DNA from: Gemmatimonadaceae bacterium
GTDB lineage: Bacteria; Gemmatimonadota; Gemmatimonadetes; Gemmatimonadales; Gemmatimonadaceae
Reading direction: 5' to 3'
NCBI GenBank assembly: GCA_051859245.1
Contig: JBHYGA010000001.1
Span: 320,001-384,000 of the forward strand
Length of the DNA stretch: 64,000 nt
Part shown: piece after piece, positions 1 to 64,000 of the stretch
How the letters are laid out: every line of letters starts with the position of its first letter
Numbering within the stretch: the stretch's first letter is position 1
Position numbers and translations under genes: made by a program
The notes under the pieces: model-generated
The model's database searches: none
Seen by the model: the letters and a program-made list of their open reading frames with translations, nothing else
Told to the model about the DNA's origin: nothing

Positions 1-98
1 GTGGGGAACGAGGATGCCGAAGTGGCCACCACGTCGATTCGGCGCTACCTTCTCGCCGCTTGCGTACCGATGGCCACCTCTTCTTCGGGTCTCTCGCC

Positions 99-1322
99 AT
101 GAACGATAACGCGTCGCGCATCACTCGCCGCCACTTGCTCGGGTCAGTCGCGGGCGCCACTGCCGCGTTGGCGCTGTCGCCGAAGGGCGCGATGGCCGAA
201 GTGGTACCGCGCCCGGCGCACGGAGCGTCTGACGAGTCAGGCGCGGGAGACCCGCTCGCCAGCATCTCTGATTTCGAGATCGCGGCTCGTGTGCGCATGT
301 CCTCTATGGCGTATGAGTACGTGAGTGGCGGTGCGGGGGACGAAAAGACGCTTGCGTGGAATCAGAGTGCCTACAGCGAGATCAAGCTGCGGTCTCGCGT
401 ACTGGTTGACGTGTCGCAGTTGGACACGTCGGTACAGTTGTTCGGTCGCACACTGTCGCATCCCATTCTGCTGGCTCCTACAGCGTACCACAAGCTCGTG
501 CATGCCGACGGTGAGATTGCAACGGCCCGCGGCGCCGCGGATGCCGATACCACAATGATCGTCAGTTCATTCGCGACGGTACGCATTGAAGAGATCGCAC
601 GCGCCGTGCCAGGCGCACCACTCTGGTTTCAATTGTACGTGCAACCTGATCGTGAGTTTACGCGTGCGTTGGTGCAGCGTGCTGAAGCCGCAGGCTGTCA
701 AGCGCTGTGTCTCACCGTAGACACACCCGTACTCGGTGCACGCAACCGCGAAACACGGATCGCGTTTCAGCTACCTGCCGGTATGAGCCGTGCAAATCTT
801 GAGAGCCTGTCGGCCGCAACCGCGAGCAGCTCGCATCGTCCGCCGGAAGGGGCGATCTACAGCGAAGTGCTGGAGCCGAGGCTTACCTGGAAAGACGTGG
901 AGTGGTTGCGTGGCATTGCGAAGGTGCCGGTGTTGTTGAAGGGTGTTCTCGATGCAGAGGACGCGAAGCGCGCCGTAGATGCGGGCGTGCATGGCCTGAT
1001 CGTCTCGAATCATGGCGCGCGCAATCTGGATACGGTGCCGGCCACGGTAACGGCGCTTCCGCGCGTCGCAGAAGCCGTCAACGGTCGACTGCCCATTCTG
1101 TTAGACGGCGGGATACGTCGCGGAACTGATGTGCTCAAGGCGCTCGCGCTAGGCGCAACGGCGGTCGCGATTGGCCGGCCGTACCTCTACGGTTTAGCCG
1201 TAGACGGCACGGCCGGTGTACGTCGAATCATTCAGATTCTGCAGACGGAGTTCGAGATGGCGATGGCGCTCACGGGACGCACGTCAATCTCGGCGATTGA
1301 TCACACGGTGCTGTGGGAGTGA
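99..1322 (+). CDS. FMN-dependent alpha-hydroxy acid oxidase/dehydrogenase (glycolate oxidase/LldD family) with Tat-like signal peptide
   Basis: Motifs YVSGGAGDE, PILLAPTA, WFQLY, LTVD, LLKG, VSNHGARNLD, DGGIRRGTDVLKALALGA, GRPYLYGL. N-terminus ITRRHLLGS...AMA. ATG at 99 preferred over the ORF start at 60. Confidence 0.92.
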   Translation: MNDNASRITRRHLLGSVAGATAALALSPKGAMAEVVPRPAHGASDESGAGDPLASISDFEIAARVRMSSMAYEYVSGGAGDEKTLAWNQSAYSEIKLRSRVLVDVSQLDTSVQLFGRTLSHPILLAPTAYHKLVHADGEIATARGAADADTTMIVSSFATVRIEEIARAVPGAPLWFQLYVQPDREFTRALVQRAEAAGCQALCLTVDTPVLGARNRETRIAFQLPAGMSRANLESLSAATASSSHRPPEGAIYSEVLEPRLTWKDVEWLRGIAKVPVLLKGVLDAEDAKRAVDAGVHGLIVSNHGARNLDTVPATVTALPRVAEAVNGRLPILLDGGIRRGTDVLKALALGATAVAIGRPYLYGLAVDGTAGVRRIIQILQTEFEMAMALTGRTSISAIDHTVLWE

Positions 1323-1332
1323 CGCCGCAGGC

Positions 1333-2166
1333 CTATCGACGATCAATAATCACTTCCAGATACTCGCTTGGCAGTACCAGGGTCTCGTCACCTGAGCGGT
1401 TGTGCGATTCCATGAGCACCAGGAGGTCCTCGGTGAACGCGGCCTGGCGATCAGCATCGAGTGCGGCGAACGTTTTGTTCATCGGACCATAGAAGGTCCG
1501 AAACACTTCGATCCAGTGCACTGGCGAGCGGTAGCGAAAGACAAAATCGCGGCTCGTGATGTGAATCGCGGTGGCTGCGTCGCCAAATAGCTCCTCCAAT
1601 CGACCGCGCGTGCCCCAGAGACTTGGTGACTGCATACCGGCCGCAGGTGGGATGTATTTGCCGATGATTTTGAACAGTTGACCGATGAAGCTTTCCGGCG
1701 TCCAGTTCGCGAGGCCGATGCTGCCACCAGATCTGCACACGCGCGCGAGCTCAGACGCCGCTTGCGCTTGATTCGGTGTGAACATGACTCCAAACGTCGA
1801 TACCACGTGGTCGAACGACGCGCTGGCGAACGGCAGATTCTCGGCGTCCGCTTCCTGAAACTGAATGGTGAGTCCGTCAGCGTGCGCTCGAGTACGCGCA
1901 GACTCGAGTAGCGACGGCACGTAGTCTGTGGACGTGACATCACACCACCGGCGCGCTGCGGCGAGCGACGCGTTGCCATTGCCTGCCGCGACGTCGAGCA
2001 CGCGAGTGCCGGAGCGCACATCCATGGATTCGCAAAGCTGCTCACCAACGATTTGCAGTGTGGTCCCGATCACGGCGTAGTTCCCGGTGGCCCAGGCGAG
2101 CTGCTGACGAGTCTTGACGGCAACAAGGTCAGGGGCGGCGGGCGCGATGAGTGTGTCCTGTGACAT
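1333..2166 (-). CDS. Class I SAM-dependent methyltransferase (UbiE-like/Methyltransf_11)
   Basis: SAM motif I VLDVAAGNG; ADAENLPF; FDHVVSTFGVMF. Confidence 0.9.
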   Translation of the reverse strand: MSQDTLIAPAAPDLVAVKTRQQLAWATGNYAVIGTTLQIVGEQLCESMDVRSGTRVLDVAAGNGNASLAAARRWCDVTSTDYVPSLLESARTRAHADGLTIQFQEADAENLPFASASFDHVVSTFGVMFTPNQAQAASELARVCRSGGSIGLANWTPESFIGQLFKIIGKYIPPAAGMQSPSLWGTRGRLEELFGDAATAIHITSRDFVFRYRSPVHWIEVFRTFYGPMNKTFAALDADRQAAFTEDLLVLMESHNRSGDETLVLPSEYLEVIIDRR

Positions 2167-2280
2167 GGCGTAGTTCCTGGCGAAGGGAGACGAAGCGAGT
2201 GCAACGCGATGTCAGCACGATACCGAGCGAGGCGTACACCTCGCTTCGCCGCTTCCGGCCATCTTTTACGCATCGCTGAA

Positions 2281-2300
2281 AATGGCCCGTACGGGCCATT
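2281..2300. promoter_or_regulatory. Perfect 20-bp palindrome AATGGCCCGTACGGGCCATT, probable LuxR-family operator
   Basis: Exact inverted repeat between the LuxR-regulator stop and the methyltransferase start. A degenerate second copy lies at 2244-2263. Confidence 0.6.
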
Positions 2301-2310
2301 CACGAATTGC

Positions 2311-3972
2311 TCAGAGCAGTGCGAGTCGCGCCGCGTGGGCAACGGCGGCAGACCGCGAAGGCACGCCGAGTTTGGTGAGCGTGTTCGCGACATGCCGGTG
2401 TACGGTGTGCTCACTGATACCGAGCTGTTCGGCGATGGCCGGGTTACCGAGACCGTTCGCAATCAGACGCAGCACTTGCAGCTGGCGTTTGGTGAGTAGT
2501 GCGTTTGGGCCTGACGTAGACGTCTCCGCAGGAGCACTGAGCAATGCATGCAGTCGACGCGCCCGATCTAACTCAACCGTCGCCTCCAGTGGTGCGAGCA
2601 CCGCGATCGCGCGTTCGACTTCACGCGCGGCCGCCGGATGTCGCTCCAGGGCAATCAGCGTGGCGGCCAAATCGAGCCCCGCACGACCGCGTTCAAACAA
2701 CGCCCCGCTTTTCTGAAATAAGTCGACGGCGTCTTCAAAATACGTCCGCGCCGCCTCGAGTTCACCCAAGCCATGTGAGACAACGCCGGACGCCAGTTTT
2801 TCCGATCCGCGCAGTGGCGCAGTGAGCGCCTGATTCGCGATGTCTCGCAACTCGAGTAGCGCAGCGCCTGCGCTGGCCATTTCGCCGCGCGCAACGCGCG
2901 CTCGCACCAGCAGCTCAAGCGCGGCAACGCGCTCCGTTCGGTTGTGCGGCGGGAGTTGACGCAGATGACGCTCCGCAAGATTGTCGGCCGTCTCCCAATC
3001 GTTGCGATCCAGCGCGACGGCCGCATGTCCGACGGCGGCGAGCGGGTGCGATCCTGAACGATCGAACAGACTGGTTGCCTCGTCCAGCTTACCTTGTCGC
3101 CGACGCAGTTCTCCCAATCGTACAAGCGCTTCGGCGACCATGCCGGGACGACTGGCCGCGAGTTCTTTACTAGCTGCTTCGAGTTCAGCTTCTGCTTCTG
3201 TCCACGCTCCCCGCCACATGCATGCGGAGGCGTACTGCGTTCGACACACCGCGAACAGCACACGGAACTCCCATCGCGCACAAAACTCTCGTAGGCGGGC
3301 GCACCACTGCACCGCGCGATCGTAGTCGCGTACACGATCGCACGCGGCGATGAGGTAGCAACACGCCAGACCGATCGACACCCGGTCTGTCATTTCGCCG
3401 GCCAGCACAGCGGCGTTCACACTATCGAGTTCCGCCATGCCTTCCGGAATTCGACCTGACGTTGCGAGCGCGAAGCCACGCAAAGCGCGACCCACCAACT
3501 CGTGATCGATCGCCCCCGAGGTTTTGCCCGCGATGATCGCTTCCTCGGCGTGCGCGAGTGCCGCTTCGGGGTTGCCATGATCGAGCAACTCAAACGCCGC
3601 CTCACGCACCGAGAGCCAGGCGTACTCGGCTACGTCGTGATGGCCGACCAGTAGTTCGCGCGCACGCTTGAGCCACCCACTGGCGACTGCGTATTCACCG
3701 CGAAACGCATCGTGATCCCACGCCAACCAGACGGCAACCCGAGCCGCCGAAATCTCGTCGCCCCGAGCGCGATAGGCACGGTACGCGCGCTCTCGCGATG
3801 CGAAGACCACGTCCGACAGATCCAACCACCATGCCGCCAGTCCCTGTCCCTCAAGCGCCTCTGCGTTGTCCGGTTGCGCTGTCGATGCCGCATCAAAGGC
3901 CCGGTAGGATTCGCTCCACGCGCCACGTGCCAGGGCATCATTGCCCGCGAGCACCAATCCGTTTTGCGTCAA
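2311..3972 (-). CDS. TPR-like helical domain plus C-terminal LuxR HTH transcriptional regulator
   Basis: C-terminal LTKRQLQVLRLIANGLGNPAIAEQLGISEHTVHRHVANTLTKLGV is a LuxR HTH, preceded by Ala-rich helical repeats. TTG start. Confidence 0.88.
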   Translation of the reverse strand: MTQNGLVLAGNDALARGAWSESYRAFDAASTAQPDNAEALEGQGLAAWWLDLSDVVFASRERAYRAYRARGDEISAARVAVWLAWDHDAFRGEYAVASGWLKRARELLVGHHDVAEYAWLSVREAAFELLDHGNPEAALAHAEEAIIAGKTSGAIDHELVGRALRGFALATSGRIPEGMAELDSVNAAVLAGEMTDRVSIGLACCYLIAACDRVRDYDRAVQWCARLREFCARWEFRVLFAVCRTQYASACMWRGAWTEAEAELEAASKELAASRPGMVAEALVRLGELRRRQGKLDEATSLFDRSGSHPLAAVGHAAVALDRNDWETADNLAERHLRQLPPHNRTERVAALELLVRARVARGEMASAGAALLELRDIANQALTAPLRGSEKLASGVVSHGLGELEAARTYFEDAVDLFQKSGALFERGRAGLDLAATLIALERHPAAAREVERAIAVLAPLEATVELDRARRLHALLSAPAETSTSGPNALLTKRQLQVLRLIANGLGNPAIAEQLGISEHTVHRHVANTLTKLGVPSRSAAVAHAARLALL

Positions 3973-4111
3973 GGGACCTACACGCGAGTGCGTGGCGAAG
4001 AGACAGAAGCGCCGGAGTTGGCGCGGCGGGCACCAAGACGTTAGCGCCGAGTCTTGGCATGAACAAGCAGCGCCGAAGGTGACGATATTGGTATCGCGTG
4101 CGTTCCGCGGT

Positions 4112-4157
4112 CAGGTGACCGACAGGTGATGCGCGGGTGACCGGAGGTGTCGGGTGA
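4112..4157. repeat. Phased heptamer direct repeats CRGGTGA
   Basis: CAGGTGA at 4112 and 4123, CGGGTGA at 4134 (11-bp period), GAGGTGT at 4144, CGGGTGA at 4151, all in a divergent intergenic region. Confidence 0.5.
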
Positions 4158-4224
4158 GCGATCGAGGGAGCCAAACTCCATGCCGTGCAGGTTGGCACTC
4201 ACCTTTCGATGAGGGTACGACGTC

Positions 4225-5286
4225 GTGATCGTTTTCGGACAGCTGTTGGCTTTGGGGCTCGTTGCCACGCTCTTCACCTTGGCGCGCATGCAGCTGGCCG
4301 GAGCGCCAGGTGGAGATGGTGGCGTTGGATACGCCTGGGCAATGATGATCGGACACGCCGCCGTGCTTGCCCTGTTGCTGGCCCTCACCGCTGTTGTTGG
4401 GCTTTCGGGGCGGTTACCGGCGACATACTTGGGCTGGAGCCAGCGACTCGTGCCGGCATTGCTCTTTGTTGGCGTGAGCAGCGGCCTTGCGGCCATGGTT
4501 GCCATGGAATCACCGACAGGTGGCGTGCATCCGTTGAGCGTGCGTGCGGCGATCCGGTTGGCGCCGCTCCTGGTGCCGTTTTTTCTCACGCTGACCGGCG
4601 CGCTGCTCTTGAGTGCACCGTCACTACGCGAGGCATTGGTTGCCTGGCCGACTCGGCTGCTCTCGCTGGTGCTGATCGGCTCAGTCGCGTCCACTGTTGT
4701 GCTGCTTGCCCCCAACGCGATTCGATGGATCGACGTGCAGCGACAGTTGGCAAGTCGTGATCCGGATGCACTCGATTCCTTTCAGCAGCAGGTACTTGAC
4801 GGCGTCAATGCAGCCGATCCGTCGAGGCAGTTTGCGTCGCTGCTCGAGGCAACGCGCGATGGCAACCATCGCACGATCCGCGAGCGCGCGCTGACCCGGA
4901 TTCACGAGGTGCCCGACTGGGAAGATCGGTTACGCTCCGAACTCTCCGACGGTAATGCCCACGCCGCGTTCACCTATTTGGCATCCGCCGATGTGTCAAC
5001 TCCACGCACGTTTCTGGACGCCGCCATCGCCGGCGTTTCAGCTGAGGCGGAACGCGTTCGCACGCGCATGGGAAACGCCTCACATTCCTCGCACCTGTAC
5101 GAAGGATTGATGGCTCGGGACGTTGATGCGATTCTTCGCTCGCTCTCAAAGCTGCCAGCCGACGACACGCGTCTGCATGCCGCATTGCGCGACCTGCGTG
5201 CGGCGTTCGCCGAACCAACACCGTGGCCGCACCCACCATATCGCGCGGTCGCCGAAATCGATCAATGGCTACGTCGCCACTCCTGA
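4225..5286 (+). CDS. Hypothetical membrane protein (about 5 N-terminal TM helices plus soluble helical C-terminal domain)
   Basis: 353-aa ORF with a hydrophobic N-terminal half; no family recognised. Confidence 0.7.
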   Translation: MIVFGQLLALGLVATLFTLARMQLAGAPGGDGGVGYAWAMMIGHAAVLALLLALTAVVGLSGRLPATYLGWSQRLVPALLFVGVSSGLAAMVAMESPTGGVHPLSVRAAIRLAPLLVPFFLTLTGALLLSAPSLREALVAWPTRLLSLVLIGSVASTVVLLAPNAIRWIDVQRQLASRDPDALDSFQQQVLDGVNAADPSRQFASLLEATRDGNHRTIRERALTRIHEVPDWEDRLRSELSDGNAHAAFTYLASADVSTPRTFLDAAIAGVSAEAERVRTRMGNASHSSHLYEGLMARDVDAILRSLSKLPADDTRLHAALRDLRAAFAEPTPWPHPPYRAVAEIDQWLRRHS

Positions 5287-5293
5287 GGAAACC

Positions 5294-5923
5294 GTGAACG
5301 ACACGATGCAGCAGGCACTCGCGAACGTGGATGCAGTTCGTGACTTGCTCGAACGCGAGCGACTTGCGGTCGCTGACGCGCTCATGGCCGCAACGGAGGC
5401 GCGTCGCGACGCCGAGCGAAACGGAGCCCGCATCGCTGACGAGTATTTTGAAGAGCGTCGGGCGCAGCTGATTGCGCATACGCGCTATGAACTGATTTTG
5501 TCACTGGCGGTCAAGCATTTGTCGGCCGGCGTGTCAGAGAGCGAAGTGGCGCGGTGGCTCGATGCCGATAGTGAAGTGATGCGTCGCGCGAACGCGCTGG
5601 TGGCGCGTCGTGAAATCGAGCGTGTCGCGCCTGAAGGACCGCACAACGCGACGCTGCAGTTTGTGAGTAAAGGCCGAGGTGGCACGGTCGTCTATGCGGA
5701 TGATCGCACCACTTTCAATATGTGGTGGGAGTTCGCGCTCGAGCCCGCGGTCGCCATTATCGGCATTGCGAATCGCGCGGCGTGGGAGCAAACAACCGGG
5801 ATCTCACTCGAAGAGCGCGATGCAACGCTGAACTGGATTGCCGCCCGTGCGCTGCACGATCAGGTGCCGAGTGGAGGGGCGTTCCGCGTGGACGAAAATC
5901 ACATCACCCTGTACGGCGCATGA
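5294..5923 (+). CDS. Hypothetical protein
   Basis: GTG at 5294 after GAGGA, 7 bp downstream of the previous stop. Helical N-terminus; C-terminal GRGGTVVY...WWEF...WE domain. Confidence 0.65.
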   Translation: MNDTMQQALANVDAVRDLLERERLAVADALMAATEARRDAERNGARIADEYFEERRAQLIAHTRYELILSLAVKHLSAGVSESEVARWLDADSEVMRRANALVARREIERVAPEGPHNATLQFVSKGRGGTVVYADDRTTFNMWWEFALEPAVAIIGIANRAAWEQTTGISLEERDATLNWIAARALHDQVPSGGAFRVDENHITLYGA

Positions 5924-6034
5924 AGTCGCTGAGCAGTCGCGGCTATCCGGCATCACGGCGGAGCTTCTGGACAGGACCGGCGGACGGCTGCAAGGTATAG
6001 CACCTCATAATCCTGCTCTCACCGGAGGTGTCCC

Positions 6035-7057
6035 GTGGGGATCGTTCGCAAGGTGGCCATCGGCGTGGGTGGTTTGCTCGGTCTGCTCGTGGTGCTTGGC
6101 GGCGGTGCGTATGTCTGGGCGTCCAGCGCGACGCGCGCCAAGCTTGAAACGGTACGCGAAGTGCATCGCGTCGATTTCCCGATTCCGTTTCCGCTCTCCG
6201 ATGAGGAAGTGGCAGCGCTCGGTGCCGAACGACTCGCCAACGGTATTGTCGCCCAAGGTGACGACCCGATTGAAGGTCTCGATGTAGACGCGATCGCCAC
6301 CGAACGCGCAGTGTCGCGCGGCAAGCATTTGGTCAGCACGTTCTACGCGTGCGTCGAATGCCACGGCGACAACTTTGGCGGCGGCGTGATGGTTGACGAT
6401 CCCGCGATCGGACAACTGCTCGGACCCAACCTCACCCTCGGCTCAGGGTCGCGCACGCTGGAGTACACCGCGGCCGATTGGGATCGCATTGTGCGTCACG
6501 GTGTCAAACCGAATGGTGCGGGCTCACCAATGCCGTCGGTTGATTTTTTCAGTATGTCAGATCGCGAACTGTCCGACATTGTCACTTACATTCGTTCGCT
6601 TCCGCCCGTGAACCGGGACGTTGCGCCAGTGACGATAGGCCCCGTGGGCAAGATGCTTGTGGCAACAGGCCAGCTAAAACTGTCGGCGGACCATCATCCG
6701 ACAGCGCACAAGATCGAACACGCGCCGCTACCGCCGAACGCCGTGGCCGATGCAACATTCGGCAAACATCTCGCGCAAACGTGCAGCGGGTGTCACGGCC
6801 CGAACTTTGCGGGCGGTCCGATCATTGGCGGCCCGCCGGATTGGCCGCCAGCGGCGAATCTCACACCGGCAGGGCTGGTTGACTGGTCGTACGACGATTT
6901 CCTGCGTGCCATGAAAGAGGGCAAGCGCAAGAACGGCGTCGCGTTGCGTGAACCGATGTCCAACATCACGAAGTTCTCGCCCAACATGACCGAGATCGAG
7001 CTGCAAGCACTGTGGGCGTTCTTCAAGAGCTTGCCGCCACAACCAACGAGCAAGTGA
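6035..7057 (+). CDS. Membrane-anchored di-haem c-type cytochrome
   Basis: Two CxxCH motifs (CVECH, CSGCH), PNLT/ANLTP motifs, distal Met (PMP/PM), N-terminal TM helix, RBS GGAGG. Confidence 0.9.
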   Translation: MGIVRKVAIGVGGLLGLLVVLGGGAYVWASSATRAKLETVREVHRVDFPIPFPLSDEEVAALGAERLANGIVAQGDDPIEGLDVDAIATERAVSRGKHLVSTFYACVECHGDNFGGGVMVDDPAIGQLLGPNLTLGSGSRTLEYTAADWDRIVRHGVKPNGAGSPMPSVDFFSMSDRELSDIVTYIRSLPPVNRDVAPVTIGPVGKMLVATGQLKLSADHHPTAHKIEHAPLPPNAVADATFGKHLAQTCSGCHGPNFAGGPIIGGPPDWPPAANLTPAGLVDWSYDDFLRAMKEGKRKNGVALREPMSNITKFSPNMTEIELQALWAFFKSLPPQPTSK

Positions 7058-7058
7058 G

Positions 7059-7679
7059 TCACACGCCTTGAGCCCGCGAGGCTTCCAGCCGAGTATGCGG
7101 GTCAAGCAACGACACAAACCAACGCACTCCAATCGCGGTGCCGAGCAGTAGCAGACCTGTGCCCGCGTGCACCTGATCGCTCTCGAGGTAACTCGTGCAC
7201 AGGCGCGCAGGTGCGTCGCGTAACAGCAGACCGGTCACCGCGGCCATCCACGTCATGTTGCCGAGCACAAAGGCGTGCGTGACCGCGCTGGCGGCGCGCC
7301 AGGCATACCGAAGCAGTGCACCGGCGAGCAGCAATGACATCACCTTGAATACGTCAGCGATGCGCTGCGTAGCCGCAAGATCGAGGGCGCGCGGAACCAT
7401 CCACGTGGTCACAATGCTCGCTGACAGCAGCAGACCGGCTACGCCATTCGGGTCTACGCCGCGCACGAGGTGTGCCCATGGCCGGCTGACTTGGCCTGTC
7501 GCCGAGCGCCGGGGAGCACAAAGCATGGCGCCGGCAACAACCAGCAGCGGAATCTGCACCAGCATGTGCAATGACATGCGGGACTCAAGCGCGCGTGACA
7601 CTGGCGGCAGCAACAGCGCTACGGTGAGCGCGCCGCCGGCCCAACGTGAATGCACGCTCACGGAGCTGGCGCCTCCCAT
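7059..7679 (-). CDS. CtaG-like/DUF1404 membrane protein (cytochrome oxidase assembly-associated)
   Basis: LHMLVQIPLL, WMVPRALD and RLC motifs; multi-TM; last gene of the oxidase operon. Confidence 0.65.
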   Translation of the reverse strand: MGGASSVSVHSRWAGGALTVALLLPPVSRALESRMSLHMLVQIPLLVVAGAMLCAPRRSATGQVSRPWAHLVRGVDPNGVAGLLLSASIVTTWMVPRALDLAATQRIADVFKVMSLLLAGALLRYAWRAASAVTHAFVLGNMTWMAAVTGLLLRDAPARLCTSYLESDQVHAGTGLLLLGTAIGVRWFVSLLDPHTRLEASRAQGV

Positions 7680-8350
7680 GCTTGCACCGCGGCCGCCAGC
7701 GCCTGATCAGGCGCGCTGATATCGACGATGCGTACAAGCTCACCGGCAGGATTCACCACGTGCAGCGCAGCATTGTGCACCCATTCACCGAGACCGTTGG
7801 GAATCACCTGCACGCCAAAGGTGTTGAGTAACGCATTGAGATCCGGCGTGCGAAGCGGCGTGGCCAGTGTCCAGATCGTTGGGTCAGCGCGCATCACGCG
7901 TCCGTGCATGGCGAGATGTGCCGGGTCGTCAAACGCCACATCAAACGAAATCGTCAGCAGACGCACACGGTCTTGCAGTCCGCGCTCGATGATCTGTTTC
8001 TGCAACTGCTGATAGGTACCACCGAGCGCGCTGCAGACCGTGATGCAACGCGTGTACACGAAATCCACGATCACCGCACGCGGGCGTGAAGGGCCGCGCA
8101 TTGAATCGCGCGCCTGATACAAATCGTCGAGGATGTTGTGCGTAGCGCCCGCGAAATCTCGCACATGAACGTCTGGTACAGCGCGCGGTGCCTCGCGCAC
8201 GGCCCGCGCCCGCGCGGCATCGGTCGTCAGCACGGCGAATCCCTCGGTGGCCCAGGCCAACAGCGACACGGACGCCGCGAGCGAACACACGAGTCCCACC
8301 GCGCTCTTCACGTTCACGGCACTGATGCCAGCTCGGCGCCACCGTTCCAC
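7658..8350 (-). CDS. SCO1/SenC family copper chaperone
   Basis: DFVYTRCITVC (CxxxC), LTISFD and conserved His (WVHN). The true start may lie slightly downstream. Confidence 0.88.
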   Translation of the reverse strand: MERWRRAGISAVNVKSAVGLVCSLAASVSLLAWATEGFAVLTTDAARARAVREAPRAVPDVHVRDFAGATHNILDDLYQARDSMRGPSRPRAVIVDFVYTRCITVCSALGGTYQQLQKQIIERGLQDRVRLLTISFDVAFDDPAHLAMHGRVMRADPTIWTLATPLRTPDLNALLNTFGVQVIPNGLGEWVHNAALHVVNPAGELVRIVDISAPDQALAAAVQAWEAPAP

Positions 8351-8895
8351 GATGTGGTGCGGTCAGCGGTTCGCACACGCTCCGTTGCCACGAGGTCAGG
8401 CAACACGACGGTGGCCGCATTGCCCCAGCTTGATCGGATGTAGGTCGCGATCGCCGCGATTTCTTCATCGCTCAGCGATTTCCAGGCCGGCATGAGTCCG
8501 TTGTACGTGACACCGTTCACGTCCATCGATCCCTGGATACCGTGCAACAGAATCTGAACGAGTCGCGTGTCAGATCCTGTGACCCACTCCGATGCGACGA
8601 GCGGTGGAAATACACCCGCCACGCCTTGTCCTGTTGCCTGATGACATCCCGCGCACTTGCCGGTGAAGAGCTGCGCGCCGTCTGCCGCACCCGCAGGCGC
8701 CGCGGCCAGTGCCGCGAGTGTGCGGCCGTCGCCAAGATTGGGATTGCCGCGCGCACTCGGACCGATGATGTACACGACACCCCACACGACCATCGCGGCG
8801 ACAAACACACCGAACAACCACGGCAATGGTCGGTTCGATTCGTCCGGGTCGTCATACTCACGTTGACGCGGTTGCTTGCGGGAACGATCGGTCAT
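8314..8895 (-). CDS. Mono-haem cytochrome c with CcoP-like N-terminal anchor
   Basis: EYDDPDESNRPLPW followed by a TM helix; CAGCH; FPPL; YNGLMPAW. Confidence 0.85.
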   Translation of the reverse strand: MTDRSRKQPRQREYDDPDESNRPLPWLFGVFVAAMVVWGVVYIIGPSARGNPNLGDGRTLAALAAAPAGAADGAQLFTGKCAGCHQATGQGVAGVFPPLVASEWVTGSDTRLVQILLHGIQGSMDVNGVTYNGLMPAWKSLSDEEIAAIATYIRSSWGNAATVVLPDLVATERVRTADRTTSWNGGAELASVP

Positions 8896-9500
8896 GGTAC
8901 GTCTCCTGTTTTCACGACCGGATACGTGCGGTCGAGCGAGAGCAGGTACGCGGTGAGATCGAGCGCCTCCTGTGTGGCCACAATACGTTCACCGCTGACC
9001 ACATAACCGGGTGGTAGCGAAACAATCACCTCGCCCGGTTGTGGCGCACCGCGCCGGCGTTCGAAGAGGAACGGATACGCCGGCATGATCGACCCGGGCG
9101 AATACGCACGCGGTTGGTAGAGATGACCGAGATGCCAATCACGGCTCGGCTGTCGCACCGCAATGTTGAACAAATCCGGACCGGTACGCATGGTGCCAAG
9201 CAGATGAGGTTTGTCGTACACGTAATCGGCCGGCACCGACGGGCGCCCCCAACCGCGTGCAACATCTGGCGCCACACTTGGATCGCGCGGCTGTTGCGAG
9301 TGACAATAAATGCAGCCGTGCGCAATGTACGATTGACGACCGCGCAACTGCTGCTCGGTGTATGGCGTGAGTCCTTCTGGGGGTGCGATATCGCTGAGCG
9401 CCACGTACGGCATGAGCACGAGCGCGCCGGTGGCAAACGCCATGATCGCGATTGCGCCCGCCGCGAGTTTGAAGACACTCACTTCGCCGTGACGTGTCAT
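8892..9500 (-). CDS. ccoO: cbb3-type cytochrome c oxidase subunit II
   Basis: GRQSYIAHGCIYCHSQQPR, GTMRTGPDL, WHLGHLYQPR, SIMPAYPFLF. Confidence 0.92.
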   Translation of the reverse strand: MTRHGEVSVFKLAAGAIAIMAFATGALVLMPYVALSDIAPPEGLTPYTEQQLRGRQSYIAHGCIYCHSQQPRDPSVAPDVARGWGRPSVPADYVYDKPHLLGTMRTGPDLFNIAVRQPSRDWHLGHLYQPRAYSPGSIMPAYPFLFERRRGAPQPGEVIVSLPPGYVVSGERIVATQEALDLTAYLLSLDRTYPVVKTGDVP

Positions 9501-11185
9501 GATGCAGCAACTCCGGTGGGATTCAATGTTGGGCTCGTGCGTGGCGTGGGCGTTGGTCGTCTGAGCAGTGCCGCGCCTTCGCGCCGTTTACCACGCCGAA
9601 GCAGCATCACGCCAAAGTGCGCCGCGAATACCAGATGCCCAAGCGTCATGAGTGTTCCACCCACTGTGCGGGACACCAGGTACGGTGCGGTGACGGTGAC
9701 GGAATCCATGAACGGACGCGCCGCGTCGAGCATGCGCATGCCTTGCAACCAACCGCCAATGCTGAGTCCGGTGAAGTACACGGCGAATCCACCCAGCACG
9801 AGCCAGAAATGCAGCGAGATCAGCCGGCTGTATGGCCATTCCCAATCCATAACCCGCGGCATTACGAAATACATGGAACCGAACATCACGAGCGAGAAGA
9901 ATCCGTACAGTCCCAGATGCGCGTGCGCCACCGTGAAGTGCGTGAAGTGTGTGGTGGTGTTCACGATGCGTAGCGATTGCAGACTGCCTTGCACCGACGC
10001 CAACGTGTACATCATGCCGCCGAGCACGATAAAGCGAAGCGTTGGCGAATAGCGTAACGCCGAGAGGTGCCCGTGCGCTGTTCGGTGCTGATTCACACCC
10101 ACAGCCACCACAGGCACGATCATCATCATGCTCTGCACAATGGACAGCGTGATAAGCCAGTTCGGCACTGGTCCACCTATCAGGTGATGACCGCCAACCT
10201 GACTGTAAAAAAACGCCAACGTCCAGAAGCCAACCAGCGATAGATGGTATGAATGAATTGGCTTGCCGAGAACTTTCGGCAGAAAGTAGTAAATCGCGGC
10301 CAGGCCAAGTGGTGTGAACCACAGGCCGAGCACATTATGCCCGAACCACCAGTTCATGGCCGCTTGCTGCTCGCCAAAATGAATGCCGGGCCACTTCGCC
10401 ACGATCAACAGCGCCGGTAACCAGATCAGACCGGCGCTGATGTACCACACCGACACATACAGATGCGGCACCTTGCGGTGTTGGAGCGTGCGCAACAGCG
10501 CTACGCCAACCAGCGTGCCGCCAAGAAAGAGTGGTATGTCCACCTGCCAGGGAAACTCGAGCCATTCCAAACCGGCGCTCTTTCCCATCAGAATCGCGGC
10601 GATGCCGCCGGTCACACCCAGCGTCCACAGCAGCACGCCAGCCGCAGCGGTTCGGCTGCCAACGAGCGGTGTGCGCAACAACCGCGGATACAGCCAGATC
10701 GCGATGCCGAGACCGGCCAGCGAACACCAGCCGTACGCCACCGCATTGAGATGCGCCGGTCTGATGCGTCCAAAACTCAGCCACGCCTCTTCAACAAGCC
10801 AGTCGGGAGCGTGCAGTTTGATGGACGCCACCAGTCCAAACACCGATGCAATCACGAGCCAGAGTACTGCACCGGTGAGCGCGATCAGCACGGGCAGCTT
10901 GCTCGACGCGTCGAGCATCGCGCGCTCGTCGGCTTCTTCGGGCGTGAGCACGGCAAACTCGCCAGTGTGCCCGGTGCGATTCATCACCCCCTGCAATTCG
11001 TCTTCTCGAGCGGCGGTACCTGCCGCAGGCTCCTCCACCAATCCGATCTCTTTCGACGCGAAGATCACGCGGCCCGCGGCTTCACCCGTACCAAAGAGAC
11101 CGCGTGACATCGACCACAGAAAGAGCGCGAGCGCCGCGACGGATCCCAGAAACGTGACGAGCAACAATCCCGCCGAGAACGACAT
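9497..11185 (-). CDS. ccoN: cbb3-type cytochrome c oxidase subunit I with N-terminal CcoS-like extension
   Basis: FGRIRPAHLN, WWFGHNVLG, GGHH, HFTHFTVAHAHLGLYGF supply the haem/CuB His ligands. ATG at 11185. Confidence 0.92.
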   Translation of the reverse strand: MSFSAGLLLVTFLGSVAALALFLWSMSRGLFGTGEAAGRVIFASKEIGLVEEPAAGTAAREDELQGVMNRTGHTGEFAVLTPEEADERAMLDASSKLPVLIALTGAVLWLVIASVFGLVASIKLHAPDWLVEEAWLSFGRIRPAHLNAVAYGWCSLAGLGIAIWLYPRLLRTPLVGSRTAAAGVLLWTLGVTGGIAAILMGKSAGLEWLEFPWQVDIPLFLGGTLVGVALLRTLQHRKVPHLYVSVWYISAGLIWLPALLIVAKWPGIHFGEQQAAMNWWFGHNVLGLWFTPLGLAAIYYFLPKVLGKPIHSYHLSLVGFWTLAFFYSQVGGHHLIGGPVPNWLITLSIVQSMMMIVPVVAVGVNQHRTAHGHLSALRYSPTLRFIVLGGMMYTLASVQGSLQSLRIVNTTTHFTHFTVAHAHLGLYGFFSLVMFGSMYFVMPRVMDWEWPYSRLISLHFWLVLGGFAVYFTGLSIGGWLQGMRMLDAARPFMDSVTVTAPYLVSRTVGGTLMTLGHLVFAAHFGVMLLRRGKRREGAALLRRPTPTPRTSPTLNPTGVAAS

Positions 11186-11479
11186 GCCTTCAACTCCGGT
11201 GCAGACGTAGATGCGCGAATCAGGCGCGGCCGCTGCGTGAACTGGCAGCATGCAATCGCCTCTCCCTCACTAAAGCCGTCTGTACCGCGGGCTGTGCCCG
11301 AGCCCGGAGCAGCGACGCACGCGTTTCGTATCGGCTCCGCAACAAGCGCAGCTCTTGCCCTTGGCGCCAGGCGCTACCGACGGAACATTAGGGAACTCAT
11401 TCACTATGTCGCACGCCGCGTCTGAATGTGACCAGGGCCGCGAGCGGCATGGAACGTTCTCCCTCTCTCTGCATTGATC

Positions 11480-13018
11480 ATGGATCGCCGCGATTTTCTC
11501 GTTGACCTGAGCCGCGCGGCCGCCGTATGCGCGGTGGCCCCCGACGCGTGGCGCCTGCTTCAGCGTCCGCGCATTGCCGACGATCCGTTCACGCTCGGCG
11601 TCGCGTCGGGCGATCCGTTGCCTGATGGTGGCATTCTGTGGACGCGATTGGCGCCGCGCCCGTTCGAACCGGACGCAGGCATGAATGGCGACCGGACCAC
11701 GGTGCGCTGGGAAGTCGCAAGCGACGACGGGTTTCGCAATGTGGTCGCGCGCGGATCGAGCATCGCGTCCTTCGAGCTCGGGTACAGTGTACACGTGGAC
11801 GTGCGCGGACTCTCACCCGATCGCTGGTACTGGTATCGCTTCAATGTGGGTGACGCAGTGTCTCCGGTTGGTCGACTGCGCACCGCGCCGGTGAACGACG
11901 CGGTCGCACCACTCGCGCTGGCGTTTGCGTCGTGTCAGCACTGGGAGCAAGGGTACTTCACGGCGCACGGACATCTCGCGCGCGAGAACCCGGATCTGGT
12001 GGCGTTCCTCGGCGACTACATCTACGAGTATGCGGGAACGGATCGAGTGCGCAAGCATCACGGTCTCGAAATCCGCACCATCGATGACTACCGCCGTCGT
12101 TACGCGCAGTACAAAACTGATCCGGATTTGCAGCTCGCGCACGCGGCGTGCCCATGGCTCGTCGTGTGGGACGATCACGAAGTGGACAACAACTACGCCG
12201 ATCTCATGGGCGAGAATCGCATGGAATCGGAAGAGCAGATGCGCACGCGACGTGCGGCGGCGTATCAGGCGTGGTACGAAAATCAGCCAGTGCGCCTACC
12301 GCGCGCACGTTCGTGGGCGGACCTCGACATTACGCGTCGGATCCGCTGGGGACGCACCGCCGATTTCTGGATGCTCGACACGCGACAGTATCGCAGTGAT
12401 CAGGCGTGCAACGATGGCACGAAACTCACACCGTGCGGCGAATGGGCCGAGCCATCCCGCACGTTGCTCGGCGAGAAGCAAGAGCGCTGGTTGCTCGACG
12501 GTGTCGCGTCTGGTGAGGCGAGGTGGCAGGTGCTGGCGCAACAGATCATGGTGGCACCGTTCGACAGTGCACCAGGTGCTGACACCACGGTGAGCATGGA
12601 TCAGTGGAGTGGTTATCCGGTGGCGCGTGATCGGCTGCTGGCGGGCCTTGCGGAACGCGCACCGAATCGCACCGTTGTGCTTACCGGTGACATTCATTCA
12701 AACTGGGTGAACCAGTTGCACGCTGGTTATGATCGTCCAGACAAGCCCGTGATTGGTGCGGAGTTTGTGACCACAAGCATTTCTTCGGGCGGCAATGGTT
12801 CGCCAACGCTGCCGGAACAGGCGCAGCGTGCGCTCGCGGAATCTCCGCACATCAAATGGCACAATCGGCAACGCGGGTATGTGTCGTGCAAGATCACGGC
12901 GGATCGGTGGGAAGCGGACTATCGTGTTGTGCCAAATGTCACGGAGCAAGGCGCGGCAGTGGAAACGCCTACGCGCTGGGTGGTAGAGAACGGCAAAGCG
13001 GGGGTCGTGCGGCAATAG
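11480..13018 (+). CDS. phoD: Alkaline phosphatase D family, Tat-exported
   Basis: MDRRDFL Tat motif; FTLGVASGDP, FASCQ, GDYIYE, WDDHEVDNN, LDTRQYRS, DQWSGY, LTGDIH. Confidence 0.95.
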   Translation: MDRRDFLVDLSRAAAVCAVAPDAWRLLQRPRIADDPFTLGVASGDPLPDGGILWTRLAPRPFEPDAGMNGDRTTVRWEVASDDGFRNVVARGSSIASFELGYSVHVDVRGLSPDRWYWYRFNVGDAVSPVGRLRTAPVNDAVAPLALAFASCQHWEQGYFTAHGHLARENPDLVAFLGDYIYEYAGTDRVRKHHGLEIRTIDDYRRRYAQYKTDPDLQLAHAACPWLVVWDDHEVDNNYADLMGENRMESEEQMRTRRAAAYQAWYENQPVRLPRARSWADLDITRRIRWGRTADFWMLDTRQYRSDQACNDGTKLTPCGEWAEPSRTLLGEKQERWLLDGVASGEARWQVLAQQIMVAPFDSAPGADTTVSMDQWSGYPVARDRLLAGLAERAPNRTVVLTGDIHSNWVNQLHAGYDRPDKPVIGAEFVTTSISSGGNGSPTLPEQAQRALAESPHIKWHNRQRGYVSCKITADRWEADYRVVPNVTEQGAAVETPTRWVVENGKAGVVRQ

Positions 13019-13103
13019 GCTCGACACACTCGGTGTTATGGTGTAGCTACGAGTTGTTGCGCGCCTCGCGCGAGCGTGTCTCACCTTACCAACGAGATTG
13101 CGA

Positions 13104-14165
13104 ATGGCTGGAGCCATGATTTCTCCCTTCGGCAGGCTCCTGTTTCTGTGTGCGAGCGGGGTGGCGGTCCTCGCCGGCATGCGCGTAGCCGCGCCGGTAA
13201 TCGGGCCCGTGCTGATTGCGTTGCTGATGACAATTGCCTGGAGTCCGGCATCGCTGTGGCTCCGCAAACGAGGATGGCCACCTACGCTTGCGGCCCTTAC
13301 CGGCATTTTGCTCGGCGTGGTGTTCATCGCGTTGATGGTGCTGCTCGTCTGGTCGTCGGCGCTGCAACTGCAGGAGAATCTTCCCGAGTATCAGGATCGC
13401 GTTGGCGCGCTGCGCGAAAGTGTGACGGCATTGCTGGCGCGATTGCCCTTTGATACCTCGCGCATTCTCTCCACGGAGTCGCTGCAGCCCGGTGCGATTG
13501 TGGGGCGCGCGCTGCAGCTGGTTGGCGGCATTACCAGCACGGCGGGTGGCTTCAGCCTGCTCATCCTCATCATGGCGTTCATGATGATCGAATCGATGCG
13601 GTATCCGCAAAAGCTCTTCGATGCGACGGAAGCGTCAGCGGACGCCAACGATGCGGAGTCAACCGCAGGTCAGGTCGATCGGTTCGTAAAGAGCATGCGC
13701 AGTTACATCGTGCTGAATACCGTGTTCGGTCTCATTGCGGCTGTGGCCAATACGCTGTTGCTTTTCGCGCTCGGTGTTGACTTTGCGCTGTTGTGGGGTG
13801 TGTTGTCGTTCCTGCTGAGTTTTCTGCCAAACATTGGCTTTGTGTTGGCGCTGGTGCCACCCGCGTTGCTTGCGCTGTTGCAGTTCGGCGTTGCCAAAGC
13901 GCTGATGGTGTTCGCGGGATTCATCGTGATCAACACGATCGTGGACAATGTGATCAAACCGCGATTTGTGGGTGAGTCACTCGATTTGTCGCCGGCGGTC
14001 GTGGTGCTGTCGTTGGTGTTCTGGGGCTGGTTGCTGGGGCCCGTGGGTGCGTTGCTGGCCGTGCCGCTTTCGATCGCCGTCAAGTTTCTCTTTGAATCGT
14101 TCGATGAGGCTCGCTGGCTTGCGCACCTGATGAGCGACAGCGATGCAGTCAAGGAATCCCGATAG
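13104..14165 (+). CDS. AI-2E (PerM/TqsA) family transporter
   Basis: Multi-TM; FLPNIG, DNVIKPRFVG, LSP, FWGWLLGPVGALLAVPL. Confidence 0.9.
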   Translation: MAGAMISPFGRLLFLCASGVAVLAGMRVAAPVIGPVLIALLMTIAWSPASLWLRKRGWPPTLAALTGILLGVVFIALMVLLVWSSALQLQENLPEYQDRVGALRESVTALLARLPFDTSRILSTESLQPGAIVGRALQLVGGITSTAGGFSLLILIMAFMMIESMRYPQKLFDATEASADANDAESTAGQVDRFVKSMRSYIVLNTVFGLIAAVANTLLLFALGVDFALLWGVLSFLLSFLPNIGFVLALVPPALLALLQFGVAKALMVFAGFIVINTIVDNVIKPRFVGESLDLSPAVVVLSLVFWGWLLGPVGALLAVPLSIAVKFLFESFDEARWLAHLMSDSDAVKESR

Positions 14166-14203
14166 TTATTGCGGGCCCGGCATCGGCACCTGAACCACGA
14201 AAC

Positions 14204-14806
14204 TCACCTCGTTGTGGAGAGGTCGCGCTGCACGCGACACGGTTGCCCCAATGCAAGGCAACCGGCGGGAATGTCGAAGGTGACGATGCTTCCCGCGCCG
14301 ATCACGGCATTGGCGCCGATCGTGACACCAGGCAGCACGATGGTTCCGGCGCCAAGCCACGCACCGTCACCAATCACAATGGGCCGCGCGAAATTCCGGT
14401 AGGTCGATTGTCCCTCACGTCGCTCCGCGACCGGAACGATACGCTCTGCAGCTGAGAGCGGATGCGATACGGTCAGGAGTTGCACGCCTGGCCCGATGAG
14501 TACGTCGCGGCCGATGCGAATTGGCGCCGCATCGAGGAATACACAGTTCACATTGACGAACGAATCTCTGCCGATGCTGATGAACGGCCCGTAGTCGCAG
14601 AAAAACGGAGGCTCGATCCACACGCCTTCGCCTGCATCGCCGAATAGTTCACGGAGCAACGCAGCGCGCGCCGCGACATCCGTACTGGCAAGCGACGAAA
14701 AACGGGCCAGGAGCGCACGTGCGCGGTGCGCGAGCCCAAGCAGCTCTGGATCGCGCGAGTCGTACAGCTCGCCGGAAGTCATGCGCGCACGCTGTGAATC
14801 GGACAC
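14204..14806 (-). CDS. Sugar O-acetyltransferase (maltose/galactoside acetyltransferase family)
   Basis: MTSGELYD, IEPPFFCDYG, IGPGVQLLTVSHP, hexapeptide repeats VLPGVTIGANAVIGAGSIV. Start at GTG 14806 or ATG 14782. Confidence 0.9.
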   Translation of the reverse strand: MSDSQRARMTSGELYDSRDPELLGLAHRARALLARFSSLASTDVAARAALLRELFGDAGEGVWIEPPFFCDYGPFISIGRDSFVNVNCVFLDAAPIRIGRDVLIGPGVQLLTVSHPLSAAERIVPVAERREGQSTYRNFARPIVIGDGAWLGAGTIVLPGVTIGANAVIGAGSIVTFDIPAGCLALGQPCRVQRDLSTTR

Positions 14807-14997
14807 GAGAGGTTCACCCGTTCTGATGATAACGTCGCTCACAAGGCAACGCGTCTCTGTGCGCTCGGTTGACGACAGACCGCCAACAACAAAAGCGCAC
14901 GTGTTGTTCGCGGAAAGATATCGCCGCACCGGCGACCATTCGTACAGATGCGTCGTGAAGCCCTCACGCGCCAGCGGGTGCCGCGATAGCTTCGAAG

Positions 14998-16395
14998 ATG
15001 CAATCTGCCGCAACACTCGTGCTCCTTGCGATACTGCTCGCGCATCCGGTGACCGCTCGCGGCGGCGCCGAACAGGCACCGACTGCCACGCAAGACAGTG
15101 CGGCTCGCGACACGGCAGACAGCCTCACGTCGGCACCTGTCAACACGCCGGAACCTGTCAGCGTACAGCGCGCCGTCACCGACGAGCAGACACGCAACGA
15201 GTTGCAGGCGCTGTACGATCGTGTGCCGTCACTCAGTCGCATCACGGTCGGGGTTGACGCCGGTGTGGTGCGGCTTGATGGAGTGGTGGTCGATGCCGAG
15301 GACCGGAAGCGCGCGGCCGAGCTCGCCGCGTCCATGGATAACGTGCGCTTTGTCGACAATCGCGTCACCGAGTCCACCTCGCTCGAAGAACAGTTGCGAC
15401 CAACCTGGGCGCGACTTCGTGAACTTGCGTACGGCACGCTGGCGAAGTTGCCACTGCTCGTTGTGGCGGTCGTAATTCTGGCGCTGGCCATCGCCGGCGG
15501 TTCGCTACTCGCGCGATGGAGCGGACCGTCCTTTCTGCGGGCCCGCAATCCATTTCTGCAAGGACTCATCCGTCGCGCACTGCAAGCGATTCTCGTGGTA
15601 CTGGGCTTGTTGCTCGCGCTCGACTTGCTGGGTGCCACCGCACTTGTCGGCGCCGTGGTTGGTACGGCGGGTCTGGCCGGTCTGGCCATTGGCCTCGCCT
15701 TCAAAGACATCGCCGAGAACTATCTCGCCGGTACTTTGCTCGCGTTGCGACAGCCGTTTGCGCAGAACGATCAGATTCGCGTGGATGTGTTCGAGGGCAA
15801 AGTGGTGCGCCTCACGCCCCGCGAAACAATTCTCATGACGGCCGACGGCAATCATGTGCGATTGCCCAACGCCATGATCTTTCGCAGTGCGCTCATCAAC
15901 TTCACACGCAATCCGAAACGGCGTTTTGAGTTTGCGGCCGGCATTGGAACGCACGACGATCTTGTGCGGGCGCGTGACGTTGGTGTGTCCGCGCTGCTTG
16001 CGACCGAAGGCGTGCTAAGCGATCCGCCGCCCGAGGTGCTCGTGACCGCGCTGGGTGACTCCAGCGTGACCATGAGTTTTGCCGGCTGGCTCGATCAACA
16101 CCAAACCGAATACGCGCGGGTGCGCAGCGAGGCGATTCGCCTCGTCAAAGCGCACCTCGAAGACGCAGGCATCACGATGCCATCACCGGAGTACTCGGTC
16201 GCGATGCGGGGCGGTGCGGCGTCAACACTCGAGCGCGCCGATGAGAAACGCGCCGTGTCGCCGTCGCGGGACCGCACGCGCGCCGCAACCGATGTCTCGG
16301 TCGATCGCACGCTCGATCATCAGATCGAAGCGGATCGACGTCACGCCGACGAAGATGATCTGCTCGATAAGACGAAAGCGCCGCCCGCTCAGTGA
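14998..16395 (+). CDS. MscS family mechanosensitive channel with N-terminal BON domain
   Basis: Signal peptide; BON-like VDAGVVRLDG...VRFVDNRV; GLAFKDIAENYLAG...RQPF; PN..I.....NFT. Confidence 0.9.
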   Translation: MQSAATLVLLAILLAHPVTARGGAEQAPTATQDSAARDTADSLTSAPVNTPEPVSVQRAVTDEQTRNELQALYDRVPSLSRITVGVDAGVVRLDGVVVDAEDRKRAAELAASMDNVRFVDNRVTESTSLEEQLRPTWARLRELAYGTLAKLPLLVVAVVILALAIAGGSLLARWSGPSFLRARNPFLQGLIRRALQAILVVLGLLLALDLLGATALVGAVVGTAGLAGLAIGLAFKDIAENYLAGTLLALRQPFAQNDQIRVDVFEGKVVRLTPRETILMTADGNHVRLPNAMIFRSALINFTRNPKRRFEFAAGIGTHDDLVRARDVGVSALLATEGVLSDPPPEVLVTALGDSSVTMSFAGWLDQHQTEYARVRSEAIRLVKAHLEDAGITMPSPEYSVAMRGGAASTLERADEKRAVSPSRDRTRAATDVSVDRTLDHQIEADRRHADEDDLLDKTKAPPAQ

Positions 16396-16814
16396 CTGGA
16401 GTCCGTCGCCTCGAGCGATGAGCCCGCGTGGTGTCTGACGAGCAACACATCCGTTGCGAATGCGAGTAGCACGCCGATCGTGTAACAGACCAGATCACTC
16501 CACAAGAAACCGTGGCCGAGTGCCAACGCGCCGATTCGGGTGGCCCGCAGTGCATCGATCCATGGTGCGCGATACAGTTGATTCAACTCCACCGCGAACG
16601 AAATCAACAGGGCAGCGACCGCGAGATGACGTCGTGCCGCATGCGGTCGAACGAGCGCCGCCATCCAGAACATCATGGCGGCCCAGAGCGTGTCGCCCCC
16701 GTACTGCGCCGCGAGCGTCGGGAACGCGGCCGGGAATCGACGCGTCGCCAGGCCGAGCGCGATGGTCGCGAATAGCAGCCCGAGGCGGCGAATCATCCGC
16801 AGAAGACGGGGCAA
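16389..16814 (-). CDS. DUF2809 family membrane protein
   Basis: YGGDTLWA, VELNQLY, LGHGFLWSDLVCYTIG. Confidence 0.8.
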   Translation of the reverse strand: MPRLLRMIRRLGLLFATIALGLATRRFPAAFPTLAAQYGGDTLWAAMMFWMAALVRPHAARRHLAVAALLISFAVELNQLYRAPWIDALRATRIGALALGHGFLWSDLVCYTIGVLLAFATDVLLVRHHAGSSLEATDSSH

Positions 16815-17054
16815 TGGCGAGGGCGCATGGTACCGGCGAACGGTTCAGGGTTGAATAAGGGCGCGCTCACGCACGCAAACTCGACAAAACGGATGAGGGT
16901 CACCACGTTTGCCCCTCGCTGCGCGTACTACCATTGTACAGTGTTGCCGCGCCGACCCGTCGACGCGTTCCGCAGGCGGAGCAGGCGCCTGGCTCGTTCG
17001 ATCCCACCTTACGGCCGTCCTGCTGCTACGGCCATCTTTTTTGCGGAGTATGTC

Positions 17055-20000
17055 GTGAGAGCATTGCGCTCATTCCTGGGCCTCGGCCTTCTGCTCGCCA
17101 GCGCACCGCTGGGCAGCGGCCTCAGCGCCCAGCAGTCCTCCCGGACTGAACCCGTCACCGGTCTGCGCGACAACGGCACCGGCTTCCACGCGCTGACCGG
17201 AGCACGCGTTGTCACCGCCCCCGGCCAGACGATCGAGAACGCCACGATTGTGATCCGGAACGGTGTGATCACCGCCGTGGGCGCGAATGTGGCCGCTCCG
17301 GCCGGCGCCCGGGTATGGGATCTCAAGGGCCAGACCGTCTACCCGGGCTTCATTGACGCCCACGCAGACCTTGGCGTGGGCGAGGTGCCGCAGGGCGGCG
17401 ACGTGGGCCCCACGCACTGGAATCCGCAGGTGCGCGCCTGGTACAGCACCACGGCCAACTTCAAAGACGACTCCGCGCGCCGTGTGGCGCTGCGCTCGCT
17501 CGGCTTTGGCGCCGCCTTGGCGGTGCCCAAGCAGGGCATCTTCCGCGGCAAGGCCTCGGTGATCAACCTGGCCGACGCCGGCGCGCGTGATCGCGTGCTC
17601 CGCGCCGACCTGCTGCAGTCGGTTGGCTACCAGCGGTCGTTTACCCTCGGTGGTACGTACCCGAACAGTTCCATGGGCACCGTCGCGTTGATGAAGCAGA
17701 CGTTCATGGATGCCGAGTGGTACATCCGCGCCCGCGCGGCCTATGAAAACGGCGGACGCGCCAGCCTGCCCCCGGAGACCAGTGAAGCGCTCGCGGCACT
17801 GGCGAATGTCGTGCAGGGCAAGCAGCCGGTGCTCTTCCAGACGGAAAGCGAAGAGGAATACCTGCGCGCGCACAAGATCGCTGGCGAGTACAAGCTCGTG
17901 CCGTGGTTCCGCGGCAGTGGGCAGGAGTATCGCCTAGTGGACGTGCTGAAGGGACGCACCAACCCGCTCATCATCCCGATCAACTTTCCCGACGCACCCG
18001 ATGTCGCCACGCCGGAAGCGGCGCTCGGTGCGTCGCTCGCGCAGCTTCGTCACTGGTACCTCGCGCCAACGAACCCGGCGCAGCTCGCAAACGCGGGTGT
18101 TTCGTTCGCGATTACGAGCGATGGTTTGTCGTCACTCACGCAGTTCCTGCCCAACTTGCGCGTTGCGGTGTCGCGCGGCCTCACCGCCGACAAAGCACTG
18201 GCCGCGCTCACCACCGTTCCCGCAACCTGGCTCGGCATTGAACGCACGCACGGCACGATTGCAGTAGGCAAAGTTGCCAACCTCGTGGTGGCCGACGGCA
18301 ATCTGTTCACCGAAGAGTCGAGTGTGCGCGACGTGTGGGTGCAGGGCACGCGCTACGGCGTCACGCGTCCACCGCAGATCGATCCGCGTGGTACGTGGTC
18401 GATTGCGTCCGACGACGAGTTCGGATTCAAGGCGACGCTGCGTCTCGAAGGTCCGCTGAACCGCATTCGTGGCACGATCGAACGCGAAGGGCGCACGGCG
18501 ATCACGCTGTCCACCGCACAGGTAGTCGCCGAAACGGGACGTCTTCAGGTCACGTTCGATGGCGAGCGTCTTGGCTACGAAGGCAAGATTCTGATGTCAG
18601 GCAACGTGCGCGGCGAAGAGTTCTACGGCTGGACGTCATTGCCAAACGGCTCGGATCCTTCATTCCGTGGTACGCGAACGGAAAAGTTTGAAGGTGCGGC
18701 GCGTGGCACGATCGCCATGAAAGTGCCGCAGATTGATCTGCCGTGGATTCGTCCCATGATGGAATACGGTCGCGCGACGCAACCTGAGCAGCCGGCAGTG
18801 GTTGTGGTCCGCAATGCCACCGTGTGGACGCAGGGACCGCAGGGCCGCCTGGAAAATGCCGACTTGCTCGTACGCGCGGGCAAGGTGGTGCAGGTGGGCA
18901 CCAAGCTGAACGCGCCGAGTGGTGCCGTTGAGATCGATGCCACCGGCAAGCATGTCACACCGGGCCTCATTGATCCGCACACGCACACCGGTGTGAGTGC
19001 GGTGAACGAAAGCGGTTTTGCAATCGTGCCGGAAGTGAACATGGGTGATGTGCTCACGCACAACAACATCTGGATGTACCGTCAGCTTGCGGGCGGACTC
19101 ACCGCACAGATGGTCAAGCACGGTTCCGCGAATCCGATTGGCGGTGAGAACGTGTTTGTAAAGTCGCGTTGGGGTTCGTTGCCGGAAGATCTCAAGATCG
19201 AAGGCGCGCCGCGCACAGTGAAGTTCGCGCTTGGTGAAAATCCAAAGCGCAGCCCAACGCGCTACCCGAATACGCGCATGGGCGTGCAGGAAATCATTCG
19301 CGATCATTTCCTCGCGGCGCGTGATTACGAGAAGGAGTGGAAGCGTTGGGAGGCGGACAAAACGGGTATCCCGCCGCGCAAGGATCTCCGCATGGAAGCG
19401 ATCCTCGACATTCTCAATCAGAAGCTGCTCATCTCGTCGCACGGCTATCGCGCGGACGAGTTCCTCGCGCTCGTGCGCCTGGCCGAAGAGTTTGGCTTCA
19501 AGGTGCAGACGCTGCAGCATGGCGTGGAAGCGTACAAGATTGCCACAGAGCTCAAGAATGCCGGCGTGGCCGCTGTGGTGTGGAGCGACTGGGGCGCATT
19601 CAAGCTTGAGTCGTATGACGCCACATCGTACAACGCGCGCTTGCTCATGGAAGCGGGTGTCGTCACGTCGCTGCATTCCGACGACGCCGAAATCTCCACG
19701 CGCATGAACTGGGAAGCCGGCAAGTTGCTGCGCTCCGGCGTGGAAGAAGTGATGGCGTTGTCGACCGTGACGAATCAGGCTGCTAAGGCCGTTGCGATCG
19801 ACAATCGCATTGGTTCACTCGAAGCGGGCAAAGACGCGGACTTTGTGATCTGGAACGGCAATCCATTGTCGCAGTTCACCAAGGCGGAACAGACATGGGT
19901 TGACGGACGTCGCTACTTCTCACTGGAAGAAGACGCGAAGTTGCGCGCCGATATTGCGCGTCAGCGTACGCAGCTCATTCAGGCGATCCTGACGGCCGGA

Positions 20001-20057
20001 TCAGAAACGCCAGCCGCAGCAGGTCCGGCGCGCGGGCGTGGACCGGGAGGCAAGTAA
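17055..20057 (+). CDS. Secreted double-domain amidohydrolase family protein
   Basis: Signal peptide after GTG 17055 (RBS GGAG). Two amidohydrolase units: PGFIDAHAD, then PGLIDPHTH...KFALGENP...QH...HSDD...GSLEAGKDAD. Confidence 0.88.
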   Translation: MRALRSFLGLGLLLASAPLGSGLSAQQSSRTEPVTGLRDNGTGFHALTGARVVTAPGQTIENATIVIRNGVITAVGANVAAPAGARVWDLKGQTVYPGFIDAHADLGVGEVPQGGDVGPTHWNPQVRAWYSTTANFKDDSARRVALRSLGFGAALAVPKQGIFRGKASVINLADAGARDRVLRADLLQSVGYQRSFTLGGTYPNSSMGTVALMKQTFMDAEWYIRARAAYENGGRASLPPETSEALAALANVVQGKQPVLFQTESEEEYLRAHKIAGEYKLVPWFRGSGQEYRLVDVLKGRTNPLIIPINFPDAPDVATPEAALGASLAQLRHWYLAPTNPAQLANAGVSFAITSDGLSSLTQFLPNLRVAVSRGLTADKALAALTTVPATWLGIERTHGTIAVGKVANLVVADGNLFTEESSVRDVWVQGTRYGVTRPPQIDPRGTWSIASDDEFGFKATLRLEGPLNRIRGTIEREGRTAITLSTAQVVAETGRLQVTFDGERLGYEGKILMSGNVRGEEFYGWTSLPNGSDPSFRGTRTEKFEGAARGTIAMKVPQIDLPWIRPMMEYGRATQPEQPAVVVVRNATVWTQGPQGRLENADLLVRAGKVVQVGTKLNAPSGAVEIDATGKHVTPGLIDPHTHTGVSAVNESGFAIVPEVNMGDVLTHNNIWMYRQLAGGLTAQMVKHGSANPIGGENVFVKSRWGSLPEDLKIEGAPRTVKFALGENPKRSPTRYPNTRMGVQEIIRDHFLAARDYEKEWKRWEADKTGIPPRKDLRMEAILDILNQKLLISSHGYRADEFLALVRLAEEFGFKVQTLQHGVEAYKIATELKNAGVAAVVWSDWGAFKLESYDATSYNARLLMEAGVVTSLHSDDAEISTRMNWEAGKLLRSGVEEVMALSTVTNQAAKAVAIDNRIGSLEAGKDADFVIWNGNPLSQFTKAEQTWVDGRRYFSLEEDAKLRADIARQRTQLIQAILTAGSETPAAAGPARGRGPGGK

Positions 20058-20059
20058 CC

Positions 20060-21487
20060 ATGACTTATACCGAGACCTTCACCATGAACCACAGCGATTC
20101 CATGACCAGTCAGCCGAGAGCGCGCATGAACGCGATGCGCGTGGCGGCGCTCGCGCTGGCCGCGAGCGCGGGTGGTGTGTTTGCACCAACCGTCGCGCAG
20201 GCGCAGGTGCGCATGACTGTGGCGCCACAGGAAGTGCCCGTTGTATTGCGCGGCGCAACGATTCACACCGTCACGAACGGTGTGATTCAGAACGGCATGA
20301 TCGTGATGGATCGCGGCAAGATTACGGCGATCGGCACAAACGTGGAGATTCCGCGCGGCGCGAAAGTTGTTGACGTCACGGGTAAGCACATCTATCCCGG
20401 CCTTATTGATGCGTACAGCACCGTGGGCATCACGGAAATCGGTTCTGTTGATGTGTCAAACGACATCACCGAGCTCGGCGATTTCAATCCGAACGTGCGC
20501 GCTGAAGTGGCGGTGAACGCAGAAAGCCGGCACATCGGTACCACGCGTTCCGCGGGTGTGCTGGTCGCGTTCAGTACGCCAGAAGGCGGCGTAATTTCTG
20601 GCCTGTCCTCGGCGATGTCGCTGGAAGGGTGGACGTGGGAAGAGATGTCCATGAAGGGCGCGGCGGCGATGAACGTGCAGTGGCCCGATCCGAACGCGCG
20701 TCCGCGTCGCTTTGGTGGTGGTGGTGGACCGCCGGGTGGTCCGGGTGCGCGTGCACCGCAGCCGGCGCCCAAGACGTACGCCGAGCAGGTGGAAGAGATC
20801 AAGAGTTTCTTTGGTGAAGCGCGTGCGTATCGTGACGCTGTGGCCGCGGGTCAGCCATTCCGCACCGACTCGCGTTACGCGGCCATGATCCCGGCGCTCA
20901 GAGGTGACATTCCAGTGGTTGTCGCCGCAGAGGGCGTGGCGCAGATCAATGACGCGATCACGTGGGGTAAGGAAGAAGGACTCAAGATTGTGATTCGCGG
21001 CGGTCGCGACGCCATTCATGTGGCCGAGCGTTTGAAAGCGGAGAACGTGCCCGTGATTCTGACGTCAACAATGGCTGCACCGAATCGTGACTACGAAGGC
21101 TATGACGGAGCGTACAGCTCGCCGGCGAAACTGCACGCCGCCGGTGTGAAGTTCGCGATTGCCGGTGGATCAGGCGCACTGTATAGCTACCGCTTGCCGT
21201 GGGAAGCGGGCGTGGCTGTGGCGTTTGGTTTGCCGGAAGAAGAGGCGCTCAAGGCGGTCACAATCAATGCCGCCGAGTTCATGGGTATTGCCGATAAAGT
21301 GGGTTCACTTGAAGTGGGCAAGGAAGCCACGTTGCTGATTACCACTGGGACGCCGCTCGACATGACCACGAACATTTCGCAGTCGTACATTCAGGGCCGC
21401 GAAATCGACATGAACGACATTCAGAAGCACTTCTTCAAGAAGTACATGGAGAAGATCAAGCAGCAGATGAAGAAGATTACGAGCTGA
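20060..21487 (+). CDS. Secreted amidohydrolase family protein with degenerate metal site
   Basis: YPGLIDAYS, GSLEVGKEAT; starts 2 bp after the previous stop. Confidence 0.85.
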   Translation: MTYTETFTMNHSDSMTSQPRARMNAMRVAALALAASAGGVFAPTVAQAQVRMTVAPQEVPVVLRGATIHTVTNGVIQNGMIVMDRGKITAIGTNVEIPRGAKVVDVTGKHIYPGLIDAYSTVGITEIGSVDVSNDITELGDFNPNVRAEVAVNAESRHIGTTRSAGVLVAFSTPEGGVISGLSSAMSLEGWTWEEMSMKGAAAMNVQWPDPNARPRRFGGGGGPPGGPGARAPQPAPKTYAEQVEEIKSFFGEARAYRDAVAAGQPFRTDSRYAAMIPALRGDIPVVVAAEGVAQINDAITWGKEEGLKIVIRGGRDAIHVAERLKAENVPVILTSTMAAPNRDYEGYDGAYSSPAKLHAAGVKFAIAGGSGALYSYRLPWEAGVAVAFGLPEEEALKAVTINAAEFMGIADKVGSLEVGKEATLLITTGTPLDMTTNISQSYIQGREIDMNDIQKHFFKKYMEKIKQQMKKITS

Positions 21488-21492
21488 CGTCG

Positions 21493-22038
21493 TCAGCCGA
21501 AGACGCGCAGCTCCAACCGCGTGTCTTCGGCGTCACTCGCAAGGATGTGTGCGACCGCCGCCCCATCGAGATGCACCACGGTCTCAGGACGCGTAGGTGC
21601 CCGCAGTTCAAGGAGCCGCCACCCCTGAGTGTCGGCTCCTTTTACGTGCAGCCGCGCGCCTGGCACCTGTAGCGTGAGCAACGATTCAAGCTGCGTTTCC
21701 CAGCCCTCGGAATACGTGGGGTCAAGCGAAAGCTGACCGGCGGAACCCTCGGCCTGCGCGCGATGTTGTGGGTCGTGCGTGAGCCGCCAGCGTCCGCGCA
21801 CAACGCGCCGATGCGCTCCCGATGTGAAGACCAACTCACCAGGCCAGTGGTGCTGGTCGAGTGTTCGCGCACGCGCGCGCTCCGGCGCTTCGACTGGGTC
21901 CTGCCCGTCTTCAGGACTACCAGCGCGCGATCGAAGGCGGCGCAGGCGTGAGGCGCGGGCCGTGCCGTCAACCGCGATTGGGCGCGCGGGCCAGGCGCCG
22001 AGCAGTAGCACGAGAAGCGACGAGAGCAGTCGGGGCAT
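21493..22038 (-). CDS. Hypothetical protein
   Basis: ATG-start ORF fills the gap between neighbours and has a signal-like N-terminus; no motif recognised. Confidence 0.45.
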   Translation of the reverse strand: MPRLLSSLLVLLLGAWPARPIAVDGTARASRLRRLRSRAGSPEDGQDPVEAPERARARTLDQHHWPGELVFTSGAHRRVVRGRWRLTHDPQHRAQAEGSAGQLSLDPTYSEGWETQLESLLTLQVPGARLHVKGADTQGWRLLELRAPTRPETVVHLDGAAVAHILASDAEDTRLELRVFG

Positions 22039-22098
22039 ATAGACAATTTAGTCACGTCGCGCTCGCGCCTCGCCCCGGCGAGATGTAAGATTTGCCGC

Positions 22099-23511
22099 GT
22101 GACTTCGCACACCGGCCTCGCGGCGGCCATTTCGGACCGCTATACCATCCTTCGTGAAGTTGGCGTGGGTGGCATGGCGACGGTTTTTCTGGCGGAAGAC
22201 CGCAAGCACGATCGCAAGGTCGCACTCAAGGTGCTTAAGCCGGAGCTGGCCGCGGCCCTGGGCGCCGACCGGTTTCCGCGCGAAATCAAGACGGTCGCAC
22301 AGTTCAATCACCCGCACATTCTTTCCCTGTACGACTCGGGTGAGGTGCAGGGCTTTTTGTACTACGTGATGCCATTCGTGGAGGGCGAGTCGCTGCGCGA
22401 GCGGCTTGATCGCGAAAAGCAGCTGCCCATCAACGATGTGGTGCGCATCATGCACGAAGTGGCCGACGCACTCACGTATTCGCACGCGCGCGGCGTGGTG
22501 CATCGGGACATCAAGCCGGGCAATGTGTTGCTGTCAGGACGACACGCCGTGGTCACGGATTTTGGCGTGGCCAAAGCGGTGAGTGTTTCGGGCACTGACA
22601 AAGCGACGACCACCGGAATGGCAGTAGGAACGCCGCAATACATGGCACCAGAGCAGGCCATGGGTGAGGCGGACGTTGATCATCGCGCCGACATCTACGC
22701 ACTTGGATTGCTGGCGTATGAAATGTTGGCGGGGCGACCGGTGTTCGAAGCGCCTACGGCGCAGGCCATGTTGGCGGCTCAGGTGATGGAAGTGCCGCCC
22801 GACATTCGTACACTACGGTCGAACACGCCGCCGCTGCTGGCGGATGCAGTCATGCGTTGTCTCGCAAAAAATCGTGCGGATCGGTGGCAAAGTGCAGACG
22901 AGTTGGTGACGGCCATTGAAGCAATTCAAACATCGCCAAGTGGTGGCATGACGCCGGCCCAAACGGCACCGCATAAGGCCACGGCGGTCAAGCCGAAGCA
23001 GTCGCGCGGCCTGCTGGTGGGCGCGGTCGTCGGTGTCCTCGTTGTTGGTGGTGCGCTCGGCACTTTCCTTCTCAATCGCGATAACGGTAGCACCGCGGCA
23101 CGTATTGATAAGATGGGCGTGATGCCCATCGAGGATATTTCTGGGCAGGATTCAGTATTTGTCACCGCCATGCACGACGCACTCACCAACGCGCTCACGC
23201 GTGCCAACGTCGTGGGTGTTGCGTCACGTTCGGCGATGATGCGCTATAGCAAGAGCGACAAAACCACCGAAGTGATCGCGAAAGAACTTGCACTTGGTGC
23301 GATCGTCGAAGCAACGGTGTTTCGTACCGGTGATGTCATGCGTATCAATGTGCAGCTCAGTGATCCTGTGACAACGCGCGTCCTCTGGTCGGATACGTAT
23401 GAACGCGATGTCAGCAACGTGCTCGCGGCGCAAAACGAAGTGGTCACGCTCGTGGCGACCGGTATCAGCGGTGCGTTGAGCGGAACGCCGAATCCAGGAG
23501 ACAGGGAATGA
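22099..23511 (+). CDS. Hanks-type Ser/Thr protein kinase with TM helix and TolB-N/FlgO-like C-terminal domain
   Basis: GVGGMATV, VALK, HRDIKPGN, DFG, GTPQYMAPE, DIYALG; then a TM helix and GVMPIEDISG...RINVQL...LWSDTYER. Confidence 0.93.
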   Translation: MTSHTGLAAAISDRYTILREVGVGGMATVFLAEDRKHDRKVALKVLKPELAAALGADRFPREIKTVAQFNHPHILSLYDSGEVQGFLYYVMPFVEGESLRERLDREKQLPINDVVRIMHEVADALTYSHARGVVHRDIKPGNVLLSGRHAVVTDFGVAKAVSVSGTDKATTTGMAVGTPQYMAPEQAMGEADVDHRADIYALGLLAYEMLAGRPVFEAPTAQAMLAAQVMEVPPDIRTLRSNTPPLLADAVMRCLAKNRADRWQSADELVTAIEAIQTSPSGGMTPAQTAPHKATAVKPKQSRGLLVGAVVGVLVVGGALGTFLLNRDNGSTAARIDKMGVMPIEDISGQDSVFVTAMHDALTNALTRANVVGVASRSAMMRYSKSDKTTEVIAKELALGAIVEATVFRTGDVMRINVQLSDPVTTRVLWSDTYERDVSNVLAAQNEVVTLVATGISGALSGTPNPGDRE

Positions 23512-25469
23512 AGCGGAGTGTTCTTGTGTGTATGTTGACGCTGGTTGCGGCGTGCAACGGGGATCGAGACGTACCGGCCGACGAATTGCCGGAGACGGTC
23601 GCATTGTCTCCCGACAGCGCACAACACGCCGGCCACGCATTCTCAAGCGATGGACAGCGCATCGCATACTGGACACCAGCGACCGACTCAACAACGAACT
23701 GGCTGCTTACGGTCGCCAACGCCGACCTGAGCGATGCGAAGCCCCTTGCCGTGCGCTCCGCTTTTCCGGACTGGATCTTATGGCGTCACGACGGAGCCCA
23801 GCTCGCCTCCGTCTCATCGCAGTATGGCACGGCGGACATCGTACTCGTCACGCTCAGCACTGGCGAAGTACAGCGCGTGACGCAGGACGCAGGAATTGAA
23901 ATTCCACAAGGGTGGACAACCGACGGCCGCGCGCTGTCGTACATGCGTTCGTCTTCCGACGGCTCGTTTCGCACCGATGTACTCTCGCTTGTGGATGGTG
24001 CACGTCGCCCCATGTTGCCCGGCGAATCGCGTCCCCACATCGGCTTTCCGTCGCCGGACGGTTCGCACGTGATGTACATGCTGGGTGACGGCTCAAGCTA
24101 TACGATCGGGGTCGCGGATAGCCTTGGTGCCAATCGCCGGCAACTGACCACAGAAGGATTCGAAGAAATTGTGCGGAATCCGTGGTCACCAGACGGCAAG
24201 TCTATTCTCTACGTCTCCAGGCGTACCGGTACCTCCGACCTGTGGATCGCGCCGATTGATGGAAGCGCACCGCGCCAGCTGACGCGCAATGTACGCAACG
24301 ATTTTGAAGGCGCCTGGTCGCCCGACGGCCAATGGATTGCATTTCTCTCTGATCGCGGGAAGCAGACGGATGTCTGGATTGTACCCGCAGCGGGCGGCGA
24401 AGAGCGCCGCGTGACCAATAGCGCTGCGGAAGAGCGCGCACCACTGGCCTGGCGTGCAGGAACGAACGAACTGACGTTCAACGTGACGAGTGAGCGCAGT
24501 GAGTTGTGGGCGGTGGATGTGGAGAGTGGTCAGGAACGGCAGCTGACCGCTGACTCGCTTCGCCTGAGTGATTTCTGGGTGTCACCGGATGGACGGGATG
24601 TGGCCATCATCGTTGAACGCGGTGGAGGTGTACGCGAGCTCGCGATGGTGCCCGTGATGGGTGGGGTCGCTCGCACACTCGTTTCGAATCAGGCACGGAT
24701 TGCTCGTCCGCTGTTTTCGCCAGACGGATCGAAGCTGGTGTACTCGTCGGATGTGGGCGGCACGGACGATGTCTGGGTTGTAGATGTACAGGGAGGCGCG
24801 GCGCGTCAGCTGACCAACTGGCCCGGCATTGAACGAAGTCCGGTCTGGAGCGAAAACGGCTCCGAGCTCCTGTTTCTATCCGACCGTGACACGCGGTTGT
24901 ACGACGTCTGGAAAGTGCCAGCTTCCGGTGGCGATCCGGTGCGCGTCACACGCGACGGTGGATTGGTGGAACTGCTGGCTCGAGCCGGTTTTCCCGGGAC
25001 CTACGTGTCACGCATCAGCACAAAAGCCGGACAGATCGGATTGTCGCGACTGCAGGATGATGGAAGCTTGCAAACCGTTTGGGACGATTCAAACACCGAG
25101 CGCCTGCTTCCGCTCAGTGCGGATTCCATGCTGGCAATGGTTGAACAAGCCGACGGAACGATTCGCGGCATGATCCTCTCTGTTTCCGGCGGCGGCGGAC
25201 GCATTATTCTCAAGCCCAATGAGCGCCTGTCATGGTCATCGAGTGACGGCCGGACGCTCGTGTTCAGCACGCCGGTGAATGGTGCCAACGATCTCGCGCT
25301 GCTCAACATATCTGACGGTAGCGTACGACAGCTTGTCAGCTCGCCCGAGGATGAGCAGGGAGCCGAGATCACGCGGGACAATAAGACAGTCGTGTTTATG
25401 CGCAATCAGGCAATCCAACGCATTCATACGGCAGATCTGACACGACTGTTGAGCAAGCCCGTTCGATAG
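23508..25469 (+). CDS. PD40/TolB-like beta-propeller lipoprotein
   Basis: Lipobox LVAAC; many WSPDG/FSPDG and RQLT repeats; ATGA overlap with the kinase gene. Confidence 0.88.
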   Translation: MKRSVLVCMLTLVAACNGDRDVPADELPETVALSPDSAQHAGHAFSSDGQRIAYWTPATDSTTNWLLTVANADLSDAKPLAVRSAFPDWILWRHDGAQLASVSSQYGTADIVLVTLSTGEVQRVTQDAGIEIPQGWTTDGRALSYMRSSSDGSFRTDVLSLVDGARRPMLPGESRPHIGFPSPDGSHVMYMLGDGSSYTIGVADSLGANRRQLTTEGFEEIVRNPWSPDGKSILYVSRRTGTSDLWIAPIDGSAPRQLTRNVRNDFEGAWSPDGQWIAFLSDRGKQTDVWIVPAAGGEERRVTNSAAEERAPLAWRAGTNELTFNVTSERSELWAVDVESGQERQLTADSLRLSDFWVSPDGRDVAIIVERGGGVRELAMVPVMGGVARTLVSNQARIARPLFSPDGSKLVYSSDVGGTDDVWVVDVQGGAARQLTNWPGIERSPVWSENGSELLFLSDRDTRLYDVWKVPASGGDPVRVTRDGGLVELLARAGFPGTYVSRISTKAGQIGLSRLQDDGSLQTVWDDSNTERLLPLSADSMLAMVEQADGTIRGMILSVSGGGGRIILKPNERLSWSSSDGRTLVFSTPVNGANDLALLNISDGSVRQLVSSPEDEQGAEITRDNKTVVFMRNQAIQRIHTADLTRLLSKPVR

Positions 25470-25494
25470 TCATTCAACAATTTCCGAGAGAACA

Positions 25495-25905
25495 ATGACG
25501 AGTGCAGCAGCGGCGTTAAACGCAACACATCTGGGTGCCTCGATCACCTGCAAGGATATCGAAGCGTCCATTCGCTTTTACCGAGACGCGATCGGATTCG
25601 CCGTGGCGCAGCAGATGGAACGCGAGGGCAAGGTGGTTGCGGCGGTTGTCGTCGCGGGTAACTGCCAGTTCATGTTGAATCAGGACGACGGCAAACTCGG
25701 CTGGGATCGCATCAAGGGGCAGGGCTTCTATTTGCAGATCAATGTGGCCGCTGCGGCGGATGTCGATGCAGCGGCTGCGCGCATTAAAGCGGCGGGTGGA
25801 ACGCTCCTGAGCGAACCGGCTGACCGTCCGTGGGGCGTGCGCATGTTTCAGTTCTATGATCTTGACGGATTCAAGCTGGGTGTCTCCACGCCACTCGTGA
25901 GCTAA
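25495..25905 (+). CDS. VOC/glyoxalase/bleomycin-resistance family protein
   Basis: DIEASIRFYRDAIGF, EPADRPWGVRMF..DLDG. Confidence 0.88.
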   Translation: MTSAAAALNATHLGASITCKDIEASIRFYRDAIGFAVAQQMEREGKVVAAVVVAGNCQFMLNQDDGKLGWDRIKGQGFYLQINVAAAADVDAAAARIKAAGGTLLSEPADRPWGVRMFQFYDLDGFKLGVSTPLVS

Positions 25906-25914
25906 GGAGGTCGA

Positions 25915-27318
25915 ATGTCGATAGCGAAACGGTCCGCGTTTTTGCCGAGCGGACGCACGCGTGTTGCATCGGTCGTTGGCATTGTTTCCATGGCCGTTGC
26001 CGTACTGGCTACAACGCGTCAGGCCGATTCACTCGTCGCGCAGCACGCGGTGCCAACGTTTAGCGAAGACGTCGCGCCGATTCTGTACAAGAACTGCGTC
26101 AGCTGTCACCGGCCGGGTGGTCTCGGACCGTTCTCGCTCATCGAATACGACAGCGCCAAGGCGAATGCCCCTGAGATTGCGGACGCAGTCGAAACCGGCT
26201 ACATGCCACCGTGGCACGCCGAGGGACCACATGGCGAGTTTCGCAACGATCGGCGTTTAACCGCGCTTGAGAAGAGCACGATTGCACGCTGGATCGAAGG
26301 TGGTTCGAAGCCTGGTGATCTCGCGAAACTCCCGGCCAAGCCGGTGTTCGCGGACGGTTGGGAGATCGGTACTCCTGACGCAGTGATTGCGATGCAACAG
26401 GAGTTCACCGTACCCGCGTCTGGTACGATTGACTATCAGTACTTCGAAATTCCGACCAACTTTACCGAGGATAAGTGGGTCACGGCGATCGAGTTTATGC
26501 CTGGCGCACGCGAAGTGGTGCATCACGTGCTGGTGTACGCGAAAGTGCCGGCACCCAACGCACCGGCGGTCAATACAGCAGCTAGTGCGGGGAACGCGGC
26601 ACCAGCGGCAACTCCAGCCGCACGTCCTCGCCCGCTCTTTCTCGACAAGCCCGAGTATCAAACCCCGCGTGAGCCCGCGCGCCAGCCGGGGGACAAAAAT
26701 CCACCACCGCGTCAGCTCGGACAACTCATTGGCGCGACCGCGCCCGGAACTAACGTGATGCGCTTTCCCGAAGGCACGGCGCTTCGCGTGCGCGCGGGTA
26801 CGATCATCACGTTCCAGATGCACTACACGGCACACGGCCACGAAGAAACAGACCGCACCAAAGTGGGCTTTCAGTTCGCGGATGGCATGCCCAATGAAGA
26901 AATGCGCATGAGTGCATTCATCAATGGAAAGTTCGTATTGCCTGCTGGTGAGAAAAACGTGGCGGTAACCACGGAACTCGAGCCGACTGAACCGGTCAGG
27001 ATTTACGGGCTGTTGCCACACACGCATCTGCGCGGCAAACGCTGGAAGTATGAGCTTAAGCAGCCCGATGGTTCGTCGCGCGTGGTGCTCGACATTCCGC
27101 GTTACGATTTCAACTGGCAGACGTACTACTTTTTCAGCACGCCGCTTGAAGTCGTCGGCGGCGCGAAACTCGTCTCCACCGCGTGGTATGACAACTCGGC
27201 GAGCAACCCCAGCAACCCGGACGCGAAAATCAACGTCACGTGGGGCGATCAGACGTGGGATGAGATGCAGTACACGGCGTTCTTGTACACGGTACCCAGT
27301 CGAAAACTCAATCGATAA
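25915..27318 (+). CDS. Cytochrome c fused to a copper type II (PHM/DBH-like) monooxygenase domain
   Basis: CVSCHRPG and MPPW; VVHH, QMHY, PHTHLRG, YDFNWQ, DEM; RBS AAGGAGG. Confidence 0.82.
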   Translation: MSIAKRSAFLPSGRTRVASVVGIVSMAVAVLATTRQADSLVAQHAVPTFSEDVAPILYKNCVSCHRPGGLGPFSLIEYDSAKANAPEIADAVETGYMPPWHAEGPHGEFRNDRRLTALEKSTIARWIEGGSKPGDLAKLPAKPVFADGWEIGTPDAVIAMQQEFTVPASGTIDYQYFEIPTNFTEDKWVTAIEFMPGAREVVHHVLVYAKVPAPNAPAVNTAASAGNAAPAATPAARPRPLFLDKPEYQTPREPARQPGDKNPPPRQLGQLIGATAPGTNVMRFPEGTALRVRAGTIITFQMHYTAHGHEETDRTKVGFQFADGMPNEEMRMSAFINGKFVLPAGEKNVAVTTELEPTEPVRIYGLLPHTHLRGKRWKYELKQPDGSSRVVLDIPRYDFNWQTYYFFSTPLEVVGGAKLVSTAWYDNSASNPSNPDAKINVTWGDQTWDEMQYTAFLYTVPSRKLNR

Positions 27319-27339
27319 CCGTGCCGTCAACGCACTCGT

Positions 27340-28659
27340 TCACCCTCCGAGTTCGTTCAGTCTCGGATTCACAAAATTATTGAAGATTGAACCGAAGGTG
27401 AACGTGAGCCCCACACTCCCGCGCAGCCGATACGCCGTGGCGAGTGCGCGCTGACGCGTGAGCACTTCATCATCGCTCACATCACCGCGCGGCAAGTAGA
27501 GCTGGTCCTGCACCTTGGACGCCTCGGCGCTCAGCTCGAGGGAGAGACCGCGCGAAAGACGCAACGTGGTGCGTCCGTTGAACGTGAGATTGTAGCGGTC
27601 GGTGTCATGCAGGTACTGCGTGTATCGCAGTGCGCCGTCCAACTGCCCCCACGGTTGACGCGACTCGCCCGCGACCACGGCGCGAGCGACTGGGCGCAGT
27701 TCCGAGGCCCGATCGAAGATGGTGATCTCGTTGTAGTCGTAGAAGCGCCCACCAACGGAGAGAATGCCAACAAACTGTCGACTGGTTGCCTCGCGCCACG
27801 GAAACAGATTGTACTCGGCCGACACTTCGACGTTCGCGTACGCATCCTCATTGCGGAATTCGTTCAAGCCGGCACGCGCGCGTGTCCCAACAGACCAGTG
27901 ATCACTGAGACTTCGAACTACCCGCGCTGTGGCTTGCGCTGAGCGCAGAATGAAGCGACGCTCACCGCCGTCGGATAATTCGAAGCGTCTTGACTGGTAT
28001 TCGTTGTCGGCATTGAACTCCAGCTTCCACTCTTCGGTAATCCGATTGGCGCTGAGCGAGCCCGACACGCGATACTCGCCGGAGCGACTCTCCGACTCGG
28101 CGTTGCCGTTCATGCGGACCCGGTACACCCAGAGGTTCCACGGGTCGGTCGGCGTCTGCCCCACGGCTACGTCATCGCCCTCCGGTGGTGCATAGGCCAC
28201 CATCAGCCGATCAGCGAGTCCGGCGGCCTGCGCATTGCGCGCCAGTCTCCCCACGAGCCCCACATGCACCATGCGCGCGAGATTCCGTCGGCGCATGTCT
28301 TCGCTGATGTTCGGAGGCGTGGTGGTGACGAGCGTATCGATTCGACCGTCGAAACTGCGCTGTCCGATGAACTGCAACGTGTACTCGCCGCCTCCGGAAC
28401 CAGTCGTGATGCGCGTGACGAGCAGGTGGATATCCGCATCGAGCCGGTCCTGCGTGAATACCGCGTACGGATGCTCGGTAATGAAGAAATTGCGGTCACA
28501 TCCACCCGTGGGGCAGTCGAGGAACACCTTCAGTCGCGGGTCGGCGGTCGCCGACTTGGCAGTCGCGGTCTGAGCGGCTGCGAGCGACGGCACGCAGAAC
28601 AACAGGATGACGAGCAGCACACGACATGCGTGCCGGGCGGAGCGTTGGGGAGAGGGCAT
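27340..28659 (-). CDS. Hypothetical secreted/outer-membrane beta-barrel protein
   Basis: Signal peptide, VFLDC...C, DPWNLWVY, alternating beta-strand pattern, C-terminal FTFGSIFNNFVNPR. Confidence 0.7.
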   Translation of the reverse strand: MPSPQRSARHACRVLLVILLFCVPSLAAAQTATAKSATADPRLKVFLDCPTGGCDRNFFITEHPYAVFTQDRLDADIHLLVTRITTGSGGGEYTLQFIGQRSFDGRIDTLVTTTPPNISEDMRRRNLARMVHVGLVGRLARNAQAAGLADRLMVAYAPPEGDDVAVGQTPTDPWNLWVYRVRMNGNAESESRSGEYRVSGSLSANRITEEWKLEFNADNEYQSRRFELSDGGERRFILRSAQATARVVRSLSDHWSVGTRARAGLNEFRNEDAYANVEVSAEYNLFPWREATSRQFVGILSVGGRFYDYNEITIFDRASELRPVARAVVAGESRQPWGQLDGALRYTQYLHDTDRYNLTFNGRTTLRLSRGLSLELSAEASKVQDQLYLPRGDVSDDEVLTRQRALATAYRLRGSVGLTFTFGSIFNNFVNPRLNELGG

Positions 28660-28779
28660 TGCGCAACATAGAGGGTGGATCCGGGCCAGTGCACCCGTAG
28701 GGGCACTTGCCTTTCCATGGGGAGTGGTGGACACTACCTCTACGACTCACCACTGCCATCCGTTCAAACGGAGACGACC

Positions 28780-29313
28780 ATGTCAGAGCACGACCGACCG
28801 GCGACGACGCTGGCGGGACTCGATGTGCGGCTTGAGCGCGATGTGTTCTTGCGTTCCATGCTGCGTGAGCTCGCAGGTACCCTGCAGGATGTTGTCGGAC
28901 TTGATGAAGCGTCGGGTTTTATCAGCGTGGTCGGTCAGCGCATCGGCGACGAGCTGAACGCCAGTTATCGCGCGGCGCTCGGGGTTCCCTCGTTGAACCG
29001 CGAACAGGTGGCCGATGTGCTGGTCGATCTGAAACAGCGCATCAACGGCGAGTTTGTCATCGTCGAGCAGGATGACGAACGCATCGTGTACGCCAACACG
29101 CGCTGTCCATTCGCCGAGAAGGTGGTCGATCGACCCGCACTCTGCATGATGACATCGAACGTGTTCGGCAACATTGCCGCCGAAAACCTCGGCTACGCGC
29201 GTGTGGTGCTCGAGGAAACCATTGCGCAGGGTGCCGCTGGTTGTCGTGTGGTTGTGCATCTTACGTCGTCGGACGAACAAACGCCGGCGGGACGCGAGTA
29301 CTTTCGCGCGTAA
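28780..29313 (+). CDS. Methanogen output domain 1 (MetOD1)/V4R-like protein
   Basis: [29 protein letters not shown] at 28780 after GGAG. Confidence 0.8.
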
Positions 29314-29329
29314 AGATTCAGCCAAGACG

Positions 29330-30934
29330 ATGACAGACACTCCCTTTTTGTCCGCCGCCGAATGGCTCCCGGACGCGCTCTTGCTCGTCACGCCCAGTGG
29401 AACCTTGCTTGGCGCCAACCGTGCGGCTCGCACGTTGCTCGGCGAAGGCGCGAGCAATGGCAACGCCGGTGGTTCTCTGCTCGCACTGCTCGATGGTGAT
29501 CGTTCTTCTGTATTGGAGTCTCTCAGAAACGGAGCGCGCACCCGGCAGCCGTTGCCTGGCGCCATTACGTTGAGGATCAGCGCTGACGTTTCGCGACGGT
29601 TTCGCTCGACCGTTCGGCTGCTGCAACCTGCGAGTGCAAACGATCCGGCAGTGCTGCTGCTGCAACTGCAAGAGAATGACGGCGCATCATCACGGTTCAA
29701 GGAACTGAACGATCGATTGGCGCAACTGAACGCTGCGTTGCGGCGGCAGAAAGAAGCGGAGGAAGAGCGCCGACGCCTCGAAGCGCAGATGTTGCAGACG
29801 CAAAAGCTTGAGAGTCTGGGCGTGCTCGCGGGAGGAATCGCACATGACTTCAATAATCTGCTCACGAGCGTGATTGGCTACTGCGATCTCGCGCGCGGCG
29901 AAGTCGCGGGTAACACCGCCGCTCGTGAGTTTCTGGACGAAGCGGTCACCGGGGCTCGGCGTGCGGCGGAGCTCACGCAACAGATGCTGGCGTATTCGGG
30001 CAAGGGCACACTCGTCGTGGGGCCGGTGCAGCTCTCTACGCTGGTCACCGACATCACGCGGTTGCTTGAGGTTTCGATCTCAAAGAAGTGCGTGTTGCGT
30101 TACAACCTGATGGAGAACCTGCCCACCTGTCGTGGTGATGCCACGCAGCTTCGGCAGGTGATCATGAATCTGATCATCAACGCCTCCGACGCGATTGGCG
30201 AGCAGAGTGGTGTGATTGCCTTGACCACAGGAGTTGCGTGGTGCGACAGTGCGTATCTCGCCGAGAATTTTGTTGACGATAATCTGCCAGAAGGGTTGTA
30301 CGTTCACCTGGAGGTGGCGGACACGGGCAGTGGCATGTCACAGGAAACACGCCAGCGCATTTTCGACCCGTTCTTCACTACCAAGTTTACCGGACGAGGT
30401 CTCGGACTCGCGGCCGTGCTCGGTATTGTACGCGGGCATAACGGTGCGATCCGCGTGTACAGCGAACTCGGTCGTGGCACCACGTTCAAGATGCTGTTGC
30501 CGGCCGAGCAAACGCTGGAGCAGGCGTCAGTCGCAGCAGCGCCCGATGCCGTGGCATGGCGGGGCAGCGGATCCATACTTGTGGTAGATGACGAGGAGAG
30601 CATTCGCGGGCTCACTCGGCACATGCTTACACAAATGGGTTTTGACGTAGCGACGGCGTGTGACGGACGCGAAGGCGTGGAGGTGTTTCGCCAGATGCAG
30701 GAAAAGAATCCACTTGTGCTGCTTGACCTCACCATGCCGCATGTCGATGGTGCCGCCGCATTTGCGCAACTCCGTCGGATTCGCCCGGACGTACGCGTGA
30801 TTCTCATGAGCGGCTACAACGAACACTCCATATCCGCGCAGTTCGCAGGAAAAGGGCCGCTGGGTTTTATCCAGAAGCCGTTTCGGCTCAGCGAACTGCG
30901 TGAGTTACTTCGGTCGACGTTGGAGCGGGCTTAG
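29330..30934 (+). CDS. Hybrid sensor histidine kinase (PAS-HisKA-HATPase-REC)
   Basis: QKLESLGVLAGGIAHDFNN, NLIINA, DTGSGM, FDPFFTTK..GRGLGL; receiver VVDDE...LLDLTMP...QKPF. Confidence 0.93.
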   Translation: MTDTPFLSAAEWLPDALLLVTPSGTLLGANRAARTLLGEGASNGNAGGSLLALLDGDRSSVLESLRNGARTRQPLPGAITLRISADVSRRFRSTVRLLQPASANDPAVLLLQLQENDGASSRFKELNDRLAQLNAALRRQKEAEEERRRLEAQMLQTQKLESLGVLAGGIAHDFNNLLTSVIGYCDLARGEVAGNTAAREFLDEAVTGARRAAELTQQMLAYSGKGTLVVGPVQLSTLVTDITRLLEVSISKKCVLRYNLMENLPTCRGDATQLRQVIMNLIINASDAIGEQSGVIALTTGVAWCDSAYLAENFVDDNLPEGLYVHLEVADTGSGMSQETRQRIFDPFFTTKFTGRGLGLAAVLGIVRGHNGAIRVYSELGRGTTFKMLLPAEQTLEQASVAAAPDAVAWRGSGSILVVDDEESIRGLTRHMLTQMGFDVATACDGREGVEVFRQMQEKNPLVLLDLTMPHVDGAAAFAQLRRIRPDVRVILMSGYNEHSISAQFAGKGPLGFIQKPFRLSELRELLRSTLERA

Positions 30935-31626
30935 CGCTCGTCCGCCGCGGCGCCGATTCCGAGTCCCTCACTACCCCCACCTCCGCCGCCACCTCCGCCG
31001 CCACCACCCCCGCCTCCGCCATCGCGGCCCTCGCTTCCGCCCTTACCTCGGCCACCGGATCCTCCTCCACTCGCCGGACGAGTGGGGCCCTGTTTCGGAA
31101 TGGACAGCGCGCTCGGCACCGGCTCAAGGTCGAGCACCGTACGAATAAAATCGCGCAACGAGACTACCAGTTCGTCAGTGTGTACTGGAAGACCCGCGGC
31201 GAGATCTGTCGCGGCCTTCGCGGCGAGTCGCACGTGCTCGTCGTTCCCCAGTAGTATCACGTCGGATAACGCGGCTTCAACGGCATCGCGAATGCGCCGA
31301 GCGCGCTCGCCAGGGCCGGCGATGTCTTCGCTGGATGGGACGCCACTGCCCTCGATCACGTCCACTGCTGCGCGCCGGCTGAGCAAATCGCGCAGATGTG
31401 TGGGATCAACAGACAAGTTGCCGCTGAACGAGCCGCCGAGCGTCTTGTATGCCGCAATCAGTGTGCGCAAGCGCTCGTTGATCTGACGATTCTCCCGCTG
31501 ACGGCGCTGTTGCACTGTTTCCATCACCAACAAGCGAATGCCTACCATCAACAGTGTCACGACGACCAGACTAATCAATGTTGTCATGACGCCCTGCCAC
31601 GAACTGAAATCCATGTTTCGCATCAT
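30931..31626 (-). CDS. Hypothetical membrane-anchored protein with poly-Gly C-terminal tail
   Basis: One N-terminal TM helix, RENRQINERLRTLIAAYKTLGGSF, 16 consecutive Gly. Confidence 0.75.
   Translation of the reverse strand: MMRNMDFSSWQGVMTTLISLVVVTLLMVGIRLLVMETVQQRRQRENRQINERLRTLIAAYKTLGGSFSGNLSVDPTHLRDLLSRRAAVDVIEGSGVPSSEDIAGPGERARRIRDAVEAALSDVILLGNDEHVRLAAKAATDLAAGLPVHTDELVVSLRDFIRTVLDLEPVPSALSIPKQGPTRPASGGGSGGRGKGGSEGRDGGGGGGGGGGGGGGGGSEGLGIGAAADER
30973..31020 (-). repeat. (GGN)16 poly-glycine coding tract
   Basis: 48 nt of GGN codons, including a tandem 12-bp unit. Confidence 0.85.
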
Positions 31627-31656
31627 CGGTGGAGCACGTGAGGGAATTGTCGGTTG

Positions 31657-33516
31657 CTAGTTGCTCCGCAGCGCATCGAGCGCCGCCATGGCATCGGGCA
31701 TGTGCTGTTCGAGCGCAAAGTACTCGGGCCAGGGATCATACGTCGACTGCGCCAGATCGGCGGCAGAAAAGATGGAGAAGTGCCCCGCATGATCATACGT
31801 ATCCAGATCGCGCCAACTGATCGGCACTGCAACCGTCGCGCCAGCACGCGCGCGCGTTGACCAGGGAGCGATCGCCGTTGCCCCGCGCTCGTTGCGAAGA
31901 TAGTCAATGAACAACTTGCCCTTGCGGCGCGCCTTGGACATGGAGGCGACAAATCGTGACGGTTCCCGATTGGCCAGCTCCGTAGCGATATCTCGGCAGA
32001 ACTGCTTGATCACCGACCAATCTGCACCGGCCACGATCGGCGCAATCACGTGAATGCCTTTCCCGCCACTCAGCATCGGGAAACTCAGCACTCCGACGTC
32101 TTCAAGCAGTGACGCCACGGTACGCGCGGCATCACGCACCGCAGAAAACCCGAGGGATTCGTCTGGGTCCAGATCAAACACAAGTCGTTCCGGATACTCC
32201 ACCGAATCAACGCACGATCCCCACACGTGCCACTCCAGCGTGTTCATCTGCACACCGGCGATCAGTCCCGCAACATCGCGTACGAAAAAATACTGTTCTG
32301 TGTCTCCGTTTTTCTCCGTGATGGCCACGCGTTGCATTGCTTCCGGAAACCCACCGCTGTCGTGCTTCTGAAAGAAACAGTGCTTGGCCCGACCTTGTGG
32401 ACAGCGCAACAGGCTGAGCGGACGATTGGCAATGAACGGCAGCATGTGGTGAGCCACCGCGTCGTAGTATCCGGCGAGGTCCGCTTTGGAAACGCCCTGT
32501 TCAGGAAAGACAATGCGATCCGGGCTGGTGAGTCGCTGATCCACGCGCGCGGCTGCGGCAACACCACGCGTGGAAAGGTCTTGTTTGTCGAGTGACACGG
32601 CACGTGCAGCCTTGTCCTCGCGGAGTGCGACGAACGATGGGTGACGCAAGCGACCATCCGGCGTGAGCTCCGTGAACGCGATCTCTGCCACCAGATCGGG
32701 CGTGACCCAACGCGCGCCTTTCGCGATCTCGCGCGGTACATCAGCGAAGGGGCTCGTTTTGCGCGATCGCGCATCGAGCTGTTGTTGCAACTGGTGCGAT
32801 TCGTCAACGGTAAAGCCGGTGCCAACACGCCCTCGATAGCGCAGCTCGTCTGATTCCCACGTGCCAAGCAGCAGCGACGCGAACGTGTGCTTGCGTGCGG
32901 ATGGCGTCCAGCCAGCGATGACCAGTTCCTGTCGCTTGCCGCACTTGATTTTGAGCCAGCTTGTCGTGCGCTGGTGCCTGTATCGATCAGTGGCGCGTTT
33001 GGCGATCACGCCCTCGTGTCCGTCGCGGCACACTGCATCGAACACCGCTTGACTGTTGCCGAGTACGTGCGTGGAAAATTGGATCGCGACCGTGGCTGAG
33101 CGCTCGCCCAGCAGGGCTTCGAGTCGTTCCTTGCGCTCGAGCAGTGTCAGCGCGGTGAGATCTTCGCCGTTTTCCTCGAGCAGGTCGAAGGCGAAGAATA
33201 CAAGCGGCGCGCCACCCTTCAGCGCGTCGGTCAGGGTGGAGAAATCTGCGCGACCATCCGGCGTGAGCGCACACACTTCACCGTCGATCAACGCCGTGCC
33301 TTGGGTGAGTGACGAAAATGGTGCGACAAGCGATGCAAACTTGTGCGTCCAGTCGTGACCGTTGCGGGTGTAGAACCGCACGTCGCGCCCGCTCACCGAA
33401 GCAACACAGCGATAGCCGTCGTACTTCAGTTCAAAGGCCCAGTCTACGCCCGCTGGAATCGTATCGGTCAGCGTCGCGAGCTGCGGGGCACGAAAAGCGG
33501 GCAGGGCGTTCGGCAT
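31657..33516 (-). CDS. ligD: DNA ligase D (ligase plus primase-polymerase domains; no phosphoesterase domain)
   Basis: ELKYDGYR, EGVIAK, WLKIK, GRVGTGF, LRHPSF; POL domain RCPQG, FFQKH, FDLDP, SGGKGIH, DYLRN. Confidence 0.95.
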   Translation of the reverse strand: MPNALPAFRAPQLATLTDTIPAGVDWAFELKYDGYRCVASVSGRDVRFYTRNGHDWTHKFASLVAPFSSLTQGTALIDGEVCALTPDGRADFSTLTDALKGGAPLVFFAFDLLEENGEDLTALTLLERKERLEALLGERSATVAIQFSTHVLGNSQAVFDAVCRDGHEGVIAKRATDRYRHQRTTSWLKIKCGKRQELVIAGWTPSARKHTFASLLLGTWESDELRYRGRVGTGFTVDESHQLQQQLDARSRKTSPFADVPREIAKGARWVTPDLVAEIAFTELTPDGRLRHPSFVALREDKAARAVSLDKQDLSTRGVAAAARVDQRLTSPDRIVFPEQGVSKADLAGYYDAVAHHMLPFIANRPLSLLRCPQGRAKHCFFQKHDSGGFPEAMQRVAITEKNGDTEQYFFVRDVAGLIAGVQMNTLEWHVWGSCVDSVEYPERLVFDLDPDESLGFSAVRDAARTVASLLEDVGVLSFPMLSGGKGIHVIAPIVAGADWSVIKQFCRDIATELANREPSRFVASMSKARRKGKLFIDYLRNERGATAIAPWSTRARAGATVAVPISWRDLDTYDHAGHFSIFSAADLAQSTYDPWPEYFALEQHMPDAMAALDALRSN

Positions 33517-33517
33517 A

Positions 33518-34375
33518 TCAACTGGTCTTCCGTTTGGCGGCTGTCTTGCGTGCCGTCTTCTTTACGGGTTTTGCTTTGCCGCTCGCCTCAAGGCTTCGCT
33601 TGAGTGCGGCCATGAGATCGAGCACTTTGGTTTCGCCACGCGCTGCAGTCGCTTCGCCACCGGATACGCTGACGCGCTTGCCCTTGCTTGCGAGCTTTTC
33701 GTCGATCAGCTCGCGCAATGCGGTTTGGTAGTTGTCCTTGAACGCTGCGGCATCAAAGGGCGCCGATTTTTTCTTGATCAGCGCGGTAGCAACCTCTACC
33801 ATTTCAGCATCGGCCTTCTTCGACGAAATCTGCGCGAAGAACGCGTCAGATTTCCGAATCTCGGTTTCGTAGTGCAGCGTCTCAAGCATGATGCCGGTGC
33901 CTGTTGGCTTGAGCGCCACCAGATACTCCTTACCGCGCAAGGCAAGCTGGCCGAGTCCAACTTTTTCAGACTCGCGAAGCGCATCACGGATGACACGGAA
34001 CGCATCTTCGGCCAGTTCGTCTGACGGCACCACGAAGTACGACTTGTCATAGTAGATGGGGTCGATCTCACAGGCCCCCACAAACTGCGTGAGTTCCAGT
34101 GTTTTGCGCGTTTCGAGCTTTACCGCGTTGATCTCCGCGTCGCTCAGCAGCACGTAGTCGCCTTTTTCGTACTCGAAGCCCTTCATGATATCGTCGCGAT
34201 CAACGGGGCCAATACCGGCCACCACCTTTTCGTAGTTGATCGGCTTGCCAGACGGTTCGTGGATCTGCCGAAACGAGGGTTTGGCATTGGACTTTGTGGC
34301 TGTGAAGAGCTCCACCGCGATCGACACGAGTGAGAGTCGAAGCTGTCCTTTCCAGATGGGTCGCGTTGGTGGCAT
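33518..34375 (-). CDS. ku: Ku DNA end-binding protein
   Basis: RPIWKGQLRLSLVSI, KGFEYEKG, IDPIYYDKSY, VLDLMAALKRSL and a basic tail. Confidence 0.96.
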   Translation of the reverse strand: MPPTRPIWKGQLRLSLVSIAVELFTATKSNAKPSFRQIHEPSGKPINYEKVVAGIGPVDRDDIMKGFEYEKGDYVLLSDAEINAVKLETRKTLELTQFVGACEIDPIYYDKSYFVVPSDELAEDAFRVIRDALRESEKVGLGQLALRGKEYLVALKPTGTGIMLETLHYETEIRKSDAFFAQISSKKADAEMVEVATALIKKKSAPFDAAAFKDNYQTALRELIDEKLASKGKRVSVSGGEATAARGETKVLDLMAALKRSLEASGKAKPVKKTARKTAAKRKTS

Positions 34376-34425
34376 GTCAGTTGTCTCGTCGCAAGTGAGA
34401 AGACCTTCGGTATCGGACTGCTCGA

Positions 34426-35472
34426 CTACAGCATTGCAATGACGGCGCTCTCAGACGCTCGTCCATAGTTCCGCGCGTACTCGACCTTGCGCTCCATCGC
34501 CTCGATCACGGTTCGCGTGAAATCGACCTTCTCAAACTCTTCAGCCGAGCCCAGGCCGCCGGGACTGAACACGTTGATCTCCATCAGCTTGTCACCAACG
34601 ATATCCAGTCCGACGAGGAACATGCCGTCCAGAACGAGCTTGGGGCGCACGAGATCAGCGATGCCGAGCGCCACATCGTCGATCTTGGCACGCTTCACCG
34701 TTCCGCCAGCGGAGATGTTGCTCCGCATGTCGCCTTCTGATCGTACACGACGGAACGCGGCAAATTTTCCATCCGTCATCAATGGCACGCCGTTCATGAG
34801 AAACATGCGTGTGTCACCCTTTTCGGCGGCCGGCAGATACTCCTGCGCCACGATGTAGCCATCACGACTGACGGCGTCGATCATCTGATTCAGATTGGAC
34901 GCATCTTCCGGTCGCACCAGAAACACACTCTGGCCACCGGAGCCCTGCAGTGGCTTCAGTACGATCTTTCCGCCTTCGCTCTTGGCGAACGCCTTGATAT
35001 CAGCGCGATCGCGGGTGATGATCGTGCGTGGGCGCACGGCTTCCGGAAAATCCTGGAAATACATTTTGTTGAGCGCGCCGAGCAGCCCATCGGGGTGATT
35101 CAACACTACAAGCCCTTGCCGCATCGCGCGTCGACAGAACACAACGCCCGCCTGAGCGGCCCAGGGCCGTTCAATGGCATCGTCCGATGGGTCACTGCGC
35201 AGCAGGACCACGTCGAGCTCGGACAGCTTGATGCGCTCGACTTCGGCCTTTGGGCCGCGGAGTGCAGCCAAATACGATTCGCCCGATGCGTATTTCTTGC
35301 CAGGCGCCGCATGTGCGCGGGCCATGATGCTTGCGTCGACATCGTAGCCGAAGTCGGCGACACCGATGTAATACGCCTCGTGCCCCATGCTCAGGGCGGA
35401 GAGGGCCAATCGTGTGGTGGTGTAGTTGTCGATTTCTGTTTCCAGCTCGTTCACAACAAAGCCGATCTTCAT
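34426..35472 (-). CDS. Glutathione synthetase-like ATP-grasp ligase
   Basis: DVVLLRSDP, NKMY, VLKPLQGSGG, AQEYLP, GDTR, RSNISAGG, GLDIVGDKLMEINVFSPGG. Confidence 0.88.
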   Translation of the reverse strand: MKIGFVVNELETEIDNYTTTRLALSALSMGHEAYYIGVADFGYDVDASIMARAHAAPGKKYASGESYLAALRGPKAEVERIKLSELDVVLLRSDPSDDAIERPWAAQAGVVFCRRAMRQGLVVLNHPDGLLGALNKMYFQDFPEAVRPRTIITRDRADIKAFAKSEGGKIVLKPLQGSGGQSVFLVRPEDASNLNQMIDAVSRDGYIVAQEYLPAAEKGDTRMFLMNGVPLMTDGKFAAFRRVRSEGDMRSNISAGGTVKRAKIDDVALGIADLVRPKLVLDGMFLVGLDIVGDKLMEINVFSPGGLGSAEEFEKVDFTRTVIEAMERKVEYARNYGRASESAVIAML

Positions 35473-37424
35473 GGCGCGGTCTCGGTGAGAATTTGAATGA
35501 GTGATTGGCTTTGCCGCAGACGCTGCATTCTGGTCTCAGCGCCGAACGCCGTGAGAAATCGTGGGGTAATTCGTGGTGGTCGCAAATATTCGCGCCACCG
35601 CAGCTCCTGAACCGCTGGCACATCGGCAAGCGCGAGTTTTCCCAGCAACAAGGGTTCGAGTTCGCCGCCAGCGCGCAGATACGAGAGAAACTCCTGCAAC
35701 CCTCGCAGGTAAATCAGATCCTTGGTGAGTCCACCGCTGCGGTACACGCGCATGCAGATGGTGAACGCCGTGTTTGGCGCGAAATCGTATTCGTTGGTGA
35801 GCAGACGGTAGCAGTCAACAAACGGTGCGCCGTCCACGAGCGCACGTACGGCAATCACTCGTCCGGCCAGCACGCGAACGCGACTACCGGTGAGCGCACC
35901 GGTCAGATACTCCGACGTCACGGCGAGCCCTTCCTGCGTTTCTTCGTAGCCGGCCAACCCGCTCGCAAGCTGGCTCAGCGGCTGGGCAAGTCCGTTCGAG
36001 TAGGTGACCACGTGCGTGCCAATCTCATGCTGCACAAGCGCTCGCGCACGCGTTGGTGTAACGCGCAGTGAATGTCCAATCAGCAAGTCACCCTCAGACA
36101 CGAGTACGCCGGCCACATCGGTGCGAATGTGCACCCTGGCGTTCAGTCCGGCGTATACGCTTCGGTAGTGCGATAGCTCGTCTTCGGCCATCGCGGCAAA
36201 CCCCGTTGCGGTGACCACACCTTCCGTATCCGGCGCGTCATCGTCGTCATCGTCCGCACTCGTTCGCTCGGAAACGCGAAGCAGCGTGACCGCTAACTCG
36301 TGTAATGCGTCACTGACCTCGCCGTACACGGAAAGACTACCATACATAAATCGCGACGTGTTGCGGTCGCCCAGCATCGTGAGCTTCCGCGAGAGTTCAC
36401 CGCGACACGCTGACAAGAGATTGGCAAGCGTGGGGTCCTCAAGCTGCTCCAACGGAAGATTGTACAGTCGACGTTTGAGCGAGGCGACGTCAACGATGAG
36501 CGGTCGATAGTCAAACTCCGGATCGCGATCTGCTCCATCGCGCATGAACTGCGCACGCGCACGGTCGGCGTTCACCGGTGTGACTTGCAGCAGGAAGTCG
36601 AATGATCGCGAGATCTGTGTGAGCGCTGCATCGGCTTCTTGCACCGCACGCACCGCGGTGCGACGACCCAGTGCGTGAAAGTGCGACGGCTCGAGCGCCG
36701 TATGCAGTTGCACGAAGTGATACGCCGTTTGCCGAATGGCCAGCGACATGCCGCGCCGGAGCGTCTCGAACAACACCGGGTACGGTGTGCCGGTGCGCGC
36801 CTGCCGATACACGGGTTGCACTTCGATGCCAATCGCGGTGCAGCCACCGGTATGCTGTCGAACACACGTCAGGAGCTCACCCAGCGTGGGCGGAGACGGT
36901 GATCCGTGTGTGTCCACTTCAACGTCCAGCGGTGGTGGCCGCAGCGGTATGTTGCTGAGTGCCTTCCGCAATGCGCGTACGGTTGGATCGTCGGCCGGCA
37001 ACACGGGCGACACGATCCGAAATGTGGGGTCTGGTACTTTGCGCGCCGCGTCCACACCTTCGCGTCTTGTTTCGGCCGTCCATACTTCGAGCAGCAGAAA
37101 CTCGCCGAACTTCTCCACCATCACGTCGGCGATGGCGCTCACCAGTTGCTGAAGTCGAGCATGAAGCTCCAGGCTGCCTGGTGCAATCAGGTGGGAGGCC
37201 TCACCGATGATCATCTGCGACGTCGGGCCCACGGTATCCTGCGCCGGCTCGCGATACACACACAGAAATGGCAACGCGCGGTCAATGTGCAGTCGACCTC
37301 CTCCGGGGAGCGAACGACGCACACCATGCCCCTGTCGCAGCCGTTCACACACCTGCGCAATGAACGCCGGCGTGATACGCTGTCGCGCCGAAATCGAGTT
37401 GTTCGTGGTGGCGATGTCGGGCAT
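35469..37424 (-). CDS. QEGLA-motif / DUF1704 (MATCAP-like) metallocarboxypeptidase with N-terminal extension
   Basis: HEIGTH (HExxxH), TQEGLA, RVYRSGGLTKDLIYLRG, GK; N-terminal GGRLHIDRALPFLCVYR domain. Confidence 0.9.
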   Translation of the reverse strand: MPDIATTNNSISARQRITPAFIAQVCERLRQGHGVRRSLPGGGRLHIDRALPFLCVYREPAQDTVGPTSQMIIGEASHLIAPGSLELHARLQQLVSAIADVMVEKFGEFLLLEVWTAETRREGVDAARKVPDPTFRIVSPVLPADDPTVRALRKALSNIPLRPPPLDVEVDTHGSPSPPTLGELLTCVRQHTGGCTAIGIEVQPVYRQARTGTPYPVLFETLRRGMSLAIRQTAYHFVQLHTALEPSHFHALGRRTAVRAVQEADAALTQISRSFDFLLQVTPVNADRARAQFMRDGADRDPEFDYRPLIVDVASLKRRLYNLPLEQLEDPTLANLLSACRGELSRKLTMLGDRNTSRFMYGSLSVYGEVSDALHELAVTLLRVSERTSADDDDDDAPDTEGVVTATGFAAMAEDELSHYRSVYAGLNARVHIRTDVAGVLVSEGDLLIGHSLRVTPTRARALVQHEIGTHVVTYSNGLAQPLSQLASGLAGYEETQEGLAVTSEYLTGALTGSRVRVLAGRVIAVRALVDGAPFVDCYRLLTNEYDFAPNTAFTICMRVYRSGGLTKDLIYLRGLQEFLSYLRAGGELEPLLLGKLALADVPAVQELRWREYLRPPRITPRFLTAFGAETRMQRLRQSQSLIQILTETAP

Positions 37425-38216
37425 TCAGTCGCCTACCTGATGCAAGGACTGCTCCAGCTTGGGCACAAGCAGCGCCAGCGCGTCGCGAATCGCTCGAACG
37501 TGCCCGGGATACGGTTCGCCGGTCCACTCATCCATAAACGATTTGCGAAACTCGATCGAGATCGAGCAGGCGTGTTCGCGGAACGTGCGGTGCACCCACT
37601 GCGAGAAGTGGCCACCTTTGAACTTGACGTTCTCTCGGACGTCGAGCGTGCGGCCAAGCATGTCGACCGATCGCAAGTGTTGCACCACGCAATCCACCAC
37701 CGGTGCCCACCGAACACGATCCATGCTGCCCGTGCCAATGTTCACTTCCGGGTTGGATGCTTCGTCTGCTGGCGGCGCATCGACCCCATCACGACGATGG
37801 TTGTAGCTGTGCAGGTCCAACACCACGAAGTGCCCCCACTGCTGGCGCATCTGCTCCAATGTTTCGGTCGCCGCGGCGTAGAACGCATCGTACTGCGCGA
37901 GCGATTCGGCGATCATCTCCGGCGTCGGGGGTTCGCGCCAGACGCGCAGCCCCCATGCGTCCTCCGGCGTCTGATACACGGCTTTCTCGCGCGGTCGATT
38001 GAGGTCACATTCGAATCGTGAGCGCAGGCCGATCAGGCGTGTATCGACGACGTCGACCCACTGCGCCGTGTACGGGTCCTCTTCCCGCAGACGCTCCGGC
38101 TCGCTGAGTGCGATCGCGTCGCGCACGGTGTCGCGCAACGCGTGGCCGTCATGTATGGCGGCCGTGGCGACGGGAACGTCATGTCCGAGGTGAATAGCGA
38201 AGCTGTTCGTCACCAC
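37425..38216 (-). CDS. N-formylglutamate amidohydrolase family protein
   Basis: AIHDGH, REEDPYT, SRFECDLNR, LDLHSY, NIGTG, FKGG, SIEF. Confidence 0.88.
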   Translation of the reverse strand: MVTNSFAIHLGHDVPVATAAIHDGHALRDTVRDAIALSEPERLREEDPYTAQWVDVVDTRLIGLRSRFECDLNRPREKAVYQTPEDAWGLRVWREPPTPEMIAESLAQYDAFYAAATETLEQMRQQWGHFVVLDLHSYNHRRDGVDAPPADEASNPEVNIGTGSMDRVRWAPVVDCVVQHLRSVDMLGRTLDVRENVKFKGGHFSQWVHRTFREHACSISIEFRKSFMDEWTGEPYPGHVRAIRDALALLVPKLEQSLHQVGD

Positions 38217-38348
38217 AGAGTCGACACCGCCCGTAAGAACGTGTTCCCATGAGTGTGAGGCGTGTCACGAACGAAACTGTCGCCCTCGGGCTTCGGGAAC
38301 GGTTCAGTGCAACCTTCCGCATTGTCGTGGAAGCCGTATGTTAGAGCC

Positions 38349-38789
38349 ATGAGCGTTTTCGAAGGCCTCACCCGCCGGCGCTGGTTGCTCACCATGCTGT
38401 CCGCCAGTCTGAGCGTGGTTCCGCGCGCGCTGCGCGCGCTGCCTTCGCGTGCGCTGGCTGCGCGTGCGCGCACGGACCACCCAACGCCGCGACGTGGCAT
38501 CACGGGCGCCAGGGTGGCCACGCCGGCCATGCTCGACGGCGACGCTGTGCTGATTGAGCTCTTCGACGCCGTCAGGGCGATTCCCGCAGTGGTCGACGGC
38601 ATTCGTTGTCACTGCGGATGCGCTGACCTGCACGGGCACTATTCGCTGCTCACGTGTTACGAAGGCGCGAACGCGATGGCCCGGATCTGCCCGATCTGTC
38701 AGGGCGAGGGCCGTGTTGCCGTGCGTATGGCAAAAGCTGGTCGCTCGCTCGCTGATATCCGGATTGCGATTGACGCGCAATACGGCTGA
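38349..38789 (+). CDS. PCYCGC-motif-like small Cys-rich protein with Tat-like signal
   Basis: RCHCGC...SLLTCY...CPICQ...IR.AID..YG; N-terminus LTRRRWLL. Confidence 0.78.
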   Translation: MSVFEGLTRRRWLLTMLSASLSVVPRALRALPSRALAARARTDHPTPRRGITGARVATPAMLDGDAVLIELFDAVRAIPAVVDGIRCHCGCADLHGHYSLLTCYEGANAMARICPICQGEGRVAVRMAKAGRSLADIRIAIDAQYG

Positions 38790-38823
38790 ACATGTGCTGA
38801 CTCACCGCCAAACGTCGAGACCA

Positions 38824-39732
38824 ATGCTTCGCCATCTGACCGCACGCCTGCTGTCGTTCAGCATCGCATTCGTTGTGCCTCCCTCTGCCGCCTCGGCGCA
38901 GATCAGAGCCAGCGAGTTGCAAAGCATCTCGCAGATCGTGGACGGCACGAAGGTGACCATCGAATACTCGCGACCACGTTTGCGCGGACGTGATGTGGTG
39001 TTTGGGACCCGCGCCGTGAAATGGGGCGAAGTGTGGACACCGGGCGCCAACTGGGCGACGACGCTTGAAACAGATCGCCCGATCATGCTGTCGGGTGTAC
39101 GCGTGCCCAAGGGCAAGTACGGGCTCTGGATGATCGTGCAGCAGGATTCGTCGTGGACCATGTTGCTCGATCCTGTGTGGCGACAGTTTCACATGGATCA
39201 CCCCAAGCCGTCTGATCGTCACATCAAGGTGACGGTGAAAGCGGATTCAACCGCAGCGTGGAGTGAGGAAGCGCTCACGTTTTCCTTTCCGTCGGTAACC
39301 GCGCGAGGGGCCACGATTGCCATGCACTGGCATCGCATGCGCATCAGCATGAACTACACCGTGGAGCCAACACTCAGCGAGATGCTGCCTGAGTCAGAAG
39401 CGGCGCCGTATCTTGGACGGTATGCGTTAACGGGCAATCCTCCCGACACGACAACGGCCGCGCTCATTGTCTCCTACGAGCGTGGCGGCTTGAAGGCGCG
39501 TTTTGAGCCGGAAGACACATACATGCAAACGTTTGCGCTCATGAAAGTAGCGCCTGGCATCTTCACTGCGGGCCTGTACATGGCCGCCGAGGTCTTTGCG
39601 GCGGGCGAAATCTACGAAGTGATGCGTCCTGACTTCATGCTCACGTTCGCGGAGAAAGATGGTGTCATGCAGTTCGAAGTGCGTGGCAGCAAAGATGAAC
39701 TGTATTTTTCAGGTCGTCGAGTCGCCAAATAG
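38824..39732 (+). CDS. DUF2911 domain-containing secreted protein
   Basis: VTIEYSRPRLRGR, VWTPGANWAT, VPKGKYGLW; signal peptide. Confidence 0.85.
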   Translation: MLRHLTARLLSFSIAFVVPPSAASAQIRASELQSISQIVDGTKVTIEYSRPRLRGRDVVFGTRAVKWGEVWTPGANWATTLETDRPIMLSGVRVPKGKYGLWMIVQQDSSWTMLLDPVWRQFHMDHPKPSDRHIKVTVKADSTAAWSEEALTFSFPSVTARGATIAMHWHRMRISMNYTVEPTLSEMLPESEAAPYLGRYALTGNPPDTTTAALIVSYERGGLKARFEPEDTYMQTFALMKVAPGIFTAGLYMAAEVFAAGEIYEVMRPDFMLTFAEKDGVMQFEVRGSKDELYFSGRRVAK

Positions 39733-39777
39733 GCGCTCGCGTTGTCCAACGGATCTACCTCAAGGAACGAACCGCTC

Positions 39778-40401
39778 ATGTTGCGCACTTCGATGCTTGC
39801 CGCGCGTGTGTTGTCGATTATGACATTGGCAGTTTCAGCAACACTCTCACGTGTCCCTGACGCCGTCGCGCAGGCAGCGGCAGTACCGAAGGCCGCATCG
39901 CAGATTGCCGCCGCCACGCTTCCGCTCCCAGAAGCGATGCGCGCCAATGCAACGGTGCTTGGCTATCGTTCGGTCGGTCGTCTTGAAATTTTGCGGCAGG
40001 GCAATAACGGAATGACGTGTCTCGCGCACAATCCGGCCGACGTGGATCGGTTTCACGTGGCCTGTTATCACGAGTCACTCGAGCCGTTCATGGCACGCGG
40101 GCGTATGTTGCGCGCGCAAGGCATGAGCGCGTCGAAGGTGGATACCGTTCGCTTTGCGGAAGTGAACTCGGGCCAACTGAAAATGCCACGGTCAGGTGCG
40201 CTCTATTCACTGACCGGCCCGGCCGGAGATTTTGACGAGGCCAAAGTTGCTGCGCCAAAATCACGTCTGCTGTTCGTTGTCTACATGCCGGGCGCCACGC
40301 AGCAGTCCACAGGCTTGAGTACGATTCCGCTCGCGGGGCAGCCGTGGCTGATGCTGCCGGGCACACCAAAAGCGCACATCATGTTTACGCAGTCCATGTG
40401 A
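39778..40401 (+). CDS. Hypothetical secreted protein
   Basis: Signal peptide; C...ACYH..LEPFMARGR; PWLM.PGTP.AHIM. Confidence 0.75.
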   Translation: MLRTSMLAARVLSIMTLAVSATLSRVPDAVAQAAAVPKAASQIAAATLPLPEAMRANATVLGYRSVGRLEILRQGNNGMTCLAHNPADVDRFHVACYHESLEPFMARGRMLRAQGMSASKVDTVRFAEVNSGQLKMPRSGALYSLTGPAGDFDEAKVAAPKSRLLFVVYMPGATQQSTGLSTIPLAGQPWLMLPGTPKAHIMFTQSM

Positions 40402-40455
40402 TGTGATCACGTCCCGTGTGTTCGAGCGTATCGTGCAACACCAGTCGGTGTTGAC

Positions 40456-41601
40456 GTGACCACACACGTCGCGCGCTGGATTCACTGCGCCGCGCTGGCT
40501 GCGCTGGCGCTCGCTTCGATGAGCACGCAGGTCCAATCGCAGAACGCTCCTGCGGCGCCCGCACGTAACGCGGAGCCGCCGCTGCAGTGGCACAACGTGT
40601 CGGAGTGGGGGGTTGAAGGACGCGCGTGGCCGGCGCTCGAACGCAGGCGATGGTACGACCGCTTCCCGGCGCAGGCGGAAGCTACGGTCACGCCGGCCGT
40701 GTGGTCACTCAGCCGCCACAGTGCCGGCATGCTCGTGCGTTTCAAAACGAATGCTGATGCGATCTGGGCAAACTACACATTGTTGAACGCGCAGCTCGCG
40801 CTGCCAAACATGACGGCGATTGGGGTGAGCGGCCTCGATCTGTACGCGCGCGACGAGAACGGGAAGTGGCGATGGGTCGGCGTGACGCGGCCATCGTCCA
40901 AGGTCGTGCGCCAGCGCATGATCGAGCGATTGGCTCCAGGAACGCGCGAGTACGCCATCTACCTGCCGCTGTACAACGGTATCGACAGCTTGTCGATCGG
41001 GGTACCAGTTGGCGCATCGTTCGAGCGGATGGCGCCGCGCACCGAGCGACCGATTGTGTTTTACGGCACGTCAATCACACACGGCGCGAGCGCGTCGCGA
41101 CCGGGAATGGCCCACGTCGCCATTCTCGGGCGTCGCCTGGATCGGCCTGTTGTGAATCTCGGCTTCTCAGGCAACGGCCGGATGGACGCCGCTGTTGGCG
41201 AGTTGTTGGCCAAGGTCGACGCCGCCGTGTACGTGATCGACTGTCTGCCAAACATGGACGCAGCAGCGGTGACGCTCAAATGCGTTCCTCTGGTCAAACA
41301 GATCCGCGCCGCGCGTCCCAACACGCCGATCGTGCTGGTTGAGGATCGTCGGCAGACCAACGCGTGGATTCTGCCAACGCTCACCCAGTTCCACACCGAT
41401 AATCACGCTGCGCTGCGTGCCTGCATGGCTGCGTTGCAAAAAGACGGCGTCACTGGTCTGTACTACCTCACCGGCAATGAACTGCTCGGCGACGATGACG
41501 AAGCCGCGACCGATGGCTCGCATCCGAGTGATCTCGGCATGGTGCGGCAAGCGGACTGGTTTGAGCCGGTGCTGCGGAGGGTGCTCGCGGGGCGGAACTG
41601 A
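40456..41601 (+). CDS. SGNH/GDSL hydrolase with N-terminal GxDLY domain
   Basis: SGLDLY, FYGTSITHG, NLGFSGNG, DCLPN, DGSHPSDLG. Confidence 0.92.
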   Translation: MTTHVARWIHCAALAALALASMSTQVQSQNAPAAPARNAEPPLQWHNVSEWGVEGRAWPALERRRWYDRFPAQAEATVTPAVWSLSRHSAGMLVRFKTNADAIWANYTLLNAQLALPNMTAIGVSGLDLYARDENGKWRWVGVTRPSSKVVRQRMIERLAPGTREYAIYLPLYNGIDSLSIGVPVGASFERMAPRTERPIVFYGTSITHGASASRPGMAHVAILGRRLDRPVVNLGFSGNGRMDAAVGELLAKVDAAVYVIDCLPNMDAAAVTLKCVPLVKQIRAARPNTPIVLVEDRRQTNAWILPTLTQFHTDNHAALRACMAALQKDGVTGLYYLTGNELLGDDDEAATDGSHPSDLGMVRQADWFEPVLRRVLAGRN

Positions 41602-41639
41602 CGACCTGCGTGCAGGCGAGTTCGCGATCCGTTTCCCCG

Positions 41640-42242
41640 CTACTCGTTACCGTCGCCGTACGATCGCACGAAGTCCACTTCAAGACGAAAGGGCCCGTCC
41701 TGCCCATCGGCCATGTACAGCCCGAGCCCCCGGATACGCGCCACCTCGATCGGCGGCGCGTTTACTGCCTGCCCGAAGACGGTGCTTCGGAGCGCGCTGA
41801 ATGGCACGCGCACAATCGTCCACTCGGCCGACGTGGCAAACGGGGCACGCCTCGATACCATTCGGCCGTATGTCCGTAAGCCGTCGTCGAGCTCCACCTC
41901 AAACTGTCGGCCACTGCCGCGCACTCGCAGTTCGATCCCCAACTGACCGGTCAGGTCCACGGCGCGCCGCGCCCGCACCGAGGTGAAGCCGCCCCCCTGC
42001 GTGACCAGCGTGCCGGTGAAGCGCAGCGTGCCCTCGTCGATCGCGACGAACCCCGCCGAACGGCCGCCCATGACCCCGTCGTTCACCACGTCCCACTCGG
42101 CCTCGTCGGCGCGGTCGAAGGTGAAGAGTGTTACCGGAGCAGACATAGGCACGGTTTCCGAGACGGGACGGTGACGCTCGGCGAATGCGCCAAGCACCAT
42201 CATCAGAGAGGGCAAGAGCAGGAAGTGCATCGCAGCATGCAT
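41640..42242 (-). CDS. CIA30 (NDUFAF1-like) family protein
   Basis: WDVVNDGVMGGRS, GGGFTSVR, DGPFRLEV. Confidence 0.9.
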   Translation of the reverse strand: MHAAMHFLLLPSLMMVLGAFAERHRPVSETVPMSAPVTLFTFDRADEAEWDVVNDGVMGGRSAGFVAIDEGTLRFTGTLVTQGGGFTSVRARRAVDLTGQLGIELRVRGSGRQFEVELDDGLRTYGRMVSRRAPFATSAEWTIVRVPFSALRSTVFGQAVNAPPIEVARIRGLGLYMADGQDGPFRLEVDFVRSYGDGNE

Positions 42243-42373
42243 ACAGCGAGAAAGCGGCGCGAGGCTGGTCAGGTTCCCGTAACCCGCTTGACGCGTGCGT
42301 GGAGTTCCTCAGTTCATGTGCCGCCGCACGTCGTCTCACACGAGCAAGAGCGTGCGTCCGGAGCGCAGTGCCG

Positions 42374-42844
42374 TCAGTCCTCCGCCAGCCGGAGTTTCAT
42401 TCCCACGTGTGTGGCCTCGAAGCCGAGCCGCTCGTAAAAGCGTTTTGCATCGGCGCGCGTATTGTCGGTGGTGAGCTGTACGAGCGCACAGTTCGCGTCT
42501 TTTGCGCGCTCAATAGCGTCGGCGACAAGCGCTTCACCTATGCGGGCGCCGCGATGCGTAGCGGCAACCCGAACGCCCTCAATCTGCGCGCGCGACGCGC
42601 CGAGTCGACTGATGCCAGGAATGACTGTCAACTGGAGACAGCCCACCACTTCACCGTCGACAATGGCAACGAGCAACACGTTGCCCGTTTGCGATTCCAT
42701 TGCGGCGAACGCGGTGTGGTACGCATCCGGCAGCGGATCAGCGTATTGCTCACGCGTTGCACCGAGTGGGTCATCTGCGAGCAGACGGACCACGGCTGGC
42801 AGATCGAGTGCCGTGGCGCGACGAATGTGTGCAGCGTTCAACAT
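42374..42844 (-). CDS. GNAT family N-acetyltransferase
   Basis: IEGVRVAATHRGARIG, VQLTTD..R.DAKRFYERLGF. Start at ATG 42844 or GTG 42868. Confidence 0.9.
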   Translation of the reverse strand: MLNAAHIRRATALDLPAVVRLLADDPLGATREQYADPLPDAYHTAFAAMESQTGNVLLVAIVDGEVVGCLQLTVIPGISRLGASRAQIEGVRVAATHRGARIGEALVADAIERAKDANCALVQLTTDNTRADAKRFYERLGFEATHVGMKLRLAED

Positions 42845-42929
42845 GCGACTGGTTGTGTGGGTGTACACAATACGCCGCTATGACGGCGAGTCTGGAGGTT
42901 CGCCAACGTGTGCCAGGGGCTGAAGCGAT

Positions 42930-43337
42930 TTATCCAGCTGGTGAGGCCTCGCTCGAAGGTTTCGGAGTAAGCGCAACAAAAAGGAGCCACGCAACACCGA
43001 GTCCAAGCAGCGTCGCGACGATGTCGTCCAGGTCAAACACCAGCGTTCGACTCGACTGCTGTATGAACTCCCACGCAATCAGCGCCAGTCCTGCACCAAG
43101 TGTGATGAATACAAACGCGCGGCGCGCATCTGCATATGAAGCGTCCGTTTTTTGGTCTGCCCAGATGCTCAGCAAGACAAATGAAATGGCAATCGCCGCC
43201 GCCACGTTTGGCATCACGCCCATCAGGTACATCACGATCTCCGGACCATCGTACCGCGACGTGCGACCCCAGTGCACGAGGCTCAGCAGGCCGAGCGCGG
43301 CGATTCCGGCAAACGCATAGCGTGTCGCAGGCTTCAT
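42930..43337 (-). CDS. Hypothetical membrane protein (about 4 TM)
   Basis: Hydrophobic ORF with PN, WEFIQ and FDLDD motifs; RBS AAGGA. Confidence 0.72.
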   Translation of the reverse strand: MKPATRYAFAGIAALGLLSLVHWGRTSRYDGPEIVMYLMGVMPNVAAAIAISFVLLSIWADQKTDASYADARRAFVFITLGAGLALIAWEFIQQSSRTLVFDLDDIVATLLGLGVAWLLFVALTPKPSSEASPAG

Positions 43338-43396
43338 TCGACGGTTTCCTTACCGCGGACGGCCAGCGGATTGCGCGCGCATGTTTCGCGACGCGT

Positions 43397-44038
43397 TCAC
43401 GGCGCCCGGTCCCTCAGGGTGGCCAGCATCTCCGCCGACGTTCGCTCATCGCCACGTGTTGACAGTGCGTGCGCCGCACTGGTGAGATCTCGCAGTTCCT
43501 TGTTCTGACCCAACTTCCACTTGCCAACGATTTTGTCGATGCTGATTTCAATGCCAACAATCGCGGTGAGCAGGTGATCGATAAACTCCTTTGACGAATC
43601 ACCCATGCGCCACGGGCGCTGTTCGCCTACGCGGGCTTCGTGCGTCTTGGTCTGACGAGCCACGATCATGCGGACAAATTTTGCATCATCGCGTACGGTG
43701 ATTCGCCCATGCACGTGCACGGCTTGATAGTTCCACGTGGGCACCTGCTGGTGGAACTCATGCTTGCTCGGGTACCAGTTGGGCGAGATGTACGCGTCTG
43801 CCGCGCGAAAAATCACGAGTGCTTCATCGCCGTCCCGCGATTCCTGCCACACGCTGTTGGCGCGTGCCACATGCGCCAGCAGCACCTGTTTGCCGTCCTG
43901 CTCATGTAACTCAAACGGAATGTGGTTGGCGTCGAGCCCGTCGGCACCGTTTACGACCAGCACGCCGAGCGGGAACTCGCGAATGATGCGATGGAGCTCC
44001 TCCTGTCGATGCTCTTCGAAATGTTTGGGGATGTACAT
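43397..44038 (-). CDS. PaiB-like FMN-binding (split-barrel) protein
   Basis: MYIPKHF, HVARAN, AYISPNWY, VPTWNY.AVH, GKWKLGQN. Confidence 0.92.
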   Translation of the reverse strand: MYIPKHFEEHRQEELHRIIREFPLGVLVVNGADGLDANHIPFELHEQDGKQVLLAHVARANSVWQESRDGDEALVIFRAADAYISPNWYPSKHEFHQQVPTWNYQAVHVHGRITVRDDAKFVRMIVARQTKTHEARVGEQRPWRMGDSSKEFIDHLLTAIVGIEISIDKIVGKWKLGQNKELRDLTSAAHALSTRGDERTSAEMLATLRDRAP

Positions 44039-44050
44039 GCGGCACGTGGG

Positions 44051-44563
44051 TCAGCTGTGTTTGGATGCACGATTCTTGCGATCCCATGGTAGGGCTGTCT
44101 TTCCCAGCAATACCTCCTCAACTTGTGAAACACGCGCGGCTCGCGTTTCCGCGCGCTTCGCCGATGCGACCATGTGAGCGAGTCCGCGTTGTTTACCGGC
44201 GCTCAGCGCGTCCCACGCTTTTTTCACCCGTGCTTTTTTCGAGAGCAACGCGGCGAGCTCTTCGGGCACGTCCACATCGTCTTGCGGCAACACGCGAAAC
44301 CACACTTCCACGCTGCTTCCCACTTTGAGTCCTGCCGCTTTTAGCGACGCCTTCGGCAACATCAAGTACCATTTGCCGCGCGCCGGTTGCCATGCTCCTT
44401 TCACCGGCACGCCTGACACGTCTGCCTCAATGCGTAGTCGCGCGTGTTCGTGCAGCGGTAGTTCGCTGTGCAGCGATGGGTCGAGATACACAACCGTGTA
44501 GTGATACGTGCCGACGGCATGGCGAGCGACGCGAGTTTCGAAGTGATGCGTGAAGTACGACAT
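44051..44563 (-). CDS. DUF1905 plus YdeI/OmpD-associated domain protein
   Basis: VDVPEEL...WDALSAGKQR...SAKRAETRAARV. Confidence 0.85.
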   Translation of the reverse strand: MSYFTHHFETRVARHAVGTYHYTVVYLDPSLHSELPLHEHARLRIEADVSGVPVKGAWQPARGKWYLMLPKASLKAAGLKVGSSVEVWFRVLPQDDVDVPEELAALLSKKARVKKAWDALSAGKQRGLAHMVASAKRAETRAARVSQVEEVLLGKTALPWDRKNRASKHS

Positions 44564-44634
44564 GTGACACCCTGAGTCGGAAACAAGGAGCCGTTCGGCG
44601 CCGGGCGCGCAGCCGAACTAAGCTCGCATCTTCT

Positions 44635-45851
44635 TCAGCGCGACCGCAGTGCGTGGAACTGGGAGATCGCCGTGTACACCCCGAGTCCCACACCCTCCGC
44701 CCACTGATGCGGCTCGACCAAATGATGCGTCAAAAATACCATCGCGGAACCATCGGCAGGATCCGCCTGCCACCATCCGCCCCACGCACCTGGCCAGCCG
44801 ACGGTACCTAGATGGCCGGCACACAATGTCGCGGAAGCGTGCTCCGGCTCCATGACCACCGCGACTCCCATGCCATAGCCGTGTCCGGACGCAAAGATGG
44901 GCACACCGAAAATGTTGGCCGATGTTCGCTGGGTCGGCGTGAGCTGATTGCTCGTCATCATCGCAACGGTTGAGATCGCAGCAGTTGCACGCCGTCGACG
45001 CTTCCGCGATTGAGGAACAGACGAGCGAACGTGAGATAGTCGCCCACCGTCGACCACAGTCCGGATCCACCGGATACGTACAACATGTCGTCTGGCCGTT
45101 CGGGCACGGTCGATGAACCCGTGGCAACAGTTCGGCGTGACAACTGTCCTGCGTCATTGAATCCATACAGCGCGGCACGACGGTGCCACTGCTCGCGCGG
45201 CACAATAAAACACGTATCGAGCATGCCCAGCGGCTGGAAGATCAACTCGGCTAGCACATCACCGAGCGGTTTGTTCGCGATGCGCGCGATGATGAACCCC
45301 AGCAGGTCTGTGGCGTGGCCGTACGTAAAGCTTGTCCCCGGTTGTGCAATGAGCGGCAATGACGCGAGCGCCGCGATCCATGCATCGGGTGCAACATGGC
45401 TATCCACTTCGCCGCCCAGCGCGTTCGCGAACGCCGAGCGGAGCGGCTCCGGATGAAACGCGCCGTACGTGATGCCTGCGCGTTGTGTGAGCAGATCGCG
45501 AAACGTGATCGCCCGCTGCGCGCGAACTGTGTCAGTGAACGGACCATCAGGTGAACGCAGCACACGAGCGTCGGCGAACTCCGGCACCCAAGGCGTGATG
45601 GGATCGTCGAGCGCAAAATGTCCCTGCTCGTGCAACATGAGTGCGGCAGCGCACGTGATCGGTTTCGTCATTGACGCGATGCGATAGATCGTATCGTGTT
45701 CGGCCGGTAAGCCTGCCTCAATGTCGCGAAAACCGACGCCAGCGGCGTGCTCAATCACGCCGTTCCTCCAGAGGATGGAGGATGCACCCGCCAGGGCGCC
45801 CGCGTGGACGCTTTGGTTTAGAGCGGCGGTGATGTCATTGGTAATGGGCAC
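44635..45851 (-). pseudogene. Serine hydrolase (beta-lactamase/EstB-like family) interrupted by an apparent 1-bp frameshift
   Basis: The 5' frame has RIASMTK, LLTQRAG, FTYG and GGSGLWST and stops at 44958. The C-terminus (MMTSNQL...GWPGAWGGWWQADP) continues in another frame to 44635. Confidence 0.8.
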
Positions 45852-45887
45852 TGGATCGCGGTTCCGTTAAATAGTGGTTGTATAAAA

Positions 45888-45903
45888 TAATATACGTATA
45901 TTA
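45888..45903. promoter_or_regulatory. Perfect 16-bp palindrome TAATATACGTATATTA, probable TetR operator
   Basis: Located in the AT-rich 64-bp gap between the divergent serine hydrolase and TetR genes. Confidence 0.75.
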
Positions 45904-45915
45904 CGTTATCCACCC

Positions 45916-46545
45916 ATGAATCCCGACAAAGCCGCTCCGTCCGATCGCCGACAGCCCAAAGGCGACAAGCGCGCCCGAACCCGGGCCGCGCTGCTCGCCG
46001 CGGCCCGCGATCTCATTCGGGAGAAGGGATTCGAGCAGACCACGGTGCACGACATCGCGCAGCGTGCGGGCATGACGTCTGGCGCGGTCTATGGGAATTT
46101 CAAGGATCGGAACGACCTGTTCATGGCGCTCGCCGACGCGCACTGGGCGCCTATCGTGCCGGTGGTTGCCGAAGGCTCGACGTTCGCCGAGACGATGCGC
46201 GCGTTCGCTGAGGCGACCATCGCGTCCCTCCCGGAGCGTCGTCTCGCGGCGGGGGGACGGCTCGCGGGAATCGCCTACACGCTCTCAAACGAGGCGCTAC
46301 GTGCGCACGTACACGAGATCACGGCGAAACGATTCGACGCTGGCGCGGAGTGGCTACGCGCGGTTGCCGAGCAGCACGAGCTGTCGATGCCTCCAGAGAC
46401 GTTTGTGCGCGTGCTTCACGCGCTCACTGAAGGGCTGTTGTTTCAGCGATTTCTCACGCCGGAGTTATACCCCGACGAGGTGTTCTACGCGGCGTTTGCC
46501 GTGTTGGCATTGAGCGCGACCCGCGTGCCCCAACCTGCGGTGTGA
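45916..46545 (+). CDS. TetR/AcrR family transcriptional regulator
   Basis: TRAALLAAARDLIREKGFEQTTVHDIAQRAGMTSGAVYGNFKDRNDLF HTH. Confidence 0.93.
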   Translation: MNPDKAAPSDRRQPKGDKRARTRAALLAAARDLIREKGFEQTTVHDIAQRAGMTSGAVYGNFKDRNDLFMALADAHWAPIVPVVAEGSTFAETMRAFAEATIASLPERRLAAGGRLAGIAYTLSNEALRAHVHEITAKRFDAGAEWLRAVAEQHELSMPPETFVRVLHALTEGLLFQRFLTPELYPDEVFYAAFAVLALSATRVPQPAV

Positions 46546-46558
46546 TCCCGCACGTGGC

Positions 46559-47206
46559 TCAGTTGCACGACGGCGGTGGCAGGGTATCCGACCGAAAGCG
46601 TCCGAGGCATGTGCGGATATCCGAGGCCACGCGTCCAAGCCCTTCATTCAACTGTGCCACGAGCGCGCTGTAATCACCGACGGGAAAGCGACCGTCACGA
46701 TAGTCGGTGTTTCCGCGCACGAGCAGCGCGCCGTCGACCGGTCGGATAATGTCCCAGGACGTTACCACGTGTGCCCCTGCGGTGGTGGCGGCGGAGTCCG
46801 CGACGCCTTCAAAACGTATCACGTGCAGTTGTACGAGATAGTCGTGCTGCGCGCGCGCCGCCCACGGCGCAATGTTCACGTGCTTCACCGGCGCAACGTT
46901 CGCGAGATGCGCGGCGACCGTATGGTTGATGCCCTCTCCAAGATCTTCGCCCCATCGATGAAACTCGGACGCTTCGATGGTGTGCGCGCCGCGACGCACC
47001 ACAACGGAAGGTGTGGCGAGATACGGCGCGAGATCGAGGCGACGAATACCCACAGTGAGTCCGGCCGAGCTCGCAGACGCAGCGGCGACAGGCGTGCGCG
47101 CACCGCTCAACACATAGTGCTGAACGGGCGGCGCATTGCGCGAAAGCTTGAAGCAGCCCGCAAGCGCGAGGGCGGCCAAAGGAAACAGCAGACGAGTAGT
47201 TCGCAT
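46559..47206 (-). CDS. PqiC-like ABC-type transport auxiliary lipoprotein
   Basis: Lipobox LAGC, LAPYL, HRWGE; lies downstream of the MlaD gene. Confidence 0.85.
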   Translation of the reverse strand: MRTTRLLFPLAALALAGCFKLSRNAPPVQHYVLSGARTPVAAASASSAGLTVGIRRLDLAPYLATPSVVVRRGAHTIEASEFHRWGEDLGEGINHTVAAHLANVAPVKHVNIAPWAARAQHDYLVQLHVIRFEGVADSAATTAGAHVVTSWDIIRPVDGALLVRGNTDYRDGRFPVGDYSALVAQLNEGLGRVASDIRTCLGRFRSDTLPPPSCN

Positions 47207-47231
47207 GAGACGAGATGGTGGAAGACGCACG

Positions 47232-48218
47232 TCAGTTCCGAGGCGGCTTCTTGCCGCGAAGCAACATGTCCGGATTCTGCTCAAGCGACTGGATCAGCAC
47301 GCGCAGTGCATCTGCCGCTTCCTTCATACTTGTGAGCGCGCCTTGCAGTGCATAGCCAGGGCCGGCGTCCGCCGACAGCAGCCCATGTGTTTCGTCAAGC
47401 GTTTTGCGCAGCGCCTGTAACGTGGCAATCGCTTCCGTCGACGCACCGGTGATCTGTGTTTGCATGGGGTCAATCGCCGCCTCGGCACGCGTCGCGAGTC
47501 GCTGCACTTCAGCCATCGTGGAGTTGAGCTGCTTCGTGACCTCAGGCAGATCACGCAACACCGCCTTGATCTCCGGCGAACTCACCAGTTCCTGAATTGC
47601 ATTCGCGGACTGCACCACCGCGCTGTTGATCTCTTCCGTGTTGAAGTCAACGAGCATGTCGTTCACGCGGTTGAGGATCTTCATGACCTCGGACAGCACA
47701 CTGCCTGCGCCGCCTCCAATCGCCGCCATGAGCGATGGAGTCGTTGGAATCTCAGGGTACGCATCAGAAGCATTGGCAAGCCGCGGCGGTGTCGAGTCGC
47801 TTCGGTAGGCGAGTTCGAGATACAGCAGCCCGGTGACGATGCTCTCCATCTGCAGCTGTGCACGCAGACCGTTCTCAATCTGCTGACGCAGAACGACAGT
47901 ATCCGCAAGGTTCACATAGGTGCCGAGATGCGTGGTCAGGCGAGGCAGATCAATATCAAACTTGATCGGCACCTGAAACGATTTGTCTTGCTGATTGATC
48001 TCAATCATGATCTCGGTGACTGAGCCCACGGGCACACCCTGGAACTTCACCGGTGCGCCATTCTCGAGCCCATTCACTGATTCAGGGAAGTACGCAATGA
48101 ATGAGGTGCGACGCTCGAACCATGCATTGGACGCGAGCATTGCCACCGCCAGCACCGCGAGCGCGAGTGCGCCAACCAGAAAGAATCCGATTTTTGTGGG
48201 ATTGGCACGCATACTCAT
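47232..48218 (-). CDS. MlaD/MCE domain protein
   Basis: FPESVNGLENGAPVKFQGVPVGSV, GLRAQL, LEQNPDMLLRGK. Confidence 0.92.
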   Translation of the reverse strand: MSMRANPTKIGFFLVGALALAVLAVAMLASNAWFERRTSFIAYFPESVNGLENGAPVKFQGVPVGSVTEIMIEINQQDKSFQVPIKFDIDLPRLTTHLGTYVNLADTVVLRQQIENGLRAQLQMESIVTGLLYLELAYRSDSTPPRLANASDAYPEIPTTPSLMAAIGGGAGSVLSEVMKILNRVNDMLVDFNTEEINSAVVQSANAIQELVSSPEIKAVLRDLPEVTKQLNSTMAEVQRLATRAEAAIDPMQTQITGASTEAIATLQALRKTLDETHGLLSADAGPGYALQGALTSMKEAADALRVLIQSLEQNPDMLLRGKKPPRN

Positions 48219-48982
48219 GTCAGGCCTTCGCTGCTGCGGGTAAGGAACCGATGCACTTCGTCGCTCGGTGGGTTGTCGCGTAACTCTGCGGGATTGCCAA
48301 GCGCTGTCATTGTTTTTTCGTTGATGTCAAGAAACAGCGCACGGTCTGCAATTCGGAAAATGCTGTCCAGATCATGCGTCACCACCACGATGGTCGTACC
48401 GAAGCTTGCCTTGAGCTCCACGATCAGGTCGTCGAGGCGGCTGGCGCTGATCGGATCGAGACCAGAAGACGGCTCGTCGAAGAACAACACCTCCGGATCG
48501 AGCGCGATGGCGCGAGCGAGTGCGGCGCGCTTGCGCATACCGCCACTGATCGCCGACGGATAGAACTCTTCAAAACCGCGCAGTCCCACAAGCGCCAGCT
48601 TGAGTGAGACGATCTCGGCGATTACCCGCTCGTCCAGCGACGTAAACTCGGCCAGCGGCAGTGCCACATTCTCGGCGAGTGTGAGTCCGCTCCAGAGCGC
48701 GCCGTTCTGGTATAGCACACCCATACGGCGCAGGACCTGCTTTCGATGGGCGTCGTCGTCGATGTCAAACTCTTTGCCGTCAAAGAGAATGGTGCCTTCG
48801 GCCGGTGCCTTCAATCCGATCAAATGCTTGAGCAGCGTGCTCTTGCCGCTGCCGCTACCGCCCATGATGACGAAAACTTCACCACGCTGAATGGAGAAGT
48901 TGAGATCGTTCATGATCACAAGGTCTCCGTACCGCATAGTGAGATTTCGCACTTCAATCGCGGGTGTGGTCGAGATTGTCAT
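48215..48982 (-). CDS. MlaF-type ABC transporter ATP-binding protein
   Basis: GGSGSGKST, ISGGMRKR, FFDEP, VVTHD. Confidence 0.93.
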   Translation of the reverse strand: MTISTTPAIEVRNLTMRYGDLVIMNDLNFSIQRGEVFVIMGGSGSGKSTLLKHLIGLKAPAEGTILFDGKEFDIDDDAHRKQVLRRMGVLYQNGALWSGLTLAENVALPLAEFTSLDERVIAEIVSLKLALVGLRGFEEFYPSAISGGMRKRAALARAIALDPEVLFFDEPSSGLDPISASRLDDLIVELKASFGTTIVVVTHDLDSIFRIADRALFLDINEKTMTALGNPAELRDNPPSDEVHRFLTRSSEGLT

Positions 48983-50106
48983 ATGTTGAGCAGGGCAGCC
49001 AGCCAGTCGATCACGGCGTTGGCGAGAATGATGAGTGTGATGCCGAGCACAACCGCGGAGGTCGCCGCGCGACCAACCGCGCCAGCGTCACTGCCGGTCT
49101 GCAGCCCTTTCAGGCAACCCGAAAAACCGATGACCAAGCCGAACACCAGGCCCTTGAACACGCCAAGCAGCGCGTCGGTGAGCGTCATGACGTACAACAA
49201 GCCACCAATGAACTGCTTGGCGGACAGGTCAACCATAGAAACAGACACCAGCATGCCACCCATAATGCCAACAAAATCTGCGTAGAGCGTGAGCAGCGGC
49301 ATCATCAACAGAATGCCGAGCATGCGCGGCAACACCAGATGTTCAACCGGAGAGATGCCCAGTGTGACAAACGCATCGATCTCCTCGGTGATTTTCATGC
49401 TGCCGAGCTCGGCGGCAAAGCCGGCGCCGGTGCGGCCGGCCATGATGATTCCCGTCATGAGTGCGCCCATTTCGCGCAACATGCCAAAGCCCACCAGATA
49501 CGATGTGTAGTAACCAGCGCCAAACCGTTCGAGCACGACCACGCCAAGAAAGGCAATAATCACACCAACCAGCAGCGCGATGAGTGTGACAATCGGGAGT
49601 GCCCCGGAGCTGTTCGATTGCACGACCACCCAGAACTCACGCCATCGCATGCGCACACCGCGGCCGGGCAGCTGGGCCGCCGCCAACGCGACTTCACCGG
49701 CGAAAGTGATGGTTGATTCGACGTTCGCCCATGTCGCAATGCCCTTGCTGCCGAGTCGCGCGACGAACGTTTCCTGAGCGGGCGTCTCTGCGGTGGCCGT
49801 TCGCTCGGGGACCGCTCGCGAAAGGGTGAGCAAGCGCATGACCTGTTCCGGCAGGCCAGACGGGTCCATCTCAATCTTTTCTGCCGTGCAGTAGGCTTGT
49901 GCCTGCTCGAGAAACACGAGCAGGCTGCTGTCCCAGGAGCCGAGCGCGGAGGTGTCGAACGTGAGCCTGCGCGCCTGTTCGCCGGACGCGCGACGCGAAA
50001 CGCCGGGCTCAAAGCGCGGCGTCTTCTGCTCAACCGACCAGTCGCCGGAAAGAGCGGCAACAAGCGTACCAGCGTCCGAGCGAATCTCGGCGACGGCGGA
50101 TGTCAT
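48979..50106 (-). CDS. MlaE-type ABC permease with N-terminal STAS-like domain
   Basis: WDSS, REMGALMTGIIMAGRTG, ELGSMKITEEIDA, VGRAATSAVV; ATG at 50106. Confidence 0.92.
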   Translation of the reverse strand: MTSAVAEIRSDAGTLVAALSGDWSVEQKTPRFEPGVSRRASGEQARRLTFDTSALGSWDSSLLVFLEQAQAYCTAEKIEMDPSGLPEQVMRLLTLSRAVPERTATAETPAQETFVARLGSKGIATWANVESTITFAGEVALAAAQLPGRGVRMRWREFWVVVQSNSSGALPIVTLIALLVGVIIAFLGVVVLERFGAGYYTSYLVGFGMLREMGALMTGIIMAGRTGAGFAAELGSMKITEEIDAFVTLGISPVEHLVLPRMLGILLMMPLLTLYADFVGIMGGMLVSVSMVDLSAKQFIGGLLYVMTLTDALLGVFKGLVFGLVIGFSGCLKGLQTGSDAGAVGRAATSAVVLGITLIILANAVIDWLAALLNI

Positions 50107-50213
50107 ACCAAAAAGCAGTGCAGCAGGCGAGATACCTATCGATTGAGGGTGAGACGCACGATGCTGATGTCTGCGTACCCCAAACCGTCGATCGGTGTGC
50201 CAACGCACTTACG

Positions 50214-50774
50214 TCATATGCGATCTATCTCTTGAGAGAGAGACAAGGCATGTCGCGTCGGGGAATCAACGAGTTTGGCAATCTCCCATTGCAGCACGGA
50301 GCCGAGCGTTTCGTGTATCGACGCGCTTCGCGTGACAAATCCGCACTTCCTGAGAACACCTGCAGAATCTATCGCAGTCACCCTCGTGTGCGCCTTCACG
50401 GCGAGCACTCTCGGGTCGCTGAACGCTCGCCGTACGAGCTGCAGTGTGGCGGCGGTTGCATACCCCCGCCGTCGATACGCAGGTGCAATCTCGTAGCCAA
50501 TCTCCACCCGACCGTGGTTGTCTGGCGGACCCTTGAAGCCGCCGTTGCCGACCAGCGCCGCACGCTCTGTGTCAACAAAGAAAAAGCCACCCCACTCGCG
50601 TGCATTCGCCTGCGCCTGTGCAACGTGAGTGCTGGCGAAGGCGTGAGCAAACATGGGCCAATCTTCTGGAATCGACGCGTTCAGCACGCGAGCAAGCTCA
50701 TGTCTGTCTTCACGCACCAGCTGTGCGTGCTCAGGCGACACGTCAACGAGTAACACGAACACGCTGCTCTCCAT
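50214..50774 (-). CDS. GNAT family acetyltransferase (RimJ/RimL-like)
   Basis: GGFKGPP, VEIGYEIAPAYRRRGYAT, VLRKCGF. Confidence 0.88.
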   Translation of the reverse strand: MESSVFVLLVDVSPEHAQLVREDRHELARVLNASIPEDWPMFAHAFASTHVAQAQANAREWGGFFFVDTERAALVGNGGFKGPPDNHGRVEIGYEIAPAYRRRGYATAATLQLVRRAFSDPRVLAVKAHTRVTAIDSAGVLRKCGFVTRSASIHETLGSVLQWEIAKLVDSPTRHALSLSQEIDRI

Positions 50775-50789
50775 GCTGCACTCACACCT

Positions 50790-51689
50790 TCATCGTGAGC
50801 CAGTGACGCGCGGCGTTACAGTTGCCAGATAAAGGCGTAGCGCAATCAACTCCTCGTCGGTCATGCCGCCGATTTGTTTCCATGGCATGGCCTCGTGCAG
50901 CGCGTGTCCGCTCGGATTGATGCCGGTTCGCATCGTTCGGATAAAATCGGTTTCGCTCCATGTGCCGATGCCAGTCGGTGTCAGGTTGGATGCCGCGGGC
51001 CAATCCGGCGGCGCGCCGGGAATCTTTCCGCCACCAAGCGTGGCGCCGTGACATCCCGCACAGCCGGCTGCGAGATACGCGCCGTGTTCAACCGTGGCGC
51101 CCGTTGGTGCCACCAAGGGTGCGCGTTTGTCATGATCAATCCGGTAGTACGGAAACAGCGCGAGTTGACCGGCAACGGCGAGCGCGCGCCCAACGGGTCC
51201 AACGCGCATGGGCGGCAGTATGCGGTCAACCGGCGGTTGCGCACGCATGTACGCGATGATGGCAACTAACTGGTCGTCTGCCATGCCGGCGTACTCGTGC
51301 GACGGCATGAAGCGCAACACGCGACCGTCAGGCGCGACGCCATGTCGAATCGCGGCTTCCAACGCGGCGTTGTCGTACTGTGCCAACACGCCGCCATGAC
51401 CCAACGTCAGATTTGGGGCGGTGAGCCGCATAACGAGTGGCTCGTCGACCAGCACATCGCCGCCGAGATCTGCGCCATGACAATGCACACAACCGGACAC
51501 GGCATCAACGATGTGGGCACCCTTGGCGACTGTCGCAGAATCCTGTGTCACATTCAGGGAGACGGGCGGAGGCAGTGGCACCCGATGGTGAATCAACCAT
51601 TCGGTACGCGCATACACGGCGGCGATGACGAATGCGCCAAGGGCGATGACGGCCAGGAGACCCCGGCCAATCCAGCGTAACACGTTCAT
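50790..51689 (-). CDS. Membrane-anchored di-haem c-type cytochrome (paralog of 6035..7057)
   Basis: CVHCH and CAGCH; APNLT; PPDWPAASNLTP; MPW. Confidence 0.9.
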   Translation of the reverse strand: MNVLRWIGRGLLAVIALGAFVIAAVYARTEWLIHHRVPLPPPVSLNVTQDSATVAKGAHIVDAVSGCVHCHGADLGGDVLVDEPLVMRLTAPNLTLGHGGVLAQYDNAALEAAIRHGVAPDGRVLRFMPSHEYAGMADDQLVAIIAYMRAQPPVDRILPPMRVGPVGRALAVAGQLALFPYYRIDHDKRAPLVAPTGATVEHGAYLAAGCAGCHGATLGGGKIPGAPPDWPAASNLTPTGIGTWSETDFIRTMRTGINPSGHALHEAMPWKQIGGMTDEELIALRLYLATVTPRVTGSR

Positions 51690-51727
51690 ATGTTCCTACG
51701 TTGATTAAGGTGAAATAGCGCGCGTAT

Positions 51728-52360
51728 TCAGCGCATCAGCCCGTGAGCCACCACGTAGCGAACGAGCTCGGCGTTCGATGTGGCAGGTAGTTTCTCCAGC
51801 AGTCGCATGCGATACGTGCTGACCGTTTTTACACTCAGCGACAGCACGGCTGCGATTTCCGTGACGGAACGTCCGGAACCGAGCAGGCACAACACTTCAA
51901 ACTCACGATCGCTCAGGCGTTCGTGTGGCAATCCCTGCGTGCCCGCGCTCAACTCGGCGGCCAATCGTTCCGCGAGAGTCGCGCTCACGTATCGACCACC
52001 CGCGTGCACTTTTCGGACGGCCGCAACCAGTTCGCCCGGCGAATGATCCTTCGTGAGGTATCCGCGGGCGCCAGCACGCAGCGCGCGCGTCGCGTACTGC
52101 TCTTCCGAGTGCACGCTGAGTACGAGCACGCCAATCGTGGGATGCATTTCGCGCAGCGCTTCCAGCAGTGGTACGAGCCCTGGTCCGGGCATTGAGACAT
52201 CCAGCAGCAATACATCGGTCGGTACTTTGCGAAGGCGCTCCACCAGATCAACACCACTGGTCGCTTCTCCAACAACCACCATATCGCCTTCGTCCGCCAC
52301 GATGCCGATGAGTCCGGCGCGAACGATCGGATGATCGTCGGCAATGAACAGACGCATCAT
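51728..52360 (-). CDS. NarL/UvrY family response regulator
   Basis: IADDHPIVRAG, LLDVSMP, LSDREFEV...KTVSTYR. Confidence 0.94.
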   Translation of the reverse strand: MMRLFIADDHPIVRAGLIGIVADEGDMVVVGEATSGVDLVERLRKVPTDVLLLDVSMPGPGLVPLLEALREMHPTIGVLVLSVHSEEQYATRALRAGARGYLTKDHSPGELVAAVRKVHAGGRYVSATLAERLAAELSAGTQGLPHERLSDREFEVLCLLGSGRSVTEIAAVLSLSVKTVSTYRMRLLEKLPATSNAELVRYVVAHGLMR

Positions 52361-53904
52361 GGACGTGCACCAACGGGGGGAATGACAAGCCGTACCTGAG
52401 TACCACCAGTGGACAGACTGTCAATCGACAACGTGCCGCCAGCCGCAGCGGCACGTTCGTATTGGCCGAGCAGACCGAGCGAACACCGATCAGACAGCTC
52501 GGCCTCGGTGATGCCGCGTCCGTCATCGCTGATCACCACAACAACCTGCGTGTCGTCGGCTTGCATTGAAACATGCACCGTACGTGCCCCCGCATGCCGC
52601 GCTACGTTGGTGAGCGCCTCCTGCACAATGCGAAACACCGTCGTGCGCGCGTTGCTGTCGAGCGGGGGATCCGTTGCCGGCAAATCCACAGCCACACGCA
52701 CGTTCGACATGCGTGCAAATCGCTGTGCCTGCCACTCCAGCGCCGCGACGATGCCGAGATCGTCCAGCACGGCGGGACGCAACTCCGTGGCGATGCGGCG
52801 CACCACGTTCATGGCGCCCGCAATCCGCTCGAGCGCGTCCGCGACACGCTCACGAGCTGGCGCAGCATCGAGCGGCAAGTGAGCGTGCGTCCACGCAAGA
52901 TCCAGCTTGACGCCCGTGAGCAACTGTCCGAGTTCATCGTGAATCTCCCGCGAAATGGCGCGCCTTTCCTCTTCGCGGACGTGCTGCTGTCGACTGGCCA
53001 GTGCACGCAACTGCTGTCGTGAGGCCTCTACTTCCGCTTCGGCCAATCGTCGATCTGTGACATCATGCGCGATGGTCAGTACGCACATGGTGCCTTGCAG
53101 TTCAATGAGTGTTGACGACAACTGCGTGATCTCACGACGGCCATCCCGCGTATAACCCGCGAACTCGAGATCGACCACGGTGCCCTCGCGACGCAAGCGT
53201 TCGATGTATCGCTCGCGCGCGGCGGGTTCCTGCCACAGCCCGAGTTCCACCGACGTGCGACCGATGACCTCTTCCCTGGTGCGCCGAAGATCGCGCAGGA
53301 ACGCGTCGTTCACTTCCACGAATCGGCCATCGTCAAGTCGATTAATCGTGAGGCGAAAGGGCGAGAGCCGGAACGCCGCTTCGTAACGGGCTTCGGAATC
53401 ACGCAGCGCACGTTCCGCCTGATATCGCTCGGTCACATCGCGCTGTACGCCGAAATGTCCGGCAATGCGACCGTCCGGCGTGTAGAGGCACATGTACTCG
53501 CCGTCAATGCGCACTGGCGCGCCATCTTCACGGCGTTCGTCGGTTTCGTAACGCGCCTGTCCGTTGTCGAAGAACTCCGCCCACATGCGACGTCCCTCGG
53601 CAATGTCGTGTGCGTAGAAGTCAGCCGGCGTCCGTCCGAGAAATGAATCACGGGTCGCTTGATATTGCTGTAACATCGCGTCATTCACACGTGTGATTCG
53701 CTGGTGAGCAAACGCGTAGTCGAGCAGCGCTTCGCGGTTTGACTCACTGTGGTTCCAGGGGATGGGCGTATCGAGCATCATGAAGAACGCGCCCGTCAGC
53801 GATTGACTGAAGAACAGTTCGAGCAGGTCACGATCTGCCAGTGACGCTCCACCCGCGATCTCGGTCATCACCAGGCTCCAGGGCGTGAGGACTTGGGAGG
53901 CCAC
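52357..53904 (-). CDS. Cytoplasmic dual-PAS sensor histidine kinase (HisKA_3)
   Basis: Two PAS/PAC units; EERRAISREIHDELGQ, LRP..LDDLG, EALTNV.RH, DDGRG, LGL. Confidence 0.92.
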   Translation of the reverse strand: MASQVLTPWSLVMTEIAGGASLADRDLLELFFSQSLTGAFFMMLDTPIPWNHSESNREALLDYAFAHQRITRVNDAMLQQYQATRDSFLGRTPADFYAHDIAEGRRMWAEFFDNGQARYETDERREDGAPVRIDGEYMCLYTPDGRIAGHFGVQRDVTERYQAERALRDSEARYEAAFRLSPFRLTINRLDDGRFVEVNDAFLRDLRRTREEVIGRTSVELGLWQEPAARERYIERLRREGTVVDLEFAGYTRDGRREITQLSSTLIELQGTMCVLTIAHDVTDRRLAEAEVEASRQQLRALASRQQHVREEERRAISREIHDELGQLLTGVKLDLAWTHAHLPLDAAPARERVADALERIAGAMNVVRRIATELRPAVLDDLGIVAALEWQAQRFARMSNVRVAVDLPATDPPLDSNARTTVFRIVQEALTNVARHAGARTVHVSMQADDTQVVVVISDDGRGITEAELSDRCSLGLLGQYERAAAAGGTLSIDSLSTGGTQVRLVIPPVGARP

Positions 53905-54083
53905 GGCACGAACCGCTCGCGCCCGCGACCGTCAATAATCGGCTCTCGTGAATCACTCCACGCAAGGGAGGATAGACCGGCCGGTTCGCGGATGGCATCG
54001 GTGCAAACCGCGGGTGCGTGCGGGACGATTAGACGCACGGCTGTCAGCGTGTGTCCGACGGCGAACGCGAGCGGCATGGCGGG

Positions 54084-55991
54084 CTAATGCACCACGACGG
54101 GGATTGCGCCACGCTGCCGGAGCGCTGGCGGCATCTCCGACATGGAGTGGTGTAGCAGGTACGTTCCACGGTGCCTGAGCGTAAACTCGACGTCGTGAAT
54201 TTCTCCCGGGCCGAACAGCACGCGCGCCGGTCCCGCCACGCGCTGCCGCTGCGGTAGGTGGGCGCCGTCCTTTGCCACCGGCGTCCATGTCGCCGGAAAC
54301 ACGAACTGCATCAGCGACACATTGAGAGTGTAGTCCGTGCGGATATTGATGAGACGCAGTCGGTATGTAACGCCCACTGAAAGGTGCAGTGTATCGGCGC
54401 TCAATTTGCCGTTCACTCGCGTCGCAGGAAACGGACCGCTGATCAGATTGCCGGTCGGGCCGTCGTCGCTGAAGAGCAGGACGCGATCCGTCTCTGGTGA
54501 CCAGCGTTCTGTTGAATCGAGCACGATGATCGCTCCGTGCAGCCCGGATGATATCTGCCCGATCTCGTTGAAGTGCGAGTGATACATGAACGTGCCGGCT
54601 CGTGTTGGCGTGAAGCGCACGGTCAGCGAATCGCCGGTCGCGATTGCCGGCAGTACAGTGTTGCCTTCGCCACTAAATCCCGGCACACCATCGGGAAAGC
54701 TCTCGAGCTCAATGCCATGCCAGTGCACGGCGGCCGGCTCGTGTGACCGGTTCACGATCCTGACTGCGACCGGCTCATTCCGTGTGAGCACGAGCGTTGG
54801 CCCATTCGCGGTGAAATCACGACCGGCGGCAGTGCTGTCGTCTCCGAAACGATAGCGGTATCCCGGTTGCGCACCGAACACGTTTGGGTGCGAATCGATG
54901 AGCAGTCGAAGCGGGCGATGGGTCGCGGGAGGCTCCGGTGTAGTACCACGAGGCGCCACGTAGATGCCCATCACCATGCCGGCCATCGCGTGCGAATGTG
55001 CACTATGCCCTGATGCCGCTGACGCAACACCGCGCGTTGTGCTGAGCGAGGCGATATGCGACATGTGTGTTGCCACATGGCAATGCAGCAGCCAGTTGCC
55101 GGGGCGCGACGGAGACCAGGTGAACTCCATCGTGCCCCCTGCAGACATGAGCTCGGTCACCGCCTGGCGTTGATCTTGCGCGGCGTACGTGGTGTATCGC
55201 GAGCCATCGCCAACGCCGTCCACACGAAAATAGAAGCCATGCAGATGCATGGGATGGTTCAGAATCGTCATGTTGATCCACCGCCAACGCAGCGAATCGC
55301 CCTGCGCTACATGCAGGGGCTCGGTGTGTGGCCATGACTGGCCGTTAATCGCGATGGTAAGTCGCTCCACCCCGGTCGTACTCGTCGCGTCCAGTTTGTA
55401 CCACCACGAAATCAGGAACACGCGATCGTCTCGCACGACAGCATCCGAACCATCGATGACGATCGCACCGTTGAGCTGACTGTCTTCATCACCACGCGTC
55501 AACCACTGTGCTCGTGAGGTCTTGCCAGCGTAGTAAAAGGTCCCGGGCGCCGTTGCGTAAAATGCGAACGTATGCCGTGCGCCCGGCGCAATGCTCACGC
55601 TATCTGCTGCGAGTCCAAGAGTGCTGCCGAGACCACGCAGCGTAAGGGCTTTCGCGAGCTGATTATGCACCACCACCACCACACGCATGCCTTGGCGCGC
55701 GCGAATCACGGGTCCGGGATTCTGCAGTGTCTTACCTACCTCGGCGAACGCGGCCACGTCCAGACCGAGTCCGCTTCGACTTTCGGGATGCCAACGTCCC
55801 ATTCGCGTTTCCAACTCGACGAACAACGTGTCGCCACGAATGACACCCGCCGTCACGCGGTTGTCATTGGGCGAGACATCGCTCACAACGTGCCGCAGGG
55901 TGTCACGTGCAGGTTCTGCATGTGTTGTTGTCGCGGCGACCATCAAGGCAGCGCCTGCTCCAACCGAGCACATCAATATCACTTTGCGCAT
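54084..55991 (-). CDS. Multicopper oxidase family protein, four cupredoxin domains
   Basis: HPMHLHG, WLLHCHVATH, VHWHG, FMYHSH; N-terminal signal peptide. Confidence 0.88.
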   Translation of the reverse strand: MRKVILMCSVGAGAALMVAATTTHAEPARDTLRHVVSDVSPNDNRVTAGVIRGDTLFVELETRMGRWHPESRSGLGLDVAAFAEVGKTLQNPGPVIRARQGMRVVVVVHNQLAKALTLRGLGSTLGLAADSVSIAPGARHTFAFYATAPGTFYYAGKTSRAQWLTRGDEDSQLNGAIVIDGSDAVVRDDRVFLISWWYKLDATSTTGVERLTIAINGQSWPHTEPLHVAQGDSLRWRWINMTILNHPMHLHGFYFRVDGVGDGSRYTTYAAQDQRQAVTELMSAGGTMEFTWSPSRPGNWLLHCHVATHMSHIASLSTTRGVASAASGHSAHSHAMAGMVMGIYVAPRGTTPEPPATHRPLRLLIDSHPNVFGAQPGYRYRFGDDSTAAGRDFTANGPTLVLTRNEPVAVRIVNRSHEPAAVHWHGIELESFPDGVPGFSGEGNTVLPAIATGDSLTVRFTPTRAGTFMYHSHFNEIGQISSGLHGAIIVLDSTERWSPETDRVLLFSDDGPTGNLISGPFPATRVNGKLSADTLHLSVGVTYRLRLINIRTDYTLNVSLMQFVFPATWTPVAKDGAHLPQRQRVAGPARVLFGPGEIHDVEFTLRHRGTYLLHHSMSEMPPALRQRGAIPVVVH

Positions 55992-56243
55992 ACGTCTCTC
56001 TGCAATGCTGATTCGGACAGAACATCAGGATGAGCCGATATGCTAGCGACGCCGCACTCCCGAATGGCGTGACTTCCGGAACGTCCTACAGAGATTGTTA
56101 TTGGGCGCTGGCACACGGACGATCGGACCGGTGCGCACGCTGCGTGAAGCAGTTGGCGCAGGCACGCGCGAACGTGTCGCGGCGCGCAGGGTGACAGCGC
56201 GCACGTACACAATGCGCGCTTTCGTCACACTCAACATGTAACT

Positions 56244-56272
56244 CCCCCCGGGGCTTGCCACAAGCGGGGGGG
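56244..56272. promoter_or_regulatory. Inverted repeat CCCCCCGGG-GCTTG-CCA-CAAGC-GGGGGGG, RAE-like element
   Basis: GCTTG/CAAGC core with a 3-nt spacer and C6/G7 flanks, 54 bp upstream of the flavin monooxygenase ATG. Confidence 0.55.
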
Positions 56273-56325
56273 CAGGTGACATCATCGGCGGCTCGCCGCA
56301 ACAGCCCATTTCTTCGGAGGACAAC

Positions 56326-57831
56326 ATGGACGAGTCGCTCAACACACGTTCGTTACACAACATGCAACACGCGGTGGTGGTCGTTGGTGCAGGACCAACC
56401 GGACTGATGCTGGCTGGTGAGCTCGCATTAGCCGGCGTCGACGTGGTCATCATCGAACGTCGGGGAAACCAGCAGCTGATGGGAGCACGTGCTGGCGGGT
56501 TGCATGCACGCACCATCGAAGTGTTTGATCAGCGTGGCATTGCAGATCGGTTTCTCGCCGACGCCATGAAGTATCCCTCCGTTGGCTTTGCGGGCGTCTC
56601 ACTCGATATCAGTGATTTCCCGACGCGCCACCACTATCTGCTTGCACTCTGGCAAACACACATCGAACGGATTCTTGCGGCGTGGGTCGGCGAACTGCGT
56701 GTTCCCATTCACTACGGCGTGGCGGTCGACACTTTTACGCAGCACGACACGCATGTGGAGATCGGCCTCACGGCCGGTCAACGCGTATCAGCGCAGTTTC
56801 TGGTGGGATGCGACGGCGGCCGCAGTACGGTGCGAAACGTCGCCGGCATCGAGTTTGTCGGCACGGATCCGACAACCAGCAATCTCATCGCCGAGGCACA
56901 GCTCATGAGTGAACCGACGGCGTGGGGAATTCGTCGAGACGCGGTGGGCATTCACTCATTGAGCAAGAAAGATGACGGCCGAACGGTGCGCGTGCTTGTG
57001 ACTGAACAGAATGCCGGTGCTACGTCGGAGCCAACAATGCGCGAGCTGAGCGATGCGCTCATCGCCGTGTACGGAACGGACTACGGTATTCATTCTCCCA
57101 CGTGGCTGTCGCGTTTCACGGATGCCACACGACAGGCCATTCGTTATCGGGACCGACGTGTGCTTCTCGCAGGTGACGCGGCGCACATACATCCACCCGA
57201 CGGCGGACACGGTTTACAAACCGGTGTCCAGGACGCGGTTAACCTCGGCTGGAAGTTGGCGCAGGTTGTGAAGGGAATCTCGCCCGACACCTTGCTCGAT
57301 TCGTACCACGAAGAGCGTCATCCGATTGGGGCGCGCGTCCTGCAGAATACGATGGCGTCTGTGGTGCTCCGACGCGCCGACGACCGGACACAAGCGCTGC
57401 GAGACACAATCACAGAGCTGCTCGCGTTCGATGAGCCGCGAAAGCACGTTGCGGCGCTGATGTCTGGCCTCGATGTGCGCTATAACCTTGGTGACGGACA
57501 CGAACTGCTCGGTCGACGTATGCCCGATCTTGACATCGTCACCGCTCATGGACCGCAGCGCGTGTTCACGCTGCTGCACGCGGCGAAGCCGCTGGTGTTC
57601 AACTTTGGCCAACTGCCGAGCATCGATATCACGCCGTGGCGTGATCGCGTAATGATCGTGGATGCGGAATACCACGGTGTGTGGGAACTACCGGCCATCG
57701 GCGCGGTGCGGGCGCCAACTGCCGTCCTGGTTCGGCCAGACGGATACGTTGCATGGGTGGGCGACGCCACGCGGCGTGGTCTGTCAGAGGCGCTCACGCT
57801 CTGGTTCGGACCAGCAGCGGTAATCGATTGA
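56326..57831 (+). CDS. FAD-dependent monooxygenase (group A aromatic hydroxylase; Rox/aklavinone hydroxylase-like)
   Basis: VGAGPTGLMLAGEL, GLHARTIE, VGCDGGRSTVR, LAGDAAHIHPP.GG.G...GVQDAVNLGWKLA, LVRPDGYVAW; RBS GGAGG. Confidence 0.9.
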   Translation: MDESLNTRSLHNMQHAVVVVGAGPTGLMLAGELALAGVDVVIIERRGNQQLMGARAGGLHARTIEVFDQRGIADRFLADAMKYPSVGFAGVSLDISDFPTRHHYLLALWQTHIERILAAWVGELRVPIHYGVAVDTFTQHDTHVEIGLTAGQRVSAQFLVGCDGGRSTVRNVAGIEFVGTDPTTSNLIAEAQLMSEPTAWGIRRDAVGIHSLSKKDDGRTVRVLVTEQNAGATSEPTMRELSDALIAVYGTDYGIHSPTWLSRFTDATRQAIRYRDRRVLLAGDAAHIHPPDGGHGLQTGVQDAVNLGWKLAQVVKGISPDTLLDSYHEERHPIGARVLQNTMASVVLRRADDRTQALRDTITELLAFDEPRKHVAALMSGLDVRYNLGDGHELLGRRMPDLDIVTAHGPQRVFTLLHAAKPLVFNFGQLPSIDITPWRDRVMIVDAEYHGVWELPAIGAVRAPTAVLVRPDGYVAWVGDATRRGLSEALTLWFGPAAVID

Positions 57832-57939
57832 CGTTGCGCTGACTGCTCGTGGCTCGCGTACTCGCTCGCCCTGATGGTATTCTTTGAAGCGTACCGCCGT
57901 GCACAAAACGAAACCCGCTCCTCGATTCCCTTCGGCACG

Positions 57940-60759
57940 ATGAACGAAGAAACGCCGCGCAATACCATCGCATCGCCCACCGACCATCTCGACCAACCGC
58001 TACGCGATGATATTCGCTGGCTGGGGCGACTGCTCGGCGATACGGTGCGAGAGCAAGAGGGCGAGCACGTCTTCAATCTGGTGGAGTCGGTGCGGCGAAC
58101 GGCGGTTCGGTTTGCGCGCGAGGGCAAGCTGGAGGATCGCAGCGAACTGAACACCATGCTCCATGATCTGCCCGAGGGCACGATGTTGTCGGTGGTGCGC
58201 GCCTTCACCTACTTCCTGCAACTGGCGAACATCGCAGAAGATGCGCACCAGATACGGCAGCAGCGAGACGCTGACCTTGCCGGCACACTGCGTGGCGAAG
58301 GCAGCGTGGCACACGCACTGCGCGTGCTTCGCCGCGATCCACGATACGGCGCGGCGGCAGAGCGCATCGCCAATGCGCTGCTCGACTTTTTCAACGACGC
58401 GCATATTTCGCCCGTGCTTACGGCCCATCCCACTGAAGTACAGCGGCAAAGCACCCAGCGCGCATTGCAAGGTATTCTCACGCTAATCGATCGGCGCGAC
58501 CGCGTGAAACAAACGCCGGATGAATTGCACGAGAGCAACGCCAAGCTGGTCCGACTGGTGCTTACGTTATGGCACACGCGCATGGTGCGTCCTAATCGTT
58601 TGCACGTGATCGACGAAGTGAAGAACTGCGTTCACTACTTCGAGCAGACCTTTCTTCAGGAACTGCCACGGCTGTACGGGTACACTGAAGACCTCATGCG
58701 TGCAGAGCTGCCCGGGCATGAGTGGCAGTTGCCGAGCTTCTTTCGCGTGGGCAGCTGGATTGGCGGGGACCGCGACGGCAATCCGTTTGTGAACGCGTCG
58801 GTACTCACAGAAACCGTTCGCCTGCAGAGTGGTGCGGCATTCAATCACTATTTGCACGAAGTACATTTGCTCGGCGAAGAGTTGCCGCTGTCGGGCATGT
58901 TGCTCCCGGTGAGCGCAGAACTGAAGGCACTCTCGGACGCCTCGCCGGACCGTCAGCCGCAGCGACTCGACGAGCCGTACCGACGCGCGCTCATTGGCAT
59001 CTACGCGCGACTCGCCTCAACAGCGCGTGCCCTGGATGTCGTCGCCACCTCGCGTTCGTCGGTGGCAACGGCAGCGCCGTATGCCAGCGCTGCCGAGTTC
59101 GCACGCGACCTCCAGATCATTCGTGACTCGCTGGCAGAGCACCGGGTTGAACGCCTCACGGTGGGTCGACTTCGGCGTCTGATCCGCGCGGTTGATGTGT
59201 TCGGGTTTCATCTGGCGCCGCTGGATCTTCGCCAAAACGCCGACGTGCACGAACGGGTCGTGGACGAGTTGTTGCGCGCCGCTGGCGTGTGCGATGACTA
59301 TCGCGCGCTTGCTGAACCAGAGCGCATCGCGCTGCTCGAACGGGAGCTACGAGGCATGCGTCCGTTGTACGCCACCTATCTCGGGTACAGCGACGAAACG
59401 CGAGGTGAGCTGGACATCGTGTTCGCTGCGTCTGCATTGCGCGCGCAGTTCGGGAACGAGGCTTTACCGCACTACATCATTTCGAAGTGTGACGGCGTCT
59501 CCGATCTGCTCGAGGTCGCAGTATTGCTGAAAGAAGCGGCGTTGATGTCGAGTGGCGATGCGCCATCGTTGCGCATGGCAATTATTCCGCTCTTTGAAAC
59601 AATCGACGACCTGCGAAACGCTGCGCGTACCATGCGTGCGGCCTTCGCACTGCCTCTTTACCGATCACTCGTCACATCAATGGGCAATGTGCACGAAGTG
59701 ATGCTGGGCTATTCCGATAGCAATAAGGACGGAGGGTTTCTGACATCCGGCTGGGAGTTGTATCAAGCGGAACTCGCGTTGATGCAACTGTTCAAGGAAG
59801 AGGGTGTGACGCTGCGCCTTTTTCATGGCCGCGGTGGTTCAGTGGGGCGGGGTGGAGGGCCAAGTTATCAGGCGGTGCTCGCCCAGCCCGCCGGTGTGGT
59901 GAACGGACAGATTCGTATCACCGAACAAGGCGAAGTGATCACGTCAAAGTACTCTACTCCAGAAGTTGGTCGTCGCAACCTTGAGCGGCTCATGGCGGCC
60001 ACCATCGAAGCCACGCTCACGGATCACGAGTCGGCGGTCGAGCCTGCAGAGATGTTTCATCCGGTGATGGACCGACTGTCGGCGCTTGCGTTTCGCGCCT
60101 ACCGTGCGCTCGTCTACGAAACACCTGGCTTTACGCAGTACTTTCACGAATCAACGCCACTGTCGGAGATTGCCACGCTCAACATTGGGAGTCGCCCGTC
60201 GTCACGTGCGTCTTCAGGACGTATCGAAGACTTACGAGCGATTCCCTGGGTGTTTTCCTGGGCCCAGTGTCGTGTATTGTTGCCGGGATGGTACGGGTTT
60301 GGCAGCGCGGTCGACGCGTGGATCGACGAGAACGCCGACGGCATGGAGACGCTGCAGCGCATGGCGCGCACGTGGCCGTTCTTTCGTATGCTGCTCTCCA
60401 ACATGGCCATGGTGCTCGGCAAGTCCGACATGGCCGTGGCTTCACGCTACGCGGAGCTGGTCACCGATGTCGCGTTGCGTGCACAGATATTTGGCACGAT
60501 CGAAGCGGAGTGGCATCGCACGCGCCGCGCACTGCTGGCGATTACGGGACAGTCGCGTTTGCTCGGCGACAATCCCGATCTGGAACGCTCCTTCGCGAAT
60601 CGTGTGCCATACATGGATCCGCTCAATCACTTGCAGATCGCGCTGCTGCGACGGCATCGCGCAGCGGCGGCGAGCGATGCTGGCCCGGAGAACCGGATCG
60701 AACGTGGAATTCACCTGACGATCAACGGTATTTCGGCGGGGCTTCGGAATAGCGGGTGA
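57940..60759 (+). CDS. ppc: Phosphoenolpyruvate carboxylase
   Basis: VLTAHPTE, SWIGGDRDGNP, VMLGYSDSNKDGG, FHGRGGSVGRGGGP, TEQGE, LRAIPWVFSW, GLRNSG. Confidence 0.97.
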   Translation: MNEETPRNTIASPTDHLDQPLRDDIRWLGRLLGDTVREQEGEHVFNLVESVRRTAVRFAREGKLEDRSELNTMLHDLPEGTMLSVVRAFTYFLQLANIAEDAHQIRQQRDADLAGTLRGEGSVAHALRVLRRDPRYGAAAERIANALLDFFNDAHISPVLTAHPTEVQRQSTQRALQGILTLIDRRDRVKQTPDELHESNAKLVRLVLTLWHTRMVRPNRLHVIDEVKNCVHYFEQTFLQELPRLYGYTEDLMRAELPGHEWQLPSFFRVGSWIGGDRDGNPFVNASVLTETVRLQSGAAFNHYLHEVHLLGEELPLSGMLLPVSAELKALSDASPDRQPQRLDEPYRRALIGIYARLASTARALDVVATSRSSVATAAPYASAAEFARDLQIIRDSLAEHRVERLTVGRLRRLIRAVDVFGFHLAPLDLRQNADVHERVVDELLRAAGVCDDYRALAEPERIALLERELRGMRPLYATYLGYSDETRGELDIVFAASALRAQFGNEALPHYIISKCDGVSDLLEVAVLLKEAALMSSGDAPSLRMAIIPLFETIDDLRNAARTMRAAFALPLYRSLVTSMGNVHEVMLGYSDSNKDGGFLTSGWELYQAELALMQLFKEEGVTLRLFHGRGGSVGRGGGPSYQAVLAQPAGVVNGQIRITEQGEVITSKYSTPEVGRRNLERLMAATIEATLTDHESAVEPAEMFHPVMDRLSALAFRAYRALVYETPGFTQYFHESTPLSEIATLNIGSRPSSRASSGRIEDLRAIPWVFSWAQCRVLLPGWYGFGSAVDAWIDENADGMETLQRMARTWPFFRMLLSNMAMVLGKSDMAVASRYAELVTDVALRAQIFGTIEAEWHRTRRALLAITGQSRLLGDNPDLERSFANRVPYMDPLNHLQIALLRRHRAAAASDAGPENRIERGIHLTINGISAGLRNSG

Positions 60760-60806
60760 GCCGCAGGTTGTCCTCACGAGATGCGAAGCTGCGCAGGGTG
60801 CGTTGA

Positions 60807-61193
60807 CTACCGGTCTGACGAATCATCGAACGGACCACGAAACAAGACGACACCGTACACACTTGCCATGATCAGCATCGGTGCCGTCACCATTCGGATC
60901 GCGAGCGTCGGATTGTTCGCCTTCAGCAAAGCGAGCGCACTCACGGTGTACAAAACCAGGTTGAGATTGACAGCCGGACGTCCGTAGATCCCTCCGAGAA
61001 TCATCGCACGCGAGTTCCAGTTGAACAACGCAACGCTCAGCCAGGCCGCGGCGATCATTTGACCTAGCCATGCGGCAGAGGAAGGCAGGCCCGGCACGAG
61101 CAGTGGAAGCAATACTTCACTTGCGAACAGCAGCGCCGTGCCGGCGAGTGCCAGCACCGCCGCGCTGATCACCGAGATGGTTGTGGAGATCAC
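60807..61193 (-). CDS. Hypothetical membrane protein
   Basis: Four hydrophobic segments; GGIYGRP motif. Confidence 0.72.
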   Translation of the reverse strand: MISTTISVISAAVLALAGTALLFASEVLLPLLVPGLPSSAAWLGQMIAAAWLSVALFNWNSRAMILGGIYGRPAVNLNLVLYTVSALALLKANNPTLAIRMVTAPMLIMASVYGVVLFRGPFDDSSDR

Positions 61194-61315
61194 GATCAGT
61201 CCTCACGGTGAAGGGTATCCTGCGCAGGCGTATTGCCGAGTCGCCACGCGCGATGCAGCTTCTACTTGAGTACCTCACCAAAGCTCGTCGGCGCGCTCCT
61301 TGACTCCTCCTTCCG

Positions 61316-62470
61316 ATGACCGACTCTCGACGTGATTTTCTCCGCGCCAGCGCAGTACTCGGCGCCGCCTTCGCACTGAAACCGTCGCTGGCACACGCGA
61401 CTGAGCGCATCGCACAAACGTCGCCTACCCACACCGTGCACTCTGGCTCTGCGAAAAAGCTGCTGATCCTGGGCGGCACGGGTTTCATCGGGCCGAACAC
61501 CGTAAAATACGCGCTCGCACGCGGCCACGAAGTCACGATTCTCACGCGTGGGCGCAGCGCCACAAAGGTGGAAGGTGTCGAACACATCATCGCCGATCGA
61601 GAGGGCGACCTTGGCATGCTCTCCGCGCGAAAGTGGGACGCAGTGCTCGACAATAATGCGCGCGACTATCGCTGGGTGCAGCGCAGCACCAAGGCGCTGC
61701 GGAACTCGACGGATCAGTATCTCTTCGTCTCCTCGATCTCCGCGTATGCGACGCCGTCCATGAGCTACAACAATGCGGGCGACGTGCGCATGCAGCCCGT
61801 GGCTGAATCGTACGAGCGTTTCACGCCGCCGGCGAACTGGAAGGACGGAGACGACGCACCGTACGGGCTGACGAAAGCGATCTCAGAGAACATTGTGCAC
61901 GAAGTGTTTCCGGGACGCGCAACGGTGGTGCGCCCGGGGCTTATTGTTGGTCCAACGGATCCCACGGATCGCTGGACGTACTGGCCGGTGCGTGTTGATG
62001 AAGGCGGCGAAGTGCTTGCACCCGGCAATCCGAATCATTCGTCGCAGGTTATTGATCAGCGCGACCTGACGGAGTGGATTGTCCGTCTCGCCGAGTCTGG
62101 TACGGTTGGAGATTTCAACGCAACAGGCCCGGCGACGCGCATGACATTCGCCGAGATGCTCGCTGGATGTCGCGCTGTGACGTCGTCACCAGTGCGATTC
62201 ACATGGGTGTCGGAAGCGTTTCTTGCCGAGCAGAAGGTCGCGATCTGGAGTCAAATGCCCGCCTGGGCGCCAGGCGATCCGCTCATGTACGTGGACGTGT
62301 CGCGCGCCGTCGCGAACGGGCTGACGTATCGCCCACTCGCCGACACCGCGCGCGACACCATCGCATGGGATAAAGCTCGACCGGCGGCCGAGCGCGAGAA
62401 GCGCGCGGCGGGCATTTCTCGGGAGCGAGAGAAGGAGTTGCTCACACTTTGGCACCAGCGGAGCAAGTGA
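61316..62470 (+). CDS. NAD-dependent epimerase/dehydratase (atypical SDR) with Tat signal
   Basis: SRRDFL Tat motif; LILGGTGFIG, YLFVSSISAY, YGLTK, VRPGLIVGP. Confidence 0.9.
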   Translation: MTDSRRDFLRASAVLGAAFALKPSLAHATERIAQTSPTHTVHSGSAKKLLILGGTGFIGPNTVKYALARGHEVTILTRGRSATKVEGVEHIIADREGDLGMLSARKWDAVLDNNARDYRWVQRSTKALRNSTDQYLFVSSISAYATPSMSYNNAGDVRMQPVAESYERFTPPANWKDGDDAPYGLTKAISENIVHEVFPGRATVVRPGLIVGPTDPTDRWTYWPVRVDEGGEVLAPGNPNHSSQVIDQRDLTEWIVRLAESGTVGDFNATGPATRMTFAEMLAGCRAVTSSPVRFTWVSEAFLAEQKVAIWSQMPAWAPGDPLMYVDVSRAVANGLTYRPLADTARDTIAWDKARPAAEREKRAAGISREREKELLTLWHQRSK

Positions 62471-62474
62471 CGTT

Positions 62475-62595
62475 ATGTCGAACGACAACACGATTCAGGT
62501 GGCCTATGCCGCCTTCGCGAACAACGATCCGTCGGTGCTGTTCGGCGCAATGTCGCAGGATATCCAATGGTATGAAGCCGAAGGCAATCCGCTTG
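62475..62595 (+). pseudogene. 5' fragment of a SnoaL/NTF2-like (ketosteroid isomerase-related) gene
   Basis: MSNDNTIQVAYAAFANNDPSVLFGAMSQDIQWYEAEGNPL resembles an NTF2-like N-terminus. The frame then loses family character and overlaps the next gene. Confidence 0.65.
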
Positions 62596-62701
62596 AAGGC
62601 GCGTCACGGGGCCTTGAGCCCGGGTTTCTTGAGCCGTGTCCGCTTTCGGGCGGGTTTCGCGCCTCAAGCGTGAACCCTCAAGCCACGAGGCACGTTTTCT
62701 C

Positions 62702-63898
62702 ATGTCCCGCCGCACTCTGCCGTTCGTCGCCGTCTCAGCTTTTTGTGCTGCACTCGCAATCGCCGTCCCAAGTGAGGCTGTCTCCGCTCAGGAGAAGGCC
62801 CCGCTTATCGACCAGGATATTCGGGCCTCGGCGTCGTATCTCCGATACTACGCGTCCCCGTCCCCATTCGTCCGCAGTGCTGTTGGTACATCATGGGATC
62901 GCACGGTGTACGTCGCTGATCCAACGGCCTCCGTCTCGGGAATTTCCTGCGCGCTGTTCCTCGTGACGTGGTCGCAGTGCGTAAACAACCCGAATGACCC
63001 GTCCGTCAGTCAGTTCGAGTTCGGGTCCGCAGGAGCCGAGACGAATACGGCTGGCGAGTTGGTGTCCCGACAGATCCAGACGACGCCGCTCAGCGGCAGC
63101 GTAAACCGCCCCACGGAGGGATCGGCGTCTGCGAAGGCAGAAACAGAAATCGGCAGCAACAAGGTTTTCGCAGCGGCGCGCGGCGGCTTTGAACGCGAAG
63201 TCTTCTTTCCGTCGTACATCAGTTTCCAAAACGGCGGCTCAGGCGGCAGCGAAAAAGATGAACACCTCTGGTTGACAGGCGCGGCGATCAGTATCTGGTC
63301 GGACACCTTTACGCCCGACTTTACCGGCACGATGACGATCGGACTCAGCTCGTATCTGCATGGTAGTGCTGCGGAAGAGACGTCATACCTTGGCGCGCTA
63401 CCGTCGGGTGCGAATCGTCAGGCGGAATCCAACCTGCAGTTTGGTGTCTTCGACCCAACGCAAAAAACGTATTACGGCAGTGAGTTCAGCTACGAGTTTG
63501 ACTACAGCACTTTCAACGAGGGCATGCGATGGGTGACTGGCCTTGCCGCGGACTTCAGCGGCTTACCGTACGGTCTGTCGCCATACGCGCTGACGTTTGA
63601 TGTAATCGCCGGTCGCACCTACACAATGGTGATGAGTCTCGATGCAACGGCAGGGCAGAATGCGTTGATCGATCTGTTCGGGACATCGAAGGTGGACTAT
63701 TTCGAGGTCCCAGACGGCGGTGCTGTTGCCTTCGGCGGGGGAAGTTTCGCGCTGCGTAACGCGGGTGACGGCGATCCCGACGATGGCGGTCCGATCGACG
63801 GCGGGCCCGTGTCCAGCGTGCCTGAGCCCTCGATGGCGGCGCTACTCGGGGGCGCGCTGATACTGCTGCTGTTGCAACGTCGGCGCCGCGCAACATAG
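62702..63898 (+). CDS. PEP-CTERM sorting domain-containing surface protein
   Basis: Signal peptide; Ser/Thr/Gly-rich body; acidic Gly linker; VPEPSMAALLGGALILLLLQRRRR. Confidence 0.9.
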   Translation: MSRRTLPFVAVSAFCAALAIAVPSEAVSAQEKAPLIDQDIRASASYLRYYASPSPFVRSAVGTSWDRTVYVADPTASVSGISCALFLVTWSQCVNNPNDPSVSQFEFGSAGAETNTAGELVSRQIQTTPLSGSVNRPTEGSASAKAETEIGSNKVFAAARGGFEREVFFPSYISFQNGGSGGSEKDEHLWLTGAAISIWSDTFTPDFTGTMTIGLSSYLHGSAAEETSYLGALPSGANRQAESNLQFGVFDPTQKTYYGSEFSYEFDYSTFNEGMRWVTGLAADFSGLPYGLSPYALTFDVIAGRTYTMVMSLDATAGQNALIDLFGTSKVDYFEVPDGGAVAFGGGSFALRNAGDGDPDDGGPIDGGPVSSVPEPSMAALLGGALILLLLQRRRRAT

Positions 63899-63943
63899 GC
63901 GGTTCTTGCTGGACAAATGCGGTGATTGGGCGGACATTCTGTC

Positions 63944-64000
63944 ATGCGCATGCACAGACGTCAGTTCGCAACGATCGTAGGAGGCGCCGCCGCCGCTCTC
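63944..64000 (+). CDS. Partial CDS (Tat-like signal peptide) running off the window
   Basis: MRMHRRQFATIVGGAAAAL, open to the window end. Confidence 0.5.
   Translation, partial: MRMHRRQFATIVGGAAAAL

Follow-up and report, generated by a model that had tools for sequence, protein, structure and literature searches.

A conserved three-gene bacterial module combining a GshB-like ATP-grasp ligase, a MATCAP-type peptidase and an FGase-like hydrolase

An operon of one ligase and two hydrolases

The window analysed is a stretch of 64,000 nucleotides from a Gemmatimonadaceae bacterium (GCA_051859245.1, contig JBHYGA010000001.1, positions 320,001 to 384,000), and on its minus strand lie three consecutive genes for an FGase-family hydrolase-like protein, a MATCAP-like peptidase and a GshB-like ATP-grasp ligase (Table 1). 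A first-pass annotation made from the letters alone had described them as tightly coupled, and the open reading frames are exactly where it placed them: the TGA stop of the FGase-like gene (37427-37425) abuts the peptidase ATG at 37424 (GACTGAATGCCC), while an ATGA overlap at 35472-35469 joins the peptidase and ligase genes (CCATGAAG). Its three family assignments also hold in profile searches, with matches to PF05013, PF08014 and GSH-S_N plus GSH-S_ATP, respectively.

Table 1. Genes, domains and motifs of the operon, in window positions
Feature	Position	Strand	Remarks
FGase-family zinc amidohydrolase-like gene	37425-38216	minus	263 aa, GTG start, first gene of the operon
MATCAP-like peptidase gene	35469-37424	minus	651 aa, two domains, middle gene of the trio
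GshB-like ATP-grasp ligase gene, NF009110 (PRK12458) type	34426-35472	minus	348 aa, last gene of the trio
Diverged FGase/M14-like N-domain of the peptidase	36699-37370	minus	residues 19-242, probably non-catalytic
MATCAP-type catalytic domain of the peptidase	35481-36632	minus	residues 265-648
HEIGTH, the HExxxH zinc-binding/catalytic motif of the peptidase	36012-36029	minus	located from the translation
QEGLA motif of the peptidase	35922-35936	minus	located from the translation

The first gene product belongs to the FGase family (PF05013, 78.7 bits against a cut-off of 28.9, E 9e-22), whose members take N-formylglutamate as substrate. It was rejected as HutG, scoring 32 on TIGR02017 against an equivalog cut-off of 278.75 and lacking a hut context. 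The best Foldseek matches of its AF2 model (pLDDT 95.2) are N-formylglutamate amidohydrolase 2q7s (E 1.8e-14, TM about 0.7) and 2odf, followed by M14 carboxypeptidases, PghP and CCP5. An alignment of 22 homologues has 43 invariant positions, among them H22, H25, E45, E46, D47, D134, H136, E222 and six arginines.

The catalytic domain of the peptidase matches PF08014 over residues 292-638 (295.5 bits, cut-off 27, E 7e-88). Its score on TIGR02421, the equivalog for hypothetical QEGLA proteins, is 316.3 and falls under the cut-off of 338.65, in a model that spans residues 265-634 only. HEIGTH and QEGLA, both noticed in the first reading, are present in the translation, the metal motif being HExxxH and not HExxH. 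All 78 aligned sequences have H466, E467, H471, Q497 and E498, as well as R515, R522, R559 and R611, and Glu498 of QEGLA is likely to be the third zinc ligand. In the AF2 model of the 651-aa protein (pLDDT 92.2, pTM 0.92), residues 278-648 align by VIA-align with human MATCAP (7z6s_C/7z5g_A; Z 24.4, rmsd 3.2, 294 residues), and Foldseek returns a fold match for this domain at E about 1e-6. The analogy to tubulin enzymes that the first-pass annotation had drawn is therefore structurally sound, both in this alignment and in the passage of the FGase-like model from FGase to M14 structures that include CCP5.

Long peptidases of this form (about 600-660 aa) fall into at least 150 representative clusters at 50% identity, and the roughly 240 N-terminal residues, previously unannotated and passed over in the first reading, constitute a degenerate FGase-fold domain. 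A Pfam search with this region gave no match at E<=10. Meanwhile, hhalign of its profile (78 sequences) against the neighbouring FGase-like family gave a probability of 89% (E 2.4e-6, 211 columns), compared with 1.4% against the ligase and 0.1% against the C-domain as controls, and the best VIA-align match of residues 40-241 was again FGase 2q7s (Z 12.9, rmsd 4.1, 185 residues). The N-domain has no conserved histidine, the catalytic and metal residues of the FGase-like family (H22, H25, E45-D47, H136 and E222) were not found in it, and D134/H136 correspond to E113/W115. Profile and model comparison together support its homology with the protein encoded next door; it has lost the catalytic histidines and is probably non-catalytic. 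Short-form peptidases in Actinomycetota do without the N-domain, indicating that it is dispensable for the core chemistry.

The ligase carries a GSH-S_ATP domain (PF02955, E 2e-49) plus a GSH-S_N domain and belongs to NF009110 (439.4 bits, cut-off 408), a model that exceeded its cut-off in none of 14 control genomes. Among solved structures the nearest to it is E. coli GshB (1gsa, E 1.8e-35, residues 2-331), followed by the RimK structures 5zct, 4iwx, 7qyr and 7qys at E about 1e-7. It retains GshB's GSGG loop, R-x-N...GG segment and E-I-N-V motif; where the lid loop of E. coli GshB aligns, the sequence is kept and conserved (D.RSN...GG). Two assignments were rejected: bona fide GshB (NF003573, 204.1 against 272; TIGR01380, 186.3 against 299.05) and the RimK family (TIGR00768, 66.1 against 143.4). 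In a tree, 27 trio-linked ligases form one clade (94/97) apart from the GshB rows (99/97), of which there were only two, both on long branches; in this tree the trio ligases do not cluster with bona fide GshB.

The genomic setting points the same way. The first-pass annotation had seen no gamma-glutamylcysteine ligase or hut gene nearby, and this extends further than it claimed: a search of the whole 99.87%-complete genome for a gshA-type gene gave no PF04262 match, and hutU, at C1:1447723, lies about 1.09 Mb from the operon (C1:354426-358216 in contig coordinates). The sole GCS2 protein of the genome, on another contig, is a YbdK-type carboxylate-amine ligase (NF010039, 522.7 against a cut-off of 371) that scores under every GCL equivalog cut-off; weak gamma-glutamylcysteine ligase activity has been reported for the YbdK-type family. 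The trio ligase is the only GSH-S_ATP gene of the genome and the FGase-like gene its only PF05013 gene. The first-pass view of the ligase as something other than a glutathione synthetase is upheld by its scores, its clade and the missing gshA, and as far as sequence can tell the module does not make glutathione.

Conservation of the trio and its Photobacterium form

Wherever the contig is long enough to assess it, a related locus carries these three genes in this order (21 of 21), in Gemmatimonadota, Bacteroidota, Actinomycetota and Acidobacteriota, and the gene order recurs on Sinorhizobium meliloti pSymB and on Shinella plasmids. Conservation in other genomes, on which the first-pass proposal depended, is thus found across several phyla. 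Among 201 sampled Gemmatimonadota genomes PF08014 was present in four, and exactly the same four contain a GshB-like protein in the 186-197 bit score band, encoded next to the MATCAP gene. In the Bacteroidota sample (251 genomes) all 11 genomes with an NF009110-type ligase have a MATCAP gene on the same strand within 2.2 kb, and one further PF08014 match, a fragmented remnant, brings the total to 12. Over both samples, the ligase is present in 15 of 15 genomes with an intact MATCAP gene. The arrangement is far beyond chance, and in several bacterial phyla the three genes have been passed on together as a single unit.

The loci have no further neighbour in common: clustering and Pfam searches of 116 flanking ORFs from 22 loci revealed no conserved target gene, transporter or binding protein, nor does a conserved regulator accompany the module. 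At individual loci transporter genes do lie close by, of the MFS and ABC types on the rhizobial plasmids and of the CitMHS, Na/H exchanger and MscS types elsewhere, and an ion-transport or mechanosensitive-channel gene lies within three genes at 3 of 22 loci, a figure with no baseline for comparison.

A new observation is that in Photobacterium sp. DA100 an intact FGase-like domain is fused to the MATCAP domain, with the ligase gene adjoining. The fused FGase-like domain keeps 35 of 39 checked invariant positions, including all eight putative catalytic ones, and the fusion therefore ties the two hydrolases together functionally. In an RNA-seq study of P. damselae at 1% versus 3% NaCl (PMC10308900), a 'glutathione synthase' gene, RS17020, is up 38.4-fold and the adjacent, overlapping gene RS17025, for a 660-aa QEGLA protein, up 27.5-fold, whereas the bona fide gshB (RS03915) changes by -1.6-fold. 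From annotation, gene length and overlap, as given there, the pair is inferred to be the same module, and the separate, differently regulated gshB adds to the case against a glutathione synthetase. This salinity response is that of one organism and concerns the fused two-gene form.

Candidate functions of the module

The trio is tentatively, but quite plausibly, read as one self-contained enzymatic module with a single shared, strongly anionic and probably glutamate-containing substrate. This conjectured substrate would most likely be a small peptide in solution, put together from free amino acids, and not a protein. The ligase would use ATP to activate a carboxylate as an acyl-phosphate, to which an amino acid would then be joined, a step modelled on GshB with gamma-Glu-Cys and on RimK with Glu. 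The HExxxH carboxypeptidase domain would trim the product from its C-terminal end, and the FGase-like zinc amidohydrolase would split the last N-acyl-amino-acid-type bond, which would be out of reach for a carboxypeptidase. The degenerate N-domain would probably serve for binding or docking, with either the same chemical group or the FGase-like enzyme as its partner. Both hydrolases are rich in invariant arginines, as a poly-carboxylate substrate would lead one to expect. Eukaryotic MATCAP/TMCP enzymes take off C-terminal Tyr and Glu and cut back polyglutamate chains (PMC10499314). Unless regulated, a ligase co-expressed with two hydrolases of its own product would seem to run a futile ATP cycle; builder and breakers in one operon could allow the level or length of a peptide to be set quickly, possibly under osmotic or ionic cues.

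Reversible tagging of a protein tail, the function the first-pass annotation had leaned on, is somewhat unlikely. The ligase would extend a widely conserved protein at its C-terminus by one or more amino acids, in the manner of RimK on S6 and of TTL/TTLL on tubulin, and the MATCAP-like and FGase-like enzymes would erase the extension. A protein tail is what the solved MATCAP enzymes work on, and by analogy this would favour such a tag; the close match of the C-domain to this tubulin-tail carboxypeptidase, the standing of RimK as second-closest solved relative of the ligase and the appearance of CCP5 among the fold matches are in keeping with it; an additional binding-type domain on the peptidase would also suit recognition of a macromolecule. 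Furthermore, TMCPs and CCPs together trim polyglutamate tails (PMC10499314). However, the ligase is far nearer to GshB than to RimK, whose family model it misses, and the 22 loci share no neighbouring gene that could encode the target. The module is also patchy and moves between phyla (4/201 and 12/251 genomes), and a protein target would therefore need to be universal. The balance leans towards a small soluble peptide, given the retained GshB-like lid loop, a family of FGases that acts on N-acyl-glutamate and the lack of a conserved target gene.

A broader proposal spans both kinds of product and is unlikely as it stands: an ancestral bacterial 'tail code', in which the ligase would make short chains rich in glutamate, as free molecules or attached to the C-terminus of a conserved protein, and the MATCAP-type and FGase/CCP-like enzymes would trim them, for cation buffering or osmotic adjustment. 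Such a system could have been the evolutionary source of the eukaryotic MATCAP/TMCP tubulin trimmers.

It is more doubtful still that the module salvages or catabolises an imported or recycled acidic peptide, such as oligo- or poly-glutamate, N-acyl-glutamate or a cell-wall or folate-type glutamyl tail, with the hydrolases freeing amino acids and the ligase re-using an intermediate. Both hydrolases have exopeptidase/amidohydrolase folds with relatives that degrade poly-gamma-glutamate (PghP 3a9l, YndL 5onj) or N-formylglutamate, and some loci have transporters close by, but none of these, nor any binding protein, is conserved with the module in the 22 loci, and the constant presence of an ATP-using ligase alongside the intact MATCAP gene would be unusual for a purely degradative route. 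Finally, ordinary metabolism under database names, with the ligase as the cell's glutathione synthetase, the FGase-like protein as HutG and their adjacency to the peptidase meaningless, is highly improbable: it would fit the RefSeq names of the homologues ('glutathione synthase', 'N-formylglutamate amidohydrolase'), the single-copy status of both genes and the presence of hutU and a YbdK-type ligase elsewhere in the genome, but it is opposed by the GshB and HutG shortfalls, the separate clade, the missing gshA, the distant hutU, the MATCAP gene linked in all 15 genomes with this ligase type and the separate, oppositely regulated gshB of P. damselae.

No biochemical characterisation of the trio was found in the literature. 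Bacterial MATCAP relatives are here tied firmly to their own ATP-grasp ligase and to an FGase-fold hydrolase, forming a module that has moved among at least five phyla, and the names carried by two of its members mislead metabolic reconstructions. With tractable hosts (Sinorhizobium meliloti pSymB) and a strong salinity response in Photobacterium, the product could be found by standard genetics and metabolomics. Its identification would bring to light either an acidic peptide metabolite of a new kind and small size or a way in which bacteria modify protein tails, and with it the role that MATCAP-type enzymes had before there was tubulin.

Comparison with known systems

Stand-alone bacterial QEGLA proteins (TIGR02421; for example Pseudoalteromonas WP_002958615) share the MATCAP-type domain with its QEGLA motif, but at about 426 aa they lack the N-domain and have no ligase or FGase neighbour, whereas the trio peptidase scores under the TIGR02421 cut-off. 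PA3697 of P. aeruginosa is presumably a QEGLA protein as well. It is reported to affect the fhp (flavohaemoglobin) promoter (PMC8070244, citing Koskenkorva 2008).

On the ligase side, E. coli GshB (1gsa) is the closest solved relative, with the same two domains, loop and motifs, yet the trio ligase lies under the equivalog cut-offs in a clade of its own, has no gshA partner and is always linked to two hydrolases. The RimABK system of Pseudomonas, in which RimK poly-alpha-glutamylates ribosomal protein S6 and is co-encoded with its antagonist RimB, offers a parallel, since it too pairs the gene of an ATP-grasp ligase with that of an enzyme trimming the ligase's product; however, the RimK model gives 66 against 143 bits, and the trio hydrolases are from quite different families. 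In cyanophycin metabolism, genes for synthesis (CphA synthetase) and breakdown (cyanophycinase, isoaspartyl dipeptidase) are clustered, and the division of labour is similar: one ATP-grasp-type enzyme for building, a second for shortening what is built and a third for cleaving the final small unit. Homology is limited to the ATP-grasp fold.

A further likeness is to the eukaryotic tubulin tail cycle, where TTL/TTLL ligases are set against MATCAP/TMCP1-2 and CCP enzymes. Both consist of an ATP-grasp ligase, a MATCAP-family HExxxH carboxypeptidase and a hydrolase of M14-like fold, although the trio ligase is of GshB and not TTL type, and the third enzyme is of the FGase family and not a CCP. Human MATCAP has a microtubule-binding region, whereas the trio peptidase has a degenerate FGase-fold domain, and in bacteria, which are without a tubulin tail, all the trio genes are in one operon.

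Gene order and surroundings of the operon

The FGase-like hydrolase, the MATCAP-type peptidase and the ATP-grasp ligase are encoded by three tightly coupled genes, whose coordinates, junctions and HEIGTH and QEGLA motifs had been read correctly in every checkable detail in the first-pass annotation. In the window sequence the TGA stop of the FGase-like gene directly abuts the peptidase ATG and the peptidase/ligase junction is an ATGA overlap, while Pfam searches confirm the FGase, MATCAP and GSH-S_N/GSH-S_ATP families proposed for the products. All putative catalytic motifs of the three proteins are intact, HEIGTH giving the peptidase an HExxxH metal motif, and invariant arginines are numerous in the alignments of both hydrolases. 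Promoter and terminator scans of the operon returned nothing above shuffled expectation.

Features of the operon, its surroundings and a second amidoligase pair
Feature	Position	Strand	Details
FGase-family gene	37425-38216	minus	263 aa; PF05013, E 9e-22
MATCAP-family peptidase gene	35469-37424	minus	651 aa; PF08014 at residues 292-638, E 7e-88
HEIGTH motif of peptidase	36012-36029	minus	
QEGLA motif of peptidase	35922-35936	minus	
ATP-grasp ligase gene	34426-35472	minus	348 aa; GSH-S_N, E 1e-9; GSH-S_ATP, E 2e-49
Ku	33518-34375	minus	285 aa; starts 50 nt downstream of ligase gene
LigD	31657-33516	minus	619 aa; ligase and primase-polymerase domains; no nuclease domain detected
Glycine-rich ORF	30931-31626	minus	231 aa
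PCYCGC-motif and DUF2911 proteins	38262-39732	plus	PF13798 (PCYCGC-motif protein); listed ORFs overlap
YbdK-type ligase and PuuD-like gene pair	G000:C5:701635-703671 (L002 664-2700)		NF010039, 522.7 bits; another contig of the window's own genome

Between the ligase gene and the Ku-LigD non-homologous end-joining pair the scan shows no terminator-like site above chance, and in the window the pair could therefore be co-transcribed with the trio. As a candidate part of the module the pair was rejected: the regions flanking the related loci lack it, barring one distant LigD match in locus L013, and it is therefore treated as incidental. Beyond it lies an ORF whose product has a single membrane-like stretch predicted near the N-terminus and closes with a run of about 30 glycines, interspersed with a few Ser, Arg, Lys, Glu and Asp residues (GGGSGGRGKGGSEGRDGGGGGGGGGGGGGGGGS). 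On the other side, genes transcribed divergently from the operon encode a PCYCGC-motif protein and a DUF2911 protein; the true start of the latter is probably well inside its 392-aa ORF, because the domain spans residues 121-266.

All-against-all clustering of the locus ORFs gave lineage-specific synteny only, with no conserved fourth gene, and Pfam analysis of the ORFs flanking 22 loci (116 in all) likewise revealed no shared partner. Ion-related genes (CitMHS with TrkA_C, an Na/H exchanger and an MscS channel) occur near 3 of 22 loci, a count that has no baseline for comparison. In the Acidimicrobiia-type loci L013 and L016-L019, large adenylate/guanylate-cyclase proteins, some with DUF4062, AAA or TPR domains, are encoded within three genes of the trio, which appears to be lineage-specific synteny.

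Conservation of the trio and identity of its ligase

A peptidase pattern search recovered 23 loci from the Gemmatimonadota, Bacteroidota, Actinomycetota and Acidobacteriota. The order FGase, MATCAP, ligase on one strand was found in 21/21 loci with contig on both sides (L007 begins and L022 ends within the peptidase gene), as the first-pass proposal required; some trio genes of L024-L026 are split by frame breaks. Sinorhizobium meliloti 1021 also carries the trio, on pSymB (1122942-1126743); in the S. meliloti record CP050512 the pSymB homologues are HB773_22925 to 22935.

Since the 23 loci are near relatives chosen by the query, unbiased phylum samples were added. PF08014 is present in 4/201 Gemmatimonadota genomes, the window's own included (3/200 without G097, an unpublished genome), and exactly those four contain TIGR01380 matches of 186-197 bits, always adjoining the MATCAP gene. 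The other TIGR01380 matches in the 201 genomes comprise one GshB over the cut-off, one of 278 bits and the remainder at 78 or below. The trio is complete in G050 and G153, with an FGase gene present; the FGase gene of G097 is found at the end of a different contig. Among 251 Bacteroidota genomes, NF009110-type ligases at E<=1e-80 occur in 11 (10 over the cut-off), and each of these has a PF08014 gene no more than 2.2 kb away, with contig and strand shared. A twelfth PF08014 genome of this sample, G310, lacks the ligase and retains just two fragments (109 and 88 aa); this region (G310:C1:1018941-1019460) looks like a decayed module. In one genome of the Bacteroidota sample, two NF009110-type ligase copies, one with an in-frame TAA, flank the MATCAP gene (G422:C1:4089530-4095223).

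On sequence criteria the ligase is not a glutathione synthetase, as the first-pass annotation had argued. It belongs to the NF009110 (PRK12458) subfamily (439.4 bits vs a cut-off of 408), falls below both GshB equivalogs (204.1 vs 272 and 186.3 vs 299.05) and scores far below the RimK model in NCBIfam; among solved structures E. coli GshB is its best match (E 1.8e-35), with RimK next (about 1e-7). It is encoded by the sole GSH-S_ATP gene of the genome (4.70 Mb, 99.87% complete), and a search of that genome for a gshA partner found no PF04262 glutamate-cysteine ligase. Only one GCS2 protein is encoded, a YbdK-type carboxylate-amine ligase on another contig. Its gene is directly preceded by one for a PuuD-like gamma-glutamyl hydrolase/amidotransferase, the two forming a second amidoligase pair of the genome.

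In a maximum-likelihood tree of 36 rows, 27 trio ligases form one clade (94/97) that is separate from the two GshB rows (99/97). The RimK-like proteins fall outside, and placement of the Photobacterium row is weakly supported. The tree argues against clustering with bona fide GshB but is a modest test, as it has only two GshB rows (G091, 366 bits; G187, 278 bits), taken from the phylum sample, and both are long-branched. Two further rows, L034 (G097) and L039 (G057), come from unpublished genomes, and L026 was left out because its ligase is frame-broken.

The two hydrolases and the peptidase N-domain

Neither the peptidase nor the FGase-like protein had a match in PDB sequence searches. The AlphaFold model of the latter (pLDDT 95.2) has as its top structure matches the FGases 2q7s (E 1.8e-14) and 2odf. 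M14 carboxypeptidases come next, among them CCP-like enzymes of bacteria, PghP and CCP5, a tubulin deglutamylase. The original placement of FGase with the zinc exopeptidases holds. H22, H25, E45-E46-D47, D134, H136 and E222 are invariant in the FGase-like proteins. The gene was rejected as hutG: the protein scores 32 bits vs a cut-off of 278.75 and the hutU of the genome is about 1.09 Mb away.

The whole-peptidase model (pLDDT 92.2, pTM 0.92) aligns over residues 278-648 with human MATCAP (Z 24.4, rmsd 3.2, 294 residues). Pfam recognises nothing in residues 1-260, even at E<=10, and the ESM Atlas gave no usable match for the N-domain, yet this long form of the peptidase is common to at least 150 representative clusters. 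An N-domain profile (residues 1-262, 78 sequences of the peptidase alignment) matched the profile of the neighbouring FGase-like family at 89% probability (E 2.4e-6, 211 columns), compared with 1.4% and 0.1% when the ligase and the C-domain served as controls. In structural alignment the best match of residues 40-241 is the N-formylglutamate amidohydrolase 2q7s (Z 12.9, rmsd 4.1, 185 residues), followed by M14 carboxypeptidases at Z of about 10 and the phage poly-gamma-glutamate hydrolase 3a9l (Z 9.7). The N-domain has no conserved histidine, and E113 and W115 occupy the positions of D134 and H136 of the FGase-like enzyme. It thus looks like a second FGase-fold domain whose apparent catalytic residues have been lost, and may serve as a pseudo-enzyme or a binding domain. 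The presence of a second FGase-fold domain in the peptidase is new here.

The ligase gene of Photobacterium sp. DA100 precedes one for a single 662-aa protein, of which residues 29-264 match the FGase-like HMM at E 6e-53 (the N-domain HMM at just 2.4e-12) and residues 298-650 match the MATCAP domain. This protein keeps 35/39 of the invariant FGase-like positions checked, all putative catalytic ones included. An active-looking FGase therefore stands where the degenerate N-domain would be, a Rosetta-stone fusion that links the two hydrolases in function and points to the N-domain as a decayed copy. Pseudoalteromonas plasmids encode a 426-aa QEGLA protein that stands alone, with neither ligase nor FGase close by, next to betIBA and ast genes. 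Bacterial MATCAP proteins therefore occur in at least four contexts, i.e. the long-form trio, a short-form trio (Actinomycetota), the fused duo and the stand-alone form.

Possible substrate and role of the module

The three enzymes are inherited as a unit, fused in one lineage and accompanied by no fourth partner, and we infer that they share one poly-anionic substrate. The ligase would add an amino acid to a carboxylate via an acyl-phosphate, the MATCAP domain would trim from the C-terminus and the FGase-like enzyme would cleave the residual N-acyl-amino-acid bond. We lean, tentatively and with somewhat less than even confidence, towards a small, soluble, glutamate-containing peptide as the substrate, because the ligase resembles GshB and has retained the segment that aligns with the GshB lid loop, because the FGase family acts on small N-acyl-glutamate, because no target gene is conserved and because the module works after inter-phylum transfer. 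The cycle on a protein tail proposed in the first-pass annotation, with one writer and two erasers, is a serious if rather unlikely rival; the structural match to human MATCAP is in keeping with it, and the lack of a conserved target gene tells against it. Salvage of an external acidic peptide, for which the two hydrolases could serve, is less likely. That the database names are correct and these are an ordinary glutathione synthase and N-formylglutamate amidohydrolase is very improbable given the family scores.

Literature searches found no paper characterising the module, although the amidoligase survey of Iyer et al. 2009 may mention the gene association. Of the results for QEGLA or the flavohemoglobin-modulating name, only a Photobacterium transcriptome was relevant. 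Its data for P. damselae (PMC10308900) list a 'glutathione synthase', RS17020 (557979-559007), overlapping a 660-aa QEGLA protein, RS17025 (558991-560973); annotation, length and overlap point to this pair as the module. At 1% vs 3% NaCl the two were among the top induced genes (38.4-fold and 27.5-fold up), and the 315-aa gshB, RS03915, changed by -1.6-fold in the same comparison; the accessible sheet has no formylglutamate entry, consistent with the fused form (PMC10308900). This response hints, in one organism, at an osmotic or ionic role, which the ion-related genes near 3 of 22 loci echo weakly. On the Pseudoalteromonas sp. HL-AS1 plasmid (L031, NZ_CP133570.1, 655849-666778) the short QEGLA protein is encoded between betIBA (glycine-betaine synthesis) and ast (arginine-succinyltransferase) genes, an osmoprotectant setting that is perhaps, though not necessarily, linked to how the Photobacterium pair responds to salinity. 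The odd flavohemoglobin expression-modulating name probably derives from P. aeruginosa PA3697, presumably a QEGLA protein. PA3697 is cited as affecting the fhp promoter in a later article (PMC8070244, reference 72).

The module is rated a candidate peptide ligase with dedicated trimming enzymes. A search for bacterial homologues of MATCAP/TMCP1 in the literature returned nothing relevant, and the accessible text of the TMCP1/2 study mentions bacteria only as expression hosts; there, the human MATCAP family TMCP1/2 is described as removing C-terminal Tyr and Glu and shortening polyglutamate chains (PMC10499314).
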